Sequence record: PZ445448.1 | DNA from: a phage | Strand: one strand, 5' to 3' | Length of the DNA: 64,000 bases | Part shown: positions 1 to 64,000 of the stretch, in pieces | How the letters are laid out: the number at the start of each line of letters is the position of its first letter | Position numbering within the stretch: position 1 is the stretch's first letter | Notes under the pieces: generated by a model | Databases searched by the model: none | Told to the model about the DNA's origin: nothing | What the model saw: only the letters and a program-made list of their open reading frames with translations | Position numbers and translations under genes: made by a program

Positions 1-151
1 AATGAAGTTTGTCATTGGGCAACACGCCAACAAATTTACCTAGACCCTGTGTGGCTGATTGAAAATAGTCGTTGACAAGAAGTAAGGTTAGATGTAAGAT
101 ACTCCTCACAAACAGAGTATTGATTGTTAAATAATTAAGGAGACCTCTAAG

Positions 152-406
152 ATGAAAATCATGTTGAAACCAGAATGCGTTGCAAACGACCGAGCTTTTA
201 AAGATTGCACACTTGGCGCTACTTATGAAGCAGAGTTTTGTGAGAACCCTTTGGTAAAAGCCCTTTTGGAAGAAGGGGCCCCTCTATCACAAGAAGAGCT
301 TGATGAGCTGGAAAACTCAGCACAGTGCCTTACCTTTAAAGATGATGAAGGAGACTCTGTCTGGTGCACTGTTAACGAAGTAGTTTTTGTAAAAACTGAA
401 CATTAA
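152..406 (+). CDS. hypothetical small acidic protein
   Basis: ORF starts 8 nt after AAGGAG; TTGACA-type promoter about 70 nt upstream. Confidence 0.55.
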   Translation: MKIMLKPECVANDRAFKDCTLGATYEAEFCENPLVKALLEEGAPLSQEELDELENSAQCLTFKDDEGDSVWCTVNEVVFVKTEH

Positions 407-469
407 TACTTGACAACAGCGATAGGACCTAATACAATGGTCCTATCAAAACGAAAGGGGACCACAGCA

Positions 470-730
470 ATGACCAAACAATATCAACGAATTAAAGCCA
501 AGGTTAAGCCAGACTATCTAGAGAAGGACTCTGCTTTTCGGGACTGCACAGCTGACAAAGTTTACACAGGGGCCGTCCTGTTGAACGATAAACTTGAAGT
601 AGATGTGCTGGGTAAAGAGGCCGTTATCGAGGATGACAACGGTGACTGTGTTTTCTGCACCACACGAGAGCTAGAAGTCTTAGAATATTTCGGTGAAATC
701 TTCAACTCCTTAGACGACGAGGAAGCGTGA
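470..730 (+). CDS. hypothetical protein (start moved to internal ATG, MTKQYQ...)
   Basis: ATG preceded by AAAGGGGA; promoter TTGACA..TAATACAAT with hairpin upstream. Confidence 0.5.
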   Translation: MTKQYQRIKAKVKPDYLEKDSAFRDCTADKVYTGAVLLNDKLEVDVLGKEAVIEDDNGDCVFCTTRELEVLEYFGEIFNSLDDEEA

Positions 731-1119
731 TGAAAAATATTTGGGATATCGATATCTTTGAAGCCTCTAAGCTTGACGGTGCTGATGGAGTGATTATGGT
801 GTCTGATGGCAAGGCAACACTAACTTCCGGAGATATCATCTATGCCTTGGACGAGCTGGCGCTTCTGAAATCTACCGGTAACACTTTGGAGGAGCGTCTT
901 CAAGGATTCGCTTTCAAAGAAGGTACAAATACAGCCATGATGTGCACCACACGGACAGTTCAGGTTGGTAACGGTGTCTATATGATTATTGCTGTGTGTC
1001 CTAAATTCAGCAACGTCAACAAAGATGATGCTGACGCGGTCAACGATGTGGTTGTTCTCTTCGTGGGTGACGCTATGGCAGATCTGATGAATGCAGGAGA
1101 AGCAGCAAATGAAGACTGA
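727..1119 (+). CDS. hypothetical protein
   Basis: ATGA stop-start overlap with upstream gene (translational coupling). Confidence 0.5.
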   Translation: MMKNIWDIDIFEASKLDGADGVIMVSDGKATLTSGDIIYALDELALLKSTGNTLEERLQGFAFKEGTNTAMMCTTRTVQVGNGVYMIIAVCPKFSNVNKDDADAVNDVVVLFVGDAMADLMNAGEAANED

Positions 1120-1411
1120 AAACATCACCCCAGCAGGGTTCTTAAAAGTATACCGTGAACTGCTATATACTACAGAGGACAGTGTTCTAGAGTATCCAGA
1201 ATATCTTTTGCTGTATAAGTATCTGCAGGAGGCTGGTGAAAATCTGCCAGTTAGTGCAGAAGGTGGTCCAAACTGGATATACAGCGCATGGAGAAAGGTT
1301 GACATTCTCCCAGACCCAGGTAAAGATATGGTAGTTTGGCAGCTTATCAACAACATCGGGATTCCAATCTTTGATGAAGCTGTTAAAATCTATTTTGAAC
1401 TTGACGATTAA
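1109..1411 (+). CDS. hypothetical protein (start at MKTENITP)
   Basis: ATG 8 nt after GCAGGAGAAG. Confidence 0.5.
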   Translation: MKTENITPAGFLKVYRELLYTTEDSVLEYPEYLLLYKYLQEAGENLPVSAEGGPNWIYSAWRKVDILPDPGKDMVVWQLINNIGIPIFDEAVKIYFELDD

Positions 1412-1428
1412 TATCAGGAGACCTTAAG

Positions 1429-1674
1429 ATGACTGAAGCAGTTGCTCGCGCAGGACAGAAAGTACGTTGTGTTGAAGTAGGTTTTGGTGGCAAAGGGTGT
1501 CAAAACTTGACTCAAGGCAAGGAATATGCTGTTATCTCTGGTGGTGGCGACGAAAGTATTGTGTTCGAGGGCCACATCCTGGATGCTGAAAACTTTGAAA
1601 TCTTTGACGACGATGGGGATCCGATCACCTGCCTGCTGGACGGGAATTGGGGAACTTTCGAAGTGATTGGCTAA
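1429..1674 (+). CDS. hypothetical small acidic protein
   Basis: ATG after CAGGAGACC SD. Confidence 0.5.
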   Translation: MTEAVARAGQKVRCVEVGFGGKGCQNLTQGKEYAVISGGGDESIVFEGHILDAENFEIFDDDGDPITCLLDGNWGTFEVIG

Positions 1675-1757
1675 CAAATACCTATTGTAATTTACAGAAG
1701 GGGATGCTAAAATAGTGTCTCCTTCTATGTTGTTCAAATAAAATCGGAGATTCCATA

Positions 1758-2126
1758 ATGGAACAAATGAACGATCAAGAGTCGGTTGCGATGAACGAGC
1801 AAGAACAACCTCAAGAATTTTTCTTAGGGTTAAGTAAAGATCAAGTGTCTCTTTTGCTAGTGCTTTCTTCTTTCATGGGAAGACTTCAGGAGCTCACACA
1901 ACAACCGGAGGCTGAACAATTATTTCAGGCTCTGCGTGAAGAAGAAAAATATCGTCGTTTGGACTATGCCTTAGGTTGGGTAGCTCAACAACGAGATATG
2001 CTGATGGCCCTCTCTGGGACCACAAGTTTTGCAATGGGCCTGTTGGCTCAAGTTCAGGACAAATTAATTCAAGCAGGGTTTGCACACACGGCAAACACTA
2101 ACGAAGAACAAGGAGACAAAGAATGA
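1758..2126 (+). CDS. hypothetical protein
   Basis: ATG after TCGGAGATT SD. Confidence 0.5.
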   Translation: MEQMNDQESVAMNEQEQPQEFFLGLSKDQVSLLLVLSSFMGRLQELTQQPEAEQLFQALREEEKYRRLDYALGWVAQQRDMLMALSGTTSFAMGLLAQVQDKLIQAGFAHTANTNEEQGDKE

Positions 2127-3349
2127 GCGTTATTCAACAATTCGCTAACCCGATGAATCCGCGTGAAACTGTTTTACTGGCTCACGGCATGATTAAACGC
2201 GTCAGCATCAAGCCTATCAAAGGTGCTGATCCTACAACAGGTATTAAAACCACTGTGTGGCAAGGTAAGAAAATTGAATCCAGCCACACCATCTCTTTAC
2301 TGATTTCTGAACTGGATTCCTCTGATAACCTACTTCAAGGTGGTGAAGAAGTTTGGATCAGTATGGGCGATAAGCTGCTTAAACCGGGTCATCAAGACTC
2401 TGTCTCTGTTAAAATTGATGACAAGTGGGAAACCGTAACGCCAGGATGGATCGTAAATATCCCTTTGAAGGCAAACGAGCATAACGGTAAGACCTACTAC
2501 AAAGGCTCACTGGCTAAGATGGTTAAGCTGGGTGCAGGAGAGGCTCCAGCAGCGACTCAGCAGCAAAAACAGCAACAAGGTGCACAATCACAAGGCCAGA
2601 AGCAGAAACCTCAGCAGAATGCCAATCAGGACGTTTTACGCATCTATGGTGATGTGACTCAGATTGTTGGCAACGTGGTTACTGTAAATGATCACAAGAT
2701 TGGCGAAGGTGCTATGGTTGTAACTGATGAGCAGCTTAAAGACCTGGTGGTAGGTGGTCGTGTTGCAGCCATTGTGGACAAAGACACCGGAAACATTATC
2801 AGTGGTTTCAAAGCCTACCCACCTAAGGCAGAGAACGGCACTCAAGGCCCTGGTGGCAAGCGTAAATCCTCTTACGACCCTATTGGTGTGGAGACGGGGC
2901 ATAGCATCAATGCGTTGCAGATCATCCTGGATCGTGGGTTTAAGGTAGACGACCCACTAGGCGTGGCTAAAACACTGCACGTAGTCACCATCGAGCTTAA
3001 GAAAGAGTATGCTCAAGCCACCAACCGAACTGAAGATGAAGTAGGTGCCAGTGTCGGTAATGCGGTGTTGAACGCTTGTCGCCGTATTGACAAGAAAACG
3101 AAAGTTGATGATTTTGCAGCGGCAATTACTGCAGAAGCAAAAGATGTCTTGACTAATCTGGCTGAGCCGTTGTACGATTGGATCAAGAACGGTGCTGGGT
3201 CAACTGACCATCAAGAACCTCAGGCTGCCAAACAGGAAGCAGCTCCACAGCAAAACACTGTAGACGCTCCTCCTGTAAATGATGGGGAAGATGACCCGAT
3301 GGATCAGAATCCAGCACAGTATGACTTCTGTGATGACATACCGTTTTAA
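2123..3349 (+). CDS. SSB-like protein with Gln-rich linker and C-terminal YDFCDDIPF tail
   Basis: C-terminus DFCDDIPF matches the conserved acidic tip of bacterial SSB (DFDDDIPF); ATGA overlap with upstream gene. Confidence 0.55.
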   Translation: MSVIQQFANPMNPRETVLLAHGMIKRVSIKPIKGADPTTGIKTTVWQGKKIESSHTISLLISELDSSDNLLQGGEEVWISMGDKLLKPGHQDSVSVKIDDKWETVTPGWIVNIPLKANEHNGKTYYKGSLAKMVKLGAGEAPAATQQQKQQQGAQSQGQKQKPQQNANQDVLRIYGDVTQIVGNVVTVNDHKIGEGAMVVTDEQLKDLVVGGRVAAIVDKDTGNIISGFKAYPPKAENGTQGPGGKRKSSYDPIGVETGHSINALQIILDRGFKVDDPLGVAKTLHVVTIELKKEYAQATNRTEDEVGASVGNAVLNACRRIDKKTKVDDFAAAITAEAKDVLTNLAEPLYDWIKNGAGSTDHQEPQAAKQEAAPQQNTVDAPPVNDGEDDPMDQNPAQYDFCDDIPF

Positions 3350-3363
3350 CAATTAGTTAACAT

Positions 3364-3393
3364 AGCCCTGCCCGAAAGGGTGGGGCATTTTTG
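3364..3393 (+). terminator. intrinsic terminator (GC stem, GAAA loop, T-run)
   Basis: GCCCTGCCC GAAA GGGTGGGGC followed by ATTTTT. Confidence 0.6.
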
Positions 3394-3411
3394 TATAAGG
3401 AGATCTGAAAA

Positions 3412-3828
3412 ATGACATTAGAAGATATCATTGTTAAACCTGAGAACTATGACCAATACAACCTGTCAACTCAATCTGTAGACCTTGGATGCGCCACAGT
3501 TAGTGCGTGGCTGGTTAATGGAAAAGAGCTGGACAAGTGCTTAGAAGCTCACATGTCTGTTAACAAGTTTCTGGATGAAAATACTCACTGGCTTGAGGGT
3601 GCTGGAGTATATGCTTCATGGTTGGAGAGCATGGGCTTTGACTATCAATCTGATGAAGGGTGGTGGAGCTATCTAGCTATCTGTCCAGAAACACTGCAAT
3701 GCTTCATGAAATACTCTGAAGATCTTGAGTACCGGGCGGTGGTTGATAGTGCTATTGCCCGTTATAGCCGTAAACCTTTTTCCCATGACATTAAAACTGT
3801 GGAAGAATTTGTTGAAGTTTTCTGTTGA
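3412..3828 (+). CDS. hypothetical protein
   Basis: ATG after AAGGAGATC SD. Confidence 0.5.
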   Translation: MTLEDIIVKPENYDQYNLSTQSVDLGCATVSAWLVNGKELDKCLEAHMSVNKFLDENTHWLEGAGVYASWLESMGFDYQSDEGWWSYLAICPETLQCFMKYSEDLEYRAVVDSAIARYSRKPFSHDIKTVEEFVEVFC

Positions 3829-3924
3829 CACAGGTTGAAAGGTGTGCAATTATAACTTCATAAAACGGGAGGACGTGATGAACGAAGAAAACTGGGATGT
3901 ATAACTAACAGGAGGCCACTGCCC

Positions 3925-4122
3925 ATGATTTATCGAATCCGTGTAAGAGAAGATGCACCAGGCTGTTACTTTGACTGGCGTGGGTGGTGGTTTCTCCACC
4001 CAATGGATGGACTCACAGATAGAATGCTGGATGCTGCCCTTTATACAGATACCGACATAGAGTATAATCTTTATCTGAAGGATGGTATAGATAACGGCCT
4101 GTTTGAAGCAATTCCTGTGTAA
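3925..4122 (+). CDS. hypothetical small protein
   Basis: ATG after ACAGGAGGCC SD; TTGACA promoter at about 3826. Confidence 0.45.
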   Translation: MIYRIRVREDAPGCYFDWRGWWFLHPMDGLTDRMLDAALYTDTDIEYNLYLKDGIDNGLFEAIPV

Positions 4123-4247
4123 GAGACTGTGATAGCCATGTTTTATGATCTTCCTGTAGCACCACCTGTTGAACCTGGAGAACTAAGATGATCTATGAAA
4201 TGCCAAAATTGATCCGTGACGATGCCTAAAACGCTCACACCATTATT

Positions 4248-4613
4248 ATGGGCAAACGCATGGATATTATTTGTCATAAAGATTTCTGGGAAGGAAGTTA
4301 CTTCACAGAATATTTTGGTAAACTGGACAATGGTCTGCTGATCCAGTTCTACACCGATGCGGAAAACAACATTCACTGGGAGTTCGAAACTGAAGATATC
4401 CATAAACTTTTCACCTTCCTCGGTATTAAGGTTGAGGCCAAGTTTGAAGAAGGTGAGTGCGACGATTGTGGATTCTATGAGGTAACAGATTTCTATCTCC
4501 CGAGTGGTGAGAACCTTTACTATGAGAGTCACTTCGGAAACACCAACATGCCTCAAAGCTGGGAAGAATTTTTCAGTATCGTAGAAGAGGAGCTGGCATA
4601 CCGTGATTATTGA
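4248..4613 (+). CDS. hypothetical protein
   Basis: ORF in plus-strand array; weak SD. Confidence 0.4.
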   Translation: MGKRMDIICHKDFWEGSYFTEYFGKLDNGLLIQFYTDAENNIHWEFETEDIHKLFTFLGIKVEAKFEEGECDDCGFYEVTDFYLPSGENLYYESHFGNTNMPQSWEEFFSIVEEELAYRDY

Positions 4614-5061
4614 TACTGTAAAGGGAGATTTAATCTCCCTTTTTAAGAGCGGTGCTGGTCACCTAATCCACGGTTGTAACTGCTTCCACACAATGGGTAA
4701 GGGCATAGCAAAACAGATTGCCCGTGAGTTTCCTCAAGCATTGTCAGCCGACAAAGAGACCAGACACGGTTGCCTAAGTAAACTGGGTGCGTTCTCCCGA
4801 TGGGAGCACTTATCTCCGAGAGGTATTGTCTACGGAATCAATCTGTATACTCAGTTCTACCCAGGGCCTAATGCTGAATATTTCTCAATCCTGAAAGGCT
4901 TTGAGCTAGTCAATGAGGTATTCGAGGGATCGACTTTACCATTCTACATCCCTAAGATCGGGTGCGGCATAGGCGGTTTGAAGTGGGAGCACGTAGAGGA
5001 CGTTATTAACCTCGCCACTTTTGATATAGATATTATCGTGGTGGAGTACAAAGAGTGTTGA
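4603..5061 (+). CDS. macro-domain protein (ADP-ribose binding/processing fold)
   Basis: motifs HGCNCFHTMGKGIA and IPKIGCGIGGL resemble macrodomain Gly-rich loops. Confidence 0.5.
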   Translation: MIIDTVKGDLISLFKSGAGHLIHGCNCFHTMGKGIAKQIAREFPQALSADKETRHGCLSKLGAFSRWEHLSPRGIVYGINLYTQFYPGPNAEYFSILKGFELVNEVFEGSTLPFYIPKIGCGIGGLKWEHVEDVINLATFDIDIIVVEYKEC

Positions 5062-5086
5062 CAGCCGACTTTTGAGATGGTATAGT
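5058..5086 (+). promoter_or_regulatory. sigma70-like promoter TTGACA-N17-TATAGT
   Basis: consensus -35 and near-consensus -10 with 17-nt spacer. Confidence 0.45.
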
Positions 5087-5117
5087 CACCACAACGATTG
5101 AGAGAGGGAGCACCACT

Positions 5118-5318
5118 ATGGAGACTAAAATCTTAATTCTGGCTGTGATAGATACGACCGAAGGGGCCGTGTTCGAATCTGCAGGAGGGTATTTCTACCT
5201 GCCCTACGGAAAAATAACTTCCGAACCGAGTAAAGATTCAATCCTTAAAGTGTTCCCTTGTGCTTTCTGGCTGGAGATTCTAGTAGAAGATTGCAGAGGA
5301 TTGGGGAGAGAATTATGA
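5118..5318 (+). CDS. hypothetical small protein
   Basis: ATG after GAGAGGGAGC SD. Confidence 0.4.
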   Translation: METKILILAVIDTTEGAVFESAGGYFYLPYGKITSEPSKDSILKVFPCAFWLEILVEDCRGLGREL

Positions 5319-5509
5319 GAAACAAGAAAGAGCTTTATTCTGGCGAGTGGATCAACGATCAACAGGTCGGAGAGGTAACCTGCTTCCGGTGTTTTACTCG
5401 GTACAATCTTAAAACTGCACCAAAAAGTGTTCCAAAGACTGACGGTTATTACATAAAAGAACCTCATTGCCCAAAATGTAAATGCCGATTGTACTGGAGC
5501 AATCTATAA
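5315..5509 (+). CDS. zinc-ribbon small protein (CxxC...CxxC)
   Basis: ATGA overlap with upstream gene; TCFRCF and HCPKCKC motifs. Confidence 0.45.
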   Translation: MRNKKELYSGEWINDQQVGEVTCFRCFTRYNLKTAPKSVPKTDGYYIKEPHCPKCKCRLYWSNL

Positions 5510-5513
5510 GAGG

Positions 5514-5541
5514 TTGACATCTGAAAACTGCAGTGTATAGT
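5514..5541 (+). promoter_or_regulatory. sigma70-like promoter TTGACA-N16-TATAGT
   Basis: -35/-10 hexamers. Confidence 0.45.
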
Positions 5542-5572
5542 ATACGCATAAACTAACAGAGAGCGATGTATT

Positions 5573-5764
5573 ATGGTAATTTTTAACCGGGATGGTATCA
5601 TAGTTAGACAGCACCCGTTCCTTGAATACTATCAAATTGAGCAATGGTGCTACGGGGATTGCAGTCACTCCTATGGGCAAAGTTGGGGATATCGCACAGT
5701 TTTTGAATCAACAGACCTTGACAAAGTAAGACAGAAAGTTTTAGAACTTATTAACAACAAGTGA
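5573..5764 (+). CDS. hypothetical small protein
   Basis: ORF downstream of promoter. Confidence 0.45.
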   Translation: MVIFNRDGIIVRQHPFLEYYQIEQWCYGDCSHSYGQSWGYRTVFESTDLDKVRQKVLELINNK

Positions 5765-5773
5765 GTATGATAT

Positions 5774-6106
5774 ATGGTAACATTAGAAAGACGTAAAGCT
5801 ATCGCCGCCACACTGGCAGACATCTTTTGGGATTGCAACTTAAAAGATACCAGAAATTGTGGCGCATCTGTAGATGTATTATTCCCACGGCCCACCATTG
5901 TTGCAATGGGAAACCTGTTAAACGTAGTGTACGGAGCATGGGACAAAGAAGGTGGATTCTATATCTGGCAACCTGACTACGGAGCCTGGAAAGAGGTAAG
6001 GGGTGCGGATGACTTTGGGCCTACAGTTGCTAAGATGGATGGCTGGGAAATTTATGTTGGAAACGACATGAAGCTGAAAGGCGAGATTGTTTACTGGTTA
6101 CCTTAA
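5774..6106 (+). CDS. hypothetical protein
   Basis: ORF in array. Confidence 0.45.
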   Translation: MVTLERRKAIAATLADIFWDCNLKDTRNCGASVDVLFPRPTIVAMGNLLNVVYGAWDKEGGFYIWQPDYGAWKEVRGADDFGPTVAKMDGWEIYVGNDMKLKGEIVYWLP

Positions 6107-6126
6107 GAAAGTGCAGGAGATAAAGT

Positions 6127-6372
6127 ATGAACAAAGGGTGGACATTTGTAGACGGCGTTAAAAACATGCCTCTAGGAAAGTATATCGTAGCCATGGCTGA
6201 TGAGGATGGCAATGTAGATTTCGGAGCTTGCGAGGTTGTTCTTGCAGGATCTGGTAACTATGTGAGTAAAACCGGGATAATTAACGGTCAGTTCTACTTT
6301 GATCACAACCCTGTTGTAGCGTATATGGCTATGCCAGAGTTCAAGTTCCCAAAGGAGGGTGCAGATGTTTAA
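6127..6372 (+). CDS. hypothetical protein
   Basis: ATG after GCAGGAGATAAAGT. Confidence 0.5.
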   Translation: MNKGWTFVDGVKNMPLGKYIVAMADEDGNVDFGACEVVLAGSGNYVSKTGIINGQFYFDHNPVVAYMAMPEFKFPKEGADV

Positions 6373-6562
6373 GCTTAAATCTGCATGGAACATCGCTGTG
6401 GGGGACGAGATCCGTATCCCAGGTGGAAAGACCATTATGAAGATATCTCGTATTGAGTACGAAGGTGACCGTGTATTCCACATCTTCGCAGAAGATGGTC
6501 GAGAAATTTATATACAGGCAGGTTCTCACATTTATATCCGTAAGAAAGGGGACGACAAATGA
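6359..6562 (+). CDS. hypothetical small protein
   Basis: ATG after AAGGAGGGTGCAG. Confidence 0.45.
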   Translation: MQMFKLKSAWNIAVGDEIRIPGGKTIMKISRIEYEGDRVFHIFAEDGREIYIQAGSHIYIRKKGDDK

Positions 6563-6888
6563 CAGAGATCATCATTTCAACTGCAGGGTATGTGTTCCTG
6601 ACAATCATTGCACTGACTATTTTGGTGACAGTGTATGGGTTTGTTATCCTTCCTATCCTTGAGACATTTAGTTTGTGTCGGTGTTGGAGAAAAGCTTACG
6701 GTCCACAACCATGGAAGGACTGGCCCCACCTGGTGCGCTTAGCGTTCTCTTATGCTTACGATCACTCCAGTAGTGCATGCATAACCGGATACCACGCCCA
6801 CAACTGGAGCTGGGAAGGATTGAGGAAATGGAATGTTACAAAGACCATACCTCTACGCATGTACAAACCTAAAAACAAAGACAGCTGA
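6559..6888 (+). CDS. hypothetical membrane protein
   Basis: N-terminal hydrophobic stretch; ATGA overlap. Confidence 0.45.
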   Translation: MTEIIISTAGYVFLTIIALTILVTVYGFVILPILETFSLCRCWRKAYGPQPWKDWPHLVRLAFSYAYDHSSSACITGYHAHNWSWEGLRKWNVTKTIPLRMYKPKNKDS

Positions 6889-6889
6889 T

Positions 6890-7480
6890 ACTTGAAAATT
6901 CCTGGCATATCAAGTGTAAGGGGGATTTCTAAAATGGATTTCCTCCTTTTGATATTTCACCGGGCTGGATATTTTAAAATTCTTAGAAAATCAGAAAATG
7001 GATCGAAAACTAAAATGGATTTTTCAGAGTAGGCGCGACAAGCTGAATAACTCATCCTATCGTTTGCACCATATTCCAGGCCACCATTATAGATTTCCCA
7101 CACATGCTAACCTCCCTCTACTAGAACTTCCTCCACTTGCCCTTAACCTTCTATGGTAACAATCTAACCACTATCTTGAAGTTGCGGTGCAGCTTTCCAA
7201 GTACTCGATCTACTTTTCATTTCATGGCTTGGATTTTCTGAAAATTTTTCTCGATAAATTTCTCAGTACTCGATCTGTTTTTCGTTTTCTGAATCGGATT
7301 TTCTGGAAATCGTTCCGGATCTCGACCTGAAATTTTTGGGGACGAAATCGATTTTTCGTTTTCAGAAATGGATTTTTAAAATTTCTATATGGGAATATTT
7401 TATGGGATACTGTTTTATAGGAAATTGTTACGGAGGGTAATTAGCATGCTAATTAAATTTATTAAATGCGAGGAGTTCTC
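6890..7480. repeat. gene-free AT-rich region with GGATTTT(C) repeats and duplicated AGTACTCGATCT
   Basis: at least 6 copies of (A)TGGATTTT and two copies of CAGTACTCGATCT; no ORF with SD. Confidence 0.5.
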
Positions 7481-7524
7481 ATTTAGAATTTTGAATGATA
7501 ATCATTCTCGTTTGCAGAATAACG

Positions 7525-7549
7525 GGCAGGCCCGGTGATTGTCTCCCCC
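7525..7549 (+). repeat. 25-bp core GGCAGGCCCGGTGATTGTCTCCCCC inside a longer hairpin; inverted partner at 17149-17173
   Basis: 24/25 identity to the reverse complement of 17149-17173. Confidence 0.6.
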
Positions 7550-7949
7550 GTCACCGGTGCCTGCCGTCCTTTCGATAGGTATATTGTGCCACCTGGCGGG
7601 GCCGCTGTCAACACTTTTCAAAAAATTTTTCTAACCTGATGCGCTAACCGCTGCAACCTGGCGGGGCCAGCCTGGCAGGACCTAACTGACCAGGTAGGAG
7701 AGAATGAAGGCTTGTAAACCTGGTGGGCCTATGCTATAGGACAGGTAACAATTGAAGAGGAGGTACAAAAATGAAAGGTAATGTGATCCCCTGGAAAATG
7801 TAGCTATTAATGACGCTGAGGCTATCGCCCTGGTTGAAAAGGCCATGGCGGGAGCGTTGGAACATAAAGAAGAGTACGAAAAAATGATGGTTAACCTGGT
7901 AGGGCGGCGGCAGGTGGATTCTATCATAAAAAATAATTTAAAATAATTG

Positions 7950-7977
7950 TTGACAACCGGGGGAGTCCTGCTATTCT
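7950..7977 (+). promoter_or_regulatory. sigma70-like promoter, first of the cassette array
   Basis: TTGACA and TATTCT 16 nt apart, followed by strong SD and ATG at 8030. Confidence 0.45.
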
Positions 7978-8029
7978 TACCCTACAAGGTGAACAACACC
8001 GCACTAACTAGTAAAGAGGATAAAAAATC

Positions 8030-8227
8030 ATGAACGCATACGGAATCAAAGTACGTCGCAACACTCGCCAGGTGGTCACCGATCAAGTGGTTTGCCTGGT
8101 GGATGTAACCATCAACAACGGGCAAGGCCTTTATAAATTTCGTCGCGGTCATAGCTATACCCTGCAACAGCTTAATCGTTGCGCCCTGACAAAAGGTCAG
8201 ATCAATCACTGGTTTAATAAAAAATAA
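8030..8227 (+). CDS. hypothetical small basic protein
   Basis: AAGAGGATAAAAAATC-ATG. Confidence 0.55.
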   Translation: MNAYGIKVRRNTRQVVTDQVVCLVDVTINNGQGLYKFRRGHSYTLQQLNRCALTKGQINHWFNKK

Positions 8228-8230
8228 GTA

Positions 8231-8259
8231 TTGACATACGCCCCGACACAAAATATACT
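8231..8259 (+). promoter_or_regulatory. sigma70-like promoter TTGACA-N17-TATACT
   Basis: hexamers with 17-nt spacer. Confidence 0.5.
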
Positions 8260-8291
8260 GAAATCACAAAAGACACTAAGAGGATAAAATC

Positions 8292-8690
8292 ATGAAAACC
8301 ACAACCTTTAATTTTGACAATGCCGACTTCTCTTTTTCTGATGTCAAGAACTGCCGCCGTGATCGTGGATTTTACAAGGCTTATAATCTGGTTGGCCTGG
8401 ACGATGATAATAATTTGCACGAAGTAGCGGAGATCCGGTACTATGCCGCCGCCAGCGGTAACACTAACTACTGCGTTTTTTGGATACACGACAACAAGAA
8501 CAATAAGTACGGTTATACTGGCGGCAAGGCGAGCGGTCACGGTTATGATAAAGCTAACGCAGCACTTGAGAGCGCATTAAATGCTATGGGGATCACTGCC
8601 AACGGCTGGATCTATGAAGAAGAGTTTTTGTCAGCACTTGCTGCCCACCTGGGGTATAAAAAGCACATTGTGACATGCGCCCACGAATAA
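8292..8690 (+). CDS. hypothetical protein
   Basis: AAGAGGATAAAATC-ATG. Confidence 0.55.
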   Translation: MKTTTFNFDNADFSFSDVKNCRRDRGFYKAYNLVGLDDDNNLHEVAEIRYYAAASGNTNYCVFWIHDNKNNKYGYTGGKASGHGYDKANAALESALNAMGITANGWIYEEEFLSALAAHLGYKKHIVTCAHE

Positions 8691-8782
8691 AAAAAAAAAA
8701 AATTATTGACACGCTGCAAAATTCAAGTAAACTATACACAAAAGGCGGGAATGTTTCCCGCCAACACAAAGGAAAAAAGATC

Positions 8783-9178
8783 ATGAATAAGAACGTACGC
8801 CGCATCATGAACGAACTGGCAAACGATGAAAAAATTATTGATATGCATTTGGTCAACATTTGCCGCCGTTGTGTAACATATAACAACCGCGCCGCAAAAG
8901 CGCGTGAGATGAACGCAAAAGGCACCTTAAAGCCCTTTCAGGTGGTTGTAAAATCTATAACCAGTGCAGCAGGCCAGGCGCATGACCACAACAACGGGAG
9001 CACTAATATTGATCCGTCTTACGTAATGAAACGGATCCGGACTTGCAAGAATAAAGAGCAGGTGTATAACGTCATAGATTGGCTGGACTCCCTGGGCGAT
9101 GTGGTTTATAATAGGTTTTCTGCAGCTATCGAGATCCAGCTTGACAGACTGGACGGGAAAGTACTGAAAACTTACTAA
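8783..9178 (+). CDS. hypothetical protein (start at MNKNVRR)
   Basis: promoter, GGCGGGAATGTTTCCCGCC hairpin, CA-rich leader, AAGGAAAAAAGATC-ATG. Confidence 0.55.
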   Translation: MNKNVRRIMNELANDEKIIDMHLVNICRRCVTYNNRAAKAREMNAKGTLKPFQVVVKSITSAAGQAHDHNNGSTNIDPSYVMKRIRTCKNKEQVYNVIDWLDSLGDVVYNRFSAAIEIQLDRLDGKVLKTY

Positions 9179-9180
9179 GT

Positions 9181-9228
9181 TTATTTTTAGATGGCCTTGA
9201 CGCCAGGGCCATCAATAAAGTAAACTAA
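9181..9228 (+). repeat. 45-bp palindromic element copy 1 (TTATTTTTAGATGGCCTTGAC.CCAGGGCCATCAATAAAGTAAAC)
   Basis: near-identical copies at 9800-9846 and 13511-13560; hairpin ATGGCC..GGCCAT overlapping TTGAC -35-like hexamer. Confidence 0.65.
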
Positions 9229-9257
9229 TCCCAGTTAAGCTAAAAGGAGGCTTGAAG

Positions 9258-9377
9258 ATGAGCACTACACGCCAGCACACAAAGGTAACTATTATCGTTT
9301 GCATCATTGGTTATATCCTGGCGCAAATGTTGATGGGTAGCGCCAACGGTGTCGCAAAATTTTTCTTAAACTTTTAA
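9258..9377 (+). CDS. small hydrophobic peptide (39 aa)
   Basis: AAAGGAGG SD 7 nt before ATG; single predicted TM helix; below ORF-track size cutoff. Confidence 0.45.
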   Translation: MSTTRQHTKVTIIVCIIGYILAQMLMGSANGVAKFFLNF

Positions 9378-9455
9378 TTGACAAGCTAACTTAGATCGGT
9401 ATACTAAACACATCAACGGGAAAACTTCCCAGAACACACAAAAGGAGAAAACACC

Positions 9456-9797
9456 ATGACCACTATGACCGCCGCAGAAAAAGCTATTCAGATCGCTGCC
9501 CTGAAAAAACAGATCGCAGACCTTGAGAATAAGATCGATAACTTTGAAATCGACGAGGACAAGTACGACGAAAACTATGATGAATGGTTAGACGAGATCT
9601 ACGGCGAAATTATGATCGGAAACATTTCTTTTCTTCCGTCGCGTATCCTCAAGGAGCTAGATCCTATCGCTTACCGCTGCGGATTTAGCGACTACATCGA
9701 CAGCCTGGATATTGAGGACGATGAAGAATACCAGGAATTACAGACAGAGTTGGAAGAAGCAAAAGAAGAGCTTGCGGAGCTGGAAGAAAACGAGTAA
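9456..9797 (+). CDS. hypothetical acidic coiled-coil protein
   Basis: AAAAGGAGAAAACACC-ATG; promoter and hairpin upstream. Confidence 0.55.
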   Translation: MTTMTAAEKAIQIAALKKQIADLENKIDNFEIDEDKYDENYDEWLDEIYGEIMIGNISFLPSRILKELDPIAYRCGFSDYIDSLDIEDDEEYQELQTELEEAKEELAELEENE

Positions 9798-9799
9798 GA

Positions 9800-9846
9800 T
9801 TATTTTTAGATGGCCTTGACTCCAGGGCCATCAATAAAGTAAACTT
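9800..9846 (+). repeat. 45-bp palindromic element copy 2
   Basis: sequence identity with 9181-9228. Confidence 0.65.
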
Positions 9847-9886
9847 TATACTGTTAACACTGAACTAATGCATAGGAGTTAAAACC

Positions 9887-10132
9887 ATGGCAGCACTAAT
9901 CACTAAATATTACGCCCCTACCAACACCAAAAGCGCCCGTATCATGGTAAAAGGCTTCGGACGTAAAAAGGTTTACACCTGGGATTATGCCTTAGACACG
10001 GAAGACAACTACACCAACGCGATGACAGATTTTATTAATGAGCTGAACACGCGGATCTTGACAAATTATAAAATTACCGATATTGCCTATATAGGGGAAG
10101 GCGGGATCTGTTTTGTCGGTATCGTCAAATAA
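9887..10132 (+). CDS. hypothetical protein
   Basis: AGGAGTTAAAACC-ATG. Confidence 0.55.
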   Translation: MAALITKYYAPTNTKSARIMVKGFGRKKVYTWDYALDTEDNYTNAMTDFINELNTRILTNYKITDIAYIGEGGICFVGIVK

Positions 10133-10208
10133 ACTGTTTTTTCGGTGGTCCTGGTAGCAGGGCCATCTATAAAGATAGTTTATCAATACAATGAAAGGAG
10201 AAAGTAAC

Positions 10209-10562
10209 ATGATCAGTGGGGCAAGTTTTATCATTGGCGCTATTGCTACGGCTTTAATTGTAAATAAGATCCAGGATAAAAAGGAAAGAGGAAGTACCGC
10301 CCTTGCAGAATATCCATTTTGGGCATTCAACGATAACGAAGATTATATTATAAAGTATAAAAATAAAGAAGGTGACCAAGTAACACCACGACCGATCCCG
10401 GCTTACAAAATGCAGGAAACACTATACCGCCTGGAGGCGGGTGGCGCAAAAATTGTAGACTTTTGGGGATACGACCACACAGATCAGGAAGTTATAAAGC
10501 GCCGTATCCGGGCTATTCAGGCCAATATTGAAGTTAGCAAGGGGGGAATATATGAAAATTAA
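10209..10562 (+). CDS. hypothetical membrane protein (start at MISGASF)
   Basis: AAAGGAGAAAGTAAC-ATG; N-terminal TM helix. Confidence 0.5.
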   Translation: MISGASFIIGAIATALIVNKIQDKKERGSTALAEYPFWAFNDNEDYIIKYKNKEGDQVTPRPIPAYKMQETLYRLEAGGAKIVDFWGYDHTDQEVIKRRIRAIQANIEVSKGGIYEN

Positions 10563-10749
10563 TTTCGAGAAAATTGTAAAGCGCCCTCATGATTCCGAAG
10601 AGCTGCCAGAACGCCGCCAGCGTAACAATAAACTGAATAAGCCAAAAAGGTTTGGGAAGATCTGGCGGAATCATTATGATCGTAAATTGCCGGGCCTACT
10701 TTTGGAACGTGAACGACAAGCGGAACGATACCGCCACAAAGACAAATAG
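10552..10749 (+). CDS. hypothetical small basic protein
   Basis: GGGGGAATAT-ATG; overlaps upstream stop. Confidence 0.45.
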   Translation: MKINFEKIVKRPHDSEELPERRQRNNKLNKPKRFGKIWRNHYDRKLPGLLLERERQAERYRHKDK

Positions 10750-10756
10750 CAACCAA

Positions 10757-10786
10757 CGCCCCGCCATTGTGCGGGGCTTTTTATTT
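10757..10786 (+). terminator. intrinsic terminator
   Basis: GCCCCGCCATTGTGCGGGGC followed by TTTTTATTT. Confidence 0.65.
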
Positions 10787-10966
10787 CTATCCTACGAATA
10801 GCGCCCCTGGTTGGCCCTGTAAGCGCCAAAAAGGCCCCCACCTATGCAATCGCCCCTTTAACCTGAAAACATCGCCCAGGGCCGTTTTATGGCGTTAAAA
10901 ATATCATTGACATCGTCAACAGGTTAGCTATACTAACCACATCAAAGAGAGAAAGGAGTAAACGCC

Positions 10967-11227
10967 ATGCGTAAATTAAAAAATTTTGATAAAGTTGATG
11001 TTATCCTGAATAATTTTTACTACTGCAACAACAAGGCTATTTGGTGGCGTGATAGTTCCACCGATAAAGTCAAAGCGCGCTTTCTTCAGGGGCACTGGCA
11101 AGGCCGCCCAGTGATTAAAATCATGGGGCAATTGGTAGCGTTTAAAAATTGCCGCCGTGTTGATGACGTTGAGGAGATTTTAAACATTTTGCGCCACAAT
11201 AATTTAAAAAATAGTGTTGACAAGTAA
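10967..11227 (+). CDS. hypothetical protein
   Basis: TTGACA..TATACT promoter; AAGGAGTAAACGCC-ATG. Confidence 0.55.
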   Translation: MRKLKNFDKVDVILNNFYYCNNKAIWWRDSSTDKVKARFLQGHWQGRPVIKIMGQLVAFKNCRRVDDVEEILNILRHNNLKNSVDK

Positions 11228-11244
11228 ATCTCAATAAGTATAAT
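11217..11244 (+). promoter_or_regulatory. sigma70 promoter TTGACA-N16-TATAAT
   Basis: consensus hexamers. Confidence 0.55.
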
Positions 11245-11301
11245 TAAACACACAGGCGGGAAAACTTCCCGCCACTAACAAAGAAAACAGGAGAAAATAT
11301 C

Positions 11302-11925
11302 ATGACCACCGTTAACATTACCACAGGTTACAATTTAGCTTTCGACGTGCTGACCGACGAACAAAAAGAAAAAGCCGTTGAAATGGTCCGCGAAAGAGAA
11401 GAACACAGCGGGGATAACTTTTTTGCAGAAAGTGTAATTGAAGACTATAAAGAATATATCTTTCCAGAGTATGGCCTTGAAGATACCGAAGTACATTGGT
11501 CCGGCTTTTGGTGCCAGGGCGACGGCGCATCAATCAGTGCGGAAAACGTGGATTTAGAAAAATTCTTGCGTAAAGTCAAGTCTCTGACTAAATTCCGCTC
11601 AATTCGTCACTTGTTCGGCACAATGCACGATGGCGAGCTATCCGCAAGTGTTGAGCGCGATCCATATAGCCGTTATAGTCACGAAAACACTGTAAGCGGG
11701 TACATCGATACTACATGGCTAGACCTGACCGCCAAACAAGAAAACAAAGTGGAAGACCTGGAAGAACTGATCACCGAGACGGTACGGGAGCTATCCCGCA
11801 AGGTTTACGTAGACCTGGAGGAGGCCTATCTAGAACAGTTCACCGCAGAAAACCTGATCGGCCTTATCGAGGCCAATGATTGGCGGTTTGATGTCGATGA
11901 ATATGGTGAGATGACTTTTTCATAA
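11302..11925 (+). CDS. hypothetical protein
   Basis: hairpin GGCGGGAAAACTTCCCGCC then AACAGGAGAAAATATC-ATG. Confidence 0.55.
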   Translation: MTTVNITTGYNLAFDVLTDEQKEKAVEMVREREEHSGDNFFAESVIEDYKEYIFPEYGLEDTEVHWSGFWCQGDGASISAENVDLEKFLRKVKSLTKFRSIRHLFGTMHDGELSASVERDPYSRYSHENTVSGYIDTTWLDLTAKQENKVEDLEELITETVRELSRKVYVDLEEAYLEQFTAENLIGLIEANDWRFDVDEYGEMTFS

Positions 11926-12015
11926 ATAAAGTGTTGCAATAACCTAAAAACCTGCTATATTAAAACTCAAGGGGGCAAGACGTTTGCCCCCACACAAAAC
12001 AAAGAGGAAAACATC

Positions 12016-12396
12016 ATGAAAAACACTACTAAAGCTATTGACACTGTTATGTTTAACCTGGTTACATTCCGTGAAGATATGAAAGATCTTCCACGTGAAA
12101 CAGTGTGCGATCACATTGAAAACTATCGCAAACTAATCAAAGAGTTGCCTTTAAAACGTGACCAGTATGCGGCTAACGCTATGCTTAACGCCATGATCAA
12201 AAAGATGATTCAGTGTGATTTAACTCTGGCCTATGATTATGCAGGTGGTCGTTTTGCAGTATACAATCAGCCCGTGCCTGGTATGAGCACCACCGAAGAA
12301 TTGCACGCGTTAAATCTGAAACAAGATGTATGGGATAACATGCCCCGCGTGGTGGTGTGGGCAGAAAGCGGAAAGATTTACGGCGATAATTTTTAA
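12016..12396 (+). CDS. hypothetical protein
   Basis: hairpin GGGGGCAAGACGTTTGCCCCC then AAGAGGAAAACATC-ATG. Confidence 0.55.
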   Translation: MKNTTKAIDTVMFNLVTFREDMKDLPRETVCDHIENYRKLIKELPLKRDQYAANAMLNAMIKKMIQCDLTLAYDYAGGRFAVYNQPVPGMSTTEELHALNLKQDVWDNMPRVVVWAESGKIYGDNF

Positions 12397-12460
12397 TCAG
12401 GTAACAGGCGGCATATTTGCCGCCTTATTGTTAAACAGAACTGCAAAAGAGGTACATAGA

Positions 12461-12832
12461 ATGGAATTTATTATTTTGGCTGTAGTAGTTGCCTTGTTCA
12501 ACGCCTGGATCGCTGGCAAGATAGGTAGATCCGCTTTTCTATGGTTTGTTATATCTATTTTCCTGGGAGTGGTTGCAACTATTGTATTGGTTATCCTTGC
12601 AATTGTTGACAAGGGCGATAATAGAAAGGGTAAAGTGTTTTCCGACCTGTATGACGCACAAACGTTTGTCAACGCCTATTATAGTGATCTTCCAGTCTCC
12701 CTACGCTGCAGCCTGGCACAACAGGTTTTTGATGAGGCTAAAACCAGAGACCAAGCCCATGAGATATGTTTAACTGAAGCGGATCGCCTATTTGAGAGGA
12801 ATAGAAAATATGTGGACCAGCCGTTTAAATAA
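12461..12832 (+). CDS. hypothetical membrane protein (start at MEFIILAV)
   Basis: terminator hairpin then AAGAGGTACATAGA-ATG; two hydrophobic segments. Confidence 0.5.
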   Translation: MEFIILAVVVALFNAWIAGKIGRSAFLWFVISIFLGVVATIVLVILAIVDKGDNRKGKVFSDLYDAQTFVNAYYSDLPVSLRCSLAQQVFDEAKTRDQAHEICLTEADRLFERNRKYVDQPFK

Positions 12833-12942
12833 CGCCACGTTAATTAATCCCTTTAGTGAAGATTTGAAGCCAGCCGCCTGGCGTGACGGATTCAATAACG
12901 AACGCTTTATTTTCAGGCCTGATCTTGAGGAATTTTATAACA

Positions 12943-13068
12943 ATGGATCGAACAACAGCGGAGATAATTTTTCTTGTGGTGTGCGTGGTGATAGGACTCC
13001 TGGGGGCCATTGTAAACCACGTCACTACTAACAGGAGGGAAGGGGGAGACGATGACAACCAAGGATAA
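12943..13068 (+). CDS. possible small TM peptide
   Basis: hydrophobic 41-aa ORF; competing overlapping ORF 12810-13031 in another frame. Confidence 0.25.
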   Translation: MDRTTAEIIFLVVCVVIGLLGAIVNHVTTNRREGGDDDNQG

Positions 13069-13170
13069 GCCATGCGCTGATAAGGTGCGCCGTGTTATGG
13101 TATGGCTTGAGATTATCGCCCTTGAAATATTGTTAGGCGTAGGGATGTACTTTATCGCTGTAAGTAACTA
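13052..13170 (+). CDS. small hydrophobic peptide (39 aa)
   Basis: GGGGGAG SD then ATG; followed by terminator. Confidence 0.4.
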
Positions 13171-13173
13171 AGA

Positions 13174-13203
13174 GCGGCCCCCGATCATGGGGGCCTATCT
13201 TTT
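13174..13203 (+). terminator. intrinsic terminator
   Basis: GGCCCCCGATCATGGGGGCC followed by TATCTTTT. Confidence 0.6.
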
Positions 13204-13309
13204 AAAAAATTTTTCTTCCGGGGTGTTGCAATCCGGTCCGGAATGTGGATAATAACAATCAACGGGGAGCTAATCCCCACCACCACAAAAACCAGAAAGG
13301 AGAAACAAA

Positions 13310-13510
13310 ATGAGCAACAATATCCGCGTTATTAACTTCAAAAAAGAAGAAAAAATTGCCGTGCTGATTGACGGTCAAGAAATCTTCAAGGGCGACTATG
13401 AAGATCATCAAACGGCGATTAGTATCACTCGCGTGATTGGTTATCATAATTTCTACCCCCAAGGCGCTGAGGCAGCAGTTAAACGAATCAAAGAGATTGT
13501 AGGCCTGTAA
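13310..13510 (+). CDS. hypothetical small protein
   Basis: hairpin GGGGAGCTAATCCCC then AAAGGAGAAACAAA-ATG. Confidence 0.55.
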   Translation: MSNNIRVINFKKEEKIAVLIDGQEIFKGDYEDHQTAISITRVIGYHNFYPQGAEAAVKRIKEIVGL

Positions 13511-13560
13511 AATTTATTTTTAGATGGCCTTGACTTCAGGGCCATCGATAAAGTAAATTT
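13511..13560 (+). repeat. 45-bp palindromic element copy 3
   Basis: sequence identity with 9181-9228. Confidence 0.65.
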
Positions 13561-13603
13561 AAACCCTGTTAAAATACCACGCAGTTAACAAGGAGTGATA
13601 GAC

Positions 13604-13903
13604 ATGTTTATCCAGGCTAATAATCTTTATTTCTTTGATGGTCAGATCGTAGATGGTGTGGAAGTGGAGATCACCGGGTGCCCTGGCGGTCAGGCTATGA
13701 CTTTTCGGAATAATGCCTTTGATGATTCTCATATCGTTATGAGAATGGAAGTTACGAAGCTGGACGACAAGAAAACACTTATTGACTATTCTGTGAAAGA
13801 TCATCCAGACTACCGCATGATCCATGGTGATTTGTGCATTGTTGACCGTGACAAGGTGGGCGGCATTGTGATCGCTATTGTGAACGATGTTTTCTCAAAC
13901 TAA
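13604..13903 (+). CDS. hypothetical protein (start at MFIQANN)
   Basis: AAGGAGTGATAGAC-ATG. Confidence 0.5.
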   Translation: MFIQANNLYFFDGQIVDGVEVEITGCPGGQAMTFRNNAFDDSHIVMRMEVTKLDDKKTLIDYSVKDHPDYRMIHGDLCIVDRDKVGGIVIAIVNDVFSN

Positions 13904-13920
13904 TTTCAGCAGGCGATTTT

Positions 13921-14271
13921 ATGAAAGTCAAACTATATTACCTTAATGAGCTTAACCCCCTTGCCCAGGTCCGCGCCCTAGCTAATACCTTGATTTGTGA
14001 GAAATCTGTATATTGTGTTGAGCTTAACGCCATGCGTGAACGTCTCAAAGGTGGTTACTTTGACATCCATGCTGCAATCAACGGCCTGAATATGGAATTT
14101 ATACGCTTACGTAACAGCCGCCGGAATCTGGCAAGAATGGAACAAGATCCGGCCCACCTTCGTAAGCTGGTTATTGAAAATCATCTGATGTTTAATGCCG
14201 AGGGTGATTATTACCATTTTCACCGCAAACGCTGGTACCGTGGCGGCAATACAGGCAAGAATGCAAAATAA
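13921..14271 (+). CDS. hypothetical protein
   Basis: ORF in array. Confidence 0.5.
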   Translation: MKVKLYYLNELNPLAQVRALANTLICEKSVYCVELNAMRERLKGGYFDIHAAINGLNMEFIRLRNSRRNLARMEQDPAHLRKLVIENHLMFNAEGDYYHFHRKRWYRGGNTGKNAK

Positions 14272-14308
14272 GGCCCCTAGCAGGGCCTGCAGCAATATAA
14301 TCACATAA

Positions 14309-14340
14309 AGGCCATGCGGTTGCATGGCCTTTATTATTTT
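14309..14340 (+). terminator. intrinsic terminator
   Basis: AGGCCATGCGGTTGCATGGCCT followed by TTATTATTTT. Confidence 0.65.
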
Positions 14341-14473
14341 GGCGTTACAACGGCATACGGGGCGCTTAAAAAATTTTTAAAGAAGTACTTGCATCATTCC
14401 CGACAATATGGATAATAAGAGTTGTCGAGGGGGAGGCCCCCAATCGTTGACCAGATAGATAGGAGTTAAAATC

Positions 14474-14758
14474 ATGGCTATTGTTACCGCTGGCGATGTA
14501 GTAGAAATGGAAGCAAAATACTTAAAAGCGGGTATGCACATCCTACGGAATGATCAAGAGTTATTATTAACGATGGTTGACTATAATCACGGCCAGGATT
14601 ATCCAAGCATCGACTACTTTTTTGAGTATGTTGATGAAGAGTTGAAAGAGGATGAGGCCTATTGCGGTGAGTTCTGCAACTTCTTTTGTCCTGATGAGGT
14701 TGTAAAGGTTATTTATCAACCTGGCGTAGCTTTCCCGCTGCACGCTATCAATAAATAA
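14474..14758 (+). CDS. hypothetical acidic protein
   Basis: hairpin GGGGGAGGCCCCC then AGGAGTTAAAATC-ATG. Confidence 0.55.
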   Translation: MAIVTAGDVVEMEAKYLKAGMHILRNDQELLLTMVDYNHGQDYPSIDYFFEYVDEELKEDEAYCGEFCNFFCPDEVVKVIYQPGVAFPLHAINK

Positions 14759-14813
14759 ACCTGGCGGGGCCGAAAAGGCCCCCAATTATGAAAATAAAGA
14801 GAGGCAAATCATC

Positions 14814-15047
14814 ATGATGGAACAAATTAAACGCGCCGAGGCTATTAATGGCAACGTGATCTATTTTGTCAGCAAAAACGAAAAAGGCGTACCATATGCG
14901 GCAGTAATAGTACAACCTGACGGCGATTATTGGTTTACTGTGTACGGCGCTTATTCTTTTGGGCGTCCAGTGCATGATAAAATTTTGAAAGTAGCGAACC
15001 CTACCGGGAAGAATATCACAGCAGAAAAATTTTTTGAAAATAGTTGA
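14814..15047 (+). CDS. hypothetical protein
   Basis: AAGAGAGGCAAATCATC-ATG. Confidence 0.5.
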   Translation: MMEQIKRAEAINGNVIYFVSKNEKGVPYAAVIVQPDGDYWFTVYGAYSFGRPVHDKILKVANPTGKNITAEKFFENS

Positions 15048-15122
15048 CATGACCATATAAGACTGTAATATATAAATCAAAGGGGGCAACTAACCCCACC
15101 AACTACAAAGAGGATAAAAATC

Positions 15123-15302
15123 ATGGCTATTATTGCAAAGACTGAGATCGTAGGCTTAGATTCTATTCTCCTCGCATATGAGGAAGCTATAGAAATGTAT
15201 GTGGTTTCCTATGGTGAGTATATCCGTGAATATAAATCTATTGATCTGGCTTTTGAATGTTATATCCGCCAGGTTAATAAAGCGTACGATGATTATCGTT
15301 AA
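15123..15302 (+). CDS. hypothetical small protein (59 aa)
   Basis: promoter, hairpin GGGGGCAACTAACCCC, AAGAGGATAAAAATC-ATG; below ORF-track size cutoff. Confidence 0.5.
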   Translation: MAIIAKTEIVGLDSILLAYEEAIEMYVVSYGEYIREYKSIDLAFECYIRQVNKAYDDYR

Positions 15303-15389
15303 AATAGTTTGACAACAGCCATCTTACAAAGCATAATACATAAGGCGGTGGAATGGTCCGCCACCTGGAACAAAGAAGAGGTAAACACC

Positions 15390-15635
15390 ATGAAAAGCAA
15401 TAAAGGTTATAACGGTTACAAAAACAAAACTCATTGGAATGTAAGCCTTTGGATTAATAACGATGAGTCATTGTACCGGTTGGCCCAAGGCTTTATTAAC
15501 GCCAATGCTAATCGTAATGATGCGGCGCGGGATATGATGCTTTTTCTGGAGCTAACCGGACAAGATAAGACCCCGGACGGCTTCAAGTACAGCACTACGG
15601 CGATCCGTGCCGCGATGGTTGGAATGAAACACTAA
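15390..15635 (+). CDS. hypothetical protein (start at MKSNKGY)
   Basis: promoter, hairpin GGCGGTGGAATGGTCCGCC, AAGAGGTAAACACC-ATG. Confidence 0.55.
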   Translation: MKSNKGYNGYKNKTHWNVSLWINNDESLYRLAQGFINANANRNDAARDMMLFLELTGQDKTPDGFKYSTTAIRAAMVGMKH

Positions 15636-15712
15636 AAGCACATAGCTGCCTTACCCTGGGGCTGTGGTAGCGGCCCCATGAATAAGGTTACTAACAGAAG
15701 AGAATAAACACC

Positions 15713-15817
15713 ATGAAACAGAAATTAATCGATGCAGTGATCTTGGTTATTGCCCTGGGTATTGGCCTGATTGCAACCATGTCTAATATGATCTTGTCTT
15801 CCAACGGTATCGGGTGA
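15713..15817 (+). CDS. small hydrophobic peptide (34 aa)
   Basis: AGAGAATAAACACC-ATG; single TM helix. Confidence 0.4.
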   Translation: MKQKLIDAVILVIALGIGLIATMSNMILSSNGIG

Positions 15818-15826
15818 GGTTGGCAA

Positions 15827-16042
15827 ATGATCACTAACAAAACAGGCAAAACGGAATTTTTACGCAACTTACAGATCGGCAAGCCTGAGATCTGGTACTG
15901 CACTAAAACACCACGTGACGAAATGAAAGACTTCACCGCCACGCTGCAACGGGTAAAGATATCTATCACGCAGAAAAAGGCCTTACTAGTGGTGGAAGGG
16001 GAGATCCCCCAAACCGTTGTTATAGTTGAGCGTACAGCATAG
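15827..16042 (+). CDS. hypothetical protein
   Basis: GGTGAGGTTGGCAA-ATG. Confidence 0.45.
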   Translation: MITNKTGKTEFLRNLQIGKPEIWYCTKTPRDEMKDFTATLQRVKISITQKKALLVVEGEIPQTVVIVERTA

Positions 16043-16133
16043 TTTAATTTATACAGATACCTGAAAATTAACCAACAAAGCATAAACAGGCGGTTACCGC
16101 CGCCTTAAACGTAGCAGAAAGAGGATAGACACA

Positions 16134-16418
16134 ATGAAAAAGATGATCGCAGTGGTTACCCTGGTTGTTGGACTTAATGCGCCTGTAATGGCTAAAGAGC
16201 TGGCAAAAGAGGTTAATCTAACGGATATTCATGCCGTCAATCAAATCGGGGTTACTTATCGCTTATGCCTTGCCGCTAAAACTTTTAAGGACGGCACAAC
16301 AGAGTACTACGGATTCGAGGGTATCCGGTGCGGTGAGCTTGCTCGCGACCTTAAGGAAGATCCAGACCTGGAGGATCTGCCCATAACCGTGAACGGAAAA
16401 ACTTACGTGAACCGTTAA
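16134..16418 (+). CDS. hypothetical secreted protein with signal peptide
   Basis: hairpin GGCGGTTACCGCCGCC, AGAAAGAGGATAGACACA-ATG; N-terminus MKKMIAVVTLVVGLNAPVMA. Confidence 0.55.
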   Translation: MKKMIAVVTLVVGLNAPVMAKELAKEVNLTDIHAVNQIGVTYRLCLAAKTFKDGTTEYYGFEGIRCGELARDLKEDPDLEDLPITVNGKTYVNR

Positions 16419-16420
16419 CC

Positions 16421-16555
16421 ATGAGAAAGATAATTATTACCATGGGGATCGTGGCGGCAATGTTGGCGATCTTTCCCTTTATGGTTAGGTATGTGCTGAT
16501 TAATGTTGTCCTGGTAGTCAGCGATCTGGTGTTATATATTAACTCATTGTTTTAG
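16421..16555 (+). CDS. small hydrophobic peptide (44 aa)
   Basis: ATG 2 nt after upstream stop; strongly hydrophobic. Confidence 0.35.
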   Translation: MRKIIITMGIVAAMLAIFPFMVRYVLINVVLVVSDLVLYINSLF

Positions 16556-16563
16556 GCGCGATA

Positions 16564-16755
16564 ATGACAGCGGAAGAAGTTAAAAAAGTACTGGCGGTAC
16601 TGCGTTATCATAATCATTGCAAGGTGAAGAATGATCCTGATTATCTTGATTCATCCCTTGAAGAGGATACACTACAAGCCATAAGCAACATGCAAGAATT
16701 GCTTAAGCGTATGACAGAGAAAAACCGACCGGACTACATAGGGGGTAAAATATGA
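16564..16755 (+). CDS. hypothetical protein
   Basis: ORF in array. Confidence 0.45.
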   Translation: MTAEEVKKVLAVLRYHNHCKVKNDPDYLDSSLEEDTLQAISNMQELLKRMTEKNRPDYIGGKI

Positions 16756-17063
16756 TCGCTATTACGCCAACCGTTTTAGATTGGTATCGGCAACGCATAG
16801 CGCCTCCGCTGGCTATCTTCAAAGATGCGGAAGCAAAACAACGCCGGATCTCAATACATGAGATCATCAACCTTAACGCTGGAGGCACACCATACCGCCC
16901 AGGACCTGGCCGTGAGATGGACAATACATTGGCGATCCTGAAGATACGCCGTAAACGGTCCTCCCTTACGCTGGATTCATTACACACAATGCAGTCCCCG
17001 TTCCAGGTGACTGGGAAACGGATCGCCAGGTCCTGGACAAAGGCCAATGACCGGACCGTATAA
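16752..17063 (+). CDS. hypothetical protein
   Basis: ATGA overlap with upstream gene. Confidence 0.45.
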   Translation: MIAITPTVLDWYRQRIAPPLAIFKDAEAKQRRISIHEIINLNAGGTPYRPGPGREMDNTLAILKIRRKRSSLTLDSLHTMQSPFQVTGKRIARSWTKANDRTV

Positions 17064-17148
17064 ATAAAAAGTGTTTTGGTACTGATTTTGGGGTTGACTT
17101 GTTCGGCCCCTTTTGCTATTCTTATTAAACGGGCGGCACTTGGGAACA

Positions 17149-17173
17149 GGGGGAGACAATCACCAGGCCTGCC
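17149..17173 (-). repeat. inverted copy of the 25-bp core at 7525-7549
   Basis: reverse complement GGCAGGCCTGGTGATTGTCTCCCCC. Confidence 0.6.
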
Positions 17174-17281
17174 TGTCATATAAGAACTATAAAAACCGTT
17201 GACATCTGCCAGGGGGTGGGGTAACATTTATCTTGAAGGGGCAAAGGTGCCCACACAACAACCAGAAGAGAGGAAAACACT

Positions 17282-17554
17282 ATGTCAAGCTGGATTAATC
17301 AAGAAGTCGAATCACGTTTTAATGCTATTTGGGATCTCATCGAAAAAGAAGACGGCACATCAAGCCCCTACCTCAACAATTTGGAATTCCATTTTGTGGA
17401 AGCGATGAACGCAGAACATGATCACGAAGGTGGTGCGGACGAGTTCGCTAAAGGGTATGGCTTCAACAATGCCAACGAAATGATCGAGGCGGTTGTACTC
17501 CAGGCTGAGGAAGATTATCAATTAAAAACGCTTGAATTCTGCCGCCGTAAGTAA
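17282..17554 (+). CDS. hypothetical acidic protein
   Basis: TTGACA promoter, hairpin, AGAGAGGAAAACACT-ATG. Confidence 0.55.
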   Translation: MSSWINQEVESRFNAIWDLIEKEDGTSSPYLNNLEFHFVEAMNAEHDHEGGADEFAKGYGFNNANEMIEAVVLQAEEDYQLKTLEFCRRK

Positions 17555-17614
17555 TAAGATAATGACACGGGCCGGGAGGCCCACTAATCAGAACCACACA
17601 AAGAGGTAAACATC

Positions 17615-17878
17615 ATGAAACGTCTTGATCAGCTTAAACTAGTTCAGTACATGGCCTACAAAGTTCTTGAAGTCCAAAAAGGTAGCAAAAAAGAGGTTTG
17701 CGAGAAAGCATATAAGATCTTTACCCGTAAAAAAGATGATTGGATGTTACGCCAGACCAAAAAAGCCGATATCCTGGGATACCTGGAAGAAGAGATCCGA
17801 CTTGAAGAACAAGAAGAGATCCGCCGTAGTGAGGCAGATTATCAGGCAGCTTGGGAAAACTGGATGAGCAACAAATAA
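17615..17878 (+). CDS. hypothetical protein
   Basis: hairpin GGGCCGGGAGGCCC then AAAGAGGTAAACATC-ATG. Confidence 0.55.
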   Translation: MKRLDQLKLVQYMAYKVLEVQKGSKKEVCEKAYKIFTRKKDDWMLRQTKKADILGYLEEEIRLEEQEEIRRSEADYQAAWENWMSNK

Positions 17879-18022
17879 TACAACAAGTTACATGGTCAGG
17901 GGCAATAAAGCCCCTTGATCACATAAAAATTATGCTATCCCTGGTTGACAGGGATCGGCAGTTTTGCTATATTCTTTTTTGAAGGGAAGTTGTAAGAAAA
18001 TTAACTAAGAGGTAAAAACACC

Positions 18023-18442
18023 ATGAACATTAAATCTAATAATCCGGCATATAGCTTTGATAACGCTTTTTGTCACGGTCCGGCGGCGAAAGGATTCGAA
18101 ATCGATGGTAAACTAATTATTGTCAATGTTGACGGGGAAGAGGTTGCAGTATATCCGGTGGCAGACGTAAAAAGCCGTTTACAATGCCGCATGGATGTTA
18201 CCGCCTATCAGCTTGATCCGGTCCGCATAGTTGCCCTGGTCCTGGAAGAAGAAATTAAAGCCATGCACCATAGCAACAGATTTATTGGTGACGCGCAGGA
18301 TAATATGAAAGTATGCCGCCATAAAGTTAATGAAGTGCTTAAAGAGTACGGCTATAAAGATCTTATGATCAAACGTGAGGAAAAATTCCGCTACCGTAAC
18401 GACCTGGCAAATCGGATTTTTGAAATATACGAATCATTATAA
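18023..18442 (+). CDS. hypothetical protein
   Basis: TTGACA..TATATT promoter; AAGAGGTAAAAACACC-ATG. Confidence 0.55.
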   Translation: MNIKSNNPAYSFDNAFCHGPAAKGFEIDGKLIIVNVDGEEVAVYPVADVKSRLQCRMDVTAYQLDPVRIVALVLEEEIKAMHHSNRFIGDAQDNMKVCRHKVNEVLKEYGYKDLMIKREEKFRYRNDLANRIFEIYESL

Positions 18443-18461
18443 TTTTTTAACTGAATTATCA

Positions 18462-18486
18462 AGGGGCTTAGGCCCCTTTCTTTTTG
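18462..18486 (+). terminator. intrinsic terminator closing the plus-strand array
   Basis: AGGGGCTTAGGCCCCT followed by TTCTTTTTG. Confidence 0.65.
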
Positions 18487-18489
18487 TCT

Positions 18490-20950
18490 GCTCTTCCTCC
18501 TACCACAAACGGCCCAGCCTGGCAAGTGGAATAATTGACTAGCCATCAATCCCACACACTGTACAAATATACATGGAAAATAACTATTGCATAATTTTTC
18601 ATTGTGTGGTAGCAGGTCCATTTTTACCCGTTTTCTCTCTCAAAATTGCACGTAATGCCGCTATTGCACAAAATTTAACCTGATGCACATCTTCAATATC
18701 TTGTCAACAACTAAAAATCTTTATAAGTCATACACTTACACACTCACAAAAGCGTGTTCTACGTGAAAAATCGAGTATAACTATAGCCGCCAGATCTCAG
18801 AATTTACGTACGCTCACCATTCTATAGTCTGCTAAGTATTTATTCCAACCATGGAATAACGGAATAGTCAATACCTGCATAAAATAATTATTCGTGTAAA
18901 CTGCATAACATAAATCAGCTCAGGTGTCAACATTTTTCGTAAACAGTCCGAAATTGTCACGGTGAGTTATCATAAACAGAGAAATATTTAGTCGTCTAAT
19001 GTTTACTGTACATTACTATACTGACTGGAATCATTAGATGACTAAGAGAAAGATAAGAAATAATTAACAATACAATTATTTTATCTGTAACAATAAGGCA
19101 ACTATGCAAACGAATGGCATGGCGCGACGGAGTCGCGACATAATATAAAAGCAGTAACCATCACCCCCGTGATAGTTTGTCTGCAAACTATTAATCAGAT
19201 CATAGTTGCCTTGTATTTAGTTAATCATGACATAACAAGCAAGGCAACTATAGATCTTCTAATAGTTGCCCTGCTTTTATATTATGTCATAGAAACACCC
19301 GAAGGGGTGACCAAAGGTCACCTGGCATGGCCAGTGAAAGATTATTAACTTGTTAATTGTTAACTTGCTAATTGTTTTCATGCAAACGAATGTCATGGCT
19401 TATCCTATCTGTGTAAACAGTCAAGGTGTAAACTATCCAGGCGTAAACAATCTATACGTGAACAGTGAAACATGAAATAATAACAGTCGTTATTGTGTCG
19501 AAAGTGTATAAGGTGTCATAGTATGTCAGACAAGTTTTTCTCCTCTTTGTCAAGTGCTGCATGAAAAATTTACAAGCTTGTATGGTAGCATTTTTGCTGC
19601 CCTGTTTACATTCAGTTGTGTATGTATAACCCTTGTTGTGTGGGCGTTTAGACGTCTAGACGGTTGGAAGTCCGCAGGTTAATATCTAATCTATTGGCTG
19701 CTAACTATATCCCACACAAATAGTAAGAAATATAATTGTTATGTGCGTAAACAGTAACTCATGTTATCAATCCCTGTATGTATCGCCAGTGGTGCGCATA
19801 ATGGGTATTATGTTAAATTGCCCGTAATGATAACTATTCTCACAATGATAGGTATTCTCATTCACTCCCACAAGATAGGTTGCAAATGTTGTGCCACTGT
19901 GTGAACGGCCTCACCTATTAATTTGCCTCACTGCCTCGATATTTGAGAATTGTTATAAGAATGAGAAGTATTCCCATTTCGTCCGCCTGGCAGCACTCCA
20001 GTCGCTACCGCTCATGACAGGGCAGAACTAGACCCTCTTCAGATATTTCTGGCTGACTCTTCAGGCCTGTGTGGGAAAAGCCAACCTCTCCGGCGGCGGG
20101 GAGGGGTTTGTCAGGAAAATTGCAGGTCAATTAAAAAATTTACGTGGTATATGAAGCGCTCTTCAGGTAAGGCATGTATTATGGGATGAAACCCTCTTCA
20201 GGCAATGATATTTGTGGGTGTGATATTTGCTGGAAAGCCAGATATGACGGGACTCCCGGCGGGGCAGGGGTAGTACAGACAGGGGAAATATGGAGGATGT
20301 AGTTGGGGGAGTTGATCAAACAGGTAGAGTATGGAATATGTTACAAGTATGTTAAATATGGAGGGTGGATATCTGTAGGATTTATGTGTAAAATCAAAGA
20401 CTTAAGTGGTGTTGTGGTATTTTCTATAAATAATTCAAGTTTAATAGGTAATATTTGTCTCTATCCGCTTTGTGTGGTAAACAAATTCAGATGGTGTTGG
20501 TTTACAAGTGTATACATAATATACAAATTAAAGATACAAGAAACCCCCCTCCCCCTTCGGCTACCATTCACCTTTTCCTCTGACTGGTACTTAAACACTT
20601 ATTCAGACTCTTCAGGTTATCACCCATATATCATATGGCAGTGACTGGTGTCCTCCGGCCCCTCTTTCGTCACCCGTCCGCTTCGCCATGCTAATGCCAT
20701 AGCCAATGGTTCGGTTGTTCACCCTGTTCACTCAGGTGTATCTCCATACCCCTTCAAACCGAAGAGAACAGAAAACCCGAATTACTCGGTAAAAGAAAAG
20801 AGAAGAACTTAATTTTATCAGGATAGGCAAGAATGTCAAGGCATGACTGCTCACTAAACAAGCAAACAGTCATGTGTGGGAGGTAAGTGATTGTGGTGGT
20901 AGGAAATTTAGTTGAAAGATGTGTTATAGGTGCTCCCAGCACTTTAGCCG
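18490..20950. repeat. 2.4-kb gene-free repeat-dense region (GTAAACAG iterons, AAGGCAACTAT sites, CTCTTCAGG repeats)
   Basis: no ORF with SD on either strand; multiple short repeat families. Confidence 0.6.
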
Positions 20951-20966
20951 GGTAGCTAATTGTGTG

Positions 20967-21182
20967 TCAGTCCAGTGGTTCATCACCTACTTCACTGAAA
21001 TCAATGTTCATGGTCTCCTCCCAACCATCAATCTCAGCACCAGAGTAGAGATCTTTAGGACTTACTCCCAAAGCATCAGCAACAGAGTCCATATTTAACA
21101 CCTCTGGCAGGTATGATTTATCGAATTCAAGGTAAATCAGGCCACGAGTATTGTCAGCTCCACCAAATATTTCTATCTTCAT
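20967..21182 (-). CDS. hypothetical small acidic protein
   Basis: AGAGGAGATTTC-ATG on minus strand. Confidence 0.45.
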   Translation of the reverse strand: MKIEIFGGADNTRGLIYLEFDKSYLPEVLNMDSVADALGVSPKDLYSGAEIDGWEETMNIDFSEVGDEPLD

Positions 21183-21303
21183 GAAATCTCCTCTGGAAAT
21201 GAGAGTGTGAACAGGGTTTTATACGTTCCGATGCACAGGAATTATGCACGTTTTCCTCTTCAGGCCATGCTTTAGCATGAGGAACCTGTGTGGGCTCGGT
21301 GCT

Positions 21304-21516
21304 TCATAGTCTACCACCCCTGAACTCTTCGTGCTCAGGCATAATAGAGAACCAGATATCTACGATGTCTTCCCACGTTAGGTCATCAGCCTCAGGATCT
21401 ACCTGGAGCAAAGATGGAGAATCTTCAGAATCGAAGTTTTCCTCTTGCACTGGCTCAGTCAAGGGACATATAGTCACTCCTTTGGATGTCTCTTCAGATG
21501 CATGCGTGTTTATCAT
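21304..21516 (-). CDS. hypothetical acidic protein (internal start of a longer ORF)
   Basis: acidic C-terminal half; upstream half has atypical composition. Confidence 0.3.
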   Translation of the reverse strand: MINTHASEETSKGVTICPLTEPVQEENFDSEDSPSLLQVDPEADDLTWEDIVDIWFSIMPEHEEFRGGRL

Positions 21517-21876
21517 GTTCCACCCGTGAGTATTCCGGCAACAGCCGCTATGGACGTAATGATCATCAGAATAACCACCAAAACCTCTGACAATGTTTTC
21601 ATTGTGTATCCCATATTCTCCAAACGATGTGTGGATACTATCACTGGAGCGGCAATGTGTCAACAGAAACGCCGCGAGGGTTTGGTTAAAATCCGAGCGT
21701 ATGGTGATTTGGGTCAAAACGGACGTGCGTTCTCGCTACGCTCGAAATATAGAGTTGTTTGTAGGAAGCTCTTAAACGCTCTGTAACGAGATTATCTGTC
21801 CAAGGTATGCAATCGTGCACCAGATAAAGAAAAGGACGCCACAGAGCGTCCTAGGTGTCTTAAATTTGATATTTTG

Positions 21877-22176
21877 TTATACCCATGAGGGTTTATCAAG
21901 GTTGGAGTAGCTGAAAGGTGTCAAAAGGTGATTGTCAAAATCTCTCAAACTATCCAGATCTTTCTCCTCGTCCTGACACCATCTGTGCCTACATTTATTG
22001 TTGTAGTGCATAGAATGCATAGCGTTCTGCAACTTAACAGGTACAAGTGATTCAGGAGTAGATAGTATTGTTGGGTATGCCAGAACCACCTCAAACAGTG
22101 GAAACACATCGAAACTAAAGTCTACCTCTGCAGAGGTTGATGGCATGTAAGAGTATTTAGCCGCCTTTGTAGACAT
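21877..22176 (-). CDS. hypothetical protein (start at MSTKAAKY)
   Basis: GAGGTGG SD then ATG. Confidence 0.4.
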   Translation of the reverse strand: MSTKAAKYSYMPSTSAEVDFSFDVFPLFEVVLAYPTILSTPESLVPVKLQNAMHSMHYNNKCRHRWCQDEEKDLDSLRDFDNHLLTPFSYSNLDKPSWV

Positions 22177-22184
22177 AATCCACC

Positions 22185-22511
22185 TCACACAGGTTTGATA
22201 ATACCTTTACCGAATAATTCTTCGTATCTAATCTTATCCGGATCCCACTCCTGGATAATTTCGAAGACAATATCCAACCCAGGGATAATCACTTCTCCAG
22301 TGTCAAGTTTGGCAAGAACAAAACCAGAAGGCTGAATGGTTTCCCAGTTGCGCCGATTGGAATAGAAGACCTCGAAAATATCGCCGACCTTTATCTGTTG
22401 ATCAAGATGTTCAAGATTCTCTTTCATATAGACGCAGCGGATTTTTCGTGCAGGCCATAGACCACCTGCATCACGTTCATTTAGCTCTTTTACAGTAATC
22501 GGTATACCCAT
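22185..22511 (-). CDS. hypothetical protein
   Basis: ORF in minus-strand array. Confidence 0.45.
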   Translation of the reverse strand: MGIPITVKELNERDAGGLWPARKIRCVYMKENLEHLDQQIKVGDIFEVFYSNRRNWETIQPSGFVLAKLDTGEVIIPGLDIVFEIIQEWDPDKIRYEELFGKGIIKPV

Positions 22512-22532
22512 CTCAAATCTCCTTCATAGATA

Positions 22533-22560
22533 GTAAAAAGAGGGGCCCAAGCCCCCCTCT
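22533..22560 (-). terminator. intrinsic terminator (minus strand)
   Basis: AGAGGGGGGCTTGGGCCCCTCT followed by TTTTTA on the minus strand. Confidence 0.55.
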
Positions 22561-22566
22561 TTGTCA

Positions 22567-22872
22567 TTATTCTACAGAGCGTTTGAACAGAATGTCTGCC
22601 TCAGACATGTGCTCAACCTCTTCTTCGATTTTAGCGCGACGTTTTTCAGCCTCATAGCGAATATCGAACTCGGTAGCCACCAGAGATTTGATGAATTTAG
22701 GAGAATACAGGTGATCCTGCTTCTCAACGAGAATGATATCCTTAATGGCATCTTTCAGATCTTTAATCTGAAGTTGGAGTTCTACCAGTTCTTCGATTGT
22801 TTTGCGAAGGCGATCACGCTCTGCAGTGTCAGAAGGAAGAGAGGTGAACAGTTCAACTTTAGATTTAGCCAT
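22567..22872 (-). CDS. hypothetical coiled-coil protein
   Basis: ORF with charged heptad-like sequence. Confidence 0.45.
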   Translation of the reverse strand: MAKSKVELFTSLPSDTAERDRLRKTIEELVELQLQIKDLKDAIKDIILVEKQDHLYSPKFIKSLVATEFDIRYEAEKRRAKIEEEVEHMSEADILFKRSVE

Positions 22873-22900
22873 AGTAAGAGTCTCCTTATGTTGTTTTAAA

Positions 22901-23152
22901 TTAACGTTCTACAAAAATACCGTTCAGTTCAATAACCAGGAATTTCTGGTCTTCACTATCGTCTCGTGCCAGCACCTCACAGACGTATCGGTCATCCCCA
23001 TCATCATCGCAGTCAAATACAAGACTGAGGACTTTATCATGGTAAACCTTCGCAACTACCGCCTCGTAAGTATTGCCGATTGTGAATCCAAGATAATCTC
23101 CGATGCATTTGACAACAACATGGTCTCCAGCATTTAAGTCAATCTTCGTCAT
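22901..23152 (-). CDS. hypothetical protein (start at MTKIDLN)
   Basis: AAGGAGCGCAGTA-ATG. Confidence 0.45.
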   Translation of the reverse strand: MTKIDLNAGDHVVVKCIGDYLGFTIGNTYEAVVAKVYHDKVLSLVFDCDDDGDDRYVCEVLARDDSEDQKFLVIELNGIFVER

Positions 23153-23307
23153 TACTGCGCTCCTTGGGTAATAATACTGTATGTAAAACTTTAACCAGAG
23201 ATGTGAATAACGCCCCAAAACACACCGATAGCGCTAAAACAGACAAGGCCATCATTAAAGCTTCAGTAAAATCAGTCATTCCTCACCTCTTGTTAGTCAC
23301 TATACTA

Positions 23308-23571
23308 TCATTTATCCTTGTCGTCAAGAACTTTTTTAAATCTTTCAGGGATATCTCCCGTTCTTAGATAGTTCATGACCTCGCAAGGTTCCCACTTGAA
23401 TTTCTTACAGAGCAGGGCGGCTGAGATTGTTTCATTGCGAAAAGAAAGGATATTAATATCCCACTCTGAGAACCCCAACTTCCGAAGGGTAGCTACAGAA
23501 ATCCTCACCGCAACCCAGCAGCAAAAACATGCAACAAACGCCACTGCTACAACCCACATCAGGATGTTCAT
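23308..23571 (-). CDS. hypothetical membrane protein
   Basis: N-terminal TM helix. Confidence 0.45.
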   Translation of the reverse strand: MNILMWVVAVAFVACFCCWVAVRISVATLRKLGFSEWDINILSFRNETISAALLCKKFKWEPCEVMNYLRTGDIPERFKKVLDDKDK

Positions 23572-23580
23572 ATAAGCACC

Positions 23581-23664
23581 TTACTGAAATACAAGACACA
23601 GTGTTAAGGTTACTGACCAGCAAATAATTAACAGTGCCGTTGCAACCTTGGCAAGATTTATCAT
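23581..23664 (-). CDS. small hydrophobic peptide (27 aa)
   Basis: ATGA overlap with upstream stop; AGAGG SD. Confidence 0.35.
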   Translation of the reverse strand: MINLAKVATALLIICWSVTLTLCLVFQ

Positions 23665-23948
23665 AGTGCCTCTAAGATTTCATATCCTTCGGGTCGGAAT
23701 ACAAGCCACTCCGTGGCTCCGTTTGGTCGATACGCTTTATACAGAACAACCTGGTCTCGGCACATGCACATGGCTACATAGTTTTCATCCACACCTGCAG
23801 CCTGCATTGCATCTTCTTCTCCGGCAACTGCTTTGCTTACAACTTCCTTGGTAGGCAGGTGTGCGATCAGCTCGTCACCATCATTAATTCCAAAATGGCT
23901 GAGTTCGCCGTTGGTATCTTTAATCTTAATCTTAACCAGATCTTTCAT
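23661..23948 (-). CDS. hypothetical protein
   Basis: ORF in array. Confidence 0.45.
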   Translation of the reverse strand: MKDLVKIKIKDTNGELSHFGINDGDELIAHLPTKEVVSKAVAGEEDAMQAAGVDENYVAMCMCRDQVVLYKAYRPNGATEWLVFRPEGYEILEAL

Positions 23949-24277
23949 TAGTCTTCCCCCAGGTTCAAAGGTCCTAAGATTTCATATGCCAGATTAGAAG
24001 TTACAAGAGGGTCTTCTGCGTCTTTAGTATTATACCACCCGTGAATAACCAGAGTCCCACTTTGTTTCATGTCCAACTGGAACTCTTCTGCCGTTTCCTC
24101 ATCCAGCTCCAAGATTTCCATAAGGTATTTGATGTTAGGGAGGTATGCAGCTGTTACAGTCCCCTCTACCAGACCTTCAGGCCAACCTACATCTGGATGA
24201 CAAGTAGGAACCAGATTGGTCAGCTTAATGGTGTACGCTTTTTCTGCACGAGCCTTCAGTAACGGGTCAATCTTCAT
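23948..24277 (-). CDS. hypothetical protein
   Basis: ORF in array. Confidence 0.45.
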   Translation of the reverse strand: MKIDPLLKARAEKAYTIKLTNLVPTCHPDVGWPEGLVEGTVTAAYLPNIKYLMEILELDEETAEEFQLDMKQSGTLVIHGWYNTKDAEDPLVTSNLAYEILGPLNLGED

Positions 24278-24627
24278 TATTCGTCCTCCTCTTCGGTACC
24301 TGCTTCCAGTAATAAGTTAAGAATATCTTCTGCACAAGGCTCATAGAACTCTTGGCCTTCATTATCGATGATTTTGTAGTCATCTCCGCGAATAATCAGA
24401 GGATCACTCTCAAAATTATCGAGACCTTTAACAACGACAACACGATCGATTGCCATCATTGTAAGAACTTTATCGACATCTTCCTCTGCTACACCATACT
24501 GCAGCAGAATGTCTTTGGTAGGAGGAACAGCATCCACCACAACACCGTTACCAAAACCTTCCGGTAAGTTAGCTAAAATATCTTCCGGAACCACACTAAC
24601 ATCAAAACCAGTAATTTCTACTTTCAT
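24277..24627 (-). CDS. hypothetical acidic protein
   Basis: ORF in array. Confidence 0.45.
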   Translation of the reverse strand: MKVEITGFDVSVVPEDILANLPEGFGNGVVVDAVPPTKDILLQYGVAEEDVDKVLTMMAIDRVVVVKGLDNFESDPLIIRGDDYKIIDNEGQEFYEPCAEDILNLLLEAGTEEEDE

Positions 24628-24888
24628 TTACAGCACCTCTTCGTCAACTACTTCATAAAAATGGCCTGGGATTGCAATAGCGTTCTCACCTTCACCTACA
24701 AACACAGTTCCGTCAAGAATCAACATCATAAGAGTTTCTGGAATATCCTCTTCCTGAACGTTGCCAAAACCTTTAATCAGCTCGTAGGTTGGAAGATTTA
24801 CCTCTAAGATGTCACCATCTTTAGAGCGGAAATCAACACCATCCTGAATCTCTGCCATTTCAAGGTTTTTCAGTTTAATCTTCATCAA
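24628..24888 (-). CDS. hypothetical small protein (MKIK family-like)
   Basis: N-terminus MKIKLKNLE similar to neighbouring small proteins. Confidence 0.45.
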   Translation of the reverse strand: MMKIKLKNLEMAEIQDGVDFRSKDGDILEVNLPTYELIKGFGNVQEEDIPETLMMLILDGTVFVGEGENAIAIPGHFYEVVDEEVL

Positions 24889-24964
24889 TCAGTCTCCCGT
24901 CTTGTTAAGATGAAGGTATTATTTCACACAGGGTTGGCGTTGTCAACACCTGTGTGCAAGAAAA

Positions 24965-25360
24965 TTACTGAAACAGTGCGGATAAATTACCTTCTGGTGG
25001 GAACTTATCTGCCAAAAACGGTGTTAGCACAGTAGCCTTCTGAAGATCTGGGGTCCACTCGTTGTTCAGAACATCCCAGTAGTACGCAATGTTGCTGTGT
25101 GGGTGCCGCATTACGAACTTTTTCCCTTCGTAGTCATCTGAAACCTCTACAGAAGAAATAACAACAGAATCTTCAAGGGTTTCTTCATAGAAAGATCCAC
25201 CTTCAAATTTCCAACGAGATGCAAGAGCTCCTGCCTTGAACGCTGCAGATAACGGACTGTCTGCAAGAACATACATTTCTTGCACTCTGTCGCTGCGATC
25301 TTTGCTTCTTACGTTGTATACAGTATCTGAGCTATACTCAACACGGTATAGGCTTACCAT
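24965..25360 (-). CDS. hypothetical protein, paralogue of 27167-27565
   Basis: shared segments HP.S...YW......WTP with 27167-27565. Confidence 0.45.
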   Translation of the reverse strand: MVSLYRVEYSSDTVYNVRSKDRSDRVQEMYVLADSPLSAAFKAGALASRWKFEGGSFYEETLEDSVVISSVEVSDDYEGKKFVMRHPHSNIAYYWDVLNNEWTPDLQKATVLTPFLADKFPPEGNLSALFQ

Positions 25361-25719
25361 TACCGCACCTCCTCAATAACTTCCACATCTGAGCCCACCA
25401 CAAATGCAAAAGGACAGGTTTCATGAAAGACATCCGGATCGCCGCCAAGCTTGCTAACAATCTCTCCACCACTAATAAACACAAGCTCACCGATATTCAT
25501 CAGATTGCTGAAATAGTACCCATAATGATTAAAGAATGCAGCAGGGTCAGGTAGACTAGTAGCCTCAAGCACTACATCAGTTGAGGTTACTTTCTTATCA
25601 TAACCTCTCGCCTTTTGAGATGCAAGATCTGCAGAATCCTCAGGCGACCGGAGATGCACAGGAATTGTTTCACCAATAAAGCGTACTTTCATATTATCAC
25701 CCAACAACCATAGCTTCAA
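25360..25719 (-). CDS. hypothetical protein
   Basis: ORF in array. Confidence 0.45.
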   Translation of the reverse strand: MKLWLLGDNMKVRFIGETIPVHLRSPEDSADLASQKARGYDKKVTSTDVVLEATSLPDPAAFFNHYGYYFSNLMNIGELVFISGGEIVSKLGGDPDVFHETCPFAFVVGSDVEVIEEVR

Positions 25720-25960
25720 AAGGGGTCATGAACGAATAAACGGCATCATCATCTGCTTCAGGGAATGCTCCCAAAGACTTCATGTCTGAGCCCTTGACAA
25801 ATACAAGGTTTTGATCAAAAGCTTCTTGAGGATCAATCCGATACATATTTCGTAGAATATCGCCTACCTCCTCATCAAGAGGTGAGTATGCTGTGCACGT
25901 TTTTCCGATCAAGCTTTGAGAATCAGGGTATCCACCTGAAGTTTTAAAATAAACAATCAT
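25697..25960 (-). CDS. hypothetical small protein (divergent member of MKVK family)
   Basis: shared VKG.D...GA motif. Confidence 0.4.
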   Translation of the reverse strand: MIVYFKTSGGYPDSQSLIGKTCTAYSPLDEEVGDILRNMYRIDPQEAFDQNLVFVKGSDMKSLGAFPEADDDAVYSFMTPFEAMVVG

Positions 25961-26051
25961 ATAGTATCACCTCTGGTAAGAGATTGGGATTCCTTTCCCA
26001 CAAATAATTACAAACCTTCCTTATCGAGGAAGTATGCTAATCCAAGCAGGA

Positions 26052-26321
26052 TTATTCCTCTACAATCTCATACACATCCGGAGTTACAATCAACTCTTCT
26101 CCGTTACCCGGTGCAACAAACACCACCATGCCTTCAGGTGTGTGCTTTTTAGCCATCTCGATAACATCTTCTCGCAGAGCTGGCTCCATCAGATCAAAAC
26201 CTTCACCCAGGGCATCACGAACCACCTTCATATAGTCAACTGGTTGTGCTTCGACAATCATACCTTCAACCAGTCCACAGTTTTTGTCTGCCAGCTCAGT
26301 TTTGAATAATTTAATTTTCAT
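26052..26321 (-). CDS. hypothetical small acidic protein
   Basis: ORF in array. Confidence 0.45.
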   Translation of the reverse strand: MKIKLFKTELADKNCGLVEGMIVEAQPVDYMKVVRDALGEGFDLMEPALREDVIEMAKKHTPEGMVVFVAPGNGEELIVTPDVYEIVEE

Positions 26322-26458
26322 TTAGAGGTCTCCTCAATTATTTGATATTAATAGCCGTAACCTAACACATTAACTACAACTGCGATTGCAAACATAATTT
26401 CAAAGCATGCAATCTCTACATTTGGAACTAATTTCTTGATCACACCCATTGTAGCACC

Positions 26459-26776
26459 TCATTCTCTAAAGTCAATCTTTACTTTGCCTTTCCCCTTACC
26501 TTTCTTTCCACCGCATTTAGCCAGTTGACGTGCTGCAACATCTACCATACGGTCAGTTGCCTCGTAAGCATCACTGCCTTTAGCTTTGGCAATAACTTCT
26601 TTTCCAGAATTGTCAAAAATGAACGCCATAACTTCCTGGTGATCATTTTCAACTTTTACACTCACACGTGCATAGTTGGCAGAGGGATGCAAACGCTCCA
26701 GCTTAGACATTTTGTGGGAAATGAAAGACACCATACCTTCAGTGATTTCTACGTTGCCAGTGATTTCAATTTGCAT
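26459..26776 (-). CDS. hpf: ribosome hibernation promoting factor homologue (HPF/YfiA/RaiA family)
   Basis: MQIEITGNVEITEG...KVE...DAYEATDRMVDVAARQLAK aligns with E. coli HPF MQLNITGNNVEITEA...KVEK...DMYAAIDGLIDKLARQLTK. Confidence 0.65.
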   Translation of the reverse strand: MQIEITGNVEITEGMVSFISHKMSKLERLHPSANYARVSVKVENDHQEVMAFIFDNSGKEVIAKAKGSDAYEATDRMVDVAARQLAKCGGKKGKGKGKVKIDFRE

Positions 26777-26858
26777 AACGTGTTCCTTTTAAAGAAGAGG
26801 GAACCAAACCCTCTTTGAAAACAATGATACTAAATCTGAAGCGTTGTGTCAACAGTTT

Positions 26859-27149
26859 TTACAGATTGTTGTCGATAGTTTTTAAAATATCCACAGCAAG
26901 ATCTGCCATTTTTCGAACATACTCTGCAAACTCAACAGGATCCTTGATCAAAGAATTCACAGGGTCGTACCCTAGAGCGTTCAAAATGGCTGCAGCATCT
27001 ACAACCTTCTCATCATTTGCGAAGATCTCTCCATCAAACTTGTAGGTCCATTTTGAGTCAATCTTGGCAGGGAATGATTGGTCAACGCTTGTTACACCAT
27101 CCTTTTTAAACGCTCCGGTGTTATCAGTGTCTAGAACTAAATCCATCAT
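26859..27149 (-). CDS. hypothetical protein
   Basis: ORF in array. Confidence 0.45.
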   Translation of the reverse strand: MMDLVLDTDNTGAFKKDGVTSVDQSFPAKIDSKWTYKFDGEIFANDEKVVDAAAILNALGYDPVNSLIKDPVEFAEYVRKMADLAVDILKTIDNNL

Positions 27150-27166
27150 GTTAGTACCTCACCGTT

Positions 27167-27565
27167 TCAGTTTAGCTTTTCTTCAACAACCCCATAGCTC
27201 GGGACAGAGTCAAGAGCTTTCTGGTTTAAAAGTGGTGTAGCAGAATCTGCAAACGGTGTCCAAGTTTTTGTTCTGGCATTCCAGTAATGCTTCACTCTGG
27301 AATCTGGATGCACTATAACAAAAACTTTTTCACTTGTCAACACATTAATTTCTTCTACACCCTTGCTGATAATTTCTCCGTCATAGCCACCAGTCTGGTA
27401 TCCTTCGTACCAGGTTCTTGCATATGCATAGCCAGCCTGCCAGCATGCAGCCTCCTCCGAGGTGGAGACTACGTAGAAGTCTTTCTCAAATTCTGGGATA
27501 CGCCCTTGCTTTACGCTCCAAGCTCCGCGAATTTTCATTGTAACTTTGAACAGTTTATTTTTCAC
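27167..27565 (-). CDS. hypothetical protein, paralogue of 24965-25360
   Basis: shared motifs with 24965-25360. Confidence 0.45.
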   Translation of the reverse strand: MKNKLFKVTMKIRGAWSVKQGRIPEFEKDFYVVSTSEEAACWQAGYAYARTWYEGYQTGGYDGEIISKGVEEINVLTSEKVFVIVHPDSRVKHYWNARTKTWTPFADSATPLLNQKALDSVPSYGVVEEKLN

Positions 27566-27577
27566 AACGGTTACCCA

Positions 27578-27832
27578 TCACAGCTCTACAATCTCTGCAT
27601 CTGACCCTGCCCCAAAGGCATAATAGGATTCTTCCCCGAAATAATATTCCGGTGCACCAGCAGCGATCAGGTCTGATCCCAAGATAAACACCACGTTGTG
27701 GCCTACATAACTGTGATGTTGCCGCACAGGATCATCCCACGGCAACCCTTCAAAGTATACCGCAGGAACGACCTTTCCCTTCAGGAAGGATTGTCCCAAG
27801 TAGACGTTAGAATCAAGAATTTTAACCTTCAT
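27578..27832 (-). CDS. hypothetical small protein, MKVK family
   Basis: MKVKILDSNVYLGQ..LKGKVV....ILGSDLIAAGA..E.VEL paralogous to 27822-28049 and 31469-31702. Confidence 0.5.
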   Translation of the reverse strand: MKVKILDSNVYLGQSFLKGKVVPAVYFEGLPWDDPVRQHHSYVGHNVVFILGSDLIAAGAPEYYFGEESYYAFGAGSDAEIVEL

Positions 27833-28049
27833 TCTCGTCCTCCACTATCTCTACATCCTCACCAAGGGCAAAGTTGTAGGTCCACTGGCTGTCAAAGCAG
27901 TCCTGAGATGCACCAGCGGAAATAAGATCTGCACCTTTTATTTTTAAAAGGTCAGGATAATCTTCGTTAGGGATAGCGGTAAACACTTTCCCCACTAAGG
28001 GCTCCTGACCAATATAGAAGCTTGAATCTAAAACTTTAACTTTCATCAA
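27822..28049 (-). CDS. hypothetical small protein, MKVK family
   Basis: MMKVKVLDSSFYIGQ..LVGKVF....IKGADLISAGA. Confidence 0.5.
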   Translation of the reverse strand: MMKVKVLDSSFYIGQEPLVGKVFTAIPNEDYPDLLKIKGADLISAGASQDCFDSQWTYNFALGEDVEIVEDENEG

Positions 28050-28333
28050 CGGTCTCCCTCAGGCGGTTGTGGGACGTAAACACTGTTACGAATATCGTCA
28101 GCAGTGTAGTAATAAGTGGTTCCAACCCTATCTCGGGCTGCAATGTACTCTGCTATACCAATAAGTGCCATTGATTTGGTGGCGTATCTTCCCCACTCGT
28201 TAGCTCCCCAGTAGAATTTAGACCAGTAGGGAATAATACCGAACAAATATACCTTTTGACGAACTTCCCAGTAAGTGCCTTTTCCGACAAGTTTAAACTC
28301 TACTTCACTACTGTTAATCTTTTTCATTATCAA
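28046..28333 (-). CDS. hypothetical protein
   Basis: ORF in array. Confidence 0.45.
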   Translation of the reverse strand: MIMKKINSSEVEFKLVGKGTYWEVRQKVYLFGIIPYWSKFYWGANEWGRYATKSMALIGIAEYIAARDRVGTTYYYTADDIRNSVYVPQPPEGDR

Positions 28334-28626
28334 TCTCCCTCTACCGTGGTCGGATTGTCAGTAAGAAATTGAGCATTGGCTGGAGGCACGCCTGACATTT
28401 TCCACACAACCATAAGTTTGTAACCAGGAACTCTATTAAGTGCAGATCGAGTAGAGTTTGTGCACGTATACTTTCGCTTTCCAAACCCGTTCTCCATCAT
28501 AATCCAGTACCCAGTATCTTTGTCACCAGGTATCGGTAGACCACCTTCATCAACCCACTGAATGGACCACGGCACGATGGCTACAGCTTTATATTTAAAC
28601 TTTTTAAACCACTCAAAAAGTTTCAT
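28330..28626 (-). CDS. hypothetical protein
   Basis: ORF in array. Confidence 0.45.
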   Translation of the reverse strand: MKLFEWFKKFKYKAVAIVPWSIQWVDEGGLPIPGDKDTGYWIMMENGFGKRKYTCTNSTRSALNRVPGYKLMVVWKMSGVPPANAQFLTDNPTTVEGD

Positions 28627-28721
28627 AATTCAGCCTCGCATAGACATAATCACTATAAACAGGCAAACAATGAATCCGAATGCCACGCCACCCATAAACG
28701 TTAATATTGATGCAATCATAG

Positions 28722-28907
28722 TCAATCAGCCTCGCTTGGCAACTCTTCTACCTTAACATGCCGAAAAGTGTTACCGTAATGGTTGATCCATGACATCAGC
28801 TCGCTTTCTTGCTCTTCCTCTGGGATGAACTCTCGAATGCTGACAAGTTTTAAGAAAACCCAATCACAATCTGCACCCATTCTACCAGACAGGCAATAGT
28901 GCTTCAT
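28722..28907 (-). CDS. hypothetical small protein (start at MKHYCLS)
   Basis: AGGTGGGGG SD before internal ATG. Confidence 0.4.
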   Translation of the reverse strand: MKHYCLSGRMGADCDWVFLKLVSIREFIPEEEQESELMSWINHYGNTFRHVKVEELPSEAD

Positions 28908-28923
28908 AAAACCCCCACCTGGT

Positions 28924-29118
28924 TTAGAATATTGCTTCTTCCATTGCACCTGAGAGCAACAAAGAGGTGATCTGGCTAACATTCATCTCAGACTCTACTT
29001 CCTCCCCTTTGAAAGGTTCGCGGCAGAATAGGACTGTTTCAGGACTTTTACTTCGAACAATATAATACAAATCATTCAATGTGTTGTAGTAATAAGTGTT
29101 AAAACGTAAGTTTTTCAT
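28924..29118 (-). CDS. hypothetical small protein
   Basis: ORF in array. Confidence 0.4.
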   Translation of the reverse strand: MKNLRFNTYYYNTLNDLYYIVRSKSPETVLFCREPFKGEEVESEMNVSQITSLLLSGAMEEAIF

Positions 29119-29402
29119 TTTCTAGTCCCCTTCTTAGATTTTTGTGTAGAAACGCTTTCTGCAATACGAGACAAACGTTCTTCTGAAGCCTTGCCTATTC
29201 CAGGTTTTTTGAGTGGGTTATCTTTATGACCACAATCCAATTGGATATTGGATACCTCTCCAACCTTGTAAGTCAATTCTAGCAAAAGGTTGTCGTCCTT
29301 GTCAAATGTTCTTACGATAAATTTTTTATCGTTCTCCTGAACTTCGTATCGGGTACCCGCAGTATACAGCATGGTGCCATCCGCATAGGATATCCAGATC
29401 AT
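29115..29402 (-). CDS. hypothetical protein
   Basis: ORF in array. Confidence 0.45.
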   Translation of the reverse strand: MIWISYADGTMLYTAGTRYEVQENDKKFIVRTFDKDDNLLLELTYKVGEVSNIQLDCGHKDNPLKKPGIGKASEERLSRIAESVSTQKSKKGTRK

Positions 29403-29746
29403 TGAACCTCCTTCTGCTGCAACAGCATTAACTCTTTGTTGGAGATTTTTACTGCTGTTTTTATTGTTCCATCTTCACGAAACCACGACCAGAACTCTAC
29501 AGTGTCCCCACTGTCAAGCAAAGCATACCCGTGGTAGAAGTCTTTGTCCTTAGACAGTTTCTCATCTATGTCTGCATCGACACATTCGTGATCCATAGCA
29601 TTTTGCCTGAATGCATCGGTTATACCAATGCACGCCTTGCTCTCAAGACTGGTATATCCGATATCTTTTAATTCAGTTTCCCAAGTCCAGTACCCTATAA
29701 AAGCTAAAACAGCTACCCACATTAATAACGTTTTAATCTTTGGCAT
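29399..29746 (-). CDS. hypothetical exported or membrane-anchored protein
   Basis: N-terminal hydrophobic segment LLMWVAVLAFIGYW. Confidence 0.45.
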   Translation of the reverse strand: MPKIKTLLMWVAVLAFIGYWTWETELKDIGYTSLESKACIGITDAFRQNAMDHECVDADIDEKLSKDKDFYHGYALLDSGDTVEFWSWFREDGTIKTAVKISNKELMLLQQKEVQ

Positions 29747-29808
29747 TCTCTCTACCTCTTTCTTAGTTTATTTCACTATGGCACATCCTTTGTGCCATAT
29801 CTCAACCA

Positions 29809-30270
29809 CTACTTAAATAGTAGTCCAAAATAGTGCAAAATTAACAGAAGTTGAACTACACCTAGTGCAACGGCGAGTATGTTAATCTTAGAATCGAAAA
29901 ACTTCTTAACTTTTACTCTAAAAGGTTCCTTAATGTCCTTTACGATCCTATTTATAGATGATTTCATATCCCTGATTACCATCCTAAACATTAGAGACGG
30001 ATCTTCCTTCTCTGTAATAGAATCGAAAACATACTCTCTTCGGTCATAAGGACCTCCAGATCTGCGTATTAACCTCTCCACAGAGACCTCGTACGACACA
30101 CCTGTAACGTAATCATCTATGATAAGTAGTGACGGGTCTTTATCGTCCAAGGGTATTAAAGTTATCTTTCCAGATTTTGTTAAAATTTCCCCTTTTTCAA
30201 GCAAGGTGTACCAATGCTCTCTGCCAAGACTGTTGAGGCACGTTTTTACATATTTAACAAACATCGTCAC
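29809..30270 (-). CDS. hypothetical protein with C-terminal TM helix
   Basis: C-terminus ILAVALGVVQLLLILHYFGLLF. Confidence 0.45.
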   Translation of the reverse strand: MTMFVKYVKTCLNSLGREHWYTLLEKGEILTKSGKITLIPLDDKDPSLLIIDDYVTGVSYEVSVERLIRRSGGPYDRREYVFDSITEKEDPSLMFRMVIRDMKSSINRIVKDIKEPFRVKVKKFFDSKINILAVALGVVQLLLILHYFGLLFK

Positions 30271-30452
30271 CCCTCATCGCACGTCTGATATAACCACTCT
30301 ATAAAATCTTGATACCATTCGCCCTCTGAGCGCTCCGTAGGCCAATAATCTTCACCCTCTCGTGCATTAAAATCTGAGTATTCAACTTTCCACTCCTTTA
30401 CCAGCTCGTGGAGAAGGTTTTCAGCCTGCTCTAAAGATTTATTTTTTACCAT
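30267..30452 (-). CDS. hypothetical small acidic protein (start at second ATG)
   Basis: AAGGAG SD before second ATG. Confidence 0.4.
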   Translation of the reverse strand: MVKNKSLEQAENLLHELVKEWKVEYSDFNAREGEDYWPTERSEGEWYQDFIEWLYQTCDEG

Positions 30453-30671
30453 TGCTGTCTCCTTTTTCAAGATAGTTATACATCAGAACTGCACCACCTA
30501 AGATGGCTACCAGTAACAATACCCCAGATAGCATCTCAATAAACATGGCTTGAAACACTGGAAGGCCTCCCTAAATTAACGCACCATTTTAAATACATGC
30601 TCTTTTCCCATAAAGGTGCCTGGCTAAGATCTGCGTAGAACGCAATCTCTTTAAGAACAGTATAAACAGTT

Positions 30672-30908
30672 TTAGGTGCGGTCTCCATCCCTACCCTCCT
30701 TTTTCTCCTTACGGATATTCTTGTAGTAATCAACCAAGCACATTATCACGATGAAGATAACAACAGGCCAAAAAGGTGCAGCAGTGATGATGGTGATAAA
30801 ATCATCAAACTTCACCCTTCGTCTGGACACGATGCATACACCTGTCAAGAATACCGCTGTTATAACGGACATTACCAGGTAACCTATTAGCACAACATTT
30901 ATACTCAT
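30672..30908 (-). CDS. hypothetical membrane protein (2 TM)
   Basis: two hydrophobic segments. Confidence 0.4.
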   Translation of the reverse strand: MSINVVLIGYLVMSVITAVFLTGVCIVSRRRVKFDDFITIITAAPFWPVVIFIVIMCLVDYYKNIRKEKKEGRDGDRT

Positions 30909-30938
30909 TGGTCCTCCCTTTGTAGGTTAAATTGTATA

Positions 30939-31472
30939 CTACAAATGGTCGCTGAGGGTGTCAAGAAAATTATCCCGTTCTTTCTCAGAGTTTTCATGTG
31001 TGTAGCTGAAAAACATATCGAGAATAACCTTATTGATATATTCCAGCTCCTCTGTGTTCAGATGCTTAGCAGGATCTACAATGACATCCCAAATATCATA
31101 CAGACCGCACTCATGATACCCATAACGCCACTCAATTGTCAAGCTGAGCGGCAAATCTTTACCTTCACAAACAACCTTCCATCTACATATGTTGGTATCT
31201 GGTCGTACCTGTGCACGGTACACCTGCACAAAATCCAATTTGAATTTGAGGTACTCGTCATACAATTTAAGCACAAAGCTCTCGATTTGTGGAGACACTT
31301 TTGCAGCAAACTGTGCGTATTTGTACTTGCACTGGATGATCTTTCTGCGTTTTGCAGTTAAATTTTTTGCCGCCAGTTGTTCTTCAGTGTATCTCCACCT
31401 ACGATCAACAAACGCAACAGGGTCTTTGTCCCCATAGAGGTCTTCCCAGTTAATCAGAAGCATACCTGTCAC
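30939..31472 (-). CDS. hypothetical protein
   Basis: ORF in array. Confidence 0.45.
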   Translation of the reverse strand: MTGMLLINWEDLYGDKDPVAFVDRRWRYTEEQLAAKNLTAKRRKIIQCKYKYAQFAAKVSPQIESFVLKLYDEYLKFKLDFVQVYRAQVRPDTNICRWKVVCEGKDLPLSLTIEWRYGYHECGLYDIWDVIVDPAKHLNTEELEYINKVILDMFFSYTHENSEKERDNFLDTLSDHL

Positions 31473-31702
31473 TCCTCCACAACTTCAAGGCCTTTACCGC
31501 CTCGCTCTGGCAGATTACTTAAAGATAGGTAATACATATAATCAGGAGAGATCCTGCCAGACTCTGCACCTGCAGCTAGTAAATCCTTCCCTTTAACCAG
31601 GACAACATTCTCGTTTGCAGATAGCCGTTTTGCTTCCACAATTTTACCAACACAGTCAACCAAGGAAGGGTACCCTAAATCTGTAAGAAATTTAACTTTC
31701 AT
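31469..31702 (-). CDS. hypothetical small protein, MKVK family
   Basis: MKVKFLTDLGYPSL..VGKIV....VKGKDLLAAGA..LEVVEE. Confidence 0.45.
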   Translation of the reverse strand: MKVKFLTDLGYPSLVDCVGKIVEAKRLSANENVVLVKGKDLLAAGAESGRISPDYMYYLSLSNLPERGGKGLEVVEE

Positions 31703-31739
31703 GCTACCTCCTACCTACCGTCCCTGGTAAGATAAATTA

Positions 31740-32138
31740 TTACTGAACAGAGCGCGGTGCTGGGAAGGATAACTCTTCTAAAGAGAAGATTTCATTTCCT
31801 ACCACCCAAGTTGCTGGGTCATCTGGATCAACAGGTTGGATAATCATTACCTCATCCGCCTCGCACACACGTTTCCCACCCATAGTAGCGTCAGCCACTA
31901 ACATACGCGGCTCTTCAGAAATGCACAGGTAGCCACCTCGGCCCACTGTTCCTTCCACGGGATCCTGCCCTTTGACCACAATGAATACCTTCTCTCCTGT
32001 GGAGATATTACTTTTCACACTAACAGTTTGACCAACTTTAGATGTACCGATCTTGGTGGCTTCAAACATTAAATCCCGAATTACTGTTGCATAGTTGCCG
32101 GACACTTTCTTACCTTCTTTAGTAATCTCAATCTTCAT
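31740..32138 (-). CDS. hypothetical protein
   Basis: ORF in array. Confidence 0.45.
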   Translation of the reverse strand: MKIEITKEGKKVSGNYATVIRDLMFEATKIGTSKVGQTVSVKSNISTGEKVFIVVKGQDPVEGTVGRGGYLCISEEPRMLVADATMGGKRVCEADEVMIIQPVDPDDPATWVVGNEIFSLEELSFPAPRSVQ

Positions 32139-32410
32139 AATCTAGGCTCCTTAAATGAATCTATGTAATCAATTAAATCCCAAGCATCGCGATGGGCTGT
32201 CAGAGGGTATACTTCTCCGAGAGGGATCATAGCAATAAGTCTATCAAAAACCCAGTCTGGACGCAACATTTTATGGTGATATTCCCACTCACCTTCCACA
32301 GATTTTTTCTGAGTGATCAGGATCTCTGTGTAGTGTTTCGCCTGTCTTGAGTAGATTGAAAATGACTTGTACATAAATGACCCCCTCTTGTTGAAAACAA
32401 CAATACACAA
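32135..32410 (-). CDS. hypothetical protein
   Basis: ORF in array. Confidence 0.45.
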   Translation of the reverse strand: MCIVVFNKRGSFMYKSFSIYSRQAKHYTEILITQKKSVEGEWEYHHKMLRPDWVFDRLIAMIPLGEVYPLTAHRDAWDLIDYIDSFKEPRL

Positions 32411-32725
32411 CTACCAGGTTACTGTCAAGTAGGCAACCGTATTATTTTTCTCTGGGGAGATGCCAACAACATCTACCTGCAGACCTCCTGCTCTTAAATC
32501 TCCAACAATGTGCGGGAAGTAATCTGAGAGATGCGAGGGTAGATTTATCGAAAATCCGCACCCCAGAAAGCCTGCTAACGCTTTATTTTGTATCTCCCCT
32601 ACAATCGCATCATAAATGGAGTTAAGCTCGTCAGGGAGCGTTACAGGGCGTTTTAGCGCTAGCTGGTGTAATTTGTCCTTAGCACTCATTTTCATTTCAG
32701 GTCTACCTCTGGGGGTGCCAACCAC
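32411..32725 (-). CDS. hypothetical protein
   Basis: ORF in array. Confidence 0.45.
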   Translation of the reverse strand: MVGTPRGRPEMKMSAKDKLHQLALKRPVTLPDELNSIYDAIVGEIQNKALAGFLGCGFSINLPSHLSDYFPHIVGDLRAGGLQVDVVGISPEKNNTVAYLTVTW

Positions 32726-33225
32726 ATAAACGGCGGCAAGTCTAAACGGTTTTTCTTATCCCACACAAAATATGCATATGCTTGCCCGTCAGTTCTGCCG
32801 TTTGATTGAAATGATGGACGCTTAGATATTGTGATCACAGTAGTAGGTGCATTATCAAGCCACCATTCAAATCTGGCTTTGCTTTCCAGAAAATTAAGAC
32901 GCAAAAGCATAATAACTACGTCAGCATCTTTCAACGCCTTGTCTACAAACTCACGAGCCAGGCTGTATGGTGGGTTGGTGATAATACAGTCAACATGGTT
33001 GTATTCTGTATTCAGATAGTCAACACCTTCTTGTATTTCTCCCCATGCAGATCCTAACGGCATACGGGAGTAGAACACACCTGAGGCACTATTCCTGCAA
33101 GGCTCTAAGTAGGTCCAGTCTTCTGGGAACGGAATAAGGTCATACAGCCCTTCTGCACACCACTCCGGTGTCACATACTCATCGTAGGCGTTACGTTGTT
33201 CATCAGGTTTTCTAGCACAAGTCAT
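32692..33225 (-). CDS. putative small N6-adenine methyltransferase-like protein
   Basis: catalytic-type motif ITNPPYS. Confidence 0.4.
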   Translation of the reverse strand: MTCARKPDEQRNAYDEYVTPEWCAEGLYDLIPFPEDWTYLEPCRNSASGVFYSRMPLGSAWGEIQEGVDYLNTEYNHVDCIITNPPYSLAREFVDKALKDADVVIMLLRLNFLESKARFEWWLDNAPTTVITISKRPSFQSNGRTDGQAYAYFVWDKKNRLDLPPFMWLAPPEVDLK

Positions 33226-33240
33226 GCAAATCTCCAGATC

Positions 33241-33264
33241 ATAAAAGCCCTCCGAAGAGGGCTT
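33241..33264 (-). terminator. intrinsic terminator (minus strand)
   Basis: AAGCCCTCTTCGGAGGGCTT followed by TTAT on minus strand. Confidence 0.5.
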
Positions 33265-33276
33265 TAGAATTAATGT

Positions 33277-34326
33277 TTAAGCTTCTTCGACAATTCCTGC
33301 ACCCAGGATTTTTTCATTGAGCTCTTTTGCTGTTTTAATAATATTGTCCACCAGACGCTTGCGAGTCTTATCTTTCACCTTAACCTCTTCACCGCCGTTC
33401 AGAGTAGTCTTCAATTGAGACAGAATATCCTGAAGTTCAACGACAGAGAATCTCTGCAGATCTTCTGAAGTAATCTCACTCAGGGCAATTCTGACGGTCT
33501 CGCCACTTTCCATCTGCAGATTCAGGAACACAGTGTGAACATCACCTTTCGAACCACCCGCTTTTGCAGATTCAACAGCATGAACTAACTCATCTAAAGA
33601 TGTGCACTGGTGAATCTCCGGAAGACCTGCTTCACCTAACACGCCTTCTTCATCACCTTTTGCCAGAAGCTTTTTCGGTTTTTGTCCGTTCTGGATGCGT
33701 TGTATGTTGCCTTCATCCAGAATAATAGCTCCAGTGCGTGCTGCCAGCTCTTCTCCGTCCAACCACACTTCGCCACCAGCTGTGATGGATGCGATCTCAT
33801 CTTCTGTCAGCACCCCACCGTAGTATTTTTCGATCAGGCGTTCAAAACGTTTTTTCCAGTAGCTGACCTGAGTATTCATGTTCACACCGTTACCATAAGT
33901 GCCACCTTGATAGTAGTGGAACATAAACTCTGTGTCCGGAGCCACAGTACGTTCTTTACAACCAAGCCATAAGATTGTTCCAGCAGAGCAGCACATCCCT
34001 TCAGCATGTGCAACAACGCTTGCCTGAGACTCTCGGAATGCCTGCAGATAAGCCATTGCAATGTTCACGCAACCCCCAGGGCTATTGATGATCACCCGAA
34101 TGCTTTCTTCCGGCTGAGCCATACGGATCGTCTGCAGACGAGACATATGATCTTGTAAGTCTTCCAAATCGTCGATATAAAGAACGTGGTCAACAACAGG
34201 TGTTGGGTAGCTGTATGTTTCCATGATACCGCCCGGCATACCAAACATTTTATTACTCATAGGTTCGAAACCGTTCTGTTTTTCTTTCATGCCGTGTACC
34301 ATGGTTCTGCGAGGTGTTAAATTCAT
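33277..34326 (-). CDS. ClpP-family serine peptidase with about 150-aa C-terminal extension
   Basis: INSPGG and MCCSAG(T) align with ClpP INSPGG and AASMG; downstream His in FHYYQ. Confidence 0.55.
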   Translation of the reverse strand: MNLTPRRTMVHGMKEKQNGFEPMSNKMFGMPGGIMETYSYPTPVVDHVLYIDDLEDLQDHMSRLQTIRMAQPEESIRVIINSPGGCVNIAMAYLQAFRESQASVVAHAEGMCCSAGTILWLGCKERTVAPDTEFMFHYYQGGTYGNGVNMNTQVSYWKKRFERLIEKYYGGVLTEDEIASITAGGEVWLDGEELAARTGAIILDEGNIQRIQNGQKPKKLLAKGDEEGVLGEAGLPEIHQCTSLDELVHAVESAKAGGSKGDVHTVFLNLQMESGETVRIALSEITSEDLQRFSVVELQDILSQLKTTLNGGEEVKVKDKTRKRLVDNIIKTAKELNEKILGAGIVEEA

Positions 34327-34386
34327 GAGAAATCCTTAATATTGGAAGTTGAAAGCTATTTATTTAAACCTGATTCACATTTACCT

Positions 34387-34698
34387 TTATTTAGCAATCA
34401 CTATGGAATACTTACGATTGTCAGAAGCATCACAACTCAATGATTGCCAGTCTACCACATACCACGTATCATTGTCAACAATTACTTTATCGCCTGTTCT
34501 GTAGCAGGTACTGCTTTCAATAATCCGAGACTCGATAAAGAATCTGTGTCGGCGCTCACGTAGCAACGCTAAGTTGATTATATTACCACCACTGTCCTTG
34601 ATCCACACATTCTTGGATCCTTTATTTGCCAAAATTGTCTCGCCGTTGTAGACAAACAGGCAGTATATTTTATTCAGTTTCTCTTGTATTGTAGCCAT
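34387..34698 (-). CDS. hypothetical protein
   Basis: TTGACA..TATTAT promoter on minus strand upstream. Confidence 0.45.
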   Translation of the reverse strand: MATIQEKLNKIYCLFVYNGETILANKGSKNVWIKDSGGNIINLALLRERRHRFFIESRIIESSTCYRTGDKVIVDNDTWYVVDWQSLSCDASDNRKYSIVIAK

Positions 34699-34799
34699 AC
34701 TGTCCTTCTCTCTGTTTTGTCCGATAATAATATCTAAAGCTTACCTATTTGTCAACAACTGTTTTAGATATTTAAGGGTGGAATAACCACCCTTCTGTA

Positions 34800-35588
34800 T
34801 TACTCGGAAACAGGGGTCCAAATATGATTTGCACGATCCTCAATAAGATTGAGTGCGATCTGACGACCCAACCCGGAACGAACGACATCGTCTGGACTAT
34901 CAAAGCTGATCATTCCAACCTCAGGATCTGGATGACGAGTAAAGAAATCCGTCACCCATGCAAGGCCAGATTTACCAGGGATGTCACGTTGGCTATTATC
35001 ACCCATAATTACAAGGGTGGCCTGATCAGAGATCCTTGTGATAATTGACAACATTTCTTCAGGGTTAGTTTGCTGTGCCTCGTCAATCAGGACAAAGCAT
35101 CGCTCATCGAAACTACGACCACGAATGCTTTCAACTTCACAAATCTCGATACGACTGTTCTGACCGTCTCCCAGCATTGCGGCAAAAGCACCTTTGCCAA
35201 CACGACGACAAATCGTGTCCATCATGCTTCGAAGATAGGGCCACAGTTTCTGCATTGCATTTCCGGGTTTAAATCCTGAAGTCTTTCCTGTCTGGACGTA
35301 AGGACGTGCAACAATGATCTTATCAATCTCGTTCTTACGCAGAAGATCACCTGCATATGCAGATGCCATAAATGTCTTACCGGATCCAAACACACCGTTT
35401 ACAATAATAATCTTACGTGACCCTAGATAATCAAGATACTTTTGCTGCTTCTTATTCATTGGTCGGAGAGCTGGAGCGGTGTGCTCTCTTTCGTCAGCAA
35501 ATTTCTCAGCAGCCTTACGCAGGCGATCAGATTTGCGAGCCTCTCTAGCTTCATCACGCATGCGTTTTGTTTCTTTAGCTCGACCCAT
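34800..35588 (-). CDS. phoH: PhoH-like ATPase
   Basis: Walker A GVFGSGKTF and overall PhoH-like layout. Confidence 0.75.
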   Translation of the reverse strand: MGRAKETKRMRDEAREARKSDRLRKAAEKFADEREHTAPALRPMNKKQQKYLDYLGSRKIIIVNGVFGSGKTFMASAYAGDLLRKNEIDKIIVARPYVQTGKTSGFKPGNAMQKLWPYLRSMMDTICRRVGKGAFAAMLGDGQNSRIEICEVESIRGRSFDERCFVLIDEAQQTNPEEMLSIITRISDQATLVIMGDNSQRDIPGKSGLAWVTDFFTRHPDPEVGMISFDSPDDVVRSGLGRQIALNLIEDRANHIWTPVSE

Positions 35589-35626
35589 GTTGGGACTCCT
35601 TTCAGATTGAGATGTGCCAAGTACTT

Positions 35627-35977
35627 TTACTGCAACAGTTTTTCAATAGCCGCTTCCATGCTGCTTGCAACAGCCTGAACTCGGATATTCATCTCTTCTT
35701 GGTGGATCAGCTCCTTAAGCTCTTTAATGGTAAATTCTTTAGAGAAACCTTCCACCATAATCTTGTGCAAAGATTCTTGCGTGTCTACTTGCAAGAACTT
35801 TTCCAGTTTGTTGGCAGAGGCTTCTAAATCAGCCCGAATACGAGGGTCATCTGTGCGATTCAGCATTAGGCGTAAGCCATCAAGATTAGTAGAAATAGCA
35901 TCTGCATGTTGAGTAACTAACCGTGGCAAAATGATGTCTACAAACTTATTAGCCAAATCGATACGTTCTTGTGTCAC
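35627..35977 (-). CDS. hypothetical protein (GTG start)
   Basis: ORF overlapping upstream stop. Confidence 0.4.
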   Translation of the reverse strand: MTQERIDLANKFVDIILPRLVTQHADAISTNLDGLRLMLNRTDDPRIRADLEASANKLEKFLQVDTQESLHKIMVEGFSKEFTIKELKELIHQEEMNIRVQAVASSMEAAIEKLLQ

Positions 35978-36087
35978 TGTTGCACCCCCTCTTCATCTTC
36001 ATGATGTTTCTTTTCACGCTTGTGTTTTTTCTTAAGCTCAAGCGCAATCTCTTTCTTGTACGCCTTCTTCAAGGCTTTTTTAGCCAT
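35974..36087 (-). CDS. small basic protein (37 aa, Lys-rich)
   Basis: GAGGAGGTGCCAA-ATG; below ORF-track size cutoff. Confidence 0.4.
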   Translation of the reverse strand: MAKKALKKAYKKEIALELKKKHKREKKHHEDEEGVQQ

Positions 36088-36118
36088 TTGGCACCTCCTC
36101 TGCTTTCATTTTACGATA

Positions 36119-36148
36119 ATTATACCTATCTAAACAAAGCTTTGTCAA
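36119..36148 (-). promoter_or_regulatory. sigma70 promoter TTGACA-N18-TATAAT (minus strand)
   Basis: consensus hexamers upstream of 36087 start. Confidence 0.5.
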
Positions 36149-36151
36149 CAA

Positions 36152-36625
36152 CTAGTCTACCTGAACCCAACCGCCTGATACTTTTTTAAACATTCTTTGG
36201 TTATCACTGCCTCGGAACGGTTTCTTGGTTGGTAAATCTTTTACATACTTACCGTCAATGATGATATCAGCCAGTTTAAGAACATCACTAGAGATATGGT
36301 CAAATGTGAACCCAGTATATACAAGAATAGTTTTCTTGTCACCAAATTTTTCCTTAATTTTCTCCATCAGGCTAATAATATCTGGCTCATTATAGTATGC
36401 TAAGGGTTCTCCACCCAGCAGAGAGATACCGCACACAGACGGGTTATCTAAATCTGACAAGATTTTTTGCAAGTCTTCTTCAGTGAACTCCCTCCCCTTA
36501 TCTTTTGACCAAAATGCCTGATTAAAGCAACCAGGGCAAGCGTGTGGGCACCCAGATACCCACAAGGCAGTTCTAATACCTGGCCCTTCGGTGTAAGATA
36601 TTTCTGTGTATCCGACAATGTTCAT
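36152..36625 (-). CDS. nrdG: anaerobic ribonucleotide reductase activating protein (radical SAM)
   Basis: CPHACPGC radical-SAM cysteine motif; adjacent to nrdD. Confidence 0.75.
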   Translation of the reverse strand: MNIVGYTEISYTEGPGIRTALWVSGCPHACPGCFNQAFWSKDKGREFTEEDLQKILSDLDNPSVCGISLLGGEPLAYYNEPDIISLMEKIKEKFGDKKTILVYTGFTFDHISSDVLKLADIIIDGKYVKDLPTKKPFRGSDNQRMFKKVSGGWVQVD

Positions 36626-36738
36626 AGATACTCCGCATCACATTTAGGGCAATGCCAAATAAAATCGTCTAGTGCCTTGCACCAACGAAGATTGCAACTA
36701 CATCCGCACTTGCAAATTTTATAAATACCTGATGACAT
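36622..36738 (-). CDS. Cys-rich mini-protein (38 aa), probable zinc ribbon
   Basis: AGGAGGTG SD; CKCGCSC...C...HCPKC; stop overlaps nrdG ATG. Confidence 0.45.
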   Translation of the reverse strand: MSSGIYKICKCGCSCNLRWCKALDDFIWHCPKCDAEYL

Positions 36739-36801
36739 ACTGCACCTCCTAGCTCACTGTGTGTCAATAATATGCCACATCCTTGTGGCTTTTGTCAAGA
36801 A

Positions 36802-38010
36802 TCAGCAACCACAACTTCCGTAGTGCTTAACTCGCTCGATAACTTCCGCTTGCTTACCTTTATTGTAAGGACGGGAGTTAGGACTGGAAAGATATCCAGA
36901 CACTCTTCGGATCACTGAGATATATTGTTCATCGTGGCATCCGCACGCAGGGCAGCAGAACCCTTTAGCTGTTGCACTGAACTCACCAGAGAAACCACAC
37001 TTGAGACATTTATCCACAGGTTGGTTAATACCAAAATACATAATGTGTTTATACCCGAAGTCAACAAGAGCCTCTAAAGCATCCAAGTTGTTTTTCAGGT
37101 TAGGTGTCTCTACGTATCCGATGTTGCCACCAGAGGAGATCATAGCAAAACCTTCCTCATACTCCCACTTATCAAAAGGAGAGCTATTTATCCATACTGG
37201 CTGATGGAAACTGTTGGTGAGATATTCATGCTCGTGCTTCAACACTTCCGGATATTCACGATCCAGACAGGTTGCAGCTTTATAGCATAGACTCTCAGAA
37301 GGAGTGCCGTACAAGCTAAACGCTAGTCTACTTTCCTTCTTGTATCGCTCACAAGCATCTCTCATGTGCTGAAGGATTCCAAGAGCTAAAGCCTTGTCAC
37401 CCTCTCTACCCAAAATCTGACAGGTTTCATACACACCAATATACCCAATACTGATGGAAGCGTACCCGTCATAGAAGAGTTTATCAATACTCTCTTCAGG
37501 ATCCAGGCGAGCAAGAGCTCCTTCACACCACATGATTGGGTTCTGCCCTGCCTTTGTTCCTTTTAGACGGTTAACCCTTACAAGGTGAGCCTCGTATGCA
37601 AGATCCAAGTATTCGTCAAGAACTGCAAAGAAATCAACACCTTCCGTCTTAGCTTTTGCCGCAATCATTGGTAGGTTAAGGCTAACAACGCCTAAGTTAA
37701 ATCTGCCAAGATATTTCTCCTCGCCTGTTTCCAAGTCACTGTATTTGCTAAGAAAACTCCGGCAACCCATGCTCGTTACTTTGCCATCTGTCGAGCCTGT
37801 CACTTTTCTATTTAGTGGTACAGATACGAAGTCAGGGTAGATACGTTCTGCACAGCATTCCAGAGCTAATCGTTTCAAATCATAGTTAGGATCCTCAGGG
37901 TTCATGTTGACACCCTCTTCTAGGAAGAACAGCACTTTAGGGAACACAGGTGTGATCCGTTCTTCACCAAGACCCATTTTGTGGACTTTCAAGTAATTTT
38001 TGGTAATCAT
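36802..38010 (-). CDS. nrdD: anaerobic ribonucleoside-triphosphate reductase, C-terminal exon (boundary approximate)
   Basis: C-terminal CCPACGC zinc site and glycyl-radical-type RRVSGYL motif. Confidence 0.7.
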   Translation of the reverse strand: MITKNYLKVHKMGLGEERITPVFPKVLFFLEEGVNMNPEDPNYDLKRLALECCAERIYPDFVSVPLNRKVTGSTDGKVTSMGCRSFLSKYSDLETGEEKYLGRFNLGVVSLNLPMIAAKAKTEGVDFFAVLDEYLDLAYEAHLVRVNRLKGTKAGQNPIMWCEGALARLDPEESIDKLFYDGYASISIGYIGVYETCQILGREGDKALALGILQHMRDACERYKKESRLAFSLYGTPSESLCYKAATCLDREYPEVLKHEHEYLTNSFHQPVWINSSPFDKWEYEEGFAMISSGGNIGYVETPNLKNNLDALEALVDFGYKHIMYFGINQPVDKCLKCGFSGEFSATAKGFCCPACGCHDEQYISVIRRVSGYLSSPNSRPYNKGKQAEVIERVKHYGSCGC

Positions 38011-38318
38011 TCTACCAAAGACCGAGGTATCCAGTCCTAAACTTAATGTGATAAAAGGGGTTTGCGGTCCCCACCCTTATGTTTCCACAAGGCCAGACTA
38101 TCTCTTGCCTGAAATCACACCGTGTGATTCTTAATCAGACCCCTGCGTTTCGGAATCTTCCATAATCCCTACACCAAAAGGTTAGTCGTTACAACCGCCT
38201 CACTCCTTGTGAAGCTAGTCACGGGATTGGCATAGCTTTCGCCTTAGCGTTCCCCGTTAGCCAGCGATCAGCTGACCCCTCATACTAAGGTTAGCAGAGT
38301 TTTAAAACGGCCAGTTTG
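38011..38318 (-). other. candidate self-splicing group I intron interrupting nrdD (exact splice sites not determined)
   Basis: about 308-bp ORF-less GC-rich hairpin-dense insert between two halves of nrdD; AGATAGTCTGG element; ACCTCGGT repeated at both flanks. Confidence 0.5.
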
Positions 38319-39182
38319 TTAACCGTTTACCGAGGTTAGTGTGTTGATCTGATAAAGCAACGTCTGCATGCTGTCAAACACGTCTTTATCTGTCATTTGC
38401 ATTGCAACAGTCTCAGCATCTGGCAACCAATGTTCCTGGCAAAATTTAAGGTTCTTCTCATAAGTCGCCTCAGCATACTGTGCCAAATAATGGTCAATAT
38501 GGCTCATAGTCTGACCCCCATATTGAGCACTAGCTACTGCACTAGAGATTTGGCTAAGGATTGTTGTTGCAACCCCTATTGACTTCGGCTTACTGACATG
38601 GGCGTTACCAATGTTGAATCCGTTTTCCAACATATCTGGATAATTTACCAAACAACAGTTTGTTAACGGACTGATCAAGTAGTCAAGATCATGCACATGG
38701 ATGAAGCCTTTATTGTGCTCTTCTGAAACACGGTCTGGCAGGATCTGTGTTGATGCAAGGTGTTTGCTAAGGATGCCTGCAAGCAGGTCACGATGAGTGT
38801 GTACATGATTGGTAGGCTTATTTGCGTTTTCTTTTGTAAATTCATCACAAGTTCGATCCAAGAAGCCACTAATATCTGCAAGCAGTTTTCCACCTGCCTC
38901 TCTGTTATTATCTCTTGTCTGTCTATACTGGATGTATTCTCTGGCTGCACATTTTAAACCCATATCCATAAGAGCATCTTCAACAAGGATATGGATATTT
39001 TTTACAGAGATCGTGCACTGGTCGGTTGGTAGATTGTTAGCAACAACTTCATTAACCGCGCAGGCGATCCGGTAAGCTTCTTCTTCAGTATGTCCAGACT
39101 CAAGTAAGGCGGACTCTGCCGCCTTGATCACCTTAATTCCGTTATAGAACTCTTCTCTACCGTCCCGTTTTACAACTTTCAC
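38319..39182 (-). CDS. nrdD: anaerobic ribonucleoside-triphosphate reductase, N-terminal exon (boundary approximate)
   Basis: N-terminal ATP-cone-like segment MKVVKRDGREEFYNGIKVIKA; in-frame stop lies inside the presumed intron. Confidence 0.7.
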   Translation of the reverse strand: MKVVKRDGREEFYNGIKVIKAAESALLESGHTEEEAYRIACAVNEVVANNLPTDQCTISVKNIHILVEDALMDMGLKCAAREYIQYRQTRDNNREAGGKLLADISGFLDRTCDEFTKENANKPTNHVHTHRDLLAGILSKHLASTQILPDRVSEEHNKGFIHVHDLDYLISPLTNCCLVNYPDMLENGFNIGNAHVSKPKSIGVATTILSQISSAVASAQYGGQTMSHIDHYLAQYAEATYEKNLKFCQEHWLPDAETVAMQMTDKDVFDSMQTLLYQINTLTSVNG

Positions 39183-39457
39183 TTTTTCTCTCCAAAACCA
39201 TTCTTAACAAAAGAGATGAAATCGTCGGCACCGCCTATATGGACACTGTCAAGATCGCTTTCTAAGAAGATCTGCGGCAACGTTCTGGGGACAATTGGAC
39301 TGCACTTCTCAATAAGCTCTTCTTTTGTGTAGCCCTCGCCAAGTGTCTTATATACAAAAGGCAGACCTTTGCTGATTGCAAATTCTTTTGCTCTGACACA
39401 ATGTGGGCAGTTATCCTTACCGTAAATGATGATGAAAAAAGATTTTTCGCAGCTCAT
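39179..39457 (-). CDS. glutaredoxin-like redoxin (CPHC)
   Basis: YGKDNCPHCVRAKEF active-site motif; between nrdB and nrdD. Confidence 0.7.
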   Translation of the reverse strand: MSCEKSFFIIIYGKDNCPHCVRAKEFAISKGLPFVYKTLGEGYTKEELIEKCSPIVPRTLPQIFLESDLDSVHIGGADDFISFVKNGFGEKK

Positions 39458-39460
39458 ATA

Positions 39461-40549
39461 TTAAAACTCCCAAATTTCTTCTTCAGCGTCGTTAACAGTT
39501 GTGTTGACGCGGTAGTCAGTGTTCGACATTTCTTGGTTCGCCGTCTGTTGTAATGAAGGTTTCATCCACACCTGCATAAACGGTAGCGGGTCCTTTGTTG
39601 GCGGCACAAAGTCTTTGTCGATGTCGTAGTAATCATAAATCGGTGAGCAGTTATAGTCAACCCACTCTTTAAGCAACGGTGAGTTAAGACCTATAATCGC
39701 TCTTCCTTCGCTGAAAATATAGTCACTCCAACCGTACTCTTTGGTTCGTACTTCATCAAGAATCTCTTTTAACTCCCCCTTTATCTCAAGGAAGCTTTTC
39801 TCCCATGCGGGATCATTAAGCAAGATATCAATGATGGCAAAATCACCTTTCGAATGTAGCATTTCGTCAAGCATGATTTTTTGAACAAGCTGCGCCACCT
39901 GAACAAAGATACCCTGTTCAGCTACTGCGAAAGTGCATGCAAAACTTGCAATAAACTCAATACTTTCCAGAGCTAAAAGCGCAAAAAGCGCTCTAAGAAT
40001 GCATTTCCGCACAATATCTTCTTCAACACTAGAAGGATCCAGGCGGTATTTTGCACCAATAACCTCAAGCTCTTGCATGTATTTGACAATAACGCCGGAT
40101 CTGCTCAGAACGTTTTGGTTTTCCTGAATCTCTTCTATAATCTCACGGGCATTGGGGAGGCATTGTCTAACAATCTCTGAGTAAGTTAGTGCGTGAAGAA
40201 CTTCAATCTCTGACTGTTTCATCAATAGAGTGAAAAGCTCACTATTAGTGATGAATGGTGAAAAGAGGCAGATGATCGATCTTGCCGCAACGCTATCAGC
40301 CTCCCATTGCCACATCAAGGTCTGCACCATCACGTCATAAGTTGACTTTGAGCATGTTACAAAATCTGAAATAGATTGCGACAAATCCACTTCATCCTCT
40401 GCCCAATCTTGCTCTTTTTGTTTTTTGTATAGTTCAAACAGTTGTGGATATTTTTTGTTGATAGAGTCGTACATACCCATTTGCTGTCCCAGAAACAGCG
40501 GATAGTCACCAGTTTTATGAGCGGTGTTCTCAGCATTAAATACAGCCAT
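39461..40549 (-). CDS. nrdB: ribonucleotide reductase class Ia small subunit
   Basis: ferritin-like di-iron protein immediately downstream of nrdA. Confidence 0.75.
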   Translation of the reverse strand: MAVFNAENTAHKTGDYPLFLGQQMGMYDSINKKYPQLFELYKKQKEQDWAEDEVDLSQSISDFVTCSKSTYDVMVQTLMWQWEADSVAARSIICLFSPFITNSELFTLLMKQSEIEVLHALTYSEIVRQCLPNAREIIEEIQENQNVLSRSGVIVKYMQELEVIGAKYRLDPSSVEEDIVRKCILRALFALLALESIEFIASFACTFAVAEQGIFVQVAQLVQKIMLDEMLHSKGDFAIIDILLNDPAWEKSFLEIKGELKEILDEVRTKEYGWSDYIFSEGRAIIGLNSPLLKEWVDYNCSPIYDYYDIDKDFVPPTKDPLPFMQVWMKPSLQQTANQEMSNTDYRVNTTVNDAEEEIWEF

Positions 40550-40560
40550 TATTCTACCTC

Positions 40561-40581
40561 TAAAATGGGGCCGGAAGCCCC
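40561..40581 (-). terminator. possible attenuator/terminator between nrdA and nrdB
   Basis: GGGGCTTCCGGCCCC followed by ATTTTA on minus strand. Confidence 0.35.
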
Positions 40582-40588
40582 TTTAAAA

Positions 40589-42904
40589 TTATAGTGCACA
40601 GCTTTCGCAATACGGATCTTCAACTGAACTATCTGCAATCAAAGGATAGTTCTTTCTGGTTTCATCTTCAGCCTGTTTCTTGGCATGAAGTTCCTCTGCC
40701 AAGGAGTCACCAGCACCAACCCTAGAGTTTAAATAATACCATGTCTTCATCCCGAATTTAGTGGCACGGATAAGGTACCCTAACTGCTCCTTCATTGAAA
40801 TTTTACCATCTTTCAACTTGGTGTAGTCTATGTATAAATCCGCGCTGATTGCCTGACCTGTGAATTTTTGAATCACGGCATACATATCGATCATGTCGTT
40901 AGTATCAACGTCCCAAGCCGAAGTGTAATACTCTTTCAACTCATCATAGTCAGGAACGATAAACAGCACCTGCCCTTGTGGCGACTTTTTAAAGATAATG
41001 TGCTCACGGACAGGATAAACCCCGTTAGTGGTGTTTGTTGCCAGCGAAGAGCTTTCATTAGGCATATATGCTTCAAGAACGCTATTACGTAGCCCACCAT
41101 TTTCAACGATTTCTTTACGTAACCCTTCCCAATCCTGTTTAAGAGAAGGATCTTTCACCACGCTATCGACCTCTTTGTTATAGGTGTCGATTGGTAACCA
41201 ACCTTCTGGATATTTTGTTTTATGCATCCACTCGCAGACACCACGCTCTTTTGCCAACCGTAAACTTGCCTTATGCAAGCTGTAGCTGTGAAGTTCTGCA
41301 AGATCGTGAACGAGCTGTTTACTTTCAGGAGATCCGTAAGTAACCTTGTGGCTGGCAATAAAATGTGCAACATTGGTAAGGCCAACCCCGATGGATCTGC
41401 GTTTTTTAACTGTGCTTTCCATATTTTCATACGGATATGTCATGATTTCCATAACATTGTCAATCATAAGCACCGTATAGTATGCAACATCCTCATACTC
41501 CTCTGGAGTAACCCTCCCAGCTACAAGAGATGACAGGAAGCACAATGCAACCTCTCCATCATCAGCATCGTACTTGAAGATATTACGCATATCTGAATAG
41601 CCTTTTGTCGGGAGGGCTATTTCTGCACACAGGTTACTTGAATAGATCACATCTTTAAAAGGTGTATGTCTATTCATCTCATCTGTCCAGTATACATACA
41701 GCCTTCCCACCTCAGTACGCTGCGTGATCAGTTCAACAGCAAGATCTCTGGCCCGGATCCATGTTTTAGGAATACTGTCATCTTTAGCAATACGATCAAC
41801 CTCTGCATCAAACTCCTCCATAGACATGGTGAAGATACCCTCATGCAGTTGAGGCGCGTGCTTATAAGAAACAAGCATCCAATCCAAATTCTTAGCCACA
41901 CGGTTGATAAACGACCTATTAATACCGATGGAGTAGTCCATGGTGTTGATTCTTTTTGAAGCAACAGTCATAGGGTTTCTCAAACGGATTAGCTCATCAA
42001 TCTGCGGGTCCAGTGCAAGGAATGATACTGTTGCAGAACCGCCACGTGATTGTTGTCTGTTCTCCTTAACACCAGCATCAATACCTCGATAATATGGAAT
42101 CTTACCCATATGTTTAATAGTGTTACCACGAACACCATCGCCTGCAGATCTTGAGGATAAATAGTAGCCGATACCTGCCTGGTTAACCGTCATTGTGTAC
42201 GCAACTTCACGTGCCACGCCAATAGATTTTGCTGTATCGTCAGCTTTTATTACACAACAAGATGCATACCCTGTCTTACCTGTGCGCAGCCCGTTTAAGT
42301 ACGGTGTCGGGGCATTGATTTTTAAGTCGGACAGATAAGTGTATAATTTTACAACATCGTTGATACGACGTTCTTTCGGCATATTCTTCATGACAGCCAT
42401 TGCTATCCCCATAAACATCATCTGGGGAGATTCAAACAAGGTGTCTTTAAGAGTATCCTTGATCCCGTATTTGTCGCGAAACTGTTTAAGGACTGCATAG
42501 CCATAACCGAGATCTTTACTGTGGTCAATAACAGCGTCTAAAGTGTTTAGCTCGGTAAAGCTATAACCCATATCCTCCCAATACCCTTTCTCAACCATGG
42601 TATTGTAAAATGATGGTAAGGAAGGGATCTTTGTAAACCCTCCAAAAGCCTCTTTATAAATCTGACCAATAAGAACACGACCAGCCATACGGGAATGTGC
42701 TTCGTCTTTACGGCTAACACATGAGTCTATGATAGCTTGGTTAACTTCTTTGGTTGTACATCCATCATACAGTCGTTTGTATGCATCCAGTGCAATGTGT
42801 GACCAATTGCCGTTACCGTCGTCACCGAAAATAGCTGCCTTATTTAAACGTTCTGGATCGAATGCCACTTCACATCCGTTGCTTTTAATTACCTTGGTGA
42901 TCAA
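40589..42904 (-). CDS. nrdA: ribonucleotide reductase class Ia large subunit
   Basis: N-terminal ATP cone, NLCAEIALPT active-site region, C-terminal CESCAL. Confidence 0.85.
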   Translation of the reverse strand: MITKVIKSNGCEVAFDPERLNKAAIFGDDGNGNWSHIALDAYKRLYDGCTTKEVNQAIIDSCVSRKDEAHSRMAGRVLIGQIYKEAFGGFTKIPSLPSFYNTMVEKGYWEDMGYSFTELNTLDAVIDHSKDLGYGYAVLKQFRDKYGIKDTLKDTLFESPQMMFMGIAMAVMKNMPKERRINDVVKLYTYLSDLKINAPTPYLNGLRTGKTGYASCCVIKADDTAKSIGVAREVAYTMTVNQAGIGYYLSSRSAGDGVRGNTIKHMGKIPYYRGIDAGVKENRQQSRGGSATVSFLALDPQIDELIRLRNPMTVASKRINTMDYSIGINRSFINRVAKNLDWMLVSYKHAPQLHEGIFTMSMEEFDAEVDRIAKDDSIPKTWIRARDLAVELITQRTEVGRLYVYWTDEMNRHTPFKDVIYSSNLCAEIALPTKGYSDMRNIFKYDADDGEVALCFLSSLVAGRVTPEEYEDVAYYTVLMIDNVMEIMTYPYENMESTVKKRRSIGVGLTNVAHFIASHKVTYGSPESKQLVHDLAELHSYSLHKASLRLAKERGVCEWMHKTKYPEGWLPIDTYNKEVDSVVKDPSLKQDWEGLRKEIVENGGLRNSVLEAYMPNESSSLATNTTNGVYPVREHIIFKKSPQGQVLFIVPDYDELKEYYTSAWDVDTNDMIDMYAVIQKFTGQAISADLYIDYTKLKDGKISMKEQLGYLIRATKFGMKTWYYLNSRVGAGDSLAEELHAKKQAEDETRKNYPLIADSSVEDPYCESCAL

Positions 42905-43131
42905 TTTGCTTCCTCCACTTCACTAACGTATTTATCAAGGCAGGTATCAGTATCTTGCTGGATAAAAGTATCCTCTTCTACAGAGATATTTATAATTTTA
43001 CCTGTATACTCGTCATAATAGACATCATCATACATTTTAATATCGTTTGTCAGGCCATTGAACCAAAGCCAACCAACATACTCTGCCCGACTTGCAAAAC
43101 CAAGATCCTTCCACTTGGAGTTATGACTCAT
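42901..43131 (-). CDS. hypothetical protein (start at MSHNSKW)
   Basis: AAGGTGG SD before internal ATG. Confidence 0.4.
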   Translation of the reverse strand: MSHNSKWKDLGFASRAEYVGWLWFNGLTNDIKMYDDVYYDEYTGKIINISVEEDTFIQQDTDTCLDKYVSEVEEAN

Positions 43132-43141
43132 CTTCACCACC

Positions 43142-43603
43142 TTAGCTTTCAATACCGAATAATTTTTCCAGGCGATGCAGATCTTCAAAATTGAAAGGTT
43201 CATCAACAATATGAATATCTTCAGCCTTTTCAGATTGTTTTGTATACTTTCTTACATTAACACGATCCTCTACAGGGATATCATACGGGAGATCTTGAAC
43301 AAGCATTGCCTCACCAGGTGCTTTATCTACATCTAAAATATCTACACCGTTATACATTTGTGGGTATCTAAAGTCTGCACGCATGACACCAGCAAATACA
43401 TCTGCCTTTCGATAATGTGTTGGCTTATTTTTGCATCGAACGTTTTTTCCACGAAGAACATCAATACTTTTTAAATCAAACCCTACGGCAAAGAGTGCAG
43501 CTCGGAGACCGTTTCGTGTGCGAACGTTAAACCCGGGGACGGTAGATAGAAAATCTAAAGTAACTGAAATAAATGTCTTTTTAGGAATCATAACATTACT
43601 CAT
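43142..43603 (-). CDS. hypothetical protein (start at MSNVMIP)
   Basis: GGAGACAGAT-ATG; TTGACT..TATAAT promoter upstream. Confidence 0.4.
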   Translation of the reverse strand: MSNVMIPKKTFISVTLDFLSTVPGFNVRTRNGLRAALFAVGFDLKSIDVLRGKNVRCKNKPTHYRKADVFAGVMRADFRYPQMYNGVDILDVDKAPGEAMLVQDLPYDIPVEDRVNVRKYTKQSEKAEDIHIVDEPFNFEDLHRLEKLFGIES

Positions 43604-43701
43604 ATCTGTCTCCATTTCTGGCTCACCAACAAAGTGAGCCATTATTATAGATTATCTAATACTATTAGTCAACACAAAAGTTACCTATCGCTGTGATAGG
43701 A

Positions 43702-44685
43702 TTAACCTTTCACGAAGTGGTTATTAAGCAGTTGTCTGTGCTGAACCCACCCACAAAAGTTGGCAGACCAGAATTTACCATCACGGTCTTGATGGGTTAC
43801 ACCTTCCTGCCAAGTACTGATGTCTTGTGTGATTTCACATGAAGACAGGTAGTAGTTTAAACGTTCCATTGCATTATCGTGATCCATAGGTGTTGCCTGG
43901 TGCTCGTAAGGGCTTGCATGAATACGATCCCCACCAATCAATTTTTTAGCAACACTATCTGCCTTTTCAAACGTGCTGTCAATATTTCGATAAGATACTT
44001 GTGCACAGCAACTAGCACTGATAGACAGAGCTTCTTTAGTATCGAGAATGCAAAGCTTTCCTTCTGTGTCACGTACAGCGTAGTTAAACTCTCCGTCCAA
44101 ATAAACGTGCTCTACATATGGGGTGTGCCATTGACCCGGTTTAAGGATTTCAGGAGTGCTATTCTCAAGAGCCTCCCACATACAATTAGCTAACATCTGA
44201 ATCGTAGGATCCGCATCGTGCCAGCAACGGAGGTGGAAAAAATTATTCCACTCGGTGCTTGTTACAACTGTTTTCATGCGCTGGAACGGCTCCACTAAGC
44301 GGTTACATACTTGCTTATGGTAACCAGCAAGGGCGAACTTCTCTGCATGCCAAGCGGCGTTTTTTGCAGCTTCTTTCCAAAACTCTTCAGGAGTTAGCTC
44401 CATGTCAGTGTACTCTACACGGATCTTTTGATCGTGTTCCCCACCATCTTCCATTCCTCGCTTATTTACACCGAAGCGAACTGGCATTGCCGGATTCTCC
44501 ACAATCTGTTGCAGCATCTTTCCGACAGGCACTGCACGGGAAGACATGGCGTTTCGGCTGAACACTCGGTGCGTCATAAGCTCTGAGTGAATAATTCGAG
44601 GATACTCTAGCTCAAAAGTGGTGATGCGCTTACCTTTCTCGGAAATGCTGTCAGCAATGATCTTTGCAGTGCACAGTTTTAGCAT
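43702..44685 (-). CDS. thyX: flavin-dependent thymidylate synthase family protein
   Basis: THRVFSRNAMSSRA matches the ThyX RHRxxSxNxxSxR signature. Confidence 0.65.
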   Translation of the reverse strand: MLKLCTAKIIADSISEKGKRITTFELEYPRIIHSELMTHRVFSRNAMSSRAVPVGKMLQQIVENPAMPVRFGVNKRGMEDGGEHDQKIRVEYTDMELTPEEFWKEAAKNAAWHAEKFALAGYHKQVCNRLVEPFQRMKTVVTSTEWNNFFHLRCWHDADPTIQMLANCMWEALENSTPEILKPGQWHTPYVEHVYLDGEFNYAVRDTEGKLCILDTKEALSISASCCAQVSYRNIDSTFEKADSVAKKLIGGDRIHASPYEHQATPMDHDNAMERLNYYLSSCEITQDISTWQEGVTHQDRDGKFWSANFCGWVQHRQLLNNHFVKG

Positions 44686-44885
44686 TATTTAGCTCTCCTT
44701 GTTTTAATTTTGGAAATTTCGTCTGGGTTTATGTTGGCCTTAAATGCAAGGTATCTGTTGAACATATCGGAGCACATGTCTTGGGTGATCCTGGAGGCAT
44801 ACACCAGCTTACCTCCCAGATCATACACCTCTAGCCAGTCACCGTATCTGACTACAGGATCGCCACCTTTAGAACATCTGCCCAT
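44685..44885 (-). CDS. hypothetical small protein
   Basis: ORF in array. Confidence 0.4.
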   Translation of the reverse strand: MGRCSKGGDPVVRYGDWLEVYDLGGKLVYASRITQDMCSDMFNRYLAFKANINPDEISKIKTRRAK

Positions 44886-44886
44886 T

Positions 44887-45480
44887 TCAAATACCTTCTA
44901 AAAACTTTCCTATTTTATACCAGCTATTAGCGGTATAGTCAACACTGACCTTTAACTCCTCAAATTGCTCATAAGGCGTATCTTTTAGGATTTTAATAAC
45001 TTCAGGGCGTGAAGCGAATTGGTTCAGGTATTCATGCCTGTCGTCAATTATAACATCTACAGCCACATTTCCCTTGAAATGCGTGGCGTAGAAGCCGTGA
45101 CCCTGGGTGTGATCGTCCAGATCCATAAAATCACTAGTCCAACGCTTTAAGAACCTTGATTTAGATGCAAGGTGACCTTTCTTGCATACCGAGATAAATG
45201 CAAGCTTGTGACCACGAGCCACCAAATCTTTCATAACCTCAATAGCCCCCTCTTCAGGCTTAAGAAAGTCGTAGAGGAACGGGTCACTCCAGAAATCAAA
45301 AGGCCCTATGATGTTTTCTTTGGGGCGATCAGGCCAATACTTTGACAGATCGTAATACATTAACCCATTAGAAGGTTTAGTGACTGTCTTACTGGCTGGA
45401 CCATATAAACGCTCCAACCACTCCCACCATGCTGTTCCTGAATCTACCAGTGTCAAATCTACATCAATACCGATTAACAT
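44887..45480 (-). CDS. putative HAD-like phosphatase / deoxyribonucleotidase
   Basis: N-terminal IGIDVDLTLVDS resembles HAD motif I. Confidence 0.35.
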   Translation of the reverse strand: MLIGIDVDLTLVDSGTAWWEWLERLYGPASKTVTKPSNGLMYYDLSKYWPDRPKENIIGPFDFWSDPFLYDFLKPEEGAIEVMKDLVARGHKLAFISVCKKGHLASKSRFLKRWTSDFMDLDDHTQGHGFYATHFKGNVAVDVIIDDRHEYLNQFASRPEVIKILKDTPYEQFEELKVSVDYTANSWYKIGKFLEGI

Positions 45481-46088
45481 TCTTCTTGGGCCTCTTTAGC
45501 ATCAATATACTTGCACACAATCTCCGATGCACATTCCCAAGGTGCACCTTCAGGGTTTACAACATCGAACTCAATTCCTTTTATTCCGTTCTTTTCCAGA
45601 CTTAGATAGGTTCTGGAATCATTTCCCCAGTCATATCCGACACGGTGAATACGGAACAACAACAGATCTCCACCTGTGCTGTACGCGTACTCGCTAAGGC
45701 ATGCCAGCTCCTCTTTGAATCCACCATCGGAGTAAACAACAACCCCTTTACCTTTAGGGAAATCTTTCTTCAAAGATGCGACTGCGGCTTTACCGAAAGC
45801 ATCTTCACCAAAGATAGGTTTAATCAGATTTTCACTACAATGGATCATCCATTCTCGCGGAGAAACATGCTTGCCGTCTATCATTAAGAAAGGGCAAGGC
45901 TCTTCTTTGTAGTGGCGGTCATAAAGTGCATTCCAGAGTTGAGGAGTTACACCAGCTGCCTTAATTGCCACACTGAAGAGCATCTCCTTAACCTCACGGT
46001 GGTGTGAGTTAGGAATAGCTTCCAACAAGAGATCTGCAATGTGATCCTTACCACTGCTGGGTGGGGCGTTAAGAACAATAATATCCAT
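45474..46088 (-). CDS. putative deoxynucleoside monophosphate kinase (T4 gp1-like P-loop)
   Basis: P-loop NAPPSSGKD with GKD variant as in T4 dNMP kinase; GGAGGT SD. Confidence 0.45.
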   Translation of the reverse strand: MDIIVLNAPPSSGKDHIADLLLEAIPNSHHREVKEMLFSVAIKAAGVTPQLWNALYDRHYKEEPCPFLMIDGKHVSPREWMIHCSENLIKPIFGEDAFGKAAVASLKKDFPKGKGVVVYSDGGFKEELACLSEYAYSTGGDLLLFRIHRVGYDWGNDSRTYLSLEKNGIKGIEFDVVNPEGAPWECASEIVCKYIDAKEAQEEC

Positions 46089-46291
46089 CAAAAACCTCCG
46101 TGGTATTCTTCAACTGCATCAATAATACTTTTACACTTATCTACCAGCTCGTTAGCCACTACAGCATCGTCTTCCCAAACAGCTTCCTCGATCTGATCAA
46201 GCAATGATCGCATCTTACCCATCATTTCTGGGATAAAGTCTTCTGAAAAGCTGTCTGGAATTGTTAACTTTAGTGTCATTGCGTTCTCCAA
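46088..46291 (-). CDS. hypothetical small acidic protein
   Basis: ORF in array. Confidence 0.4.
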   Translation of the reverse strand: MENAMTLKLTIPDSFSEDFIPEMMGKMRSLLDQIEEAVWEDDAVVANELVDKCKSIIDAVEEYHGGF

Positions 46292-46306
46292 TCATACTAT
46301 GCGTTA

Positions 46307-46765
46307 TTAGAAGTTTGTTTTTACACGTCCCTTTTCATCAACCTCGTTGTTGGCTAGAAGCGTTACAAAGTCTGTGAAACGGACATGAAGAACTCTTTTC
46401 TTATCAAGGTATCCTAAAGCCACCCCTGAGAAATTTAGCATCAAAGGGGCTAAAGAAGCTCTGGCACTGAAATGCTGTTGTTCTACCCTTCCAACACCCT
46501 TAGTGTAGGATGGGTTAAGATTGTAAGTTCTGAATCCCAGTTTTGTTGGAGCTTTAGAATTAAAAACAACTTTATAGCGTTTCTTACTCAACTTATGCTC
46601 CAGGATAAGCATTCCCTTATCACCCTTGATAAGTTGAAAATCTGTAAAGTGCTCTTTTAATACGAAAGGTAATGCCAGTCCCATCGCCTGCCCCCTTTGT
46701 ACCGCTGTCTCACCAAAAGCTTTTGCATCAGTAAGTTCTTTGGTCAAGTCTATGCTTTTGATCAT
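46307..46765 (-). CDS. hypothetical protein
   Basis: GGAGAC SD. Confidence 0.45.
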   Translation of the reverse strand: MIKSIDLTKELTDAKAFGETAVQRGQAMGLALPFVLKEHFTDFQLIKGDKGMLILEHKLSKKRYKVVFNSKAPTKLGFRTYNLNPSYTKGVGRVEQQHFSARASLAPLMLNFSGVALGYLDKKRVLHVRFTDFVTLLANNEVDEKGRVKTNF

Positions 46766-47546
46766 ACCTAGTCTCCAAAATGTATTGTAGTTCTTTCTTA
46801 CCTATACTCTTCATTCCGGCAGTCTTACCTGCTTCTTCTTGAAAAGAAGAATAGCATTCAGCAAACACTCTGTCAACACCGTCAACTAAAGATTTTATGA
46901 AATATGTTGATTCTTCAGATTTTGGGTCATCCTCCCCCAATACTTTTCCAGCATTATACCCAACACGTCTTACACAGAAGTCGTAGTCATCTGGAGTGCT
47001 AAAAGAAAATAACTTATTCTCCCCAATCTCTACAGGATCCCTGTTGCACGCCTTTTTCTCCCAAATTTGGAAAACACACGGCACGTCATAAGGTTTGCCA
47101 TTAAGTAGAAACGAGTTCTTAGGGCACCTTTCACTGTAGACAAGGTGCATCGACATGTCCAGTTTGTTTGCAAAAAATATTTTTTCAAATGTCCGTGGCA
47201 AGATGAAGGCTATAGCCCCTCCAAGCTCTAGCAATGATGCACAATGGTTGAAGAATTTGCAAGCTAAAGATGAATTCTTGCCAAATGGTGGGTTACCTAT
47301 GAAGACATCTGCCTTGGGATGAACCTCCAAGAAGTTTGCCTGAATGCACGGTGTTGGTCCTTCAAATTCAGGATCTGGTACTAAATCGTACGACAGTATC
47401 TCTGAAAATAGTTTTGAAAAAGAACCCCTTCCAGCAGAAGGCTCAACGTATGCACAATTCCCATACTTATCTTTTACTTTACCAACAAGATATTCTGCAT
47501 ACTCAGGGTTTGTGTAATATTTGTCGTTGGACTCTTTCTTACTCAA
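46728..47546 (-). CDS. DNA methyltransferase (amino-MTase, NPPF motif)
   Basis: motif I VEPSAGRGSF and motif IV FIGNPPFG. Confidence 0.55.
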   Translation of the reverse strand: MSKKESNDKYYTNPEYAEYLVGKVKDKYGNCAYVEPSAGRGSFSKLFSEILSYDLVPDPEFEGPTPCIQANFLEVHPKADVFIGNPPFGKNSSLACKFFNHCASLLELGGAIAFILPRTFEKIFFANKLDMSMHLVYSERCPKNSFLLNGKPYDVPCVFQIWEKKACNRDPVEIGENKLFSFSTPDDYDFCVRRVGYNAGKVLGEDDPKSEESTYFIKSLVDGVDRVFAECYSSFQEEAGKTAGMKSIGKKELQYILETRYDQKHRLDQRTY

Positions 47547-47559
47547 AGTGCCTCCAAAA

Positions 47560-47583
47560 GGAAAAGGGAGGCTTGCGCCTCCC
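47560..47583 (-). terminator. intrinsic terminator (minus strand)
   Basis: GGGAGGCGCAAGCCTCCC followed by TTTTCC on minus strand. Confidence 0.5.
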
Positions 47584-47592
47584 TATACTTGA

Positions 47593-48576
47593 TTAGATTA
47601 TCTGAATCAGGGTGTTTTTCATTTCTTCTCTGGTACGGATGTTGTTACGGTCACGAACAACAGATCCACAACCTTCGCAGCGATATGTTTTAAATGCACT
47701 CAGTTGAGTATACGCCAAAGCTTCTTCCTCGTGAAGGTGTTCTCCACCACAGCGTGGGCAACGAACCTTTGGCTCCTCGTCCTGGTAGTACAATGACATG
47801 TTTGGGTGCTGCTTAGCAAACGGGCGAGCCAGCAAATACAGTCCTTCCAGAGACAGGATATCACCAACATTATACTCCCGCATCTGTTTAAATGCCTCAA
47901 GATCGCCATGGACACACTTGATCCACATTTCAAATGTGTGATCAATCAGTTTCTGTCTGGCCAGTTGGAAGTATTTGCATGCATACTCCAAAGTGTTTGC
48001 ATTCAAACGGAATGCCTTCTTGATCATTTTAAGGGTGTCAACCTCTTTGTAGGGGCTTGTTGGAGGCAACCCGTGAAATGCAAATCGTTGGTTGGCCCAC
48101 CCGCAGTCAAAACCTGAATTGTGGGCTACTGCGACATCGCATTTATCCAGATAATACCACAAATCCTGAATCAATTCGAGATCATTGTGAATATCCTCAT
48201 CCCACATTTTGTAATCGGGAAGAGCGCAGTCAACCACACTAGGGCTGTCTAACCACTTACCTGCGAAAGTTAGCATATAAGGCATAACTTCAATACCACA
48301 GGTTTGAATGTTGGTCTTATAGTGCCCAAAGAACCAGCCGTTTGTTGGGGATGTCTCTGTATCATACACCCAAACTTTAGCGCCTTTGTGCTCTTCAAGG
48401 AAGCGCTCCGTTGCTTCTCCTACAATCTCTGACATATTCTCTTGTGCACGTTTAAGCTGTAGTCGGATCCAGCTCTCACGTGACTCACGGCCTAAAAATT
48501 CACGAGCAATTTGTCTATTAGTGTATCCCTGTTGCTTTAGTGTTAAAATTTGCTCAAGAGTTAACTTTGTCATCAT
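47593..48576 (-). CDS. putative DEDD-type 3'-5' exonuclease with N-terminal HTH and C-terminal zinc ribbon
   Basis: VWVYDTETS exonuclease motif I-like; CPRCGG...CEGCG. Confidence 0.4.
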   Translation of the reverse strand: MMTKLTLEQILTLKQQGYTNRQIAREFLGRESRESWIRLQLKRAQENMSEIVGEATERFLEEHKGAKVWVYDTETSPTNGWFFGHYKTNIQTCGIEVMPYMLTFAGKWLDSPSVVDCALPDYKMWDEDIHNDLELIQDLWYYLDKCDVAVAHNSGFDCGWANQRFAFHGLPPTSPYKEVDTLKMIKKAFRLNANTLEYACKYFQLARQKLIDHTFEMWIKCVHGDLEAFKQMREYNVGDILSLEGLYLLARPFAKQHPNMSLYYQDEEPKVRCPRCGGEHLHEEEALAYTQLSAFKTYRCEGCGSVVRDRNNIRTREEMKNTLIQII

Positions 48577-48588
48577 CGTTAAGATTCC

Positions 48589-48810
48589 TTAGTAAAACTG
48601 AAGAATGTCTTTTAAAGCGAAGTCACGATATTCGCCCTTGTCTACATCGAAGGCACGCATCAACCACTGCTCTTCTTTATGATACTCTGTAGAGCCAAAC
48701 CATAAATTAGGCTCAGTAACGCAGCGATCTGCAACAACACCTTTCCAGTTACGGTATTTCATCCTGATCAGGACTGAGTCGCAAGGATTGAATACCTTTT
48801 TCATCCCCAT
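48589..48810 (-). CDS. hypothetical small protein
   Basis: ORF, partially overlapping next gene. Confidence 0.35.
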   Translation of the reverse strand: MGMKKVFNPCDSVLIRMKYRNWKGVVADRCVTEPNLWFGSTEYHKEEQWLMRAFDVDKGEYRDFALKDILQFY

Positions 48811-49354
48811 AGAAATCTCTCTCCTCAGTTTTCTTTATAAACTCTTGCATGTAGAACTCAATAGCCTCATGCTTGGTGCACTCCGGATCAATGACAAGAT
48901 TGAGATCTGATTCTGCTCGTGCAATAATCGTAGCTTTAGAGCATCTCCTCAAGAACTTTGTCATATCATCTCTGTAGTTTTTGTGGAGCGGGAAGTCGCT
49001 GTAGTCTTTCTCCAAATAGTCAGCCATCCGGCGCAACGCCTCTGATAAACTGCAATCTGTATACTCGTTACAGTATTTCATCCAGTATTTAAGCACATAC
49101 CCCTCAAAGGTATTAGTGCATTGAGACAAAACACCCCTGCAACGACCAGTCAGATGATCATGATCTAAACAAGGCTTACGAAGTGGCTCGCACAAGATCG
49201 GATCAAGACCATCCTGCTCCTCTGACAATTCTTTTCGAAAGTTGGCTATGTCCTTAGAATCTTTTAACCACCCGTTATGAACTGGGGCTTTGACAGCTTT
49301 CTTTCTTATTTTACGCTTTGCGATAATCCCTCCAGATGAGCCCTGCCTATCCAA
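48749..49354 (-). CDS. endonuclease VII-family protein (Holliday junction resolvase-like)
   Basis: CEPLRKPCLDHDHLTGRCRGVLSQCTN matches the endo VII zinc/His-Me finger signature. Confidence 0.55.
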   Translation of the reverse strand: MDRQGSSGGIIAKRKIRKKAVKAPVHNGWLKDSKDIANFRKELSEEQDGLDPILCEPLRKPCLDHDHLTGRCRGVLSQCTNTFEGYVLKYWMKYCNEYTDCSLSEALRRMADYLEKDYSDFPLHKNYRDDMTKFLRRCSKATIIARAESDLNLVIDPECTKHEAIEFYMQEFIKKTEERDFYGDEKGIQSLRLSPDQDEIP

Positions 49355-49935
49355 TAAGCATCTGCGAGATCGGCCTTACCTTGTACCAAATTGATCCCGT
49401 CTAGGAACCCAGGTTCAGATACTTCGCAGGCCTTAACCATCAACTTTTTATCCATTGTAACAGGTTTCTTCACAGTATGCTCTTTACCTGTCTTTTTGTC
49501 AAGCTTTTTCTTCTCCTCAAAAGCAAGTTCTTCAGGAAGATGACTACGAGCAAACTTTTTGGCAGTTGTTGGTGTCACTGTGTGGACCTTAAACAGGCCG
49601 TCATTTTCACAATCAGCTAAGGCATCCCAAAGCATAATTTCAAGACCGTAAAACAACCCAGCCAGTTCACGTGTGGCATCCCCGCGTGATCCAAAGGAAA
49701 GCCCTTCCATAACCACGGTGTCAACGTGATGCGTGTGGATATAATATCTGACCTGTTTGCAGATCCAGTCAATACGCTCAGCAGCTGTTGCAAAAGAAAC
49801 CGTCCCTGGTTTCTTCTCTTTTGCAGATGAGCTTTGAGTTCGTAACACAACCTTATGAACAGGCTTTCCATCGTCCCATACAACGCAAGCTGTGTGTGTC
49901 AACGACTGGTCTATGGATAATAGACGCTCTCTCAT
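49306..49935 (-). CDS. putative RuvC-like nuclease
   Basis: N-terminal LLSIDQSLTHTACVVW resembles RuvC-fold first strand; weak. Confidence 0.3.
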   Translation of the reverse strand: MRERLLSIDQSLTHTACVVWDDGKPVHKVVLRTQSSSAKEKKPGTVSFATAAERIDWICKQVRYYIHTHHVDTVVMEGLSFGSRGDATRELAGLFYGLEIMLWDALADCENDGLFKVHTVTPTTAKKFARSHLPEELAFEEKKKLDKKTGKEHTVKKPVTMDKKLMVKACEVSEPGFLDGINLVQGKADLADAYWIGRAHLEGLSQSVK

Positions 49936-50267
49936 GCTTCCTCATCCTCCTCTCCTTCATCAGGAGCATAAGCCTTATCTTTGAACAAGACGAGAGAGCA
50001 AAGCTTAACATCTGTTTCCACACTGGTGAACATGCATAACCGCTCGCCCTCAATCAACTCACAATCCTCTTTTAAAACAGCAGACCATACACGGTCATCT
50101 GCGTAATCATCTGTGTACAGGATGTATGAAATAGTGTCATCTTCATACAACCGCCACATACCTGTGGCAACAATAAATGTATTTTTTGTTTTAATGGTCC
50201 CTGTTGTATGATCATCCTCAAAAACAGCTTCCATAATTGCACTATCTACAGAATTTTTAGTCATCAA
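49932..50267 (-). CDS. hypothetical protein
   Basis: ORF in array. Confidence 0.4.
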   Translation of the reverse strand: MMTKNSVDSAIMEAVFEDDHTTGTIKTKNTFIVATGMWRLYEDDTISYILYTDDYADDRVWSAVLKEDCELIEGERLCMFTSVETDVKLCSLVLFKDKAYAPDEGEEDEEA

Positions 50268-51403
50268 ATTGCTCCAACATTTCTAAGAACGTTAACAAGT
50301 TTTGTTTGATCATTGAATGTTCGCTTCATATACAAACAGTCAAAAATTATACTCATCCATTGACCTACGGAAATTCTACGATCAATACCATTGAAGTCAG
50401 TATACTTAACAACACCTTTCGGGAACCACTTCTTGTACTGATCAATAATAGCCATCCACATCTCCTTTGGAGTGCTGCACTGAGACAGTAGGTAGAATGC
50501 TGAGGCATCTCCGAACTTACCCTTACCGATAAGTCCCTGATACGGCTTGATGTTGTCAGCAGAGTCACCACACAGCATTTGGTATCCGAAGAACAGCATT
50601 CCGTAACCACCAACCTCTCCATTAGGCTTCATGAAGATGTTCCCCATACCGTTATCGATCAGCATAGGGGTTTCTCTTACAAAATCTCCCTTATCGTTTC
50701 GCATGGGATCGAACACAAGCCCCGGTAGTGTTCTTTGGTCCTTATCAATAGAGATAATAAACTTGTTGAACTTACCTGTTTTTTGGTAGTGGTTCCAACC
50801 TTCAAATTGCTGGATAGCTAACCAGTCGTCAGCCTCGATACCGTTGATCACTTGAGCATTATACTGCTTTTGGAGATACTGTCTTGCATCTCCAAGCAGC
50901 AGTGGTCGAAGAGTATTGTTACGGTTGGCTTTATATCTTTCCGGCATGGGAAGATCTAGTCTGAAATTACCTGTGCCTCCAAGTACCCCCACGCACCGAT
51001 CTTCCGGAATACCGAGATAATTAAGGACTGCATTAGCTTTACACTTAATTGTGTGCAAGCAGTTCTCTACAGGATCAGGGGTTTGGATATCTAAGACATC
51101 GAAATCTTCTCGTGTCCACGGAATAAACTCCTTGCCAGCCTTTTTACATGCAGCTTCACGGTTGGTATTCTCAGCTTTTAACCAACCACCAACGGTGTTC
51201 TTCTGCCGCCCCCAGAACTCTGTTCGTGTTTTAAACATCTTCTTACGTCCGGAGGCTTTGTGTGTTACCTCAATTGTCCTTTTTTCACAACTTGCTGCAG
51301 CTTGATATGCAACCTGATCGAAGTCATAATAAACTATAGCGTCAGGTTCAAGAAGATCAGCCAGACAATCTATGGACTCAATAAGTGGATATTCTCTACT
51401 CAA
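50264..51403 (-). CDS. putative flap endonuclease / 5'-3' exonuclease (RNase H-like)
   Basis: NGIEADDWLAI matches the G.EADD.IA motif of the 5' nuclease family. Confidence 0.5.
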   Translation of the reverse strand: MSREYPLIESIDCLADLLEPDAIVYYDFDQVAYQAAASCEKRTIEVTHKASGRKKMFKTRTEFWGRQKNTVGGWLKAENTNREAACKKAGKEFIPWTREDFDVLDIQTPDPVENCLHTIKCKANAVLNYLGIPEDRCVGVLGGTGNFRLDLPMPERYKANRNNTLRPLLLGDARQYLQKQYNAQVINGIEADDWLAIQQFEGWNHYQKTGKFNKFIISIDKDQRTLPGLVFDPMRNDKGDFVRETPMLIDNGMGNIFMKPNGEVGGYGMLFFGYQMLCGDSADNIKPYQGLIGKGKFGDASAFYLLSQCSTPKEMWMAIIDQYKKWFPKGVVKYTDFNGIDRRISVGQWMSIIFDCLYMKRTFNDQTKLVNVLRNVGAI

Positions 51404-51704
51404 AGACCCTCCTGTTAGTTATTCTGCAAGATGGTTGGATGCTGTAATGGAAGGCATCATCACTCTCTGCAATAAGTGACTCAACATCCCAATACTTTTC
51501 AAAAAGGAACGGATTAGACCCCCAGTGGTGGGTTATTTTCATCAAGGAGTCTGGTATCATATAACCACAGATCTTAATTACATCGCCAGGTTGAATTGTG
51601 TTTTCATGAAGGTTGCTTGCCTTCTTCAGAATCATACCTTTATGATTCTCGTTTGCATACAACTGGACAATATCTTTATCTTCAACAATAAAAATTTTAA
51701 GCAT
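51396..51704 (-). CDS. hypothetical protein
   Basis: ORF in array. Confidence 0.4.
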   Translation of the reverse strand: MLKIFIVEDKDIVQLYANENHKGMILKKASNLHENTIQPGDVIKICGYMIPDSLMKITHHWGSNPFLFEKYWDVESLIAESDDAFHYSIQPSCRITNRRVFE

Positions 51705-51763
51705 ATCTAGTTCTCCTAGTTTATAGATATCTTACCGATAATATCAGATTAATAACACTTTTG

Positions 51764-52057
51764 TCAAGACTTTTTAGTCTTTCTTGGAGAGCTTTTTGTT
51801 GATCTTTTCCTTTTGTGGTAGATTCCAAGTGCAGCGTTTTCTTGGGCGCACGTTTTAACAGTTCTCAGACAAGAACTTTCAGCTTTAGGCAGGTTTAACT
51901 CCCACCAACCAAGCCAGTAAAGTTCTGATTCAGACAACTGCTCAGATTCAGCCTTCCGATACAAGGCTTGCATACCTCTGATGATATCGTCCAGAGGTGT
52001 ATCGAATACAAAAGCTGTCTTATCGAATTTCTCTTTTACAGGTTTCTTATCCATCAA
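51764..52057 (-). CDS. hypothetical basic protein
   Basis: TTGACA promoter upstream on minus strand. Confidence 0.4.
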   Translation of the reverse strand: MMDKKPVKEKFDKTAFVFDTPLDDIIRGMQALYRKAESEQLSESELYWLGWWELNLPKAESSCLRTVKTCAQENAALGIYHKRKRSTKSSPRKTKKS

Positions 52058-52511
52058 GGTAACCCTCTATCCACGAAAAGTCAGTCTTCCACTCTGGAAC
52101 TTTACTAAGCTCACGCCACTCTGCAAAGCAGTCTCGGTAATACTCCTCTGCCATACCTTTGGTGATCTTATTCACCTTAGCCAACTGATTAACTGCCTGA
52201 GCATACTTTCCACGAATATTTGCTAACCCAGGATGCACCGATGTGTGACAATCTGGGCACAACGCTATCAGTCCGACAAGCCGGATCACTCCCTCTTCGA
52301 AAGTGTAAAGTTCATGACACTCCACTGGGTGTTTGCTGCCTTTACCGCCGCACACCTCACAGGTGTAGTTGGCTTCTCTATAGCACTTCTTGCGGATCTT
52401 ATCCCACTCACTCTTCTTTACAGCGTTTCGGAGGTTATTATACCAAGCTGTTTCTGGGATCAGTTGCACAATAAGCCTGCGTTCAGACTTCATTAAACGT
52501 CCGTCTTCCAC
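52047..52511 (-). CDS. putative HNH-like zinc-finger nuclease
   Basis: CEVCGG...HPVECHE...CPDCH arrangement. Confidence 0.35.
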   Translation of the reverse strand: MEDGRLMKSERRLIVQLIPETAWYNNLRNAVKKSEWDKIRKKCYREANYTCEVCGGKGSKHPVECHELYTFEEGVIRLVGLIALCPDCHTSVHPGLANIRGKYAQAVNQLAKVNKITKGMAEEYYRDCFAEWRELSKVPEWKTDFSWIEGYLDG

Positions 52512-52520
52512 GTATCCTCC

Positions 52521-52727
52521 TCATTCAAAGAAATGGGTACGAGGGCAGGAACCTGCCTCTCCTTGTTTCACAAGTTCGTAGAGCTCACCTTGGCTTGTCT
52601 CATAAAGGCAAATACGTTTACCATTGTCCCGATATACATCGACAAGATACGCTGTTTCACCTGCAAACACTACACCACAGGCCAGACATGCTGCCATGAA
52701 CAAAATTGCCAACAGAAAATCTTTCAT
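52521..52727 (-). CDS. small putative lipoprotein / secreted protein
   Basis: N-terminus MKDFLLAILFMAACLAC signal-peptide-like with Cys. Confidence 0.45.
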   Translation of the reverse strand: MKDFLLAILFMAACLACGVVFAGETAYLVDVYRDNGKRICLYETSQGELYELVKQGEAGSCPRTHFFE

Positions 52728-52790
52728 GGTTAAACCCTCCTAAACATTTTATGAGGCAACAATACCACGTCCGTGTGGTTATGTCAATGA

Positions 52791-53261
52791 TCAATCAAGG
52801 ACAACACCGCCTGCCTTTTTAAACACCTCGATCAACTTCTCAATCTTCTGTTCATGCTGACCATATCCAGCACCAGGTAACGAAGCCCAGCGGGAACGGC
52901 ATTTATGGATAGCCTCGTGGATACGCCCTTCGTCAATGTCGGCGAGAGCCTTGCACTCACGGATCAGTTGCAACGCAATCTTGTCCTGACTGGCAGGGCC
53001 AAAATCTGGCAATCCTAACTGTTCCATGTAGTGTTTAGCAAACTTCTCCAAAACCTGGTAACGCCCAGCAGCGGAGGAGGTAAGTTTAGCATTTAGCTTA
53101 ACGTACACACCTGGATGCTTGCTGTAATCGCTAAACAGCTTGCCACCAACTATGACATCATAGCCCCGATCCTTGGTGGGTTGTCTACCATTATCTGTGC
53201 CTTCTGAATATGCGATCATATCCAAGAAAGCTTTTCGTTGAACATTTTTATCAAGTTTCAT
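52791..53261 (-). CDS. endolysin, lambda R-like lytic transglycosylase
   Basis: QRKAFLDMIAYSEGTDNGRQPTKDRGYDVIVGG closely matches lambda R N-terminus. Confidence 0.75.
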   Translation of the reverse strand: MKLDKNVQRKAFLDMIAYSEGTDNGRQPTKDRGYDVIVGGKLFSDYSKHPGVYVKLNAKLTSSAAGRYQVLEKFAKHYMEQLGLPDFGPASQDKIALQLIRECKALADIDEGRIHEAIHKCRSRWASLPGAGYGQHEQKIEKLIEVFKKAGGVVLD

Positions 53262-53385
53262 TTTTCATACTCTCCAGTTTACTCATAACTAACCAGATCA
53301 ACAACACTACACAGTGTGGTTATGTAGGTGCCAATTGAAAAACCATCATTCGATTGGCTACCGTTACCTACTAAACCTTCCTACA

Positions 53386-54669
53386 TCATTCCAGAACCTC
53401 CCAAGTGTCTGGGTCAACATTTCGGACGCAGATACCGACAGGGAATTGGTAGTTGTTGTCTTCTGTCCTTGATTGATATTTGAAGGTGACAAACTTGCCG
53501 ATCATTTCCTGCATCCTGTCATAGCTACGCTCCTCGTGCGTGCCTTTCATCTTCATTTTAACAATAACACCTTCCTTGTCAACACAGATAAGAACACCTT
53601 CATCATTCTTATCTTTCTCAACGTCAATAACTTTCACCTCTGCGTCGTTGAACTTTTTCCATTTCAATGCTTCAGATGTTCGCTGACCGTACTCGTATTT
53701 ACCGCAGAAATTACGCATGATAGTACCTTCATATCCTTCGGACATGAATATACCAACAGATTCTTCGCAATGATCAACTGTGTACGCAAGCTCTGCGTCA
53801 ACAACCTTGATATGGTCAAGCATCAGAGTGGTAACGGTATCCTCTGCATCCATAAGATCCTTGCAGCGTCCAGACTCTGTTTCTGGATCCCACCACACCT
53901 TGTCGCTAGGAATATCAAAAATGTGATACTCCAGATCGTAGCTACAGTACCCACCGTAACGCAAATCATCACGAACAGGCTCAACATCGACAGGAATATC
54001 TACCTTGTTGAAGTTTTTGTATGTTGATAAGCCTGCCTTAATTGCTGCATGACGGCGTTTTTTATCTGCCTCATAGTCTTTATCGATCTCGGCCTGAATC
54101 TCTTCCTGTGTGCGCCACCGTTTAGCAAGAGACACTATTTTCTGCAAAGGAAGACCATGAATGTATAGTTCCCCATCAAGTTGTTTAATCCCAGTGGTAG
54201 AATGGAAAGAACGAAGTTGCTCTAAAAGCTTTCCTTGAATAGGGTAGGACTTATTACCACGGGAAATAAATTTAGGCTCACCATTTTGGAAAACAACAAG
54301 CAGACGAAGGCCATCTAACTTACGCAAGATCCAGCAAGGTAATTTAAGTGCCTTGCCACGCTTCAGGTAGTCATGCACCAGCATGGGTAAAAGATCAACA
54401 CCCTGCTCGCAATCTTCCATGTTTTCAACATACCCCAGACGGACTTGTTTTTCCCACTTGCTGATAGCCTCAAGCTCGGCCTGTTGCTCAGCTGTAGTCT
54501 CGTTGGCACGACCTACGTTCTTAGGTGTGCATACCGTCTCTTTGTACTGCAGTTTACCATCAAGCTTGCCAAACTCTACGATAACCTTATCACCATCCGT
54601 GAATACTTTCCACTGTTGGTAGCTGCCATCTTTATTCAGTGCGTACAGTGTTGTTTTGATCTGATGCAT
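53386..54669 (-). CDS. ATP-dependent polynucleotide ligase (DNA ligase-like)
   Basis: nucleotidyltransferase motif I KLDGLR; later EGTIMRN and KWKKF motifs. Confidence 0.55.
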   Translation of the reverse strand: MHQIKTTLYALNKDGSYQQWKVFTDGDKVIVEFGKLDGKLQYKETVCTPKNVGRANETTAEQQAELEAISKWEKQVRLGYVENMEDCEQGVDLLPMLVHDYLKRGKALKLPCWILRKLDGLRLLVVFQNGEPKFISRGNKSYPIQGKLLEQLRSFHSTTGIKQLDGELYIHGLPLQKIVSLAKRWRTQEEIQAEIDKDYEADKKRRHAAIKAGLSTYKNFNKVDIPVDVEPVRDDLRYGGYCSYDLEYHIFDIPSDKVWWDPETESGRCKDLMDAEDTVTTLMLDHIKVVDAELAYTVDHCEESVGIFMSEGYEGTIMRNFCGKYEYGQRTSEALKWKKFNDAEVKVIDVEKDKNDEGVLICVDKEGVIVKMKMKGTHEERSYDRMQEMIGKFVTFKYQSRTEDNNYQFPVGICVRNVDPDTWEVLE

Positions 54670-54938
54670 TACTCGGCCTCTTCCTTAAAAATTTTAAACA
54701 TCTCTTCTTTACTCATTACCAACCAGTCTCCCATAAAGTCAACTAGCCAATCTCCCTGGTACAAGACAAGGTTACCAAAAGGCTCGACAAGCTCACACAT
54801 GCGACGAAGATCTCTGGTCCGAACAGGTGACGATGTAAACACACCTGTATCAATCCACCGTTGCAGATCAGATACTGATGAAGAGCTTCCGTCAAACTGA
54901 TGTGCTTCTACAGGTTTAGCAAGATTAAATAACGGCAT
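54669..54938 (-). CDS. hypothetical protein
   Basis: ORF in array. Confidence 0.4.
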   Translation of the reverse strand: MPLFNLAKPVEAHQFDGSSSSVSDLQRWIDTGVFTSSPVRTRDLRRMCELVEPFGNLVLYQGDWLVDFMGDWLVMSKEEMFKIFKEEAE

Positions 54939-55233
54939 TGCAGTCCTCCTTCTGTAGTAGGTCTTTTATAGGATAAACAAGTAAGTGTGGGTCGTAATAA
55001 CGTATAGTCCTATTCTGCCACACTATGAACTTTATTACAACCAAATTTACAATATCTTTATCACCATGTAGCCCAACACACACATTTGTCCATATTTTGT
55101 GGTTGAAGACCTTGCTATCGATGTAGATTTTAGTGTCAAACTTATCCTCCATTCTACCAATAAGTTTGATCAGCTCCTTCATCTGGTCGCCAAACACAGC
55201 ATCTTTTTCAAGATCTCTGGAATGCTTGTACAT
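54925..55233 (-). CDS. hypothetical protein
   Basis: ORF in array. Confidence 0.4.
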   Translation of the reverse strand: MYKHSRDLEKDAVFGDQMKELIKLIGRMEDKFDTKIYIDSKVFNHKIWTNVCVGLHGDKDIVNLVVIKFIVWQNRTIRYYDPHLLVYPIKDLLQKEDCNAVI

Positions 55234-55295
55234 AACTGACTACCTCACTGCATACTTTCCATAGTAAGTAAAGCCGGGTAATCCCGGCTATGTTG

Positions 55296-56009
55296 TTAAA
55301 TATACTCTGTTACATCCTTGAAGCTCGAAGGCTTCATAATCTTACCTTTACTGTCAAGGAATATAATAACTTTATTGCCGTTGTAGAACTCCTCTTTAGC
55401 AACGAAACCTTCGTAGCGACCACCAAAACGACGCTCAAGATCTTTAATCTCCAACTCGATGAGTTGTTCAGCAGGCATATCTGCACTGGCACCGTGTGAA
55501 TGCCGTAGATGGTTGATCCGTGCAAACTTACTGTCATTAGATTTTAGAACCTTCCGCATCATCCCACACACATCCCCGCTAAGCTGGAACAGCAAAGCTG
55601 TTGATAACTCCGCTAGTCGGTAAGCTGACGCTCTTTGCTTGGATGTGTTTTTCGCAGCGATCAGTGTATCATAGAACTCACCGATCTTGAACTTAAGACC
55701 TCGCGGATTATCAAACAGGTTTGACCACTTTTCGTGGTTATCATTAACAAGATAAGCTGCATAACTTGTGACAACGTGAAGATCGCAGGCCTCTTTTAGC
55801 AGGTGATCTCCACCATCACCTTTCTCCAGCTCTTCCAAAACCTCATTGAACTCTTCCTCAATGAAGCTAAGCTGTAATTCGAATGGTGTGTATGATTTTT
55901 TCACTTTAGCTGCCACACGGTTCCAGTTTTCCACCCAGTTGGCAGACCAAAGGTAGTTTTCAGGCTGGGACAGTTTTTCCAGGTTGTCGATCAGTTTAGT
56001 ATTCAGCAT
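55296..56009 (-). CDS. putative MazG-like nucleotide pyrophosphohydrolase
   Basis: IEEEFNEVLEELEKGDGGDHLLKEACDL resembles the MazG EExxE...D metal-binding helix. Confidence 0.4.
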   Translation of the reverse strand: MLNTKLIDNLEKLSQPENYLWSANWVENWNRVAAKVKKSYTPFELQLSFIEEEFNEVLEELEKGDGGDHLLKEACDLHVVTSYAAYLVNDNHEKWSNLFDNPRGLKFKIGEFYDTLIAAKNTSKQRASAYRLAELSTALLFQLSGDVCGMMRKVLKSNDSKFARINHLRHSHGASADMPAEQLIELEIKDLERRFGGRYEGFVAKEEFYNGNKVIIFLDSKGKIMKPSSFKDVTEYI

Positions 56010-56022
56010 TAAAGGTCTCCTT

Positions 56023-56784
56023 TTAAAGTTCCATAAAGTTTTCTACAGTTTCAATAAATGCTTTATCAGAGAAAGCGTCAACAGCACCGTTAAACCATAC
56101 AGGGATCCCGCGATCCTCATATTGATAAAGGTCGCTACGTGAAATGCCACTTCCATCTGCACTCTGCGAATCATACTTGTTTACAATCAGCAGTTTTGTG
56201 CCTTTACAAGTAGCAGGAAACAATTCCCAGTTAAAATTAATAACTGTGTTAGAACAACCTACCAGGATCACCATATCATTGCTTGTGAGAGATGTCAACA
56301 GGTCATACATGTCTGTATACTTAGGAGCAACCTCACCGAAGAACACTACATTGGGCTTAACCCAGGTATACTTGCCTGTATCTACCTCCGTGTATCCGAT
56401 ATTTTTAATTACATCATTACCTTCAGCATCTTCGTAGGTGATTTCAGGCAAATACCCGTGGACATGTAAAATATCTTCATGTTTTACACCAGCACGCTCC
56501 AGCAAATCATCTACATTGGTAGTAAGGTTGATCACACGACCAGACCAGCGGGAATACCACTCAGCGATCCGAAGATGTGCAAGGTTAGGATCAACACTGC
56601 CCAGAGCTACACGACGTGCATTGTAAAAGTCATGCACCTTATAGTAGTTCTTGGCAAAGGTGTGGATGTTGCACACCTCATCGATGCTGAAATTCTCCCA
56701 CATTGCAGTGCTACCAGATCGGAAAGTGGGAATACCAGATTCAGCGCTCAAACCAGCACCGGAGATAATAATCAGTCGTCGCAT
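56023..56784 (-). CDS. Sir2-family NAD-dependent deacylase / ADP-ribosyltransferase
   Basis: GAGLSAESGIPTFRSG Rossmann/NAD motif at N-terminus. Confidence 0.75.
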   Translation of the reverse strand: MRRLIIISGAGLSAESGIPTFRSGSTAMWENFSIDEVCNIHTFAKNYYKVHDFYNARRVALGSVDPNLAHLRIAEWYSRWSGRVINLTTNVDDLLERAGVKHEDILHVHGYLPEITYEDAEGNDVIKNIGYTEVDTGKYTWVKPNVVFFGEVAPKYTDMYDLLTSLTSNDMVILVGCSNTVINFNWELFPATCKGTKLLIVNKYDSQSADGSGISRSDLYQYEDRGIPVWFNGAVDAFSDKAFIETVENFMEL

Positions 56785-56792
56785 AAGTGTCC

Positions 56793-57143
56793 TCAGTAGA
56801 TGTTTTGTTTAATCTCTATTCCAAACTTCTTGAATGAGTCAGCAGCAAGCATAAATTTACGAGCTGCCGATGGATTAGAAGTATGCACGAAAATAATCAC
56901 GTTGTCAATAAGTGGTGGCTTTCCGAATACAAGTTTCTCCTCTAGCGCAGAGAAGCAGTCGTACCCTTCAAGCACTTCACCTAGATCATTGTCAAAATGC
57001 CACTCAGAAACGCGCCTGTAGAGCTTTCTATTATCGTTAATAAAATCCATGAACTCAGAAGAGTTCTTCAGCCAAAGAGCATCTTGGATTCCGTAATTTG
57101 ACGGATCTCTCAAGTCATCTAGCCACACAATCAACTTCTTCAT
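56793..57143 (-). CDS. hypothetical protein (start at MKKLIVW)
   Basis: ATGA overlap with RNA ligase stop; GAGGA SD. Confidence 0.4.
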   Translation of the reverse strand: MKKLIVWLDDLRDPSNYGIQDALWLKNSSEFMDFINDNRKLYRRVSEWHFDNDLGEVLEGYDCFSALEEKLVFGKPPLIDNVIIFVHTSNPSAARKFMLAADSFKKFGIEIKQNIY

Positions 57144-58075
57144 TGCATATAGTCCTCGTTGTGAAAATAGCAATCAAGTATCTCACGGCGTTCCTGCTCC
57201 AGGAGGCAGTTCCACACATCTTCTGTGTAATTGCTACGAATGAAGTTTACCATGCCATAAAACTCTTCGTCAATACGTTTAAAGATATCATCATCCCAAA
57301 TCTTCCAAGCTTTACCCCTCATTACGGCCTTCCGTGCCAAATAGTATGGAGACTTGATCTTCAGCTGCAGGTCATAAGGGTAGTAAGGCTTACGGATCAT
57401 ATACCCTTCGCCCCTTGTTTCTGCAGCTAATTCTTTTGCATAGCTGAACGGGATTTCACGCAAAGTGTGAGGACGTTTTGCACCAAGGTATTTGGCAATC
57501 CCATCTAAAGCTGCTTCTGGTAGCATTATTCCAGAATCATTATATCTGCAACCTATCAAATATGCGCCATGGTCTTCTTGAACAATATGCGGATCTGAAG
57601 GGTGACAAATTTCAAACATGAATGTCATGTTTTCATTGCCCATAACCTTCTTGATAAGATCTAAATTACCACATTGCTCTTGGATGGTTTCCTTTGCAAG
57701 GTTACAATATGGAGAATCAAGAGACCCGGTTGTTGAGAACAATAGGTCACCTTTATGAGATGATACCACACCAAGGAATCCGTTCTTTTTCTCTACCGCA
57801 GTCACAAGCTTATTGTCAGGCAGGTTGGTGGAGTTTTCTCCCAAGTTAAACACTTTTGTGAAGGGCCATGCCACAACATTTCCTTCATTACCTACAACAA
57901 TGCCTCGGCACTCCAGTAAACGAGGGGACAAATGCCATAAATTGTTGTAAAATACTTTTCTAGCATATTTATAGATCTTTAACCCGAGATCTGGGTAATA
58001 CCTACTGGTTACAAGACCTTTGTCAACTAGGTCGTCTGCATTAAAATACTTCATCATACGTTCCTCATTTGTCAT
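57140..58075 (-). CDS. RNA ligase 1-like (T4 RnlA family)
   Basis: LLECRGIVV, KVFNLGEN and VEKKNGFL align with T4 Rnl1 ALECRGIMF, KFFNLNEN and TKEDGSL. Confidence 0.6.
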   Translation of the reverse strand: MTNEERMMKYFNADDLVDKGLVTSRYYPDLGLKIYKYARKVFYNNLWHLSPRLLECRGIVVGNEGNVVAWPFTKVFNLGENSTNLPDNKLVTAVEKKNGFLGVVSSHKGDLLFSTTGSLDSPYCNLAKETIQEQCGNLDLIKKVMGNENMTFMFEICHPSDPHIVQEDHGAYLIGCRYNDSGIMLPEAALDGIAKYLGAKRPHTLREIPFSYAKELAAETRGEGYMIRKPYYPYDLQLKIKSPYYLARKAVMRGKAWKIWDDDIFKRIDEEFYGMVNFIRSNYTEDVWNCLLEQERREILDCYFHNEDYMQ

Positions 58076-58175
58076 TTTGTCAGTCTATCCTGCCACACAA
58101 ATAACCTAGTGTCAACACTTGAAATTAACAAAACAGTTAGATATACTATCGTTGAAATTAAAACGGAGGGTCACT

Positions 58176-58586
58176 ATGTCTAAAATGCTATATATCGTGC
58201 GTGGTCTACCAGGGTCTGGCAAATCAACACTGGCAAATGCGCTATCTTTAGAGGGTCTGTATCCACATTTTGAGAACGACATGTTCTGGTATGACGATGA
58301 CGGCAATTACAACTGGGATGCAAGTAAAGTAACACTCGCAGCGAAATGGTGCAAAGATAACGTAGAAGATATGATGCGTATGGGATACGACCGTATCGTG
58401 GTAAGTAATACGTTTACAAAAGAAAAACATGTGCAGGAATATGTTGACATGGCAATCAGTCATGGGTATAGTTATACCGTGATCGTGGTTGAAAACCTCC
58501 ACGGTAATAAAAGCATTCATGATGTTCCAGACAAGGTTGTGGATCGTATGGAACGCCAGCTTAAAAACTGCATTAAACTTAAATGA
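58176..58586 (+). CDS. P-loop kinase (polynucleotide kinase-like)
   Basis: Walker A GLPGSGKST; GGAGGG SD; divergent from RNA ligase gene. Confidence 0.55.
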   Translation: MSKMLYIVRGLPGSGKSTLANALSLEGLYPHFENDMFWYDDDGNYNWDASKVTLAAKWCKDNVEDMMRMGYDRIVVSNTFTKEKHVQEYVDMAISHGYSYTVIVVENLHGNKSIHDVPDKVVDRMERQLKNCIKLK

Positions 58587-58593
58587 GGAATGT

Positions 58594-59148
58594 ATGAAAT
58601 ACTTTGTAACAAGCGACACACACTTTCTCCACCAGCGGGTCATGGAGTTTGATTCATGTCAAAAACACAGATCTCAGTATGATCACAATCTTGACAGTAT
58701 GAATGCGGGAATCATCGCCGAATGGAACTCTGTTGTGTCACCTGCAGACACTGTGTTCCACTTGGGAGATATTGCGTGCACTAATGATAAGAATATCAAC
58801 AACTTACTTCCAGATATTCTAAATATGTTGAACGGACATATTATTCTTGTTCGTGGCAACCATGACACACGGACGACTGTCAGAATTATGAAAGAGTTCG
58901 GTCATGAGGTTGTAGATTATTACGAGCTTCGCCACAACAAGAATTTGATCTGTATGAGCCATTACCAGTTTGCAAAGTGGAACAGAAAGCCTCACGGATC
59001 AGTCCAACTGTTCGGTCATGCTCACGGAACCACACAGCAGTTGTTTGGCAGGCAGTTTGATGTCGGTTGGGATGTGTGGGGGAGACTCTTACCATTAGAA
59101 GAGGCATACCGTATTGCAATGAGTCTTGCTATTGACAGCTGGGAGTAA
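58594..59148 (+). CDS. metallophosphoesterase (calcineurin-like phosphatase)
   Basis: motifs TSDTHF, GDIA and RGNHD. Confidence 0.6.
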   Translation: MKYFVTSDTHFLHQRVMEFDSCQKHRSQYDHNLDSMNAGIIAEWNSVVSPADTVFHLGDIACTNDKNINNLLPDILNMLNGHIILVRGNHDTRTTVRIMKEFGHEVVDYYELRHNKNLICMSHYQFAKWNRKPHGSVQLFGHAHGTTQQLFGRQFDVGWDVWGRLLPLEEAYRIAMSLAIDSWE

Positions 59149-59195
59149 TCCCTGCTATTTTAAAGAAAATTGCCACACAAGGAGAATCAGGAGAT

Positions 59196-59546
59196 ATGAA
59201 AGATGGGGATAAGCTGCTATATCTTAAAGTCCCCCTTGAAATACTGTCTATGTCAAAAGTTTTGAATGACACAACTGGGGAGGTTGTTGTTCTTGACTTG
59301 TATGACAAGATCGTATACTGCTACCTGCACAACTGGTATAAGCTTGGAGGAAGTTCACGCTTCACACCCAGCACAAGGAAAATTGCAGCAGATGTTGGGA
59401 TAAAGAAAACAAAAGCAGCAGCGTGCGTTAAAACTTTAGAATGTGCAGGAGTGGTTGAAATATCCACACAAGGGAGAGGTAAAAGATGCACATTTTCCAA
59501 AGTTTTGCCACCAGAAGAGGTTATTCGAATGTCAACAACTGGTTAG
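59196..59546 (+). CDS. putative DNA-binding protein (winged-helix-like)
   Basis: ORF with SD; C-terminal segment TRKIAADVGIKKTKAAACVKTLECAGVV; immediately upstream of hairpin repeat array. Confidence 0.4.
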   Translation: MKDGDKLLYLKVPLEILSMSKVLNDTTGEVVVLDLYDKIVYCYLHNWYKLGGSSRFTPSTRKIAADVGIKKTKAAACVKTLECAGVVEISTQGRGKRCTFSKVLPPEEVIRMSTTG

Positions 59547-59620
59547 ACCAGTAAAAACTTAAATATCTGTACTATAAGGATTCGTATGTTTTATGTTCGC
59601 TCTGGAACAGAGGTTAGTAA

Positions 59621-59703
59621 CTGTCCGTGATACGGACACTACTGTCCGTCACGCGGACACATCTGCCCGTAATACGGACACTAACTGTCCGTGATACGGA
59701 CAC
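59621..59703. repeat. four tandem 21-22-bp units each holding a 7-bp-arm hairpin (CTGTCCGTGATACGGACAC)
   Basis: units start at 59621, 59642, 59663, 59685; TGTCCGT / ACGGACA arms. Confidence 0.7.
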
Positions 59704-59850
59704 ATAAAGAATATAACTAAAATAACTAAATAATAAAAAATAAAAGATCTAGTACTTATGGTACTAAGTACATATACTTAACTTATGTAGAATATACTAG
59801 ATCCTAAGTACCATGTTTTAAATTTATTACTTACTATGGGTAGTGTCGGC

Positions 59851-60100
59851 CCTTCATTGGCACTCGCCTACGAGGGGCGAGATGCCGGGCCTCCCTGGTG
59901 CACACAATAACAGAAGTGCATACATGCAGGTCTGGTAACATGTGTGGGAGCGAAGCGATAGCGCAGGCCAAAGGCCGAGCACTGATGTGGACCACCGACG
60001 AAAGCTTGCCAGCGCCGTAAGGAGTCGGTTGAGAGTCTCCCGCGCGAGCTTGGATGAAGTTTATGTGTGGAAACGGACAAGAAGGCCCCTAAATCGCTCC
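59851..60100. ncRNA. candidate structured RNA or regulatory element (GC-rich island)
   Basis: abrupt GC rise; nested hairpins such as GGCACTCGCC-TACGAG-GGGCGAGATGCC; no credible ORF. Confidence 0.25.
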
Positions 60101-60206
60101 ACAGCTATATAAACTATACCAGGTAAGGCAATCGCACCAGTTTGATAGAAAAGCTCGTTACAAAGCGATACAGTGAGTTTTTCTATAACTTGAAGAGGAG
60201 GTAGTT

Positions 60207-60785
60207 ATGAGTCCACGCAAAGATGACCGTGAAAAGATTGCAAAACGTTATCAGAATGAAGAACAGATGGAGAAAACTTTCAAGTGGAAGCCAGGTTTCC
60301 AGCGTAATCATTCTAACGCTCGTGATCGTAAGCATCCGGATAAGTGGTTAACACCGCCAAATGATGGCATTCAGGTTGGTGATGAGAAGGAGCTGTCACC
60401 TGGAAAAGATGGCAACTACATTCGAACTAAGGAAGCAGGTCCAAAGGATGACAGCTATCTTGTAGATAAGGTTCTTGACGGTGTTGATGTAGGTGTTGAC
60501 ACTGTACGAAACCTTTTTCTTGGTTGGTATCGCACAGGGTTTTTCGACATCAAGGCTATTCGTCGTGTTTGTGATATTAAAAAGTCTGCCTACGATGATG
60601 ATTCCCTACATCGCACTCTGAGACAATACTCAGAGAGATACGGTCATCCAGTTATCACTCTTGACGATATTAACGAAGTTATGTATCATGTAGAGGTTGT
60701 TGCAGGTAGGTTCGGTGATGCATATCTCGGTATTCTCTCTGCAAAGGATGAGGTAATGTTAAATAAGATTTACTATGAACGCTGA
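60207..60785 (+). CDS. hypothetical protein
   Basis: GAAGAGGAGGTAGTT-ATG. Confidence 0.5.
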   Translation: MSPRKDDREKIAKRYQNEEQMEKTFKWKPGFQRNHSNARDRKHPDKWLTPPNDGIQVGDEKELSPGKDGNYIRTKEAGPKDDSYLVDKVLDGVDVGVDTVRNLFLGWYRTGFFDIKAIRRVCDIKKSAYDDDSLHRTLRQYSERYGHPVITLDDINEVMYHVEVVAGRFGDAYLGILSAKDEVMLNKIYYER

Positions 60786-60795
60786 GGGGCGATTA

Positions 60796-60984
60796 ATGAA
60801 CAATCCGGTAGCAAAGAACTGTAATAAATTCAACAAGTCTGCGATTCACACTGACAGGAAAAAGAGTTGGTTTCCTGACATTGACGAGGAGCTTGAGAGT
60901 TACTTTGAAGATTTAGTCACCAATGCAGAGGAGGTTGCGATTAAAGAATACGCAGACAGGAGGGATAAGGCCGGAATCTGTTGA
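60796..60984 (+). CDS. hypothetical small protein (start at MNNPVAK)
   Basis: GAGGGG SD. Confidence 0.4.
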   Translation: MNNPVAKNCNKFNKSAIHTDRKKSWFPDIDEELESYFEDLVTNAEEVAIKEYADRRDKAGIC

Positions 60985-61060
60985 CAAAAATAATGTTACC
61001 TGATAAGATCTGCAATATGATGTGATACAATTTTAACTTACGAGGTCTACAGGTAATGCT

Positions 61061-61303
61061 ATGTTTAAGGTTAAGCTCGTTTTTCGTTCCATGAATGAGG
61101 ATTATTTAGAAGATGAAGGTGAATTTCGTGCACTGGATGATGCAATAGATTTTGCCAACGACTTAGCTTGTATGAATACGGGTTATGGGCTATGCTGTTG
61201 GGATGGTGGTGTTCAGATCGGTGATAGCAAGATCTTCTACTTCTACCCTGAGCCCGATAACAAACAAATTAAGTATGTTTTATTTATTTGTGCTTTACAA
61301 TGA
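61061..61303 (+). CDS. hypothetical protein
   Basis: TTGACA promoter at 60973; ORF. Confidence 0.45.
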   Translation: MFKVKLVFRSMNEDYLEDEGEFRALDDAIDFANDLACMNTGYGLCCWDGGVQIGDSKIFYFYPEPDNKQIKYVLFICALQ

Positions 61304-61329
61304 GGTTGTTTTCGTGTATCATGATGAAT

Positions 61330-61620
61330 ATCCAATTTAAAGATGAATTTGATGGCTTTATCTCCGGATGCTTTGAAACAGGGTTCGGAGAAGACTGAGT
61401 TCCCCTTAGAGGGCTTGATAGTGCACCACACTTAAAATGGTAGGGGCAGCCAGCACATGACGATGTGACTCCAGCCAACCTGTAACAAGGTCGAGCCGAA
61501 GCGCGGGTAATAGGCCTCTGGTAACCCACTTGTTGGGTCTTGCTGGTCCAGGACGCTGGACAAGTCGCAGGGAACACCACCCTGCGGCGAACTTGACAAT
61601 CAGTATTTGCTATGATAAAA
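61330..61620. ncRNA. candidate structured RNA or leader (second GC-rich island)
   Basis: GC-rich with perfect hairpin CGCAGGG-AACACCAC-CCTGCG and others; no credible ORF. Confidence 0.2.
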
Positions 61621-61649
61621 TCCACCTATCACGTGATAATGGAGGAAAC

Positions 61650-61988
61650 ATGGCGGATACAACTAAAAAGCGTCGCCGTAGAGGCAGACCTCTGAAAGAG
61701 GAGTCCAACGCCATTCAGCTAGAGAAGAACATCCTTGATATGAAGGAATCTTTTATAGCGATGGTTCCAGAAGCTCACAAAGTTTTAAGAGAGCTGATGT
61801 TGGACCCGAAAACCAAACAAAATATTCGTCAAAGCATTGCAGAGTATGTTCTTGATAAGGCAGACCGAATGCAGGAAGAATATGATGAGATGTTTGGTGA
61901 AGAGGAAGAGGTGGTAGTAGAAGAGGCTGAAAAACCAGCACCTTTTATGCCATTCACCACAGAAATACAGCCTGTTGGCAATAGTTAA
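61650..61988 (+). CDS. hypothetical protein with AT-hook-like KKRRRRGRP motif and acidic C-terminus
   Basis: TGGAGGAAAC-ATG; TTGACA-N17-TAAAAT promoter upstream. Confidence 0.5.
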   Translation: MADTTKKRRRRGRPLKEESNAIQLEKNILDMKESFIAMVPEAHKVLRELMLDPKTKQNIRQSIAEYVLDKADRMQEEYDEMFGEEEEVVVEEAEKPAPFMPFTTEIQPVGNS

Positions 61989-61997
61989 AATATTTTC

Positions 61998-62026
61998 TTG
62001 ACAAACTTTGCTTAACAGTGTAATAT
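61998..62026 (+). promoter_or_regulatory. sigma70 promoter TTGACA-N17-TAATAT ahead of tRNA cluster
   Basis: consensus hexamers about 60 nt upstream of first tRNA. Confidence 0.5.
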
Positions 62027-62084
62027 TGTAAACATGGTCTCCCACCTTTTCTGGCGGCTAAGGTGTAAAAGAAAGCCACCCAGT

Positions 62085-62159
62085 GCCCTGTTAGCTTAGT
62101 GGATAAAGCAGCGGCCTTCTAAGCCGTTGACACTGGTTCGAGTCCAGTACGGGGTGCCA
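62085..62159 (+). tRNA. tRNA-Arg (anticodon TCT)
   Basis: cloverleaf folded by hand: acceptor GCCCTGT/ACGGGGT, anticodon loop CTTCTAA, T-loop TTCGAGT, encoded CCA. Confidence 0.75.
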
Positions 62160-62163
62160 AATT

Positions 62164-62250
62164 GGGGAGTTATCCCGTAGAGGTAGCGGTGTAGACTGTA
62201 AATCTATTGTCATTGCGACTCGGGTGGTTCGACTCCACCACTCCCCACCA
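62164..62250 (+). tRNA. tRNA-Tyr (anticodon GTA), long variable arm
   Basis: acceptor GGGGAGT/ACTCCCC, anticodon loop CTGTAAA, T-loop TTCGACT, CCA. Confidence 0.7.
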
Positions 62251-62364
62251 AATTTATATTTTTAGATGCATAAATAATACAGATAATGGCATTGATATTT
62301 ATCGTCGTTTATACTAGTCACTAACTGCTCGAAAATCAGTGTCATTATCAGTATAATTTATAAA

Positions 62365-62455
62365 GGAGGGTAGGGAGCAATGGTGCTCAAGCGGTCTTGA
62401 AAACCGTCCCGTTGAGGATGACTCGATGATGGTTCGATTCCATTACTCTCCGCCA
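62365..62455 (+). tRNA. tRNA-Ser (anticodon TGA), long variable arm
   Basis: acceptor GGAGGGT/ACTCTCC, anticodon loop CTTGAAA, T-loop TTCGATT, CCA. Confidence 0.65.
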
Positions 62456-62553
62456 CATTGTTGACCTTGTAATTAAGCGAAAGCCGGAAGCAGAACCGGA
62501 TTATCAAATGTTACAGTCGTCATCGCCGACTAGCAACATGGTCAACATACTGA

Positions 62554-62650
62554 GCTAGGTAAGCCCTTTGGCAAGGGCGAGGATTTTTAATCCTGAAAAT
62601 AGACGAGGTAGTCGTTGAATACATAGGTGGTTCGATTCCATCACCTAGCA
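62554..62650 (+). ncRNA. 97-nt tRNA-like element with irregular anticodon region
   Basis: perfect 7-bp acceptor GCTAGGT/ACCTAGC, D-arm, T-loop TTCGATT, but about 10-24 nt too long and no clean anticodon stem. Confidence 0.35.
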
Positions 62651-62657
62651 CCTTTTT

Positions 62658-62733
62658 GCTGATGTAGCACAATCGGTAGTGCAATTGATTTGTAATCAAT
62701 AGGTTGTAGGTTCAAGTCCTGCCATCAGCACCA
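62658..62733 (+). tRNA. tRNA-Thr (anticodon TGT)
   Basis: acceptor GCTGATG/CATCAGC, anticodon stem ATTGA/TCAAT loop TTTGTAA, CCA. Confidence 0.8.
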
Positions 62734-62734
62734 A

Positions 62735-62809
62735 GGCCCTGTAGCTGGAAGGTTCAAGCAAGCGACTCATAATCGCCAGACGGTGGTTCAATTCCACCCA
62801 GGGCCACCA
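62735..62809 (+). tRNA. tRNA-Met or Ile2 (anticodon CAT), elongator type
   Basis: acceptor GGCCCTG/CAGGGCC with G1-C72, anticodon loop CTCATAA, CCA. Confidence 0.7.
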
Positions 62810-62820
62810 AATAGTAAATA

Positions 62821-62897
62821 CTCCGCGTAGCTCAGCTTGGTAGAGCGCCTGATTTGGGATCAGGAGGTCGAGTGTTCGAATCACTCCGTGGAGACCA
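62821..62897 (+). tRNA. tRNA-Pro (anticodon TGG)
   Basis: D-arm GCTCAGCTTGGTAGAGC, anticodon stem CCTGA/TCAGG loop TTTGGGA, T-loop TTCGAAT, CCA. Confidence 0.8.
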
Positions 62898-62943
62898 CTT
62901 TCAGTTATACTTTAAACATATATAAACAAAAGGAACCTTTAAA

Positions 62944-63213
62944 ATGTATACACTTAAAATTGTAGAGCGTGTAAATCCAACTCATACCGTAGATTTTCGT
63001 GACGATTTCAATCCTCTGGCTGTAAATCTTCGAGAGTCATATCATGAACTCAGCTGCGATGCAGTGGTGGTCTTTTTTGAAGACAACTCTGAAGGGGCGG
63101 TAGCTTGTGTTGTTGATAGTGAGCAGAAGTTTTATATTTACAGAGATGTAGATGCATACTTGATGAATGAAAACGCAGTTACTGTTAGAATCATCCACCG
63201 AGTGCCTCGATAA
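62944..63213 (+). CDS. hypothetical protein
   Basis: AAAGGAACCTTTAAA-ATG. Confidence 0.45.
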   Translation: MYTLKIVERVNPTHTVDFRDDFNPLAVNLRESYHELSCDAVVVFFEDNSEGAVACVVDSEQKFYIYRDVDAYLMNENAVTVRIIHRVPR

Positions 63214-63266
63214 GTATTAGTCTCCTTTTAGTTAGTTTCGATCTATTTAGGTTACTCAATTTTAAC

Positions 63267-63300
63267 CCGCCCCGTTAGCTGTATAGCTGCGGGGTTTTTT
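63267..63300 (+). terminator. intrinsic terminator
   Basis: CCGCCCCG...CGGGG followed by TTTTTT. Confidence 0.6.
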
Positions 63301-63318
63301 CGTTTCTGGAGCCTTAAA

Positions 63319-63717
63319 ATGATTTCAGGTTTAACATGGCTGAGTAGGTATAGAGGGATCATAAAAGGTTTAGTTTTTGCAGCGGCTATAGGTACAGCTT
63401 ATCTTGGGGCCGTGTATTGGTTTAACTCTAAGCTTAATGAAGCCTACCAAGAAGGTGTGTTAGCAACAGAGTTGAAGTGGGAACGGATCCTTGATCAGCA
63501 ACAAAAGCAGGCCGACAAAATTAAAATGGGCCACGCAGAGGAGGTTAAAAACCTTGAAAAATCCCTTTCTGATCTACAGGATAAATTAAATATAGCTGAG
63601 AGGGCAGGTAGAGAAAAGCAGATTATCTACCTCCAATCACCTGAAGGTAAGAAGTCAACACTTCCTGATCAGCTTATAGATATTTATAATGAGAGTATCA
63701 ATCAGGAGGATCGATGA
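63319..63717 (+). CDS. putative inner-membrane spanin (Rz-like)
   Basis: N-terminal TM helix then long charged coiled coil; o-spanin gene starts at its stop. Confidence 0.5.
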   Translation: MISGLTWLSRYRGIIKGLVFAAAIGTAYLGAVYWFNSKLNEAYQEGVLATELKWERILDQQQKQADKIKMGHAEEVKNLEKSLSDLQDKLNIAERAGREKQIIYLQSPEGKKSTLPDQLIDIYNESINQEDR

Positions 63718-64000
63718 GAGTTGCCACACTGTTTATTGCGTGCTTGTTATTATGTGGGTGTGCAACCAGCGTTGAGAGAGAATACAAGATTGACCCTCCG
63801 GATGTAGGAAGGTTGATTGTTAAACCCCCAGAAGGTGCCATGAAACCACCTGCTAAGGCTATGCCTTTGAAGAAAGGTGCGCCAGATGCAGTGAATTCTG
63901 GCATTATGAGGGATAATAATCTGTCTTGTAGCAATGATAGAGCTAAATTGATCATTTTGCAAGACTATATTAGAACACTGTTTCCAAAGGAGAGAGGTTA
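63714..64000 (+). CDS. putative outer-membrane lipoprotein spanin (Rz1-like), 3'-partial at window end
   Basis: signal peptide with lipobox-like LLCGC; Pro-rich mature part; ATGA overlap with i-spanin. Confidence 0.5.
   Translation, partial: MRVATLFIACLLLCGCATSVEREYKIDPPDVGRLIVKPPEGAMKPPAKAMPLKKGAPDAVNSGIMRDNNLSCSNDRAKLIILQDYIRTLFPKERG

Follow-up and report, generated by a model that had tools for sequence, protein, structure and literature searches.

What is the conserved GC-rich block that lies between an AT-rich repeat region and the next gene in this phage, and what could it be doing there? The block occupies positions 59845 to about 60094 of the 64-kb stretch of DNA that we analyzed (sequence record PZ445448.1; hereafter the window). 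The original prediction had described a GC-rich structured island at 59851-60100 and offered a stable RNA, a riboregulator or an intron remnant as explanations. The island is present with slightly shifted edges, and it has the highest GC content of the 64 kb: the block as a whole has a GC fraction of 0.576, and the densest 245-nt stretch of the window falls within it at 0.584, compared to a mean of 0.428 (standard deviation, 0.035). Only 0.008% of all 245-nt segments reach 0.584, and every one of these overlaps the island. The upstream region is AT-rich, as had been described, but what was called a repeat region is actually an iteron array and an AT-rich spacer beside an initiator-like gene. 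The stems that had been quoted, including GGCCC/GGGCC, also exist, and together they form one irregular hairpin (59848-59891). Folding of the whole island is not unusually stable compared to shuffled sequences (z = -1.1 for the plus strand and -1.9 for the minus strand), and its 121-nt core folds no better than shuffled sequence (z = -0.64).

The simplest answer would be one or more small proteins encoded in the island. Six ORFs overlap it, with lengths of 31, 40, and 56 aa on the plus strand and 42, 53, and 70 aa on the minus strand, so the earlier description of the 70-aa minus-strand frame as the only ORF was inaccurate: there are five others, of 31 to 56 aa, on both strands. The conclusion that the island lacks coding potential nevertheless holds, as the ORFs are broken in relatives and the substitutions show no codon periodicity. 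The 70-aa frame contains stops in 11 of 13 relatives. Most phage records leave the island unannotated and a few annotate tiny hypothetical ORFs; the 31-aa and 56-aa plus-strand ORFs appear in some GenBank records. The 56-aa ORF is intact in 11 of the 13 relatives and contains two indels that are multiples of three. However, it has a stop at codon 3 in phage B9-1, is truncated in the most divergent relative (L004, described below), and begins with a GTG that lacks a ribosome-binding site; three relatives have a frameshift in the 31-aa ORF. The variable columns are distributed over the codon phases of the 56-aa ORF as 15/20/17, compared to 31/16/83 in the neighboring gene at 60207-60785, and the plasmid copies of the core discussed below retain the nucleotides and lose the reading frame. 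Neither a kept ORF nor an excess of third-position substitutions is found in the island, and we consider it extremely unlikely that it encodes a protein.

A second answer would be a known RNA. The Rfam scan that had been proposed as a check gave no family for the island, even at an E value of up to 10. With Rfam 15 at gathering thresholds, the tRNAs at 62085-62894 are the only features of the 64-kb window that pass, and ARAGORN predicted 7 genes, all inside 62085-62897, and no tRNA or tmRNA in the island. A permissive Rfam scan of 59500-60300 gave weak matches far under threshold and no intron model; the best of them, rli43, scored 23.9 bits against a threshold of 100 and lies mostly across the AT-rich repeats. 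Scanning a whole plasmid that includes the homologous region also gave no match. No trace of a group I or group II intron was found with Rfam, which leaves the idea of a structured-intron remnant without support from this side. Neither BLAST nor a covariance model found further copies of the module in the 64-kb window, and there are no antisense targets of at least 14 nt for the island within the same 64 kb. Searches for distant homologues returned one related contig from IMG/VR, six metagenomic loci that are all of types already seen, and none from GTDB genomes. The island is a non-coding, conserved, multi-hairpin element outside the catalogued RNA families.

Its conservation among phages is strong and proceeds in blocks. 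The window belongs to an rV5-like coliphage (genus Vequintavirus). Its region 59560-60210 is 99.8% identical to that of phage APECc02, and all 118 Vequintavirus records retain the island with 90 to 99.8% identity. The most divergent phage relative is L004, a 137-kb metagenomic contig from IMG/VR, in which the protein encoded downstream is 83% identical. The alignment with L004 begins abruptly at GTCGGCCC (59845) and runs to the start codon of the next gene; the iteron and AT-rich region cannot be aligned. Within the aligned part, identity to L004 is 94% in hairpin 1 (59845-59895), 67% in a variable segment (59896-59940), 89% in the core, and 76% in the tail; it is 52% in the spacer at 60095-60127, 90% in a hairpin before the ribosome-binding site of the next gene, and 84% at the nucleotide level in that gene itself. 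Hairpin 1 is 94 to 98% identical across relatives, and within the phages its substitutions are confined to the loops. The variable segment, which separates the conserved modules, varies in 28 of its 45 columns; four phages have an 18-nt deletion of 59904-59921, and single-nucleotide indels are also seen.

The core and tail, all given here on the plus strand, contain several short elements. The 5' half of the core (59941-59993) has the TGTGTGGG motif, two putative small hairpins (GCGAAGC and GGCC-AAA-GGCC) and the (T/A)GATGTGGAC motif; both motifs are kept in phages and plasmids, and the putative small hairpins differ in sequence between the phage and the plasmids. Hairpin B (59994-60029) follows, with a 6-bp outer stem (59994-99/60024-29) around GAAAGCTTGCCAGCGCCG(T/G)AAGGA. 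The 3' half of the core and the tail (60030-60094) contain GAGNCTCCCGCGCG (60033-60046), a second TGTGTGG (60064-70), and GGCCCCTAAAT (60084-94), and these three are also kept in phages and plasmids.

Is it the sequence or the fold that is conserved? With 13 phage sequences as input, RNAalifold predicted both hairpin 1 and hairpin B, a helix of UGUGUGG with CCGCGCG that closes the core, and the hairpin that precedes the ribosome-binding site. As the phage sequences alone vary too little, the helices were tested with the plasmid homologues. Hairpin 1 has 15 pairs in two helices, with a 6-nt internal loop and a 7-nt loop: GGCCC (59848-52) pairs with GGGCC (59887-91), GGCA (59859-62) with TGCC (59883-86), and CTCGCC (59863-68) with GGCGAG (59876-81), leaving a bulged A at 59882. 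It is stable both as RNA (z = -3.46) and as DNA (z = -3.41), and none of 200 shuffled sequences folds as well. Compared to plasmid CP020521, two of its G-C pairs have become U-A pairs, and all 90 cells of the alignment are paired (100%). In the stem of hairpin B, ACCGAC/GUCGGU of the phage is replaced by GCUGCC/GGCAGC in plasmids, so that three of the six pairs have changed on both sides and all cells remain paired. The covariation score of hairpin 1 is reached by 14 of 500 shuffles and that of hairpin B by 0 of 500, scores that come from few independent lineages, essentially the phages against two plasmid types. The 24 nt inside hairpin B, GAAAGCUUGCCAGCGCCG(U/G)AAGGA, are almost invariant. 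In four further plasmids the whole of hairpin B is swapped for GTCCGGAT...ATCCGGAC (GUCCGGAU...AUCCGGAC as RNA), a wholly different stem at the same position and between the same flanking motifs.

The covariation analysis, also named beforehand as a check, thus gives support to two helices, hairpin 1 and hairpin B. Structural conservation, the lack of which was to count against the original prediction, is present, because both helices keep their pairing through two-sided changes. Taken together, the alignments indicate that the island is a conserved structured nucleic-acid element with helices kept by compensatory changes. The predicted helix that closes the core, UGUGUGG (59942-48) with CCGCGCG (60040-46), contains three U.G pairs and is invariant across the sequences. 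Its inner part (GAG/CUC) is broken by substitutions in phages B9-1 and Aya, and the plasmid variants L034 and L035 leave its register ambiguous. Other candidates were discarded. A long hairpin C (60058-60115) around GGCCCCTAAAT, predicted by RNAalifold in the phages, does not form in L004 and most plasmids; pairing of GGAC (59989-92) with GTCT (60035-38) is broken in three of eight distinct sequence combinations when the aligned sequences are inspected by eye; and a DnaA box with an 8/9 match on the minus strand (60066-74) is destroyed in Aya and L004.

The next question is in which chemical form the element would fold. At the base of hairpin B, changes from A-U to G.U keep the pairing on the plus strand only, and the inner stem of this hairpin contains G.U pairs that likewise exist on the plus strand only. 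Hairpin B is part of the minimum-energy fold of the plus strand as RNA and is absent from the DNA folds and from the RNA fold of the minus strand. The three U.G pairs of the closing helix would make sense in RNA alone. On the other hand, most of the supported stems are perfect Watson-Crick helices, 3-nt loops are frequent among them, and GCGAAGC, which occurs in the core, is a DNA mini-hairpin of very high stability. A C(UUCG)G loop of the kind typically seen in RNA is present in the plasmid arrays. We somewhat favor a plus-strand RNA over exposed single-stranded DNA as the form of the module, and single-stranded DNA hairpins at an origin are a live alternative. Transcription could reach the island from a sigma-70-like promoter at 59132-59161, which reads toward it with no terminator predicted in between; no convincing promoter was found immediately upstream of the island.

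The upstream sequences point to a possible function. On the plus strand, a gene at 59196-59546, outside the island, encodes a winged-helix protein of 116 aa that resembles replication initiators: it matches two PHROGs named "replication initiation protein" (phrog_12838 at 8.5e-80; phrog_8102 at 5e-6), it bears that name in some RefSeq records, and it has matches below the cutoff to Pfam HTH_36 and DUF6945 and none to an NCBIfam model. It is followed by four 22-nt iterons (59618-59703), found by a repeat search, each with the palindrome TGTCCGTnnnACGGACA and spaced by 21 to 22 nt. Then comes an AT-rich spacer (59704-59844) with a GC fraction of 0.213 and imperfect palindromes, including an inverted repeat, which is a candidate unwinding element. 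In L004, the same position is taken by a 143-aa homologue that is 27% identical to the 116-aa protein (E value of 5e-7) and also matches replication-initiation PHROGs, by five 20-nt repeats that are unrelated to the four 22-nt repeats of the window, and by a purine-rich A-tract instead of the AT-rich sequence; the same island follows. As the initiator and the repeats differ and the island is the same, the initiator and its iterons have been swapped as a pair before a constant module. The locus thus has what characterizes an iteron origin, namely, an initiator-type gene, at least three phased repeats that change with the initiator, and an AT-rich element. Mydovirus and Seunavirus, two sister genera, have tightly packed genes at the syntenic site downstream of the phosphoesterase gene and lack the whole cassette, which fits an acquired, replicon-like module.

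Previous work described the rV5 genome as circularly permuted and did not locate its origin (PMC3606486), and our search of the rV5 literature on origins, non-coding RNAs, and satellites found nothing relevant. GC skew turns at about 58.1 kb, where the direction of transcription also switches, and the turn is uninformative about the origin for that reason. A second non-coding stretch, at 18.45-20.96 kb, is also rich in iterons and includes a dif-like site; it could be the real origin or an additional one.

An unexpected source of evidence is a group of small plasmids. Among complete E. coli genomes, the core was found only on small circular plasmids of 13.2 to 13.7 kb; one record of 39.6 kb contains three copies of the core match, and two metagenomic contigs with the core are 13.9 and 15.5 kb long. 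The order and strand are constant in these plasmids: four or five 23-nt iterons, which vary from plasmid to plasmid, are followed by a short AT-rich stretch, CTAATAGATAAAG..., and then by a hairpin array. This array is 500 to 700 nt long, starts with a G-cluster segment (GGGGGAATGGGGAGGG...GGGG), consists of short hairpins punctuated by TGTGTGGG, and has the shared core at its end. In CP020521, about 500 nt of other repeats lie between the iterons and hairpin 1, so strict adjacency of iterons and hairpin is not universal. Convincing promoters are absent directly upstream of the plasmid arrays; downstream are strong sigma-70 promoters and then a gene for a Rep-like winged-helix protein. The Rep-like proteins have weak PHROG matches to "replication initiation" families, and the phage initiator shows no similarity to the plasmid Rep (E value of 0.31).

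The same plasmids encode virion proteins, namely, a major head protein, a tape measure protein (25% identical to its Vequintavirus counterpart), a tail-tube initiator (50%), and a tail-completion/neck protein (45%). No terminase, portal, sheath, or tube protein was found among their products. This incomplete, Vequintavirus-like set of virion genes makes the plasmids look like phage satellites, and they are probably satellites of rV5-like phages that persist as plasmids. When plasmid and phage are compared over the 64 kb, the core is the main stretch in which their nucleotide sequences are similar, and other short plasmid-like fragments are present elsewhere in the window. No paper describing these plasmids was found in the literature.

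Based on these results, we propose that the island is an initiator-independent structured module of a replication origin, likelier to work as a plus-strand RNA than as single-stranded DNA; we would put the probability of this reading at roughly 40%. Several observations make it the best explanation: the fixed place and orientation of the module after iterons and an AT-rich stretch, seen in two cassettes of the phage type and in six or more of the plasmid type, the exchange of initiators in front of it, the resemblance of the initiators to replication initiators, the absence of the cassette from sister genera, and hairpin selection on one strand. We infer that the cassette would be active as an origin and that the module would act in replication. 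With an initiator gene, cognate iterons, an AT-rich unwinding stretch, and a structured GC-rich module, the cassette would be built like that of a plasmid. The winged-helix initiator would bind the iterons and open the AT-rich stretch, and the folded plus-strand module would supply the next step, either the formation of a primer or R-loop or the entry of a replisome or primase. Its RNA form would be produced by early transcription that reads through the cassette. In our proposal, the module stays constant while initiators and iterons are exchanged because its step does not depend on the identity of the initiator. The plasmids, with their own Rep and iterons, may carry the core of the helper to use the replication machinery of the helper during infection. 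Several points count against the origin reading: the few lineages behind the covariation, the failure to find a convincing promoter directly upstream of the island or the plasmid arrays, the distance of hairpin 1 from the iterons in CP020521, the ordinary folding energy of the core, and the second iteron-rich region at 18.45-20.96 kb. In addition, the 116-aa protein consists of a DNA-binding domain alone and might be a repressor with palindromic operators as its targets.

The alternative to which we give most weight, although we consider it doubtful, is a trans-acting stable non-coding RNA that is processed from the early plus-strand transcript and binds a phage or host protein or RNA through its invariant loops. 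The plasmid modules would then mimic, titrate, or sense an RNA-protein system of the helper, and their proximity to an origin would be incidental. The GC content of the island is like that of stable RNAs in a genome with 43% GC, a cluster of seven tRNA genes lies 2 kb downstream on the same strand, the same transcription unit has another structured island (61390-61600), and covarying stems with invariant loops are typical of protein-binding RNAs; the G.U pairs on the plus strand and the UUCG tetraloop in the plasmid arrays also agree with an RNA. What speaks against it is that the island is not bracketed by a promoter or terminator, that the plasmid arrays have no evident promoter either, and that no Rfam family and no extended antisense target within the 64 kb was found. 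It also leaves unexplained why, in phage and plasmids alike, iterons and an AT-rich stretch precede the module while the iterons themselves are swapped. An RNA could instead act in cis, as a 5' leader of the gene at 60207-60785 that controls translation or stability by switching between SD-like and anti-SD-like segments or by long-range masking of the ribosome-binding site. Conservation does extend to the start codon, the ribosome-binding site is directly preceded by a hairpin that hardly varies, the sequence contains several segments that resemble GGAG or CUCC, and RNAalifold proposes a pairing of 59915-59930 with the ribosome-binding site and AUG, in which one pair (columns 134 and 408) has changed on both sides in three sequences. 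This long-range pair is broken in two sequences, however, the spacer between the island and the hairpin is only 52% identical to L004, and the element does not travel with the gene in relatives. A homologue of the gene product in another phage (P0006; 51% identical) has a 60-nt upstream gap and no island, and the plasmids have the core without this gene. The riboregulator suggested originally is weakened to this extent, as a regulator of the next gene, and we regard the leader explanation as improbable.

The remaining alternatives place the signal in the DNA or deny it a function. A DNA recognition signal common to helper and satellite, most plausibly a terminase pac site, would fit the circular permutation of rV5, which agrees with headful packaging from an unmapped pac site (PMC3606486). 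The plasmids, which encode virion proteins and no terminase or portal, would need a site for their packaging, and the core is the main similarity that they share with the phage within the 64 kb compared. Based on synteny with MZ501102, the large terminase gene is about 4.4 kb downstream of the island on the same strand, and the motifs that look single stranded (TGTGTGG, ATGTGGA, CTCCCGCGCG, and CCCCTAAAT) are kept as sequence. Compensatory changes on one strand are not expected for a protein-binding site in duplex DNA, though, the most conserved 24-nt segment is replaced in four plasmids, and records reportedly linearized at observed ends end away from the island. We see only a small chance that this explanation is correct. 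Still smaller is the chance that the island is a decaying, functionless remnant of an intron, a mobile element, or plasmid DNA captured by recombination. The absence of the whole cassette from sister genera and the short plasmid-like fragments elsewhere in the window would agree with such an origin, and in relatives the annotation joins the large terminase gene from three pieces, which may point to introns or inteins in the lineage. A decaying sequence would hardly be retained in all 118 Vequintavirus records with 90 to 99.8% identity or be conserved block by block with compensatory changes, and Rfam gave no intron match.

The origin module that we prefer has parallels in well-known systems. 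Iteron origins with an additional cis-acting module include that of phage lambda, RK2 oriV with its G+C-rich segment, and IncQ oriV with the ssiA and ssiB hairpins; plasmid R1 has a G4-type primase site downstream of oriR. The phage cassette resembles these in having an initiator gene next to phased repeats, an AT-rich stretch, and a GC-rich hairpin segment, with a role that would be independent of the initiator. It differs from them in that the module is about 250 nt long in the phage and 500 to 700 nt in the plasmids, is modular, and has invariant loops, in that the phage initiator is a DNA-binding domain of 116 aa only, and in that the priming role of the module is putative. With regard to ssi sites, which combine stable hairpins on one DNA strand beside an origin with priming activity, hairpin 1 is stable as DNA (z = -3.41), and hairpin B is missing from the DNA minimum-energy folds. 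As in ColE1 RNA II and the origin transcripts of T4 and T7, a structured GC-rich segment adjoins the point where the DNA would open, and the G-cluster at the start of the plasmid arrays is of the kind that favors R-loops. ColE1 replicates without a Rep protein or iterons, and RNA II is transcribed from a defined promoter. The island, in contrast, comes with an initiator-iteron pair, and no dedicated promoter was found for it, so it does not qualify as a ColE1-type primer.

A comparison can also be made with stable RNAs and with satellites. The tRNA gene cluster of T4 contains the stable RNAs species 1 and 2 (RNA C and D), whose function is unknown. Like these, the island is a GC-rich non-coding stretch of an early transcription unit near a tRNA cluster, with another island nearby; no sequence or Rfam relationship to them was found, and to our knowledge RNA C and D have no link to iterons and are not shared with satellites. 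Helpers and satellites are known to share cis elements, as with the cos sites of P2 and P4, the pac sites of phage-inducible chromosomal islands, and the use of the ICP1 replication machinery by PLE. The plasmids are similar to these satellites in being small elements with a partial set of virion genes and a non-coding sequence that is otherwise confined to one phage genus. They differ in that they are circular plasmids that exist free and have a Rep and iterons of their own, their putative helper is a virulent myovirus, and the shared sequence shows hairpin selection. No literature was found on such a system of a plasmid satellite and a virulent myovirus.

Structured elements next to origins and stable RNAs in phages are already known kinds of features; what seems to be new is the modular element described here and the fact that a virulent phage genus has it in common with plasmid-borne elements that resemble satellites. 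Vequintaviruses are widely used as therapeutic and biocontrol coliphages, and their origin and non-coding RNAs have not been described (PMC3606486). The island offers a concrete candidate for an origin cassette and defines a new family of structured module, in which the two covarying helices and the invariant loops are clear targets for mutagenesis. If it is true that the plasmids are satellites of virulent myoviruses that persist as plasmids, the range of satellite lifestyles would be wider than is known so far, and the shared module would be a first handle on communication between helper and satellite. A more far-reaching version of the origin reading, which we find more doubtful than the stable RNA and put forward as speculation, is that the island represents a new class of structured RNA, or of folded single strand, that licenses an origin for the rV5-like replisome. 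The free 13-kb plasmid satellites, a family not described before, would carry the same module downstream of their own Rep and iterons to be over-replicated by the helper during infection, and the module would be an origin "adaptor" that helper and satellite have in common.

Two further features of the same region were seen. Within the same transcription unit, positions 61390-61600 form another GC island that is conserved and structured and shows covariation; no relationship to the first island was found, and an Rfam scan gave no match. The hairpin before the ribosome-binding site of the gene at 60207-60785 (60143-60194, plus strand) adjoins the first island and occurs once in the window. It has 15 predicted pairs, including 3 G.U pairs, is 90 to 97% identical across relatives, and may be a separate feature of the mRNA.

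Around the island, the window and L004, the most divergent phage relative, differ by the exchange of one cassette, comprising the initiator-like gene, the repeats and the AT-rich stretch (window 59196-59844 versus L004:1319-2136). The phages are otherwise collinear. Within the cassette, the initiator-like proteins share 27% identity, and the two sets of repeats show no relationship.

The plasmid family that carries the island core (loci L020-L026, L028 and L033-L035; for example, NZ_CP020521.1, NZ_CP035869.1, NZ_CP043822.1, CP148565.1, CP134895.1, NZ_CP074841.1 and NZ_AP045055.1) consists of circular E. coli plasmids of 13.2 to 13.9 kb, each with its own Rep-like gene and iterons. The virion-type proteins that these plasmids encode are a major head protein and a tape measure, together with a tail-tube initiator and a neck protein that are 50% and 45% identical, respectively, to their Vequintavirus counterparts; neither a terminase nor a portal is found among the plasmid genes. 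The family has the look of plasmid-borne satellites of rV5-like phages that have so far gone undescribed. Short stretches at 19291-19341 (86% identity) and 19938-19961 are also common to these plasmids and to a phage region of about 2.5 kb without a convincing open reading frame (18450-20960), which is probably the "non-coding" box in the rV5 paper. This region contains iteron-like AGTTGCC repeats, GTAAACA repeats, five copies of CTCTTCAGG and, at 19791-19818, a sequence that matches the E. coli dif site almost perfectly (GGTGCGCATAA-TGGGTA-TTATGTTAAAT). A Xer-like site was also seen on the satellite-like plasmids when their sequence was read by eye.

The 8-mer TGTGTGGG occurs 14 times in the whole window, where 1.7 copies are expected (0 of 100 shuffles), for example, at 59941, 60064, 20068 and 21287 and on the minus strand at 17257 and 11996. 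On the coding strand, several of these copies appear as CCACACA immediately 5' of ribosome-binding sites, and the 8-mer also recurs as punctuation in the hairpin arrays of the plasmids.

A second non-coding GC-rich island (GC 0.55) lies at 61390-61600. It is 90 to 99% conserved among relatives, has two hairpins with GACG loops and shows compensatory changes, with GTCCAG/CTGGAC becoming GCTCAG/CTGAGC in L004 and CTAG/CTAG in FV3. This island has no Rfam match and no sequence relationship to the first island, and it is not present on the satellite-like plasmids. It is followed by a consensus sigma-70 promoter (61593-61621). A nearly invariant hairpin of 15 pairs, three of them G.U, with a large loop (60143-60194) is located directly 5' of the ribosome-binding site of the gene at 60207-60785; it may act in the mRNA as an operator or a processing site, as a feature distinct from the first island. 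A further non-coding stretch (7180-7770) has AT-rich direct repeats (AGTACTCGATCT and TTTTCGTTTTC-GAA). After these come GC-rich hairpins, along with ACCTGGCGGGGCC in two copies, and the stretch ends in a ribosome-binding site that has 14 nt in common with the one at 60190-60203.

Synteny places the large terminase gene just past the 3' end of the window. In a close relative, L032 (MZ501102.1 683-2817), this gene is annotated as a join of three pieces, which suggests that this lineage has introns or inteins. An unusually long tRNA-like gene of 97 to 99 nt is present at 62554-62652; ARAGORN gives its type as undetermined and reads atcc as a four-base "anticodon." In GenBank records, the gene is listed as tRNA-Lys or "OTHER," and it scores only 35.5 bits as an Rfam tRNA.

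Follow-up and report, generated by a model that had tools for sequence, protein, structure and literature searches.

GOLLD and ROOL are large, ornate RNAs of 500–800 nt that are often carried by phages beside tRNA genes and have no assigned function. The RNA described here, a motif of 86 bases on the + strand of a 64,000-nt stretch of phage DNA (record PZ445448.1; the window), resembles them in being phage-carried, often by tRNA genes, and in having a complex structure supported by covariation. Unlike them, it is only ~90 nt long and has no Rfam match to either; it resides in virulent phages of Enterobacteriaceae and Pseudomonas, and nothing about it points to multimeric assemblies. The species 1 and 2 RNAs of phage T4 (rnaC and rnaD) are likewise RNAs other than tRNAs that sit among phage tRNA genes and are presumably made from the same precursors. 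They show no sequence similarity to either of the two GC-rich islands of the window, for which reason they were rejected as relatives, and our covariance model R1 (see below) finds no copy in them. The T4 copy of the motif lies ~6 kb from rnaC and rnaD, between denV and vs.8.

The motif also shares features with riboswitch aptamers: a length of ~90 nt, conserved junction strands, covarying peripheral helices and a candidate pseudoknot, as well as a 5′ UTR position in T4-like phages, occasional tandem copies and, in one case, an intrinsic terminator that follows it. Unlike riboswitches, it has neither a coherent set of regulated genes nor a conserved expression platform, and it matches no Rfam riboswitch. 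Its association with tRNA genes recalls T-box leaders and tRNA-elbow-binding RNAs, but it has no Rfam T-box match and no specifier or antiterminator architecture.

HDV-like theta ribozymes occur beside phage tRNAs (PMC10879173). Like these, the motif is small, contains a candidate pseudoknot and is found in phage tRNA arrays on the tRNA strand; unlike these, it has no nested double pseudoknot, no P1 partner for its GAGCC segment and no Rfam ribozyme match. An HDV-like or theta fold (P1, P1.1, P2, P3, P4), checked by reading the aligned sequences only, was rejected, as neither its topology nor the P1 partner is there: the CGAGCC that follows hairpin H is invariant, and no complement to it is found upstream of helix alpha in any lineage.

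An Rfam scan, which an earlier sequence-only reading of this DNA had proposed, returned nothing in either island. Across positions 55000–64000, Rfam 15 (4,227 models, E up to 1) gave tRNAs and, within the tRNA cluster, matches that fell below threshold, but nothing else; across 61300–61640, with E up to 10, it gave two snoRNA/sRNA matches of 12–15 bits, which is chance level. Nothing lay over the motif in the T4 locus or, at the gathering threshold, in six other loci. An exact-string search found the core in no open-access paper (the 10,006 candidate structured RNAs of viruses catalogued in 2023 lie outside that search), and the literature on Vequintavirus or T4 noncoding RNA yielded nothing relevant. 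The family is apparently undescribed, though it may have been listed anonymously before.

Genomic setting of the island

More than 100 rV5-like coliphages (genus Vequintavirus) match region 59500–62100 at 97–99.6% identity; by this sequence comparison, the window is an rV5-like coliphage (Vequintavirus). The features around the motif, in local order, are as follows.

First in the local order: RNA ligase and polynucleotide kinase/phosphatase-like genes (named from annotated relatives)
59196–59546: small replication-initiator-like gene, after the RNA ligase and kinase genes
59618–59830: four iterons and an AT-rich palindromic stretch
59835–60110: GC-rich island 1, 3′ of the iterons
60207–61303: three small genes, function unassigned, between island 1 and island 2
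61294–61322, + strand: promoter-like TTTACA-17-TATCAT, 10/12 consensus match, overlapping the stop codon of an 80-aa ORF
61330–61620: GC-rich island 2, between the three-gene set and the AT-hook-like gene
61593–61621, + strand: predicted sigma70-type promoter TTGACA-17-TAAAAT with extended −10 TG, 11/12 consensus match
61650–61988, + strand: gene for a 112-aa protein with an RGRP AT-hook-like N-terminus (phrog_3330, function unassigned)
62085–62897: seven tRNA genes (ARAGORN), with the motif on the tRNA strand

The GC content of island 2 is 0.49–0.59 (100-nt windows, 61350–61600), compared with 0.28–0.45 in its flanks and ~0.43 in the whole window, which bears out its earlier description as a GC-rich island. 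It holds no credible ORF, and neither ARAGORN nor the Rfam tRNA model finds a tRNA inside it. The sigma70 promoter that had been read at its end is also there, as a consensus match; the same architecture is repeated at 60981 and 61998, and the site is kept in relatives. This promoter is predicted to serve the tRNA cluster and the AT-hook gene, whose start codon at 61650 is preceded by GGAGG at 61642–61646. The AT-hook-like gene follows the motif RNA in every Vequintavirinae-like locus seen.

The suggestion that the island forms a long structured 5′ leader transcribed from its end promoter fails, since 61593–61621 lies downstream of every structure. The promoter leaves only ~22 nt before the start codon at 61650, and the structures therefore cannot lead its transcripts. 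A transcript spanning the entire island could instead start at ~61329 from the promoter-like site at 61294–61322. In diverged relatives, a better promoter (TTGACA-17-TATACT) stands nearer the RNA, immediately 5′ of the homologous island, and another promoter lies 3′ of that island. In the window, a terminator scan found no + strand terminator between 61528 and 62085. The other earlier suggestion, an independent small RNA, is plausible because of the promoter directly upstream in diverged relatives and because the motif ends a tRNA operon before a strong terminator in another phage.

The two islands are not a related pair. The 11-mer said to be shared between them, GAGCNNAAGCG (≤1 mismatch), occurs seven times in the window against 8.2 expected, no more often than by chance. 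Its GAAGC falls, in island 2, on the 5-nt linker of the motif, a segment that varies among relatives (CAAGU, AGAGC, UGAGC and others). The alignment that had been proposed as a check detected no blastn-short similarity between 59835–60110 and 61330–61620, and model R1, run on island 1 with filters off, reached at best 3.3 bits, on the − strand. The islands do bracket a three-gene module within the genus, but distant relatives keep island 2 and the preceding gene without island 1, which is genus-restricted and missing from diverged relatives. A hammerhead-like CUGAUG...GAAA in island 1 was considered and rejected: it reads CTAATG in four of six sequences and has no Rfam match.

Structure of the conserved motif

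The earlier reading was right that island 2 contains an RNA feature, but the informative part is the motif at 61443–61528, which it had not singled out; the hairpins that it quoted are lineage-specific. The elements of the fold in the window are listed below.

61443–61528, + strand: conserved RNA motif, 86 bases, sole copy in the window (model R1, 58.4 bits, E = 3e-12)
61443–61446 with 61469–61472, + strand: helix P0
61447–61453, + strand: internal loop within P0
61454–61458 with 61463–61467, + strand: hairpin P1
C61475, C61476 and A61477 with U61511, G61513 and G61514, + strand: helix alpha, with A61512 bulged (G in most members)
61478–61481 with 61488–61491, + strand: hairpin H, loop GUAACA
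61492–61510, + strand: near-invariant junction C-GAGCC-GAAGC-GCGGG-UAA
61450–61453 (CCAG) with 61518–61521 (CUGG), + strand: candidate pseudoknot

The fold was first derived by reading variants side by side. The P0 stem encloses an internal loop of 7–11 nt and hairpin P1, after which come 1–3 linker nucleotides; in the Klebsiella-phage types, P0 closes one larger loop. Helix alpha consists of three pairs (C-C-A with U-G-G), broken by a bulged G, and hairpin H (ACCU, a 6-nt loop, AGGU) stacks directly onto it. The junction C-GAGCC-N5-GCGG-UAA that follows is almost invariant from coliphages to a Pseudomonas phage; the window variant has one additional G after GCGG and an A in place of the G at the bulge. 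RNAalifold, run without a supplied structure, recovered P0, alpha and H together with a short invariant GCC/GGU helix. In the resulting model, alpha with its bulged G, H and the GCC/GGU helix form a compact three-way junction.

The internal loop of P0 and the tail immediately 3′ of alpha probably pair with each other, forming a pseudoknot. Complementarity between this loop and the tail 3–8 nt past alpha amounts to 5–8 bp in the rV5-like phages, L017 and KIL1, with a combined Fisher p of 0.002–0.007; it does not exceed the chance level in T4 or in the Klebsiella-phage type. Because its support is modest and at chance level in those two types, we keep the pseudoknot as a candidate only.

Base-pair covariation

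Model R1 was built from 18 sequences with the proposed structure. It gives exactly one strong match per true locus, at 31–104 bits, and its match to the window is full-length (model positions 1–91). The other match in the window, at 53782–53854, is weak and probably due to chance.

Pair statistics were computed for the 20 proposed pairs over 50 distinct sequences in a model-fitted alignment, a fitting that itself favours the structure. In these 50 sequences, 91.6% of cells are paired, compared with 77% after shuffling, and 15 of the 20 pairs show changes on both sides (double compensatory changes). On four of five measures none of 500 shuffles reached the observed values, and on the fifth two of 500 did. 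Sliding the partner columns by 1–3 positions lowers pairing to 28–51%. Helix alpha is 100% paired, with three to five pair types at each position: C-G, G-C and A-U at position 1; C-G, G-C, U-A, A-U and G-U at position 2; and A-U, U-A, U-G and C-G at position 3. A parse by hand that predates the model shows the same compensations. G-U wobbles arise in the + strand reading only, where the opposite strand would give A-C mismatches.

Compensatory changes thus keep the helices across distant phages, in line with the RNA-level role that had been proposed for the island, and place that role on the + strand. The evidence as a whole shows that island 2 is a noncoding RNA locus and that 61443–61528 is a member of a conserved, structured, strand-specific, noncoding and phage-restricted RNA family.

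Distribution among phages

A sensitive BLAST search of the island against 50,697 phage records matched rV5-like genomes and ~400 T4-like genomes. The T4-like matches cover only 61467–61514, at 85–87% identity, and fall in the denV–vs.8 spacer on the coding strand (T4, Bp7). Further members came from pattern scans (IMG/VR, metagenomes and one genome per prokaryotic species) and from BLAST searches seeded with new members. The core CCAACCUGUAAnAAGGUCGAGCC-N5-GCGGUAAUGG is common to all groups listed here: Tequatrovirus, Dhakavirus, Jiaodavirus and Karamvirus; the rV5-like phages and a more diverged Vequintavirinae-like group; the N4-like Klebsiella phage KpCHEMY26 (Pylasvirus); 46-kb Klebsiella siphophages; the Pseudomonas syringae phage KIL1 (Flaumdravirus); and several uncultured phages. 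Altogether, the motif occurs with compensating base changes in ~1,000 virulent phage genomes, T4 included, and its core is conserved far above the neighbouring protein genes.

No copy of the motif was found when 5,426 complete genomes of E. coli were scanned. A scan of 185,579 species genomes (596 Gb) gave only four matches, all in GC-rich coding sequence, which we read as chance because ~4 are expected for 19 specified bases. Plasmids gave one match; the record concerned, 137.5 kb long, probably represents the genome of an rV5-like phage. On the outcome of these E. coli, species-genome and plasmid scans, the motif is confined to virulent phages; as judged from the sequences searched, no carriers of this RNA family exist other than virulent tailed phages of Gammaproteobacteria.

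Genomic context by lineage

In T4-like phages (more than 1,000 genomes), the motif always lies 45–75 nt upstream of vs.8, in the 5′ UTR, and is preceded by at least four different upstream genes. Karamvirus-like contigs carry a second, degenerate tandem copy ahead of vs.8. Elsewhere, tRNA genes are the recurrent neighbours. The KIL1 motif is located between tRNA-Met and tRNA-Arg; in the Klebsiella siphophages and KpCHEMY26 it lies in long noncoding stretches adjoining tRNA clusters; and in locus L047 it begins ~20 nt past a tRNA-like gene. In locus L017, a perfect sigma70 promoter is followed by tRNAs, the motif and an intrinsic terminator with an 11-bp stem, which begins 8 nt past the motif and is itself followed 35 nt later by an ORF. 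A spacer of 350–750 nt lies 3′ of the motif in KIL1 and KpCHEMY26. The motif is on the tRNA strand in 13 of the 13 listed tRNA-containing loci. Promoter and terminator signals near it show no consistency across the other lineages.

The genes 3′ of the motif are unrelated between lineages (vs.8, the AT-hook protein, tRNAs and a 629-aa protein). Homologues of vs.8 were found in T4-like phages and in relatives of these on enterobacterial hosts but nowhere else, Vequintavirus included, a restriction that led us to reject vs.8 as a universal protein partner; searches with vs.8 returned no informative family or solved-structure match. A 5′ UTR position of the aptamer type, with the motif on the same strand as the gene, is seen in the T4-like phages (vs.8) and in L017. 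As for other loci, a promoter stands between the motif and the next gene in the window, and in KIL1 the motif stands between tRNAs.

Hairpins around the motif

Several hairpins and one further module surround the motif in island 2.

61361–61391, + strand: stable hairpin UCUCCGGAU...AGGGUUCGGAGA, specific to rV5-type phages
61402–61446, + strand: 5′ module M, consisting of CCCC-UUAGA-GGG, then CUUGAUAGUGC, then a hairpin ACCA...UGGU (from sequence comparison only)
61525–61537, + strand: small hairpin CCCA-CUUGU-UGGG
61546–61561, + strand: hairpin GUCCAG-GACG-CUGGAC, arms 61546–61551 and 61556–61561
61565–61589, + strand: hairpin GUCGCAGGG-AACACCA-CCCUGCGGC, arms 61565–61573 and 61581–61589, 9 bp

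The sequence-only reading had quoted the last two of these, in reverse order, as perfect hairpins. Both are present and stable, but the quoted arms are not both perfect. In the hairpin at 61565–61589, CGCAGG/CCUGCG forms a perfect 6-bp stem that can be extended to the 9 bp of GUCGCAGGG/CCCUGCGGC. The other is perfect over GUCCAG/CUGGAC only; the quoted arms TGGTCCAG and CTGGACA do not pair end to end. Neither has the form of an intrinsic terminator: 61546–61561 is followed by AAGUCG and 61565–61589 by GAACUUGAC, with no U tract, and it is the lack of a U tract 3′ of its stem that excludes the second as a terminator. The hairpins at 61361–61391 and 61525–61537 likewise have no U tract after them.

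The hairpin at 61361–61391 and the three 3′ hairpins are, by sequence comparison, specific to rV5-type phages. The former stands where diverged relatives have their promoter; the one at 61565–61589 is wholly missing from those relatives, and at the place of 61546–61561 they have a hairpin of different sequence. In the relative L009, an A-to-G change in the hairpin at 61546–61561 produces a U-G wobble. The small hairpin at 61525–61537 is dispensable, since an 8-nt deletion disrupts its copy in the close relative L043.

Folding energies were compared with those of shuffled sequences. The stretch 61525–61592 (z = −2.84, 4 of 200 shuffles as good) and the hairpin at 61361–61391 (z = −2.5, 3 of 200) are more stable than the shuffles. 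Folding of the whole island is unremarkable (z = −1.37, 18 of 200), and the conserved core alone has z = −0.60, with a minimum-energy fold unlike the comparative structure. From these z-scores, the island is exceptional in its composition and its comparative evidence, not in its folding energy.

Possible functions of the motif RNA

Most likely, the motif RNA folds into a module whose invariant junction binds a conserved partner. The partner might be a small ligand or a host macromolecule, for example the translation machinery, a tRNA or an enzyme that handles tRNAs. In this phage, the RNA would be made early, along with the neighbouring tRNA cluster, by read-through from promoters further upstream (60981, perhaps 61294), and would then act as, or be processed into, a discrete stable RNA. 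The flanking hairpins at 61361–61391 and 61525–61589 would represent lineage-specific stabilizing or processing structures. We tentatively favour this discrete or processed RNA from early or tRNA transcripts, with its presumed ends, abundance and stability, and would give it nearly an even chance of being correct. We infer from the layout of the locus that the RNA is not a leader of the AT-hook gene: the promoter at 61593–61621 lies downstream of it, and the order of elements in L017, the position between tRNAs in KIL1 and the upstream promoter in diverged relatives all argue for a discrete RNA over a leader.

The T4-like loci fit a cis-regulatory element better, given the fixed spacing to vs.8, the varying upstream gene and the tandem copies. 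In such a riboswitch-like reading, an aptamer in the 5′ UTR would sense a small molecule, a tRNA or a protein and control read-through or translation of vs.8 in T4-like phages, and of the AT-hook gene and the tRNA cluster in rV5-like phages. Its best evidence is the T4-like context itself, where the motif stays 45–75 nt before vs.8 while the upstream genes vary and Karamvirus-like contigs stack tandem copies ahead of the gene. The L017 terminator 8 nt past the motif, with the ORF 35 nt further, agrees with it, and aptamers typically show such a size, conservation centred on a junction and peripheral helices that covary. However, the downstream genes are unrelated across lineages, no vs.8 homologue was found in Vequintavirus, the rV5-like phages have a strong promoter and no terminator between the motif and the next gene, and the spacer after the motif in KIL1 and KpCHEMY26 runs to 350–750 nt. 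Even in T4-like leaders there is no conserved alternative pairing or expression platform, and their conserved downstream GGCCC does not covary with the 3′ strand of alpha. On this evidence we consider a riboswitch-like regulator unlikely, although well worth weighing.

Alternatively, the motif could cut polycistronic early or tRNA-operon transcripts, as a self-cleaving ribozyme or as an element dedicated to their processing. Such a role would account for the association with tRNA operons, always on the tRNA strand, and for a small, highly conserved core with a candidate pseudoknot; there is a precedent in phage tRNA arrays (PMC10879173). It is nevertheless improbable, as no Rfam 15 ribozyme family matches at E up to 10, the order P0[loop, P1]–alpha[H, short helix]–tail differs from HDV-like nesting, and the invariant GAGCC has no covarying upstream partner. 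The ~30 near-invariant nucleotides are also more than most small self-cleaving ribozymes need. Very improbable, too, is an ordinary structured spacer, the null of the sequence-only reading, in which the hairpins of a GC-rich leader or 3′ UTR do no more than stabilize or punctuate transcripts and the conserved stretch is functionless mobile sequence or acts as DNA, for instance as a target of recombination or of an endonuclease. The unremarkable folding of the whole island, the position of the motif at boundaries of variable gene content in T4-like genomes and the HNH or GIY-YIG endonuclease genes of phage tRNA regions are compatible with it. What disfavours it is the covariation: double changes in 15 of 20 pairs and strand-specific wobbles reveal selection on RNA pairing, in an element that is kept in ~1,000 genomes of several unrelated phage groups with a core conserved far beyond the neighbouring protein genes.

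Several GenBank records would make the conserved stretch a small protein or an N-terminal extension: the long RefSeq version of T4 vs.8 covers it, some rV5-like records annotate hypothetical proteins, and the window has ORFs at 61284–61625 (− strand) and 61530–61988 (+ strand, TTG start). This is scarcely credible. Close rV5-like relatives differ in the core by indels of 1, 2 and 8 nt, and RefSeq T4 vs.8 starts inside the motif in a frame that is closed in Bp7; on the frame-breaking indels and the closed Bp7 frame we reject protein coding. In KIL1 and other phages, moreover, tRNA genes flank this sequence on both sides, and its substitutions track base pairing, not codons. Even taken together, a trivial spacer, a DNA site and protein coding remain quite improbable. 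It is possible, if somewhat doubtful, that the motif defines a new functional RNA class of virulent phages, whether riboswitch or tRNA sensor, self-cleaving ribozyme or host-factor decoy. Such an RNA could tune the expression of phage tRNAs and early genes, or could serve as a decoy that binds a conserved host factor, for example a defence nuclease directed against tRNAs or part of the translation machinery.

If the family holds up, an RNA of ~90 nt with a near-invariant core would be retained by unrelated virulent phages (T4-like, rV5-like and N4-like phages, Klebsiella siphophages and a Pseudomonas myovirus) and absent from bacterial chromosomes. Conservation of this kind, with covarying helices, typifies riboswitches, ribozymes and RNAs that bind core cellular machinery. 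T4, the best-studied phage, would then carry a new orphan RNA class that has gone unnoticed, annotated in part as the N-terminus of vs.8. Gene annotations in T4 and rV5-like genomes would be corrected accordingly, and the GC-rich islands of rV5-like genomes would be RNA loci, not hypothetical proteins. The motif would also provide a testable handle on why phages keep non-tRNA RNAs beside their tRNA genes, a question that dates from the description of the T4 species 1 and 2 RNAs.

Minor features of the island

A small ORF of uncertain status overlaps the 5′ end of island 2.

61321–61398, + strand: small ORF, 25 codons (MMNIQFKDEFDGFISGCFETGFGED)

At this site, diverged relatives encode MKDEFDGF* with a Shine-Dalgarno sequence ahead. 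Selection on a peptide and selection on the RNA are indistinguishable here because the shared stretch is identical at the nucleotide level. Some short strings recall known RNA elements: GAUAGUG in module M and GGUAA in the core and tail are, we assume, reminiscent of T-loop modules, and presumed likenesses to the 530 loop of 16S rRNA (GCC...GCGGUAAU) and to the tRNA D-arm (GGUAGAGC) were not relied on. Module M itself is common to the diverged Vequintavirinae-like contigs, which repeat a similar module 3′ of the core.

The RNA motif upstream of vs.8 in T4-like phages

The gene vs.8 lies downstream of the conserved RNA in T4-like phages. In the T4 reference genome (NC_000866), it is annotated at 64253-64912, with a start codon that falls within the RNA motif and leaves just 26 nt after denV. 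The frame of this long version of vs.8 is closed in Bp7 and other T4-like phages, where the gene starts ~75 nt further downstream. The start assigned to vs.8 in T4 probably lies too far upstream. Karamvirus-like contigs have a tandem pair of motif copies ahead of vs.8 (L081, 8968-9078 and 9104-9191; L073, 5081-5258). The second copy is degenerate, carrying GGUC-AGCC, and its hairpin H reads GCCU/AGGC, a compensatory change.

Further features of phages that carry the motif

In the Klebsiella phages KpCHEMY26 (L050, 1368-2372) and L006 (~5100-5650), a pair of long, similar hairpins (CACAACAGGUAAGAGCA...UGCUCUUUCCGUUGUG) flanks the motif, all within 0.8-1 kb of noncoding sequence; further structured RNA may surround the motif in these genomes. 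L017, a 96-kb contig from an uncultured phage in which the motif is present, has a group I intron at 12784-13079 (Rfam, 54 bits).

Within the window, a small ORF precedes the conserved RNA:
61321-61398, small ORF (MMNIQFKDEFDGFISGCFETGFGED), upstream of the conserved RNA
At the equivalent position, the diverged relatives encode MKDEFDGF*, preceded by a good Shine-Dalgarno sequence. The ORF may specify a leader peptide or have arisen by coincidence. The covariance model also gave a weak match at 53782-53854 (17.8 bits, E = 0.05), which is probably due to chance.

Island 1 and an adjoining origin-like region

Island 1 (59835-60110) is a GC-rich region of ~275 nt. It is noncoding, because it is 96% conserved and carries 1-nt indels among the six rV5-like sequences compared. 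It is restricted to the genus and absent from the diverged relatives, and a search of Rfam with island 1 returned no match. The adjoining region, 59618-59830, contains four iterons of 21-22 nt apiece, each internally palindromic (TGTCCGTGATACGGACA), followed by a strongly AT-rich palindromic stretch with a GC content of 0.19-0.29. Immediately upstream lies a replication-initiator-like HTH gene (59196-59546, phrog_12838). The iterons and the AT-rich stretch together look like a replication origin. Island 1 itself may be either a second structured RNA, unrelated to the motif, or a component of the origin.

A possible tRNA-repair gene set and unusual tRNAs

Two further features were noted in this part of the window:
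57140-59148, RNA ligase gene on the - strand, followed by genes for a polynucleotide-kinase-like P-loop protein and a metallophosphoesterase
62554-62652, tRNA-like gene of 99 nt with a 4-base anticodon (atcc), predicted by ARAGORN; Rfam score just 35.5 bits
The first of these adjoins the origin, the islands and the tRNA region, and its three genes resemble a tRNA-repair gene set. A similarly odd tRNA (ctgg) lies at 3587-3669 of L047, an uncultured phage with the motif, directly upstream of the motif copy.

Suspect database records

Over the region 59500-62100, eighteen INPHARED entries labelled 'Campylobacter phage' share ~98% identity with E. coli rV5-like phages, which probably reflects mislabelling or contamination. 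In PLSDB, a 137.5-kb E. coli 'plasmid' (CP057073.1) holds a motif copy at 100804-100890 that is 100% identical to the variant of contig L024; this record is probably an rV5-like phage genome deposited as a plasmid.

What the first reader, a model, noticed from the sequence alone, without database searches (positions are those of the whole stretch)
62085..62897. Compact tRNA cluster (Arg-TCT, Tyr-GTA, Ser-TGA, Thr-TGT, Met-CAT, Pro-TGG) driven by one promoter
Six tRNAs with encoded CCA lie within about 800 bp behind a TTGACA-N17-TAATAT promoter, and tRNA-Thr and tRNA-Met are separated by a single nucleotide. The anticodons may compensate for codons rare in the host or replace tRNAs targeted by host nucleases, which ties in with the RNA-repair cassette.
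Basis: seen in the sequence. Interest (0 to 1): 0.45.

Follow-up and report, generated by a model that had tools for sequence, protein, structure and literature searches.

The report
Known rV5 phage tRNA operon
This is the tRNA gene cluster of an rV5-type E. coli phage, already published and annotated in 2013; the only fresh points are that its "Met" tRNA is really an isoleucine (AUA) tRNA and that the cluster hides a seventh, oddly built tRNA-shaped RNA, conserved across the phage subfamily, whose function is unknown.

Summary
Six tRNA genes with encoded CCA lie at exactly the stated coordinates behind a TTGACA-N17-TAATAT promoter, and Thr and the CAT tRNA are 1 nt apart. It is not new. The window is 99.6-99.8% identical to rV5-like Vequintavirus genomes. 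The rV5 record annotates the same promoter, "P(tRNA)", and the same six tRNAs, and the 2013 rV5 paper already made the codon-usage comparison.

My own codon count supports compensation for only three tRNAs: Arg-UCU (AGA/AGG 5.5x host), the CAT tRNA (AUA 3.0x) and Thr-UGU (ACA 2.9x). It does not support it for Tyr, Ser or Pro (1.2-1.4x). Those three tRNAs are exactly the set kept in the reduced cluster of phage V18.

The CAT tRNA is an Ile2 type (62/76 identical to host tRNA-Ile(CAU), 51/77 to metT), not Met.

The nuclease-replacement idea is plausible, since an Rnl1 ligase, a kinase and a phosphoesterase lie about 3-5 kb upstream. It is untested, and the anticodon loops equal the host's except Thr C32U.

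It is a covariation-supported tRNA-shaped RNA with a variable "anticodon" loop, present throughout Vequintavirinae and annotated inconsistently.

The parts
61998..62026 (+). Sigma-70-type promoter TTGACA-N17-TAATAT, the 'P(tRNA)' of the rV5 record
   Evidence: 10/12 matches. Annotated in NC_011041. Conserved exactly in 12 Vequintavirus-type loci, including V18 and JES2013.
62085..62159 (+). tRNA-Arg(UCU), CCA encoded; reads AGA/AGG
   Evidence: ARAGORN. Rfam 67.8 bits. 74% identical to host argU with an identical anticodon loop. AGA is 5.5x and AGG 5.7x the host frequency.
62164..62250 (+). tRNA-Tyr(GUA), long variable arm, CCA encoded
   Evidence: ARAGORN. Rfam tRNA 29.9 bits, marginal. 68% identical to host tyrU; the anticodon loop and adjacent stem pairs are the same, but the variable loop differs (AUUGC against ACA).
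62270..62361 (+). Long hairpin in the AT-rich Tyr-to-Ser spacer; its 3' arm overlaps a promoter-like TCGAAA-N17-TATAAT (62329-62357)
   Evidence: Fold of 62251-62364: -26.2 kcal/mol, z = -4.45, 0 of 200 shuffles as good. Promoter scan. Function not determined.
62365..62455 (+). tRNA-Ser(UGA), long variable arm, CCA encoded
   Evidence: ARAGORN. Below the Rfam tRNA threshold; best Rfam hit is tRNA-Sec at 41.5 bits against a 47-bit cutoff. 69% identical to host serT with an identical anticodon stem-loop.
62554..62652 (+). Seventh element ('X7'): 99-nt tRNA-shaped RNA with A8:U14, a 15-nt hairpin at the anticodon position (loop UUUUUAA or UUUUA), a ~30-nt extra arm flanked by invariant GAAAAUA and AAUACAU junctions, and a 3' end A-CC-U with no encoded CCA
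   Evidence: ARAGORN 'tRNA-???'. Rfam tRNA 35.5 bits. MFE cloverleaf plus extra arm, z = -3.66. Covariation: 99.2% of cells paired and 11/23 pairs changed on both sides, including G19:C56 to U19:A56. Own covariance model scores 85-120 bits for the family against 28 bits or less for real tRNAs.
62658..62733 (+). tRNA-Thr(UGU), CCA encoded; reads ACA
   Evidence: ARAGORN. Rfam 76.8 bits. 71% identical to host thrU, with loop change C32U. ACA is 2.9x the host frequency.
62735..62809 (+). tRNA with anticodon CAU, best read as tRNA-Ile2 (lysidine-dependent, reads AUA), CCA encoded; 1 nt after tRNA-Thr, as in T4's Thr-Ile pair
   Evidence: Rfam 60 bits. Best E. coli hit is tRNA-Ile at 81.6%. 62/76 identical to host tRNA-Ile(CAU), with identical acceptor stem and 18-nt anticodon stem-loop, against 51/77 to metT/metU. 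Records based on tRNAscan-SE call it Ile2-CAT. AUA is 3.0x and AUG 0.87x the host frequency.
62821..62897 (+). tRNA-Pro(UGG), CCA encoded
   Evidence: ARAGORN. Rfam 66.4 bits. 78% identical to host proM and 82% to T4 tRNA-Pro.
62944..63213 (+). 89-aa ORF of unknown function (rv5_gp069), probably co-transcribed with the tRNAs
   Evidence: ORF list. No Pfam hit. PHROG 8729, unknown function, 148.9 bits. No structure or terminator between tRNA-Pro and its start codon. Retained next to the reduced clusters of V18 and JES2013.
63269..63301 (+). Intrinsic terminator: interrupted GC-rich hairpin followed by UUUUUU; likely end of the transcription unit
   Evidence: Fold of 63255-63312: hairpin -16.9 kcal/mol, z = -2.46, followed by U6.
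57140..59148 (.). Context, the RNA-repair gene set: Rnl1-family RNA ligase (57140-58075, minus strand), P-loop polynucleotide kinase (58176-58586, plus) and calcineurin-type phosphoesterase (58594-59148, plus)
   Evidence: Pfam RNA_lig_T4_1 54.9 bits, AAA_33, Metallophos. PHROG 562 'RNA ligase and tail fiber attachment catalyst' 223 bits, PHROG 505 polynucleotide kinase, PHROG 547 phosphoesterase. Annotated the same way in CarlMeissner. The phosphoesterase and ligase, plus an ATPase annotated as similar to rv5_gp077, lie near the tRNA region in PVP-SE1.

Best explanation
This is the tRNA operon of an rV5-like (Vequintavirus) E. coli myovirus. A conserved sigma-70 promoter, probably helped by read-through from the upstream gene, drives a polycistronic transcript. 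It carries Arg(UCU), Tyr(GUA), Ser(UGA), a tRNA-shaped RNA (X7), Thr(UGU), Ile2(CAU) and Pro(UGG), then an 89-aa ORF and a terminator. Host RNase P and 3' trimming enzymes would cut out the tRNAs (inferred), and CCA is already encoded in the six genuine tRNAs. Arg(UCU), Thr(UGU) and the CAU tRNA form the core of the cluster. The CAU tRNA would be converted by host TilS to a lysidine tRNA that reads AUA (inferred). These three supply decoding capacity for AGA/AGG, ACA and AUA, codons the 43.6%-GC phage (PMC3606486) uses 3-5.5 times more often than E. coli. Tyr, Ser, Pro and X7 are accessory. They are not explained by codon bias and are lost in some relatives. They may buffer the phage against tRNA-targeting host defences. 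Shown here: gene identity, coordinates, promoter and terminator motifs, codon statistics, homology to host tRNAs, and cluster variability. Inferred: co-transcription, processing, lysidine modification and any anti-defence role.
For: All six tRNAs are predicted at the stated coordinates, and five pass Rfam's curated tRNA threshold. Identity to rV5-like genomes is 99.6-99.8%, and those genomes annotate the same genes and promoter. The 2013 rV5 paper reports the six tRAs... correction: six tRNAs, and higher phage use of AGA, ACA and CCA (PMC3606486). My count of 82 window ORFs against 39 K-12 ORFs gives phage/host ratios of AGG 5.7, AGA 5.5, AUA 3.0 and ACA 2.9, all within the six most enriched codons. 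UCA is 1.4, UAC 1.27, CCA 1.18 and AUG 0.87. The CAT tRNA shares its acceptor stem and 18-nt anticodon stem-loop with host tRNA-Ile(CAU). V18 keeps exactly Arg, Thr and CAT; JES2013 keeps those plus Pro. T4 carries the same five anticodons and the same Thr-1nt-Ile arrangement. The promoter is conserved in all relatives that contain the site, and a terminator appears only after the 89-aa ORF.
Against: There is no expression, processing or aminoacylation data. Codon usage was computed on mechanically chosen long ORFs and on a 50-kb host sample rather than curated gene sets or highly expressed genes. Promoter-like matches are not statistically enriched in the region. An upstream promoter (61593-61621, 11/12 matches) and an internal promoter-like site (62329-62357) mean the transcript structure is uncertain. 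The core/accessory split rests on two reduced relatives.
Confidence: 0.85

Rival explanations
1. The cluster, or at least Tyr, Ser, Pro and X7, exists mainly as a counter-defence. It would replace or out-titrate host tRNAs that defence nucleases cut during infection (PrrC, PARIS AriB, retron-Eco7/Septu PtuAB, colicin-type nucleases, Schlafens). It would work alongside the nearby Rnl1 ligase, kinase and phosphoesterase, which re-seal broken tRNAs.
For: The mechanism is demonstrated in other coliphages: T5 tRNA-Tyr against retron-Eco7 and tRNA-Lys against PrrC170 (PMC11555353), T5 tRNA-Lys against PARIS (PMC11464382), and T6 tRNA-Tyr dosage against Septu, which cuts the tRNA-Tyr variable arm (PMC13096335). 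Here Tyr, Ser and Pro are not explained by codon bias. The phage tRNA-Tyr has a different variable loop from host tyrU. An Rnl1-family ligase, a kinase and a phosphoesterase lie about 3-5 kb upstream. The ligase and phosphoesterase, with a nearby ATPase annotated as similar to rv5_gp077, remain near the tRNA region in PVP-SE1.
Against: Anticodon loops of Arg, Tyr, Ser, Ile2 and Pro are identical to the host's; only Thr has C32U. So these tRNAs lack the loop mutations proposed to confer nuclease resistance (PMC10264068). None of the papers read mentions rV5-like phages. Tyr, Ser and X7 have been deleted in V18 and JES2013, which were nevertheless isolated as viable phages. The link to the repair cassette rests only on proximity.
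Confidence: 0.3
2. The seventh element is a working tRNA-Lys(UUU), as tRNAscan-based annotations state, and supplies Lys decoding for the phage.
For: It scores 35.5 bits with Rfam's tRNA model, above the curated threshold. If the invariant flanking G.G is counted as pair 27:43, the arm has the canonical 17 nt, with loop UUUUUAA (U33, A37) differing from host tRNA-Lys CUUUUAA only at position 32. The discriminator is A73, which together with UUU is the LysRS identity set (general knowledge). The rV5 cluster has no other Lys tRNA. AAG is the third most enriched codon in the phage at 3.5x. The L-shape is intact.
Against: Orthologs keep the body but not the 'anticodon': UUU, UAU, UCC, GCC, UCA and others, in loops of 5-8 nt, often without U33. 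The pair that closes the loop covaries (C:G 10, U:A 4), leaving a 5-6 nt loop in most members. Where checked, the triplet duplicates a canonical tRNA in the same genome: PVP-SE1 has Gly-UCC, and TH18 has an Ile2(CAU) for AUA as well as a normal Lys-UUU. ARAGORN (PVP-SE1, TH18) and Rfam's tRNA model (six loci from Avuna-, Seuna-, Mydo- and Henunavirus) do not call the orthologs. Other oddities are A8:U14 instead of U8:A14, a ~30-nt extra arm on what would be a class I tRNA, and no encoded CCA. The discriminator varies (A, C or U) between the rV5 and Avunavirus-type copies.
Confidence: 0.3
3. The seventh element is a decaying tRNA pseudogene with no function, carried along in a recombination-prone tRNA cluster.
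For: It has been destroyed twice by Tyr/X7 recombination, in V18 and JES2013. It lacks CCA in the rV5 group, and its discriminator varies among the rV5 and Avunavirus-type copies.
Against: Its core is more conserved across genera than the neighbouring genuine tRNA-Thr (mean 83% against 73% pairwise identity). Of 23 scored pairs, 11 show compensatory changes, including a tertiary pair, and 99.2% of cells are paired. Long single-stranded junctions are invariant across five genera. There is one copy per phage genome in every full-length member examined.
Confidence: 0.07

Closest known systems
The tRNA cluster of Escherichia phage rV5 (NC_011041; Kropinski et al. 2013, PMC3606486)
   Same: Essentially the same locus: 99.6% identity over 1 kb, with the same six tRNAs, the same annotated P(tRNA) promoter and the same flanking genes. 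The paper already compares phage and host use of AGA, ACA, CCA, TAC and ATG.
   Different: The paper and record call the CAT tRNA 'Met' and find it 'seemingly unwarranted'; the evidence here points to Ile2 reading AUA. They also do not list the seventh element.
Phage T4 tRNA cluster (Gln, Leu, Gly, Pro, Ser, Thr, Ile, Arg, plus the stable RNAs rnaC and rnaD)
   Same: Five of the six anticodons are shared (Arg-UCU, Ser-UGA, Thr-UGU, Ile-CAU, Pro-UGG). Both have a Thr-1nt-Ile dimer arrangement and a small stable RNA of unknown function embedded among the tRNAs. An Rnl1-type ligase is encoded in both genomes.
   Different: Sequence identity is only 64-82% (Pro is highest). The gene order differs. 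rV5 has Tyr and lacks Gln, Leu and Gly. All rV5 tRNAs encode CCA, while several T4 tRNAs do not. X7 shows no specific similarity to rnaC or rnaD.
T5/T6-type anti-defence tRNAs (tRNA-Tyr against retron-Eco7 and Septu PtuAB; tRNA-Lys against PARIS and PrrC)
   Same: A phage-encoded tRNA-Tyr with a non-host variable loop and a Lys-like element, behind a consensus -35 promoter, in a genome that also encodes tRNA-repair enzymes.
   Different: No experimental link exists for rV5-like phages. The anticodon stem-loops are host-like, whereas T5 tRNA-Lys carries stem-loop mutations that protect it (PMC11464382).
For X7: non-canonical tRNA-like RNAs, namely allo-tRNAs (Mukai et al. 2017, PMC5389517), the Bacillus cereus 'tRNA-Other' pseudo-tRNA (PMC3399842), tRNA-Sec and the YrlA tRNA-like domain
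   Same: A tRNA L-shape with a long extra arm and unusual or unassignable anticodons. Standard predictors label it 'Other', '???' or 'suppressor'. There is precedent for such RNAs not serving translation.
   Different: X7 has 7/5 acceptor/T stems, not the 8/4 or 9/3 of allo-tRNAs or the 8/5 of tRNA-Sec. Its discriminator is A or U, not G73. The extra arm is set off by invariant 7-9 nt single-stranded linkers. It has swapped A8:U14. It is found only in phage-type sequences, with no hit in 185,579 bacterial and archaeal genomes using its 3' motif. Rfam's YrlA model does not match it.

Membership tests
Bacterial-type elongator tRNA genes (Rfam RF00005), the six tRNAs | Cloverleaf accepted by tRNA predictors | tested here: met
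   ARAGORN calls all six. Rfam tRNA meets its 29-bit cutoff for Thr, Arg, Pro, CAT and Tyr (76.8 to 29.9 bits). Ser falls below the cutoff but is 69% identical to host serT.
Bacterial-type elongator tRNA genes (Rfam RF00005), the six tRNAs | Seven-nucleotide anticodon loop with U33 and a purine at 37, matching a host isoacceptor | tested here: met
   Alignments to K-12 argU, tyrU, serT, thrU, proM and to a host tRNA-Ile(CAU) show identical loops, except C32U in Thr.
Bacterial-type elongator tRNA genes (Rfam RF00005), the six tRNAs | Expressed, processed and aminoacylated | not testable with these tools
   Needs tRNA-seq, Northern blots or charging assays.
tRNA-Ile2 (CAU anticodon, lysidine-modified, reads AUA), the CAT tRNA | Closer to host tRNA-Ile(CAU) than to elongator or initiator tRNA-Met | tested here: met
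   Best E. coli hit is annotated tRNA-Ile at 81.6%. 62/76 identical to host Ile(CAU) against 51/77 to metT/metU.
tRNA-Ile2 (CAU anticodon, lysidine-modified, reads AUA), the CAT tRNA | TilS/IleRS determinants: C4:G69 and C5:G68 in the acceptor stem and an Ile2-type anticodon stem-loop (determinants taken from general knowledge of E. coli TilS) | tested here: met
   The acceptor is GGCCCUG.../...CAGGGCC-A-CCA, and the 18-nt stretch AGCGACUCAUAAUCGCCA is identical to the host tRNA-Ile(CAU).
tRNA-Ile2 (CAU anticodon, lysidine-modified, reads AUA), the CAT tRNA | C34 actually converted to lysidine and the tRNA charged with Ile | not testable with these tools
   Requires mass spectrometry or a TilS-dependence experiment.
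Initiator tRNA-fMet, the CAT tRNA | A 1:72 mismatch and three consecutive G:C pairs at the bottom of the anticodon stem (general knowledge) | tested here: not met
   G1:C72 is paired, and the anticodon stem is AGCGA/UCGCC (sequence).
tRNA-Lys(UUU), X7 | Anticodon conserved among orthologs | tested here: not met
   The triplet at the equivalent columns is UUU, UAU, UCC, GCC, UCA or other, and loop length varies from 5 to 8 nt.
tRNA-Lys(UUU), X7 | Canonical core: U8:A14, short class I variable loop, 17-nt anticodon arm preceded by nucleotide 26 | tested here: not met
   A8:U14 is invariant. There is a ~30-nt extra region. Only 16-17 nt lie between the D stem and the GAAAA junction, so one nucleotide is missing relative to a canonical tRNA.
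tRNA-Lys(UUU), X7 | UUU anticodon in a 7-nt loop plus A73 (the LysRS identity set, general knowledge) | tested here: inconclusive
   This reading is possible in the rV5 version only (loop UUUUUAA, A73). Alternatively U32:A38 pairs and leaves a 5-nt loop, and that pair covaries in the family.
tRNA L-shaped fold, X7 | Acceptor, D, anticodon-position and T helices plus the D-loop/T-loop elbow pair G19:C56 | tested here: met
   99.2% of 391 cells are paired. 11 of 23 pairs change on both sides. G19:C56 occurs in 10 sequences and U19:A56 in 7. Slid controls give 33-47% paired.
allo-tRNA / tRNA-Sec, X7 | Acceptor/T stems of 8/4 or 9/3 (allo-tRNA) or 8/5 with G73 and a UCA anticodon (tRNA-Sec) | tested here: not met
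   X7 has 7/5 stems and an A or U discriminator, and only a minority of copies have UCA. In Rfam the plain tRNA model beat tRNA-Sec.
T4 species 1 / species 2 RNAs (rnaC, rnaD), X7 | Sequence similarity | tested here: not met
   Neither rnaC nor rnaD is among X7's four best global-alignment matches to T4 RNAs; the best four are ordinary tRNAs at 55-60% identity.

The most novel reading that the evidence does not exclude
The seventh element (62554-62652) belongs to a previously undescribed family of tRNA-shaped RNAs found across the Vequintavirinae subfamily. It keeps a full tRNA L-shape, including the covarying G19:C56 elbow pair, a swapped A8:U14, and an extra arm held between two invariant single-stranded junctions. 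Its 'anticodon' hairpin is free to change in sequence and length. On this reading it does not decode. It would act through its shape, for example as a decoy or sponge for tRNA-targeting defence nucleases, or as a partner of a phage or host tRNA-binding enzyme. The fast-evolving loop would then track the target in each host genus (Lys-like in E. coli phages, Gly-like or UCA elsewhere).
Probability: 0.4. Interest if true: 0.6.

Novelty: already known. Interest (0 to 1): 0.22.

Why it matters
As written, the finding adds nothing beyond the 2013 rV5 paper and GenBank annotation, so it should be ranked low. Three by-products have modest practical value.

1. The CAT tRNA is mislabelled 'Met' in many rV5-like records. 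Reading it as Ile2 removes the published puzzle of an 'unwarranted' Met tRNA. It also completes a clean picture: Arg, Ile2 and Thr cover the rare host codons AGA/AGG, AUA and ACA.

2. The cluster splits into a codon-compensating core and a dispensable accessory block that has been lost twice by Tyr/X7 recombination. That gives concrete deletion targets for testing the tRNA counter-defence hypothesis in the BASEL Vequintavirus phages.

3. The seventh element carries five incompatible labels in public records, or is left unannotated and sometimes overlaid with hypothetical ORFs. It deserves its own RNA family model and an experiment.

Tried and rejected
- **T4 rnaC/rnaD:** compared X7 with these RNAs and found no specific similarity.
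- **Rfam beyond tRNA:** only chance-level hits, namely YrlA at 25 bits against a 69-bit cutoff at other coordinates, a Plastid-ycf2 hit that is the reverse strand of a tRNA, and mascRNA.
- **X7 outside phages:** 0 hits in 185,579 bacterial and archaeal genomes. The 21 metagenome hits include several phage-sized contigs of 137-152 kb along with shorter fragments.
- **Prior description of X7:** none found in two full-text searches. The library lacks most subscription journals, so this is not proof of absence.
- **Gap-filling test:** asked whether X7's triplet fills a gap in each phage's tRNA set. It fails in PVP-SE1 (canonical Gly-UCC present) and TH18 (Ile2-CAU present) and holds only in the rV5 group.
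- **Nuclease-resistance signature:** looked for anticodon-loop mutations in the six tRNAs and found only Thr C32U.
- **Flanking ORFs:** Pfam and PHROGs gave no function for 61650-61988 or 62944-63213.
- **Spacers and leader:** the Ser-to-X7 spacer (62456-62553) is only weakly structured (z = -2.57, 5 of 200 shuffles) and the leader is not structured (z = +0.67), so neither was pursued.
- **Second X7-like copy:** a weak model hit at window 15268-15373 (19.3 bits, E = 0.024) was treated as noise.
Full report

Yes. ARAGORN finds tRNA-Arg(tct) at 62085-62159, Tyr(gta) at 62164-62250, Ser(tga) at 62365-62455, Thr(tgt) at 62658-62733, a cat-anticodon tRNA at 62735-62809 and Pro(tgg) at 62821-62897.

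The sequence shows an encoded CCA at the end of each, and a single base (62734) between Thr and the cat tRNA.

Rfam's tRNA covariance model gives 76.8 (Thr), 67.8 (Arg), 66.4 (Pro), 60.0 (cat) and a marginal 29.9 bits (Tyr) against a curated threshold of 29. Ser does not reach it. Its best Rfam hit is the long-arm tRNA-Sec model at 41.5 bits, below that model's 47-bit threshold. Ser is nevertheless 69% identical to E. coli serT, with an identical anticodon stem-loop.

The promoter TTGACA-N17-TAATAT is at 61998-62026 with 10 of 12 consensus matches. Promoter-like matches as a class are not enriched in this region (10 found, 5.6 +/- 3.0 expected). This particular site, however, is conserved base-for-base in all 12 Vequintavirus-type loci fetched that contain it.

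**2. What is it?**

The 1-kb region is 99.6-99.8% identical to more than fifty rV5-like coliphages of genus Vequintavirus, including isim, CarlMeissner/Bas48 and rV5 itself.

The rV5 reference record annotates the same six tRNAs and a 'Sigma70-type promoter; P(tRNA)' at the same place.

The rV5 genome paper reports 'six tRNAs'. It also compares codon use between phage and host: AGA 5.1% against 26%, ACA 14.6% against 35%, CCA 19.1% against 29%, TAC 42.7% against 46% (PMC3606486).

**3. Transcription unit**

No terminator or stable structure lies between the upstream ORF (stop at 61988) and the promoter, or between tRNA-Pro and the ATG of an 89-aa ORF at 62944-63213.

The first convincing intrinsic terminator is at 63269-63301: a hairpin of -16.9 kcal/mol followed by U6.

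A stronger promoter-like site (61593-61621, 11/12 matches) precedes the upstream ORF. A weaker one (62329-62357) sits just before tRNA-Ser, inside a long spacer hairpin at 62270-62361 (z = -4.45).

'One promoter' is therefore a reasonable but unproven simplification. The unit probably also includes the 89-aa ORF, whose function is unknown (PHROG 8729).

**4. Met or Ile?**

The rV5 paper found a Met tRNA 'seemingly unwarranted'. The evidence favours Ile2:

- The best E. coli match to the cat tRNA is a gene annotated tRNA-Ile, at 81.6% over its full length.
- It shares 62 of 76 positions with that host tRNA-Ile(CAU), including the whole acceptor stem (GGCCC.../...GGGCC, hence C4:G69 and C5:G68) and an 18-nt anticodon stem-loop. 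It shares 51 of 77 positions with metT/metU.
- It lacks initiator features: 1:72 is paired and there is no GGG/CCC in the anticodon stem.
- Newer records based on tRNAscan-SE call it Ile2-CAT.
- T4 has the same Thr-1nt-Ile arrangement.

I conclude it is an Ile2-type tRNA that would read AUA after lysidine modification by host TilS. The modification itself is inferred.

**5. Codon compensation**

I compared 82 long ORFs in the window (13,500 codons) with 39 long ORFs in a 50-kb K-12 segment (14,028 codons). Per-thousand frequency ratios, phage over host:

| Codon | Ratio | Serving tRNA |
|---|---|---|
| AGG | 5.7 | Arg-UCU |
| AGA | 5.5 | Arg-UCU |
| AUA | 3.0 | CAU tRNA (Ile2) |
| ACA | 2.9 | Thr-UGU |
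| UCA | 1.4 | Ser-UGA |
| UAC / UAU | 1.27 / 1.26 | Tyr-GUA |
| CCA | 1.18 | Pro-UGG |
| AUG | 0.87 | none, if the CAU tRNA is Ile2 |

The first four are all among the six most enriched codons. Compensation therefore explains Arg, Ile2 and Thr, but not Tyr, Ser or Pro.

Cluster content varies in the same pattern. Phage V18 keeps only Arg, Thr and the cat tRNA. JES2013 keeps those plus Pro.

The deletions arose by recombination between tRNA-like genes. V18 carries a chimera of the 5' half of tRNA-Tyr joined to the 3' half of the seventh element, with the junction in the variable arms. JES2013 carries an independent Tyr/X7 chimera joined in the T arm.

**6. Counter-defence and the repair cassette**

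The window encodes an Rnl1-family RNA ligase (57140-58075, minus strand; Pfam RNA_lig_T4_1 at 54.9 bits; PHROG 562, the T4 gp63 family). It also encodes a P-loop polynucleotide kinase (58176-58586) and a calcineurin-type phosphoesterase (58594-59148). These lie about 3-5 kb upstream of the tRNAs. In PVP-SE1 the phosphoesterase and ligase, with a nearby ATPase annotated as similar to rv5_gp077, also lie near the tRNA region.

Phage tRNAs that neutralise tRNA-cutting defences are documented in other coliphages:

- T5 tRNA-Tyr against retron-Eco7 PtuAB, and tRNA-Lys against PrrC170 (PMC11555353).
- T5 tRNA-Lys against PARIS (PMC11464382).
- T6 tRNA-Tyr dosage against Septu, which cuts the variable arm of tRNA-Tyr (PMC13096335).

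A general hypothesis of this kind is set out in PMC10264068.

None of these papers mentions rV5-like phages. In this cluster the anticodon loops equal the host's, except C32U in Thr. The Tyr variable loop does differ from tyrU. The idea is plausible for the accessory genes but is not tested by anything here.

**7. The seventh element (X7, 62554-62652)**

ARAGORN calls it 'tRNA-???' with a four-base anticodon. Rfam's tRNA model gives 35.5 bits with a 26-nt insertion.

Public records label it tRNA-Lys(TTT), tRNA-Stop(tta), tRNA-OTHER, '???(atcc)' or 'suppressor'. Others omit it or overlay it with hypothetical ORFs.

*Distribution.* Homologs occur in Vequinta-, Avuna-, Seuna-, Mydo- and Henunavirus and in phage-sized metagenome contigs. 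They do not occur in 185,579 bacterial and archaeal genomes when searched with the element's 3' motif.

*Structure.* On 17 distinct sequences a cloverleaf is 99.2% paired, against 33-47% when partners are slid. Eleven of 23 pairs change on both sides. This includes the tertiary elbow pair, which is G19:C56 in 10 sequences and U19:A56 in 7. The RNA therefore adopts a true tRNA L-shape.

*Departures from a canonical tRNA:*
- Invariant A8:U14.
- One nucleotide too few between the D stem and the extra region.
- An extra-arm hairpin of variable sequence held between the invariant junctions GAAAA(U)A and AAUACAU.
- A hairpin at the anticodon position whose loop varies in length (5-8 nt) and sequence: UUUUA, UUAUA, CAUCCA, CAGCCA, CCUCAA, YAUCAAA, GUGAUA. 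It often lacks U33.

*Conservation.* Its core is more conserved across genera than the adjacent tRNA-Thr (83% against 73% mean identity), and the pattern is inverted: the loop varies while the rest is frozen.

*Distinctness.* A covariance model built from the family scores members at 85-120 bits and every ordinary tRNA at 28 bits or less, with one copy per phage. Rfam's tRNA model does not call the orthologs in six loci from four other genera, and ARAGORN does not call them in PVP-SE1 or TH18.

*Redundancy.* In PVP-SE1 (UCC-type) and TH18 (UAU-type), a canonical tRNA with the same decoding capacity is already present.

*The rV5 version.* It is the most tRNA-like member. It has a possible 7-nt UUUUUAA loop and A73, there is no other Lys tRNA in the cluster, and AAG is 3.5x enriched in the phage. 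A Lys-decoding role in this genus therefore cannot be excluded.

My estimates are about 0.4 for a non-decoding tRNA mimic, 0.3 for a working Lys tRNA in rV5-like phages, and under 0.1 for a dead pseudogene.

**8. Verdict**

The finding is correct but already known.

The by-products worth keeping are the Ile2 reassignment, the core/accessory structure of the cluster, and the unclassified tRNA-shaped RNA.

Noticed in passing
It is conserved across Vequintavirinae with strong covariation but has a variable 'anticodon' hairpin. Public records label it inconsistently (Lys, Stop, OTHER, ???, suppressor, or nothing).
   Followed up: yes
L006 1440-1560 (phage V18); L007 1300-1540 (phage JES2013): Two independent chimeric genes fuse the 5' part of tRNA-Tyr to the 3' part of the seventh element, with junctions in the variable arm and in the T arm respectively. 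Each fusion deletes tRNA-Ser and the spacers. So the tRNA cluster is a recombination hotspot.
   Followed up: partly
window 62270-62361: A long, AT-rich, near-perfect hairpin fills the Tyr-to-Ser spacer (z = -4.45). Its 3' arm contains a promoter-like TCGAAA-N17-TATAAT ending 7 nt before tRNA-Ser. It could be an RNase III-type processing site, an internal promoter, or a relic of an insertion.
   Followed up: partly
window 62944-63213 and 63269-63301: An 89-aa ORF of unknown function (PHROG 8729) follows tRNA-Pro with no intervening terminator, and is itself followed by a good intrinsic terminator. It is retained next to the reduced clusters of V18 and JES2013, so it is probably part of the tRNA transcription unit.
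   Followed up: partly
(records MG0656xx): Eighteen GenBank records named 'Campylobacter phage', with host listed as C. jejuni, are 99-100% identical to this E. coli rV5-like locus. They look like mislabelled or contaminating coliphage genomes.
   Followed up: no
L063 14079-14164 (PVP-SE1): The gene annotated tRNA-Lys (gt009) in PVP-SE1 is called 'tRNA-??? (ggca)' by ARAGORN. This is a second oddly built tRNA-like gene in the subfamily's large tRNA region.
   Followed up: no
L020 208-600 (Raoultella phage Ro1); L001 5052-7001 (rV5): An HNH endonuclease gene is inserted between tRNA-Thr and the seventh element in Ro1. In rV5 the nearby terminase large-subunit gene is annotated as joined from three pieces with an HNH endonuclease inside. 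Homing endonucleases are therefore active around this locus, as SegB is in T4 and T6.
   Followed up: no
L013-L021, about 190-290 nt downstream of the seventh element: In Seuna-, Mydo- and Henunavirus a non-coding stretch of about 190-290 nt lies between the seventh element and tRNA-Leu(UAA). Some records overlay it with tiny hypothetical ORFs. It was not examined for further structured RNAs.
   Followed up: no
L033 11780-12097 (CarlMeissner bas48_0154; matching part of the window not mapped): The matching phage genome annotates a ribosome hibernation factor gene in the region corresponding to the window. This is another translation-related function besides the tRNAs and the RNA-repair genes.
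   Followed up: no
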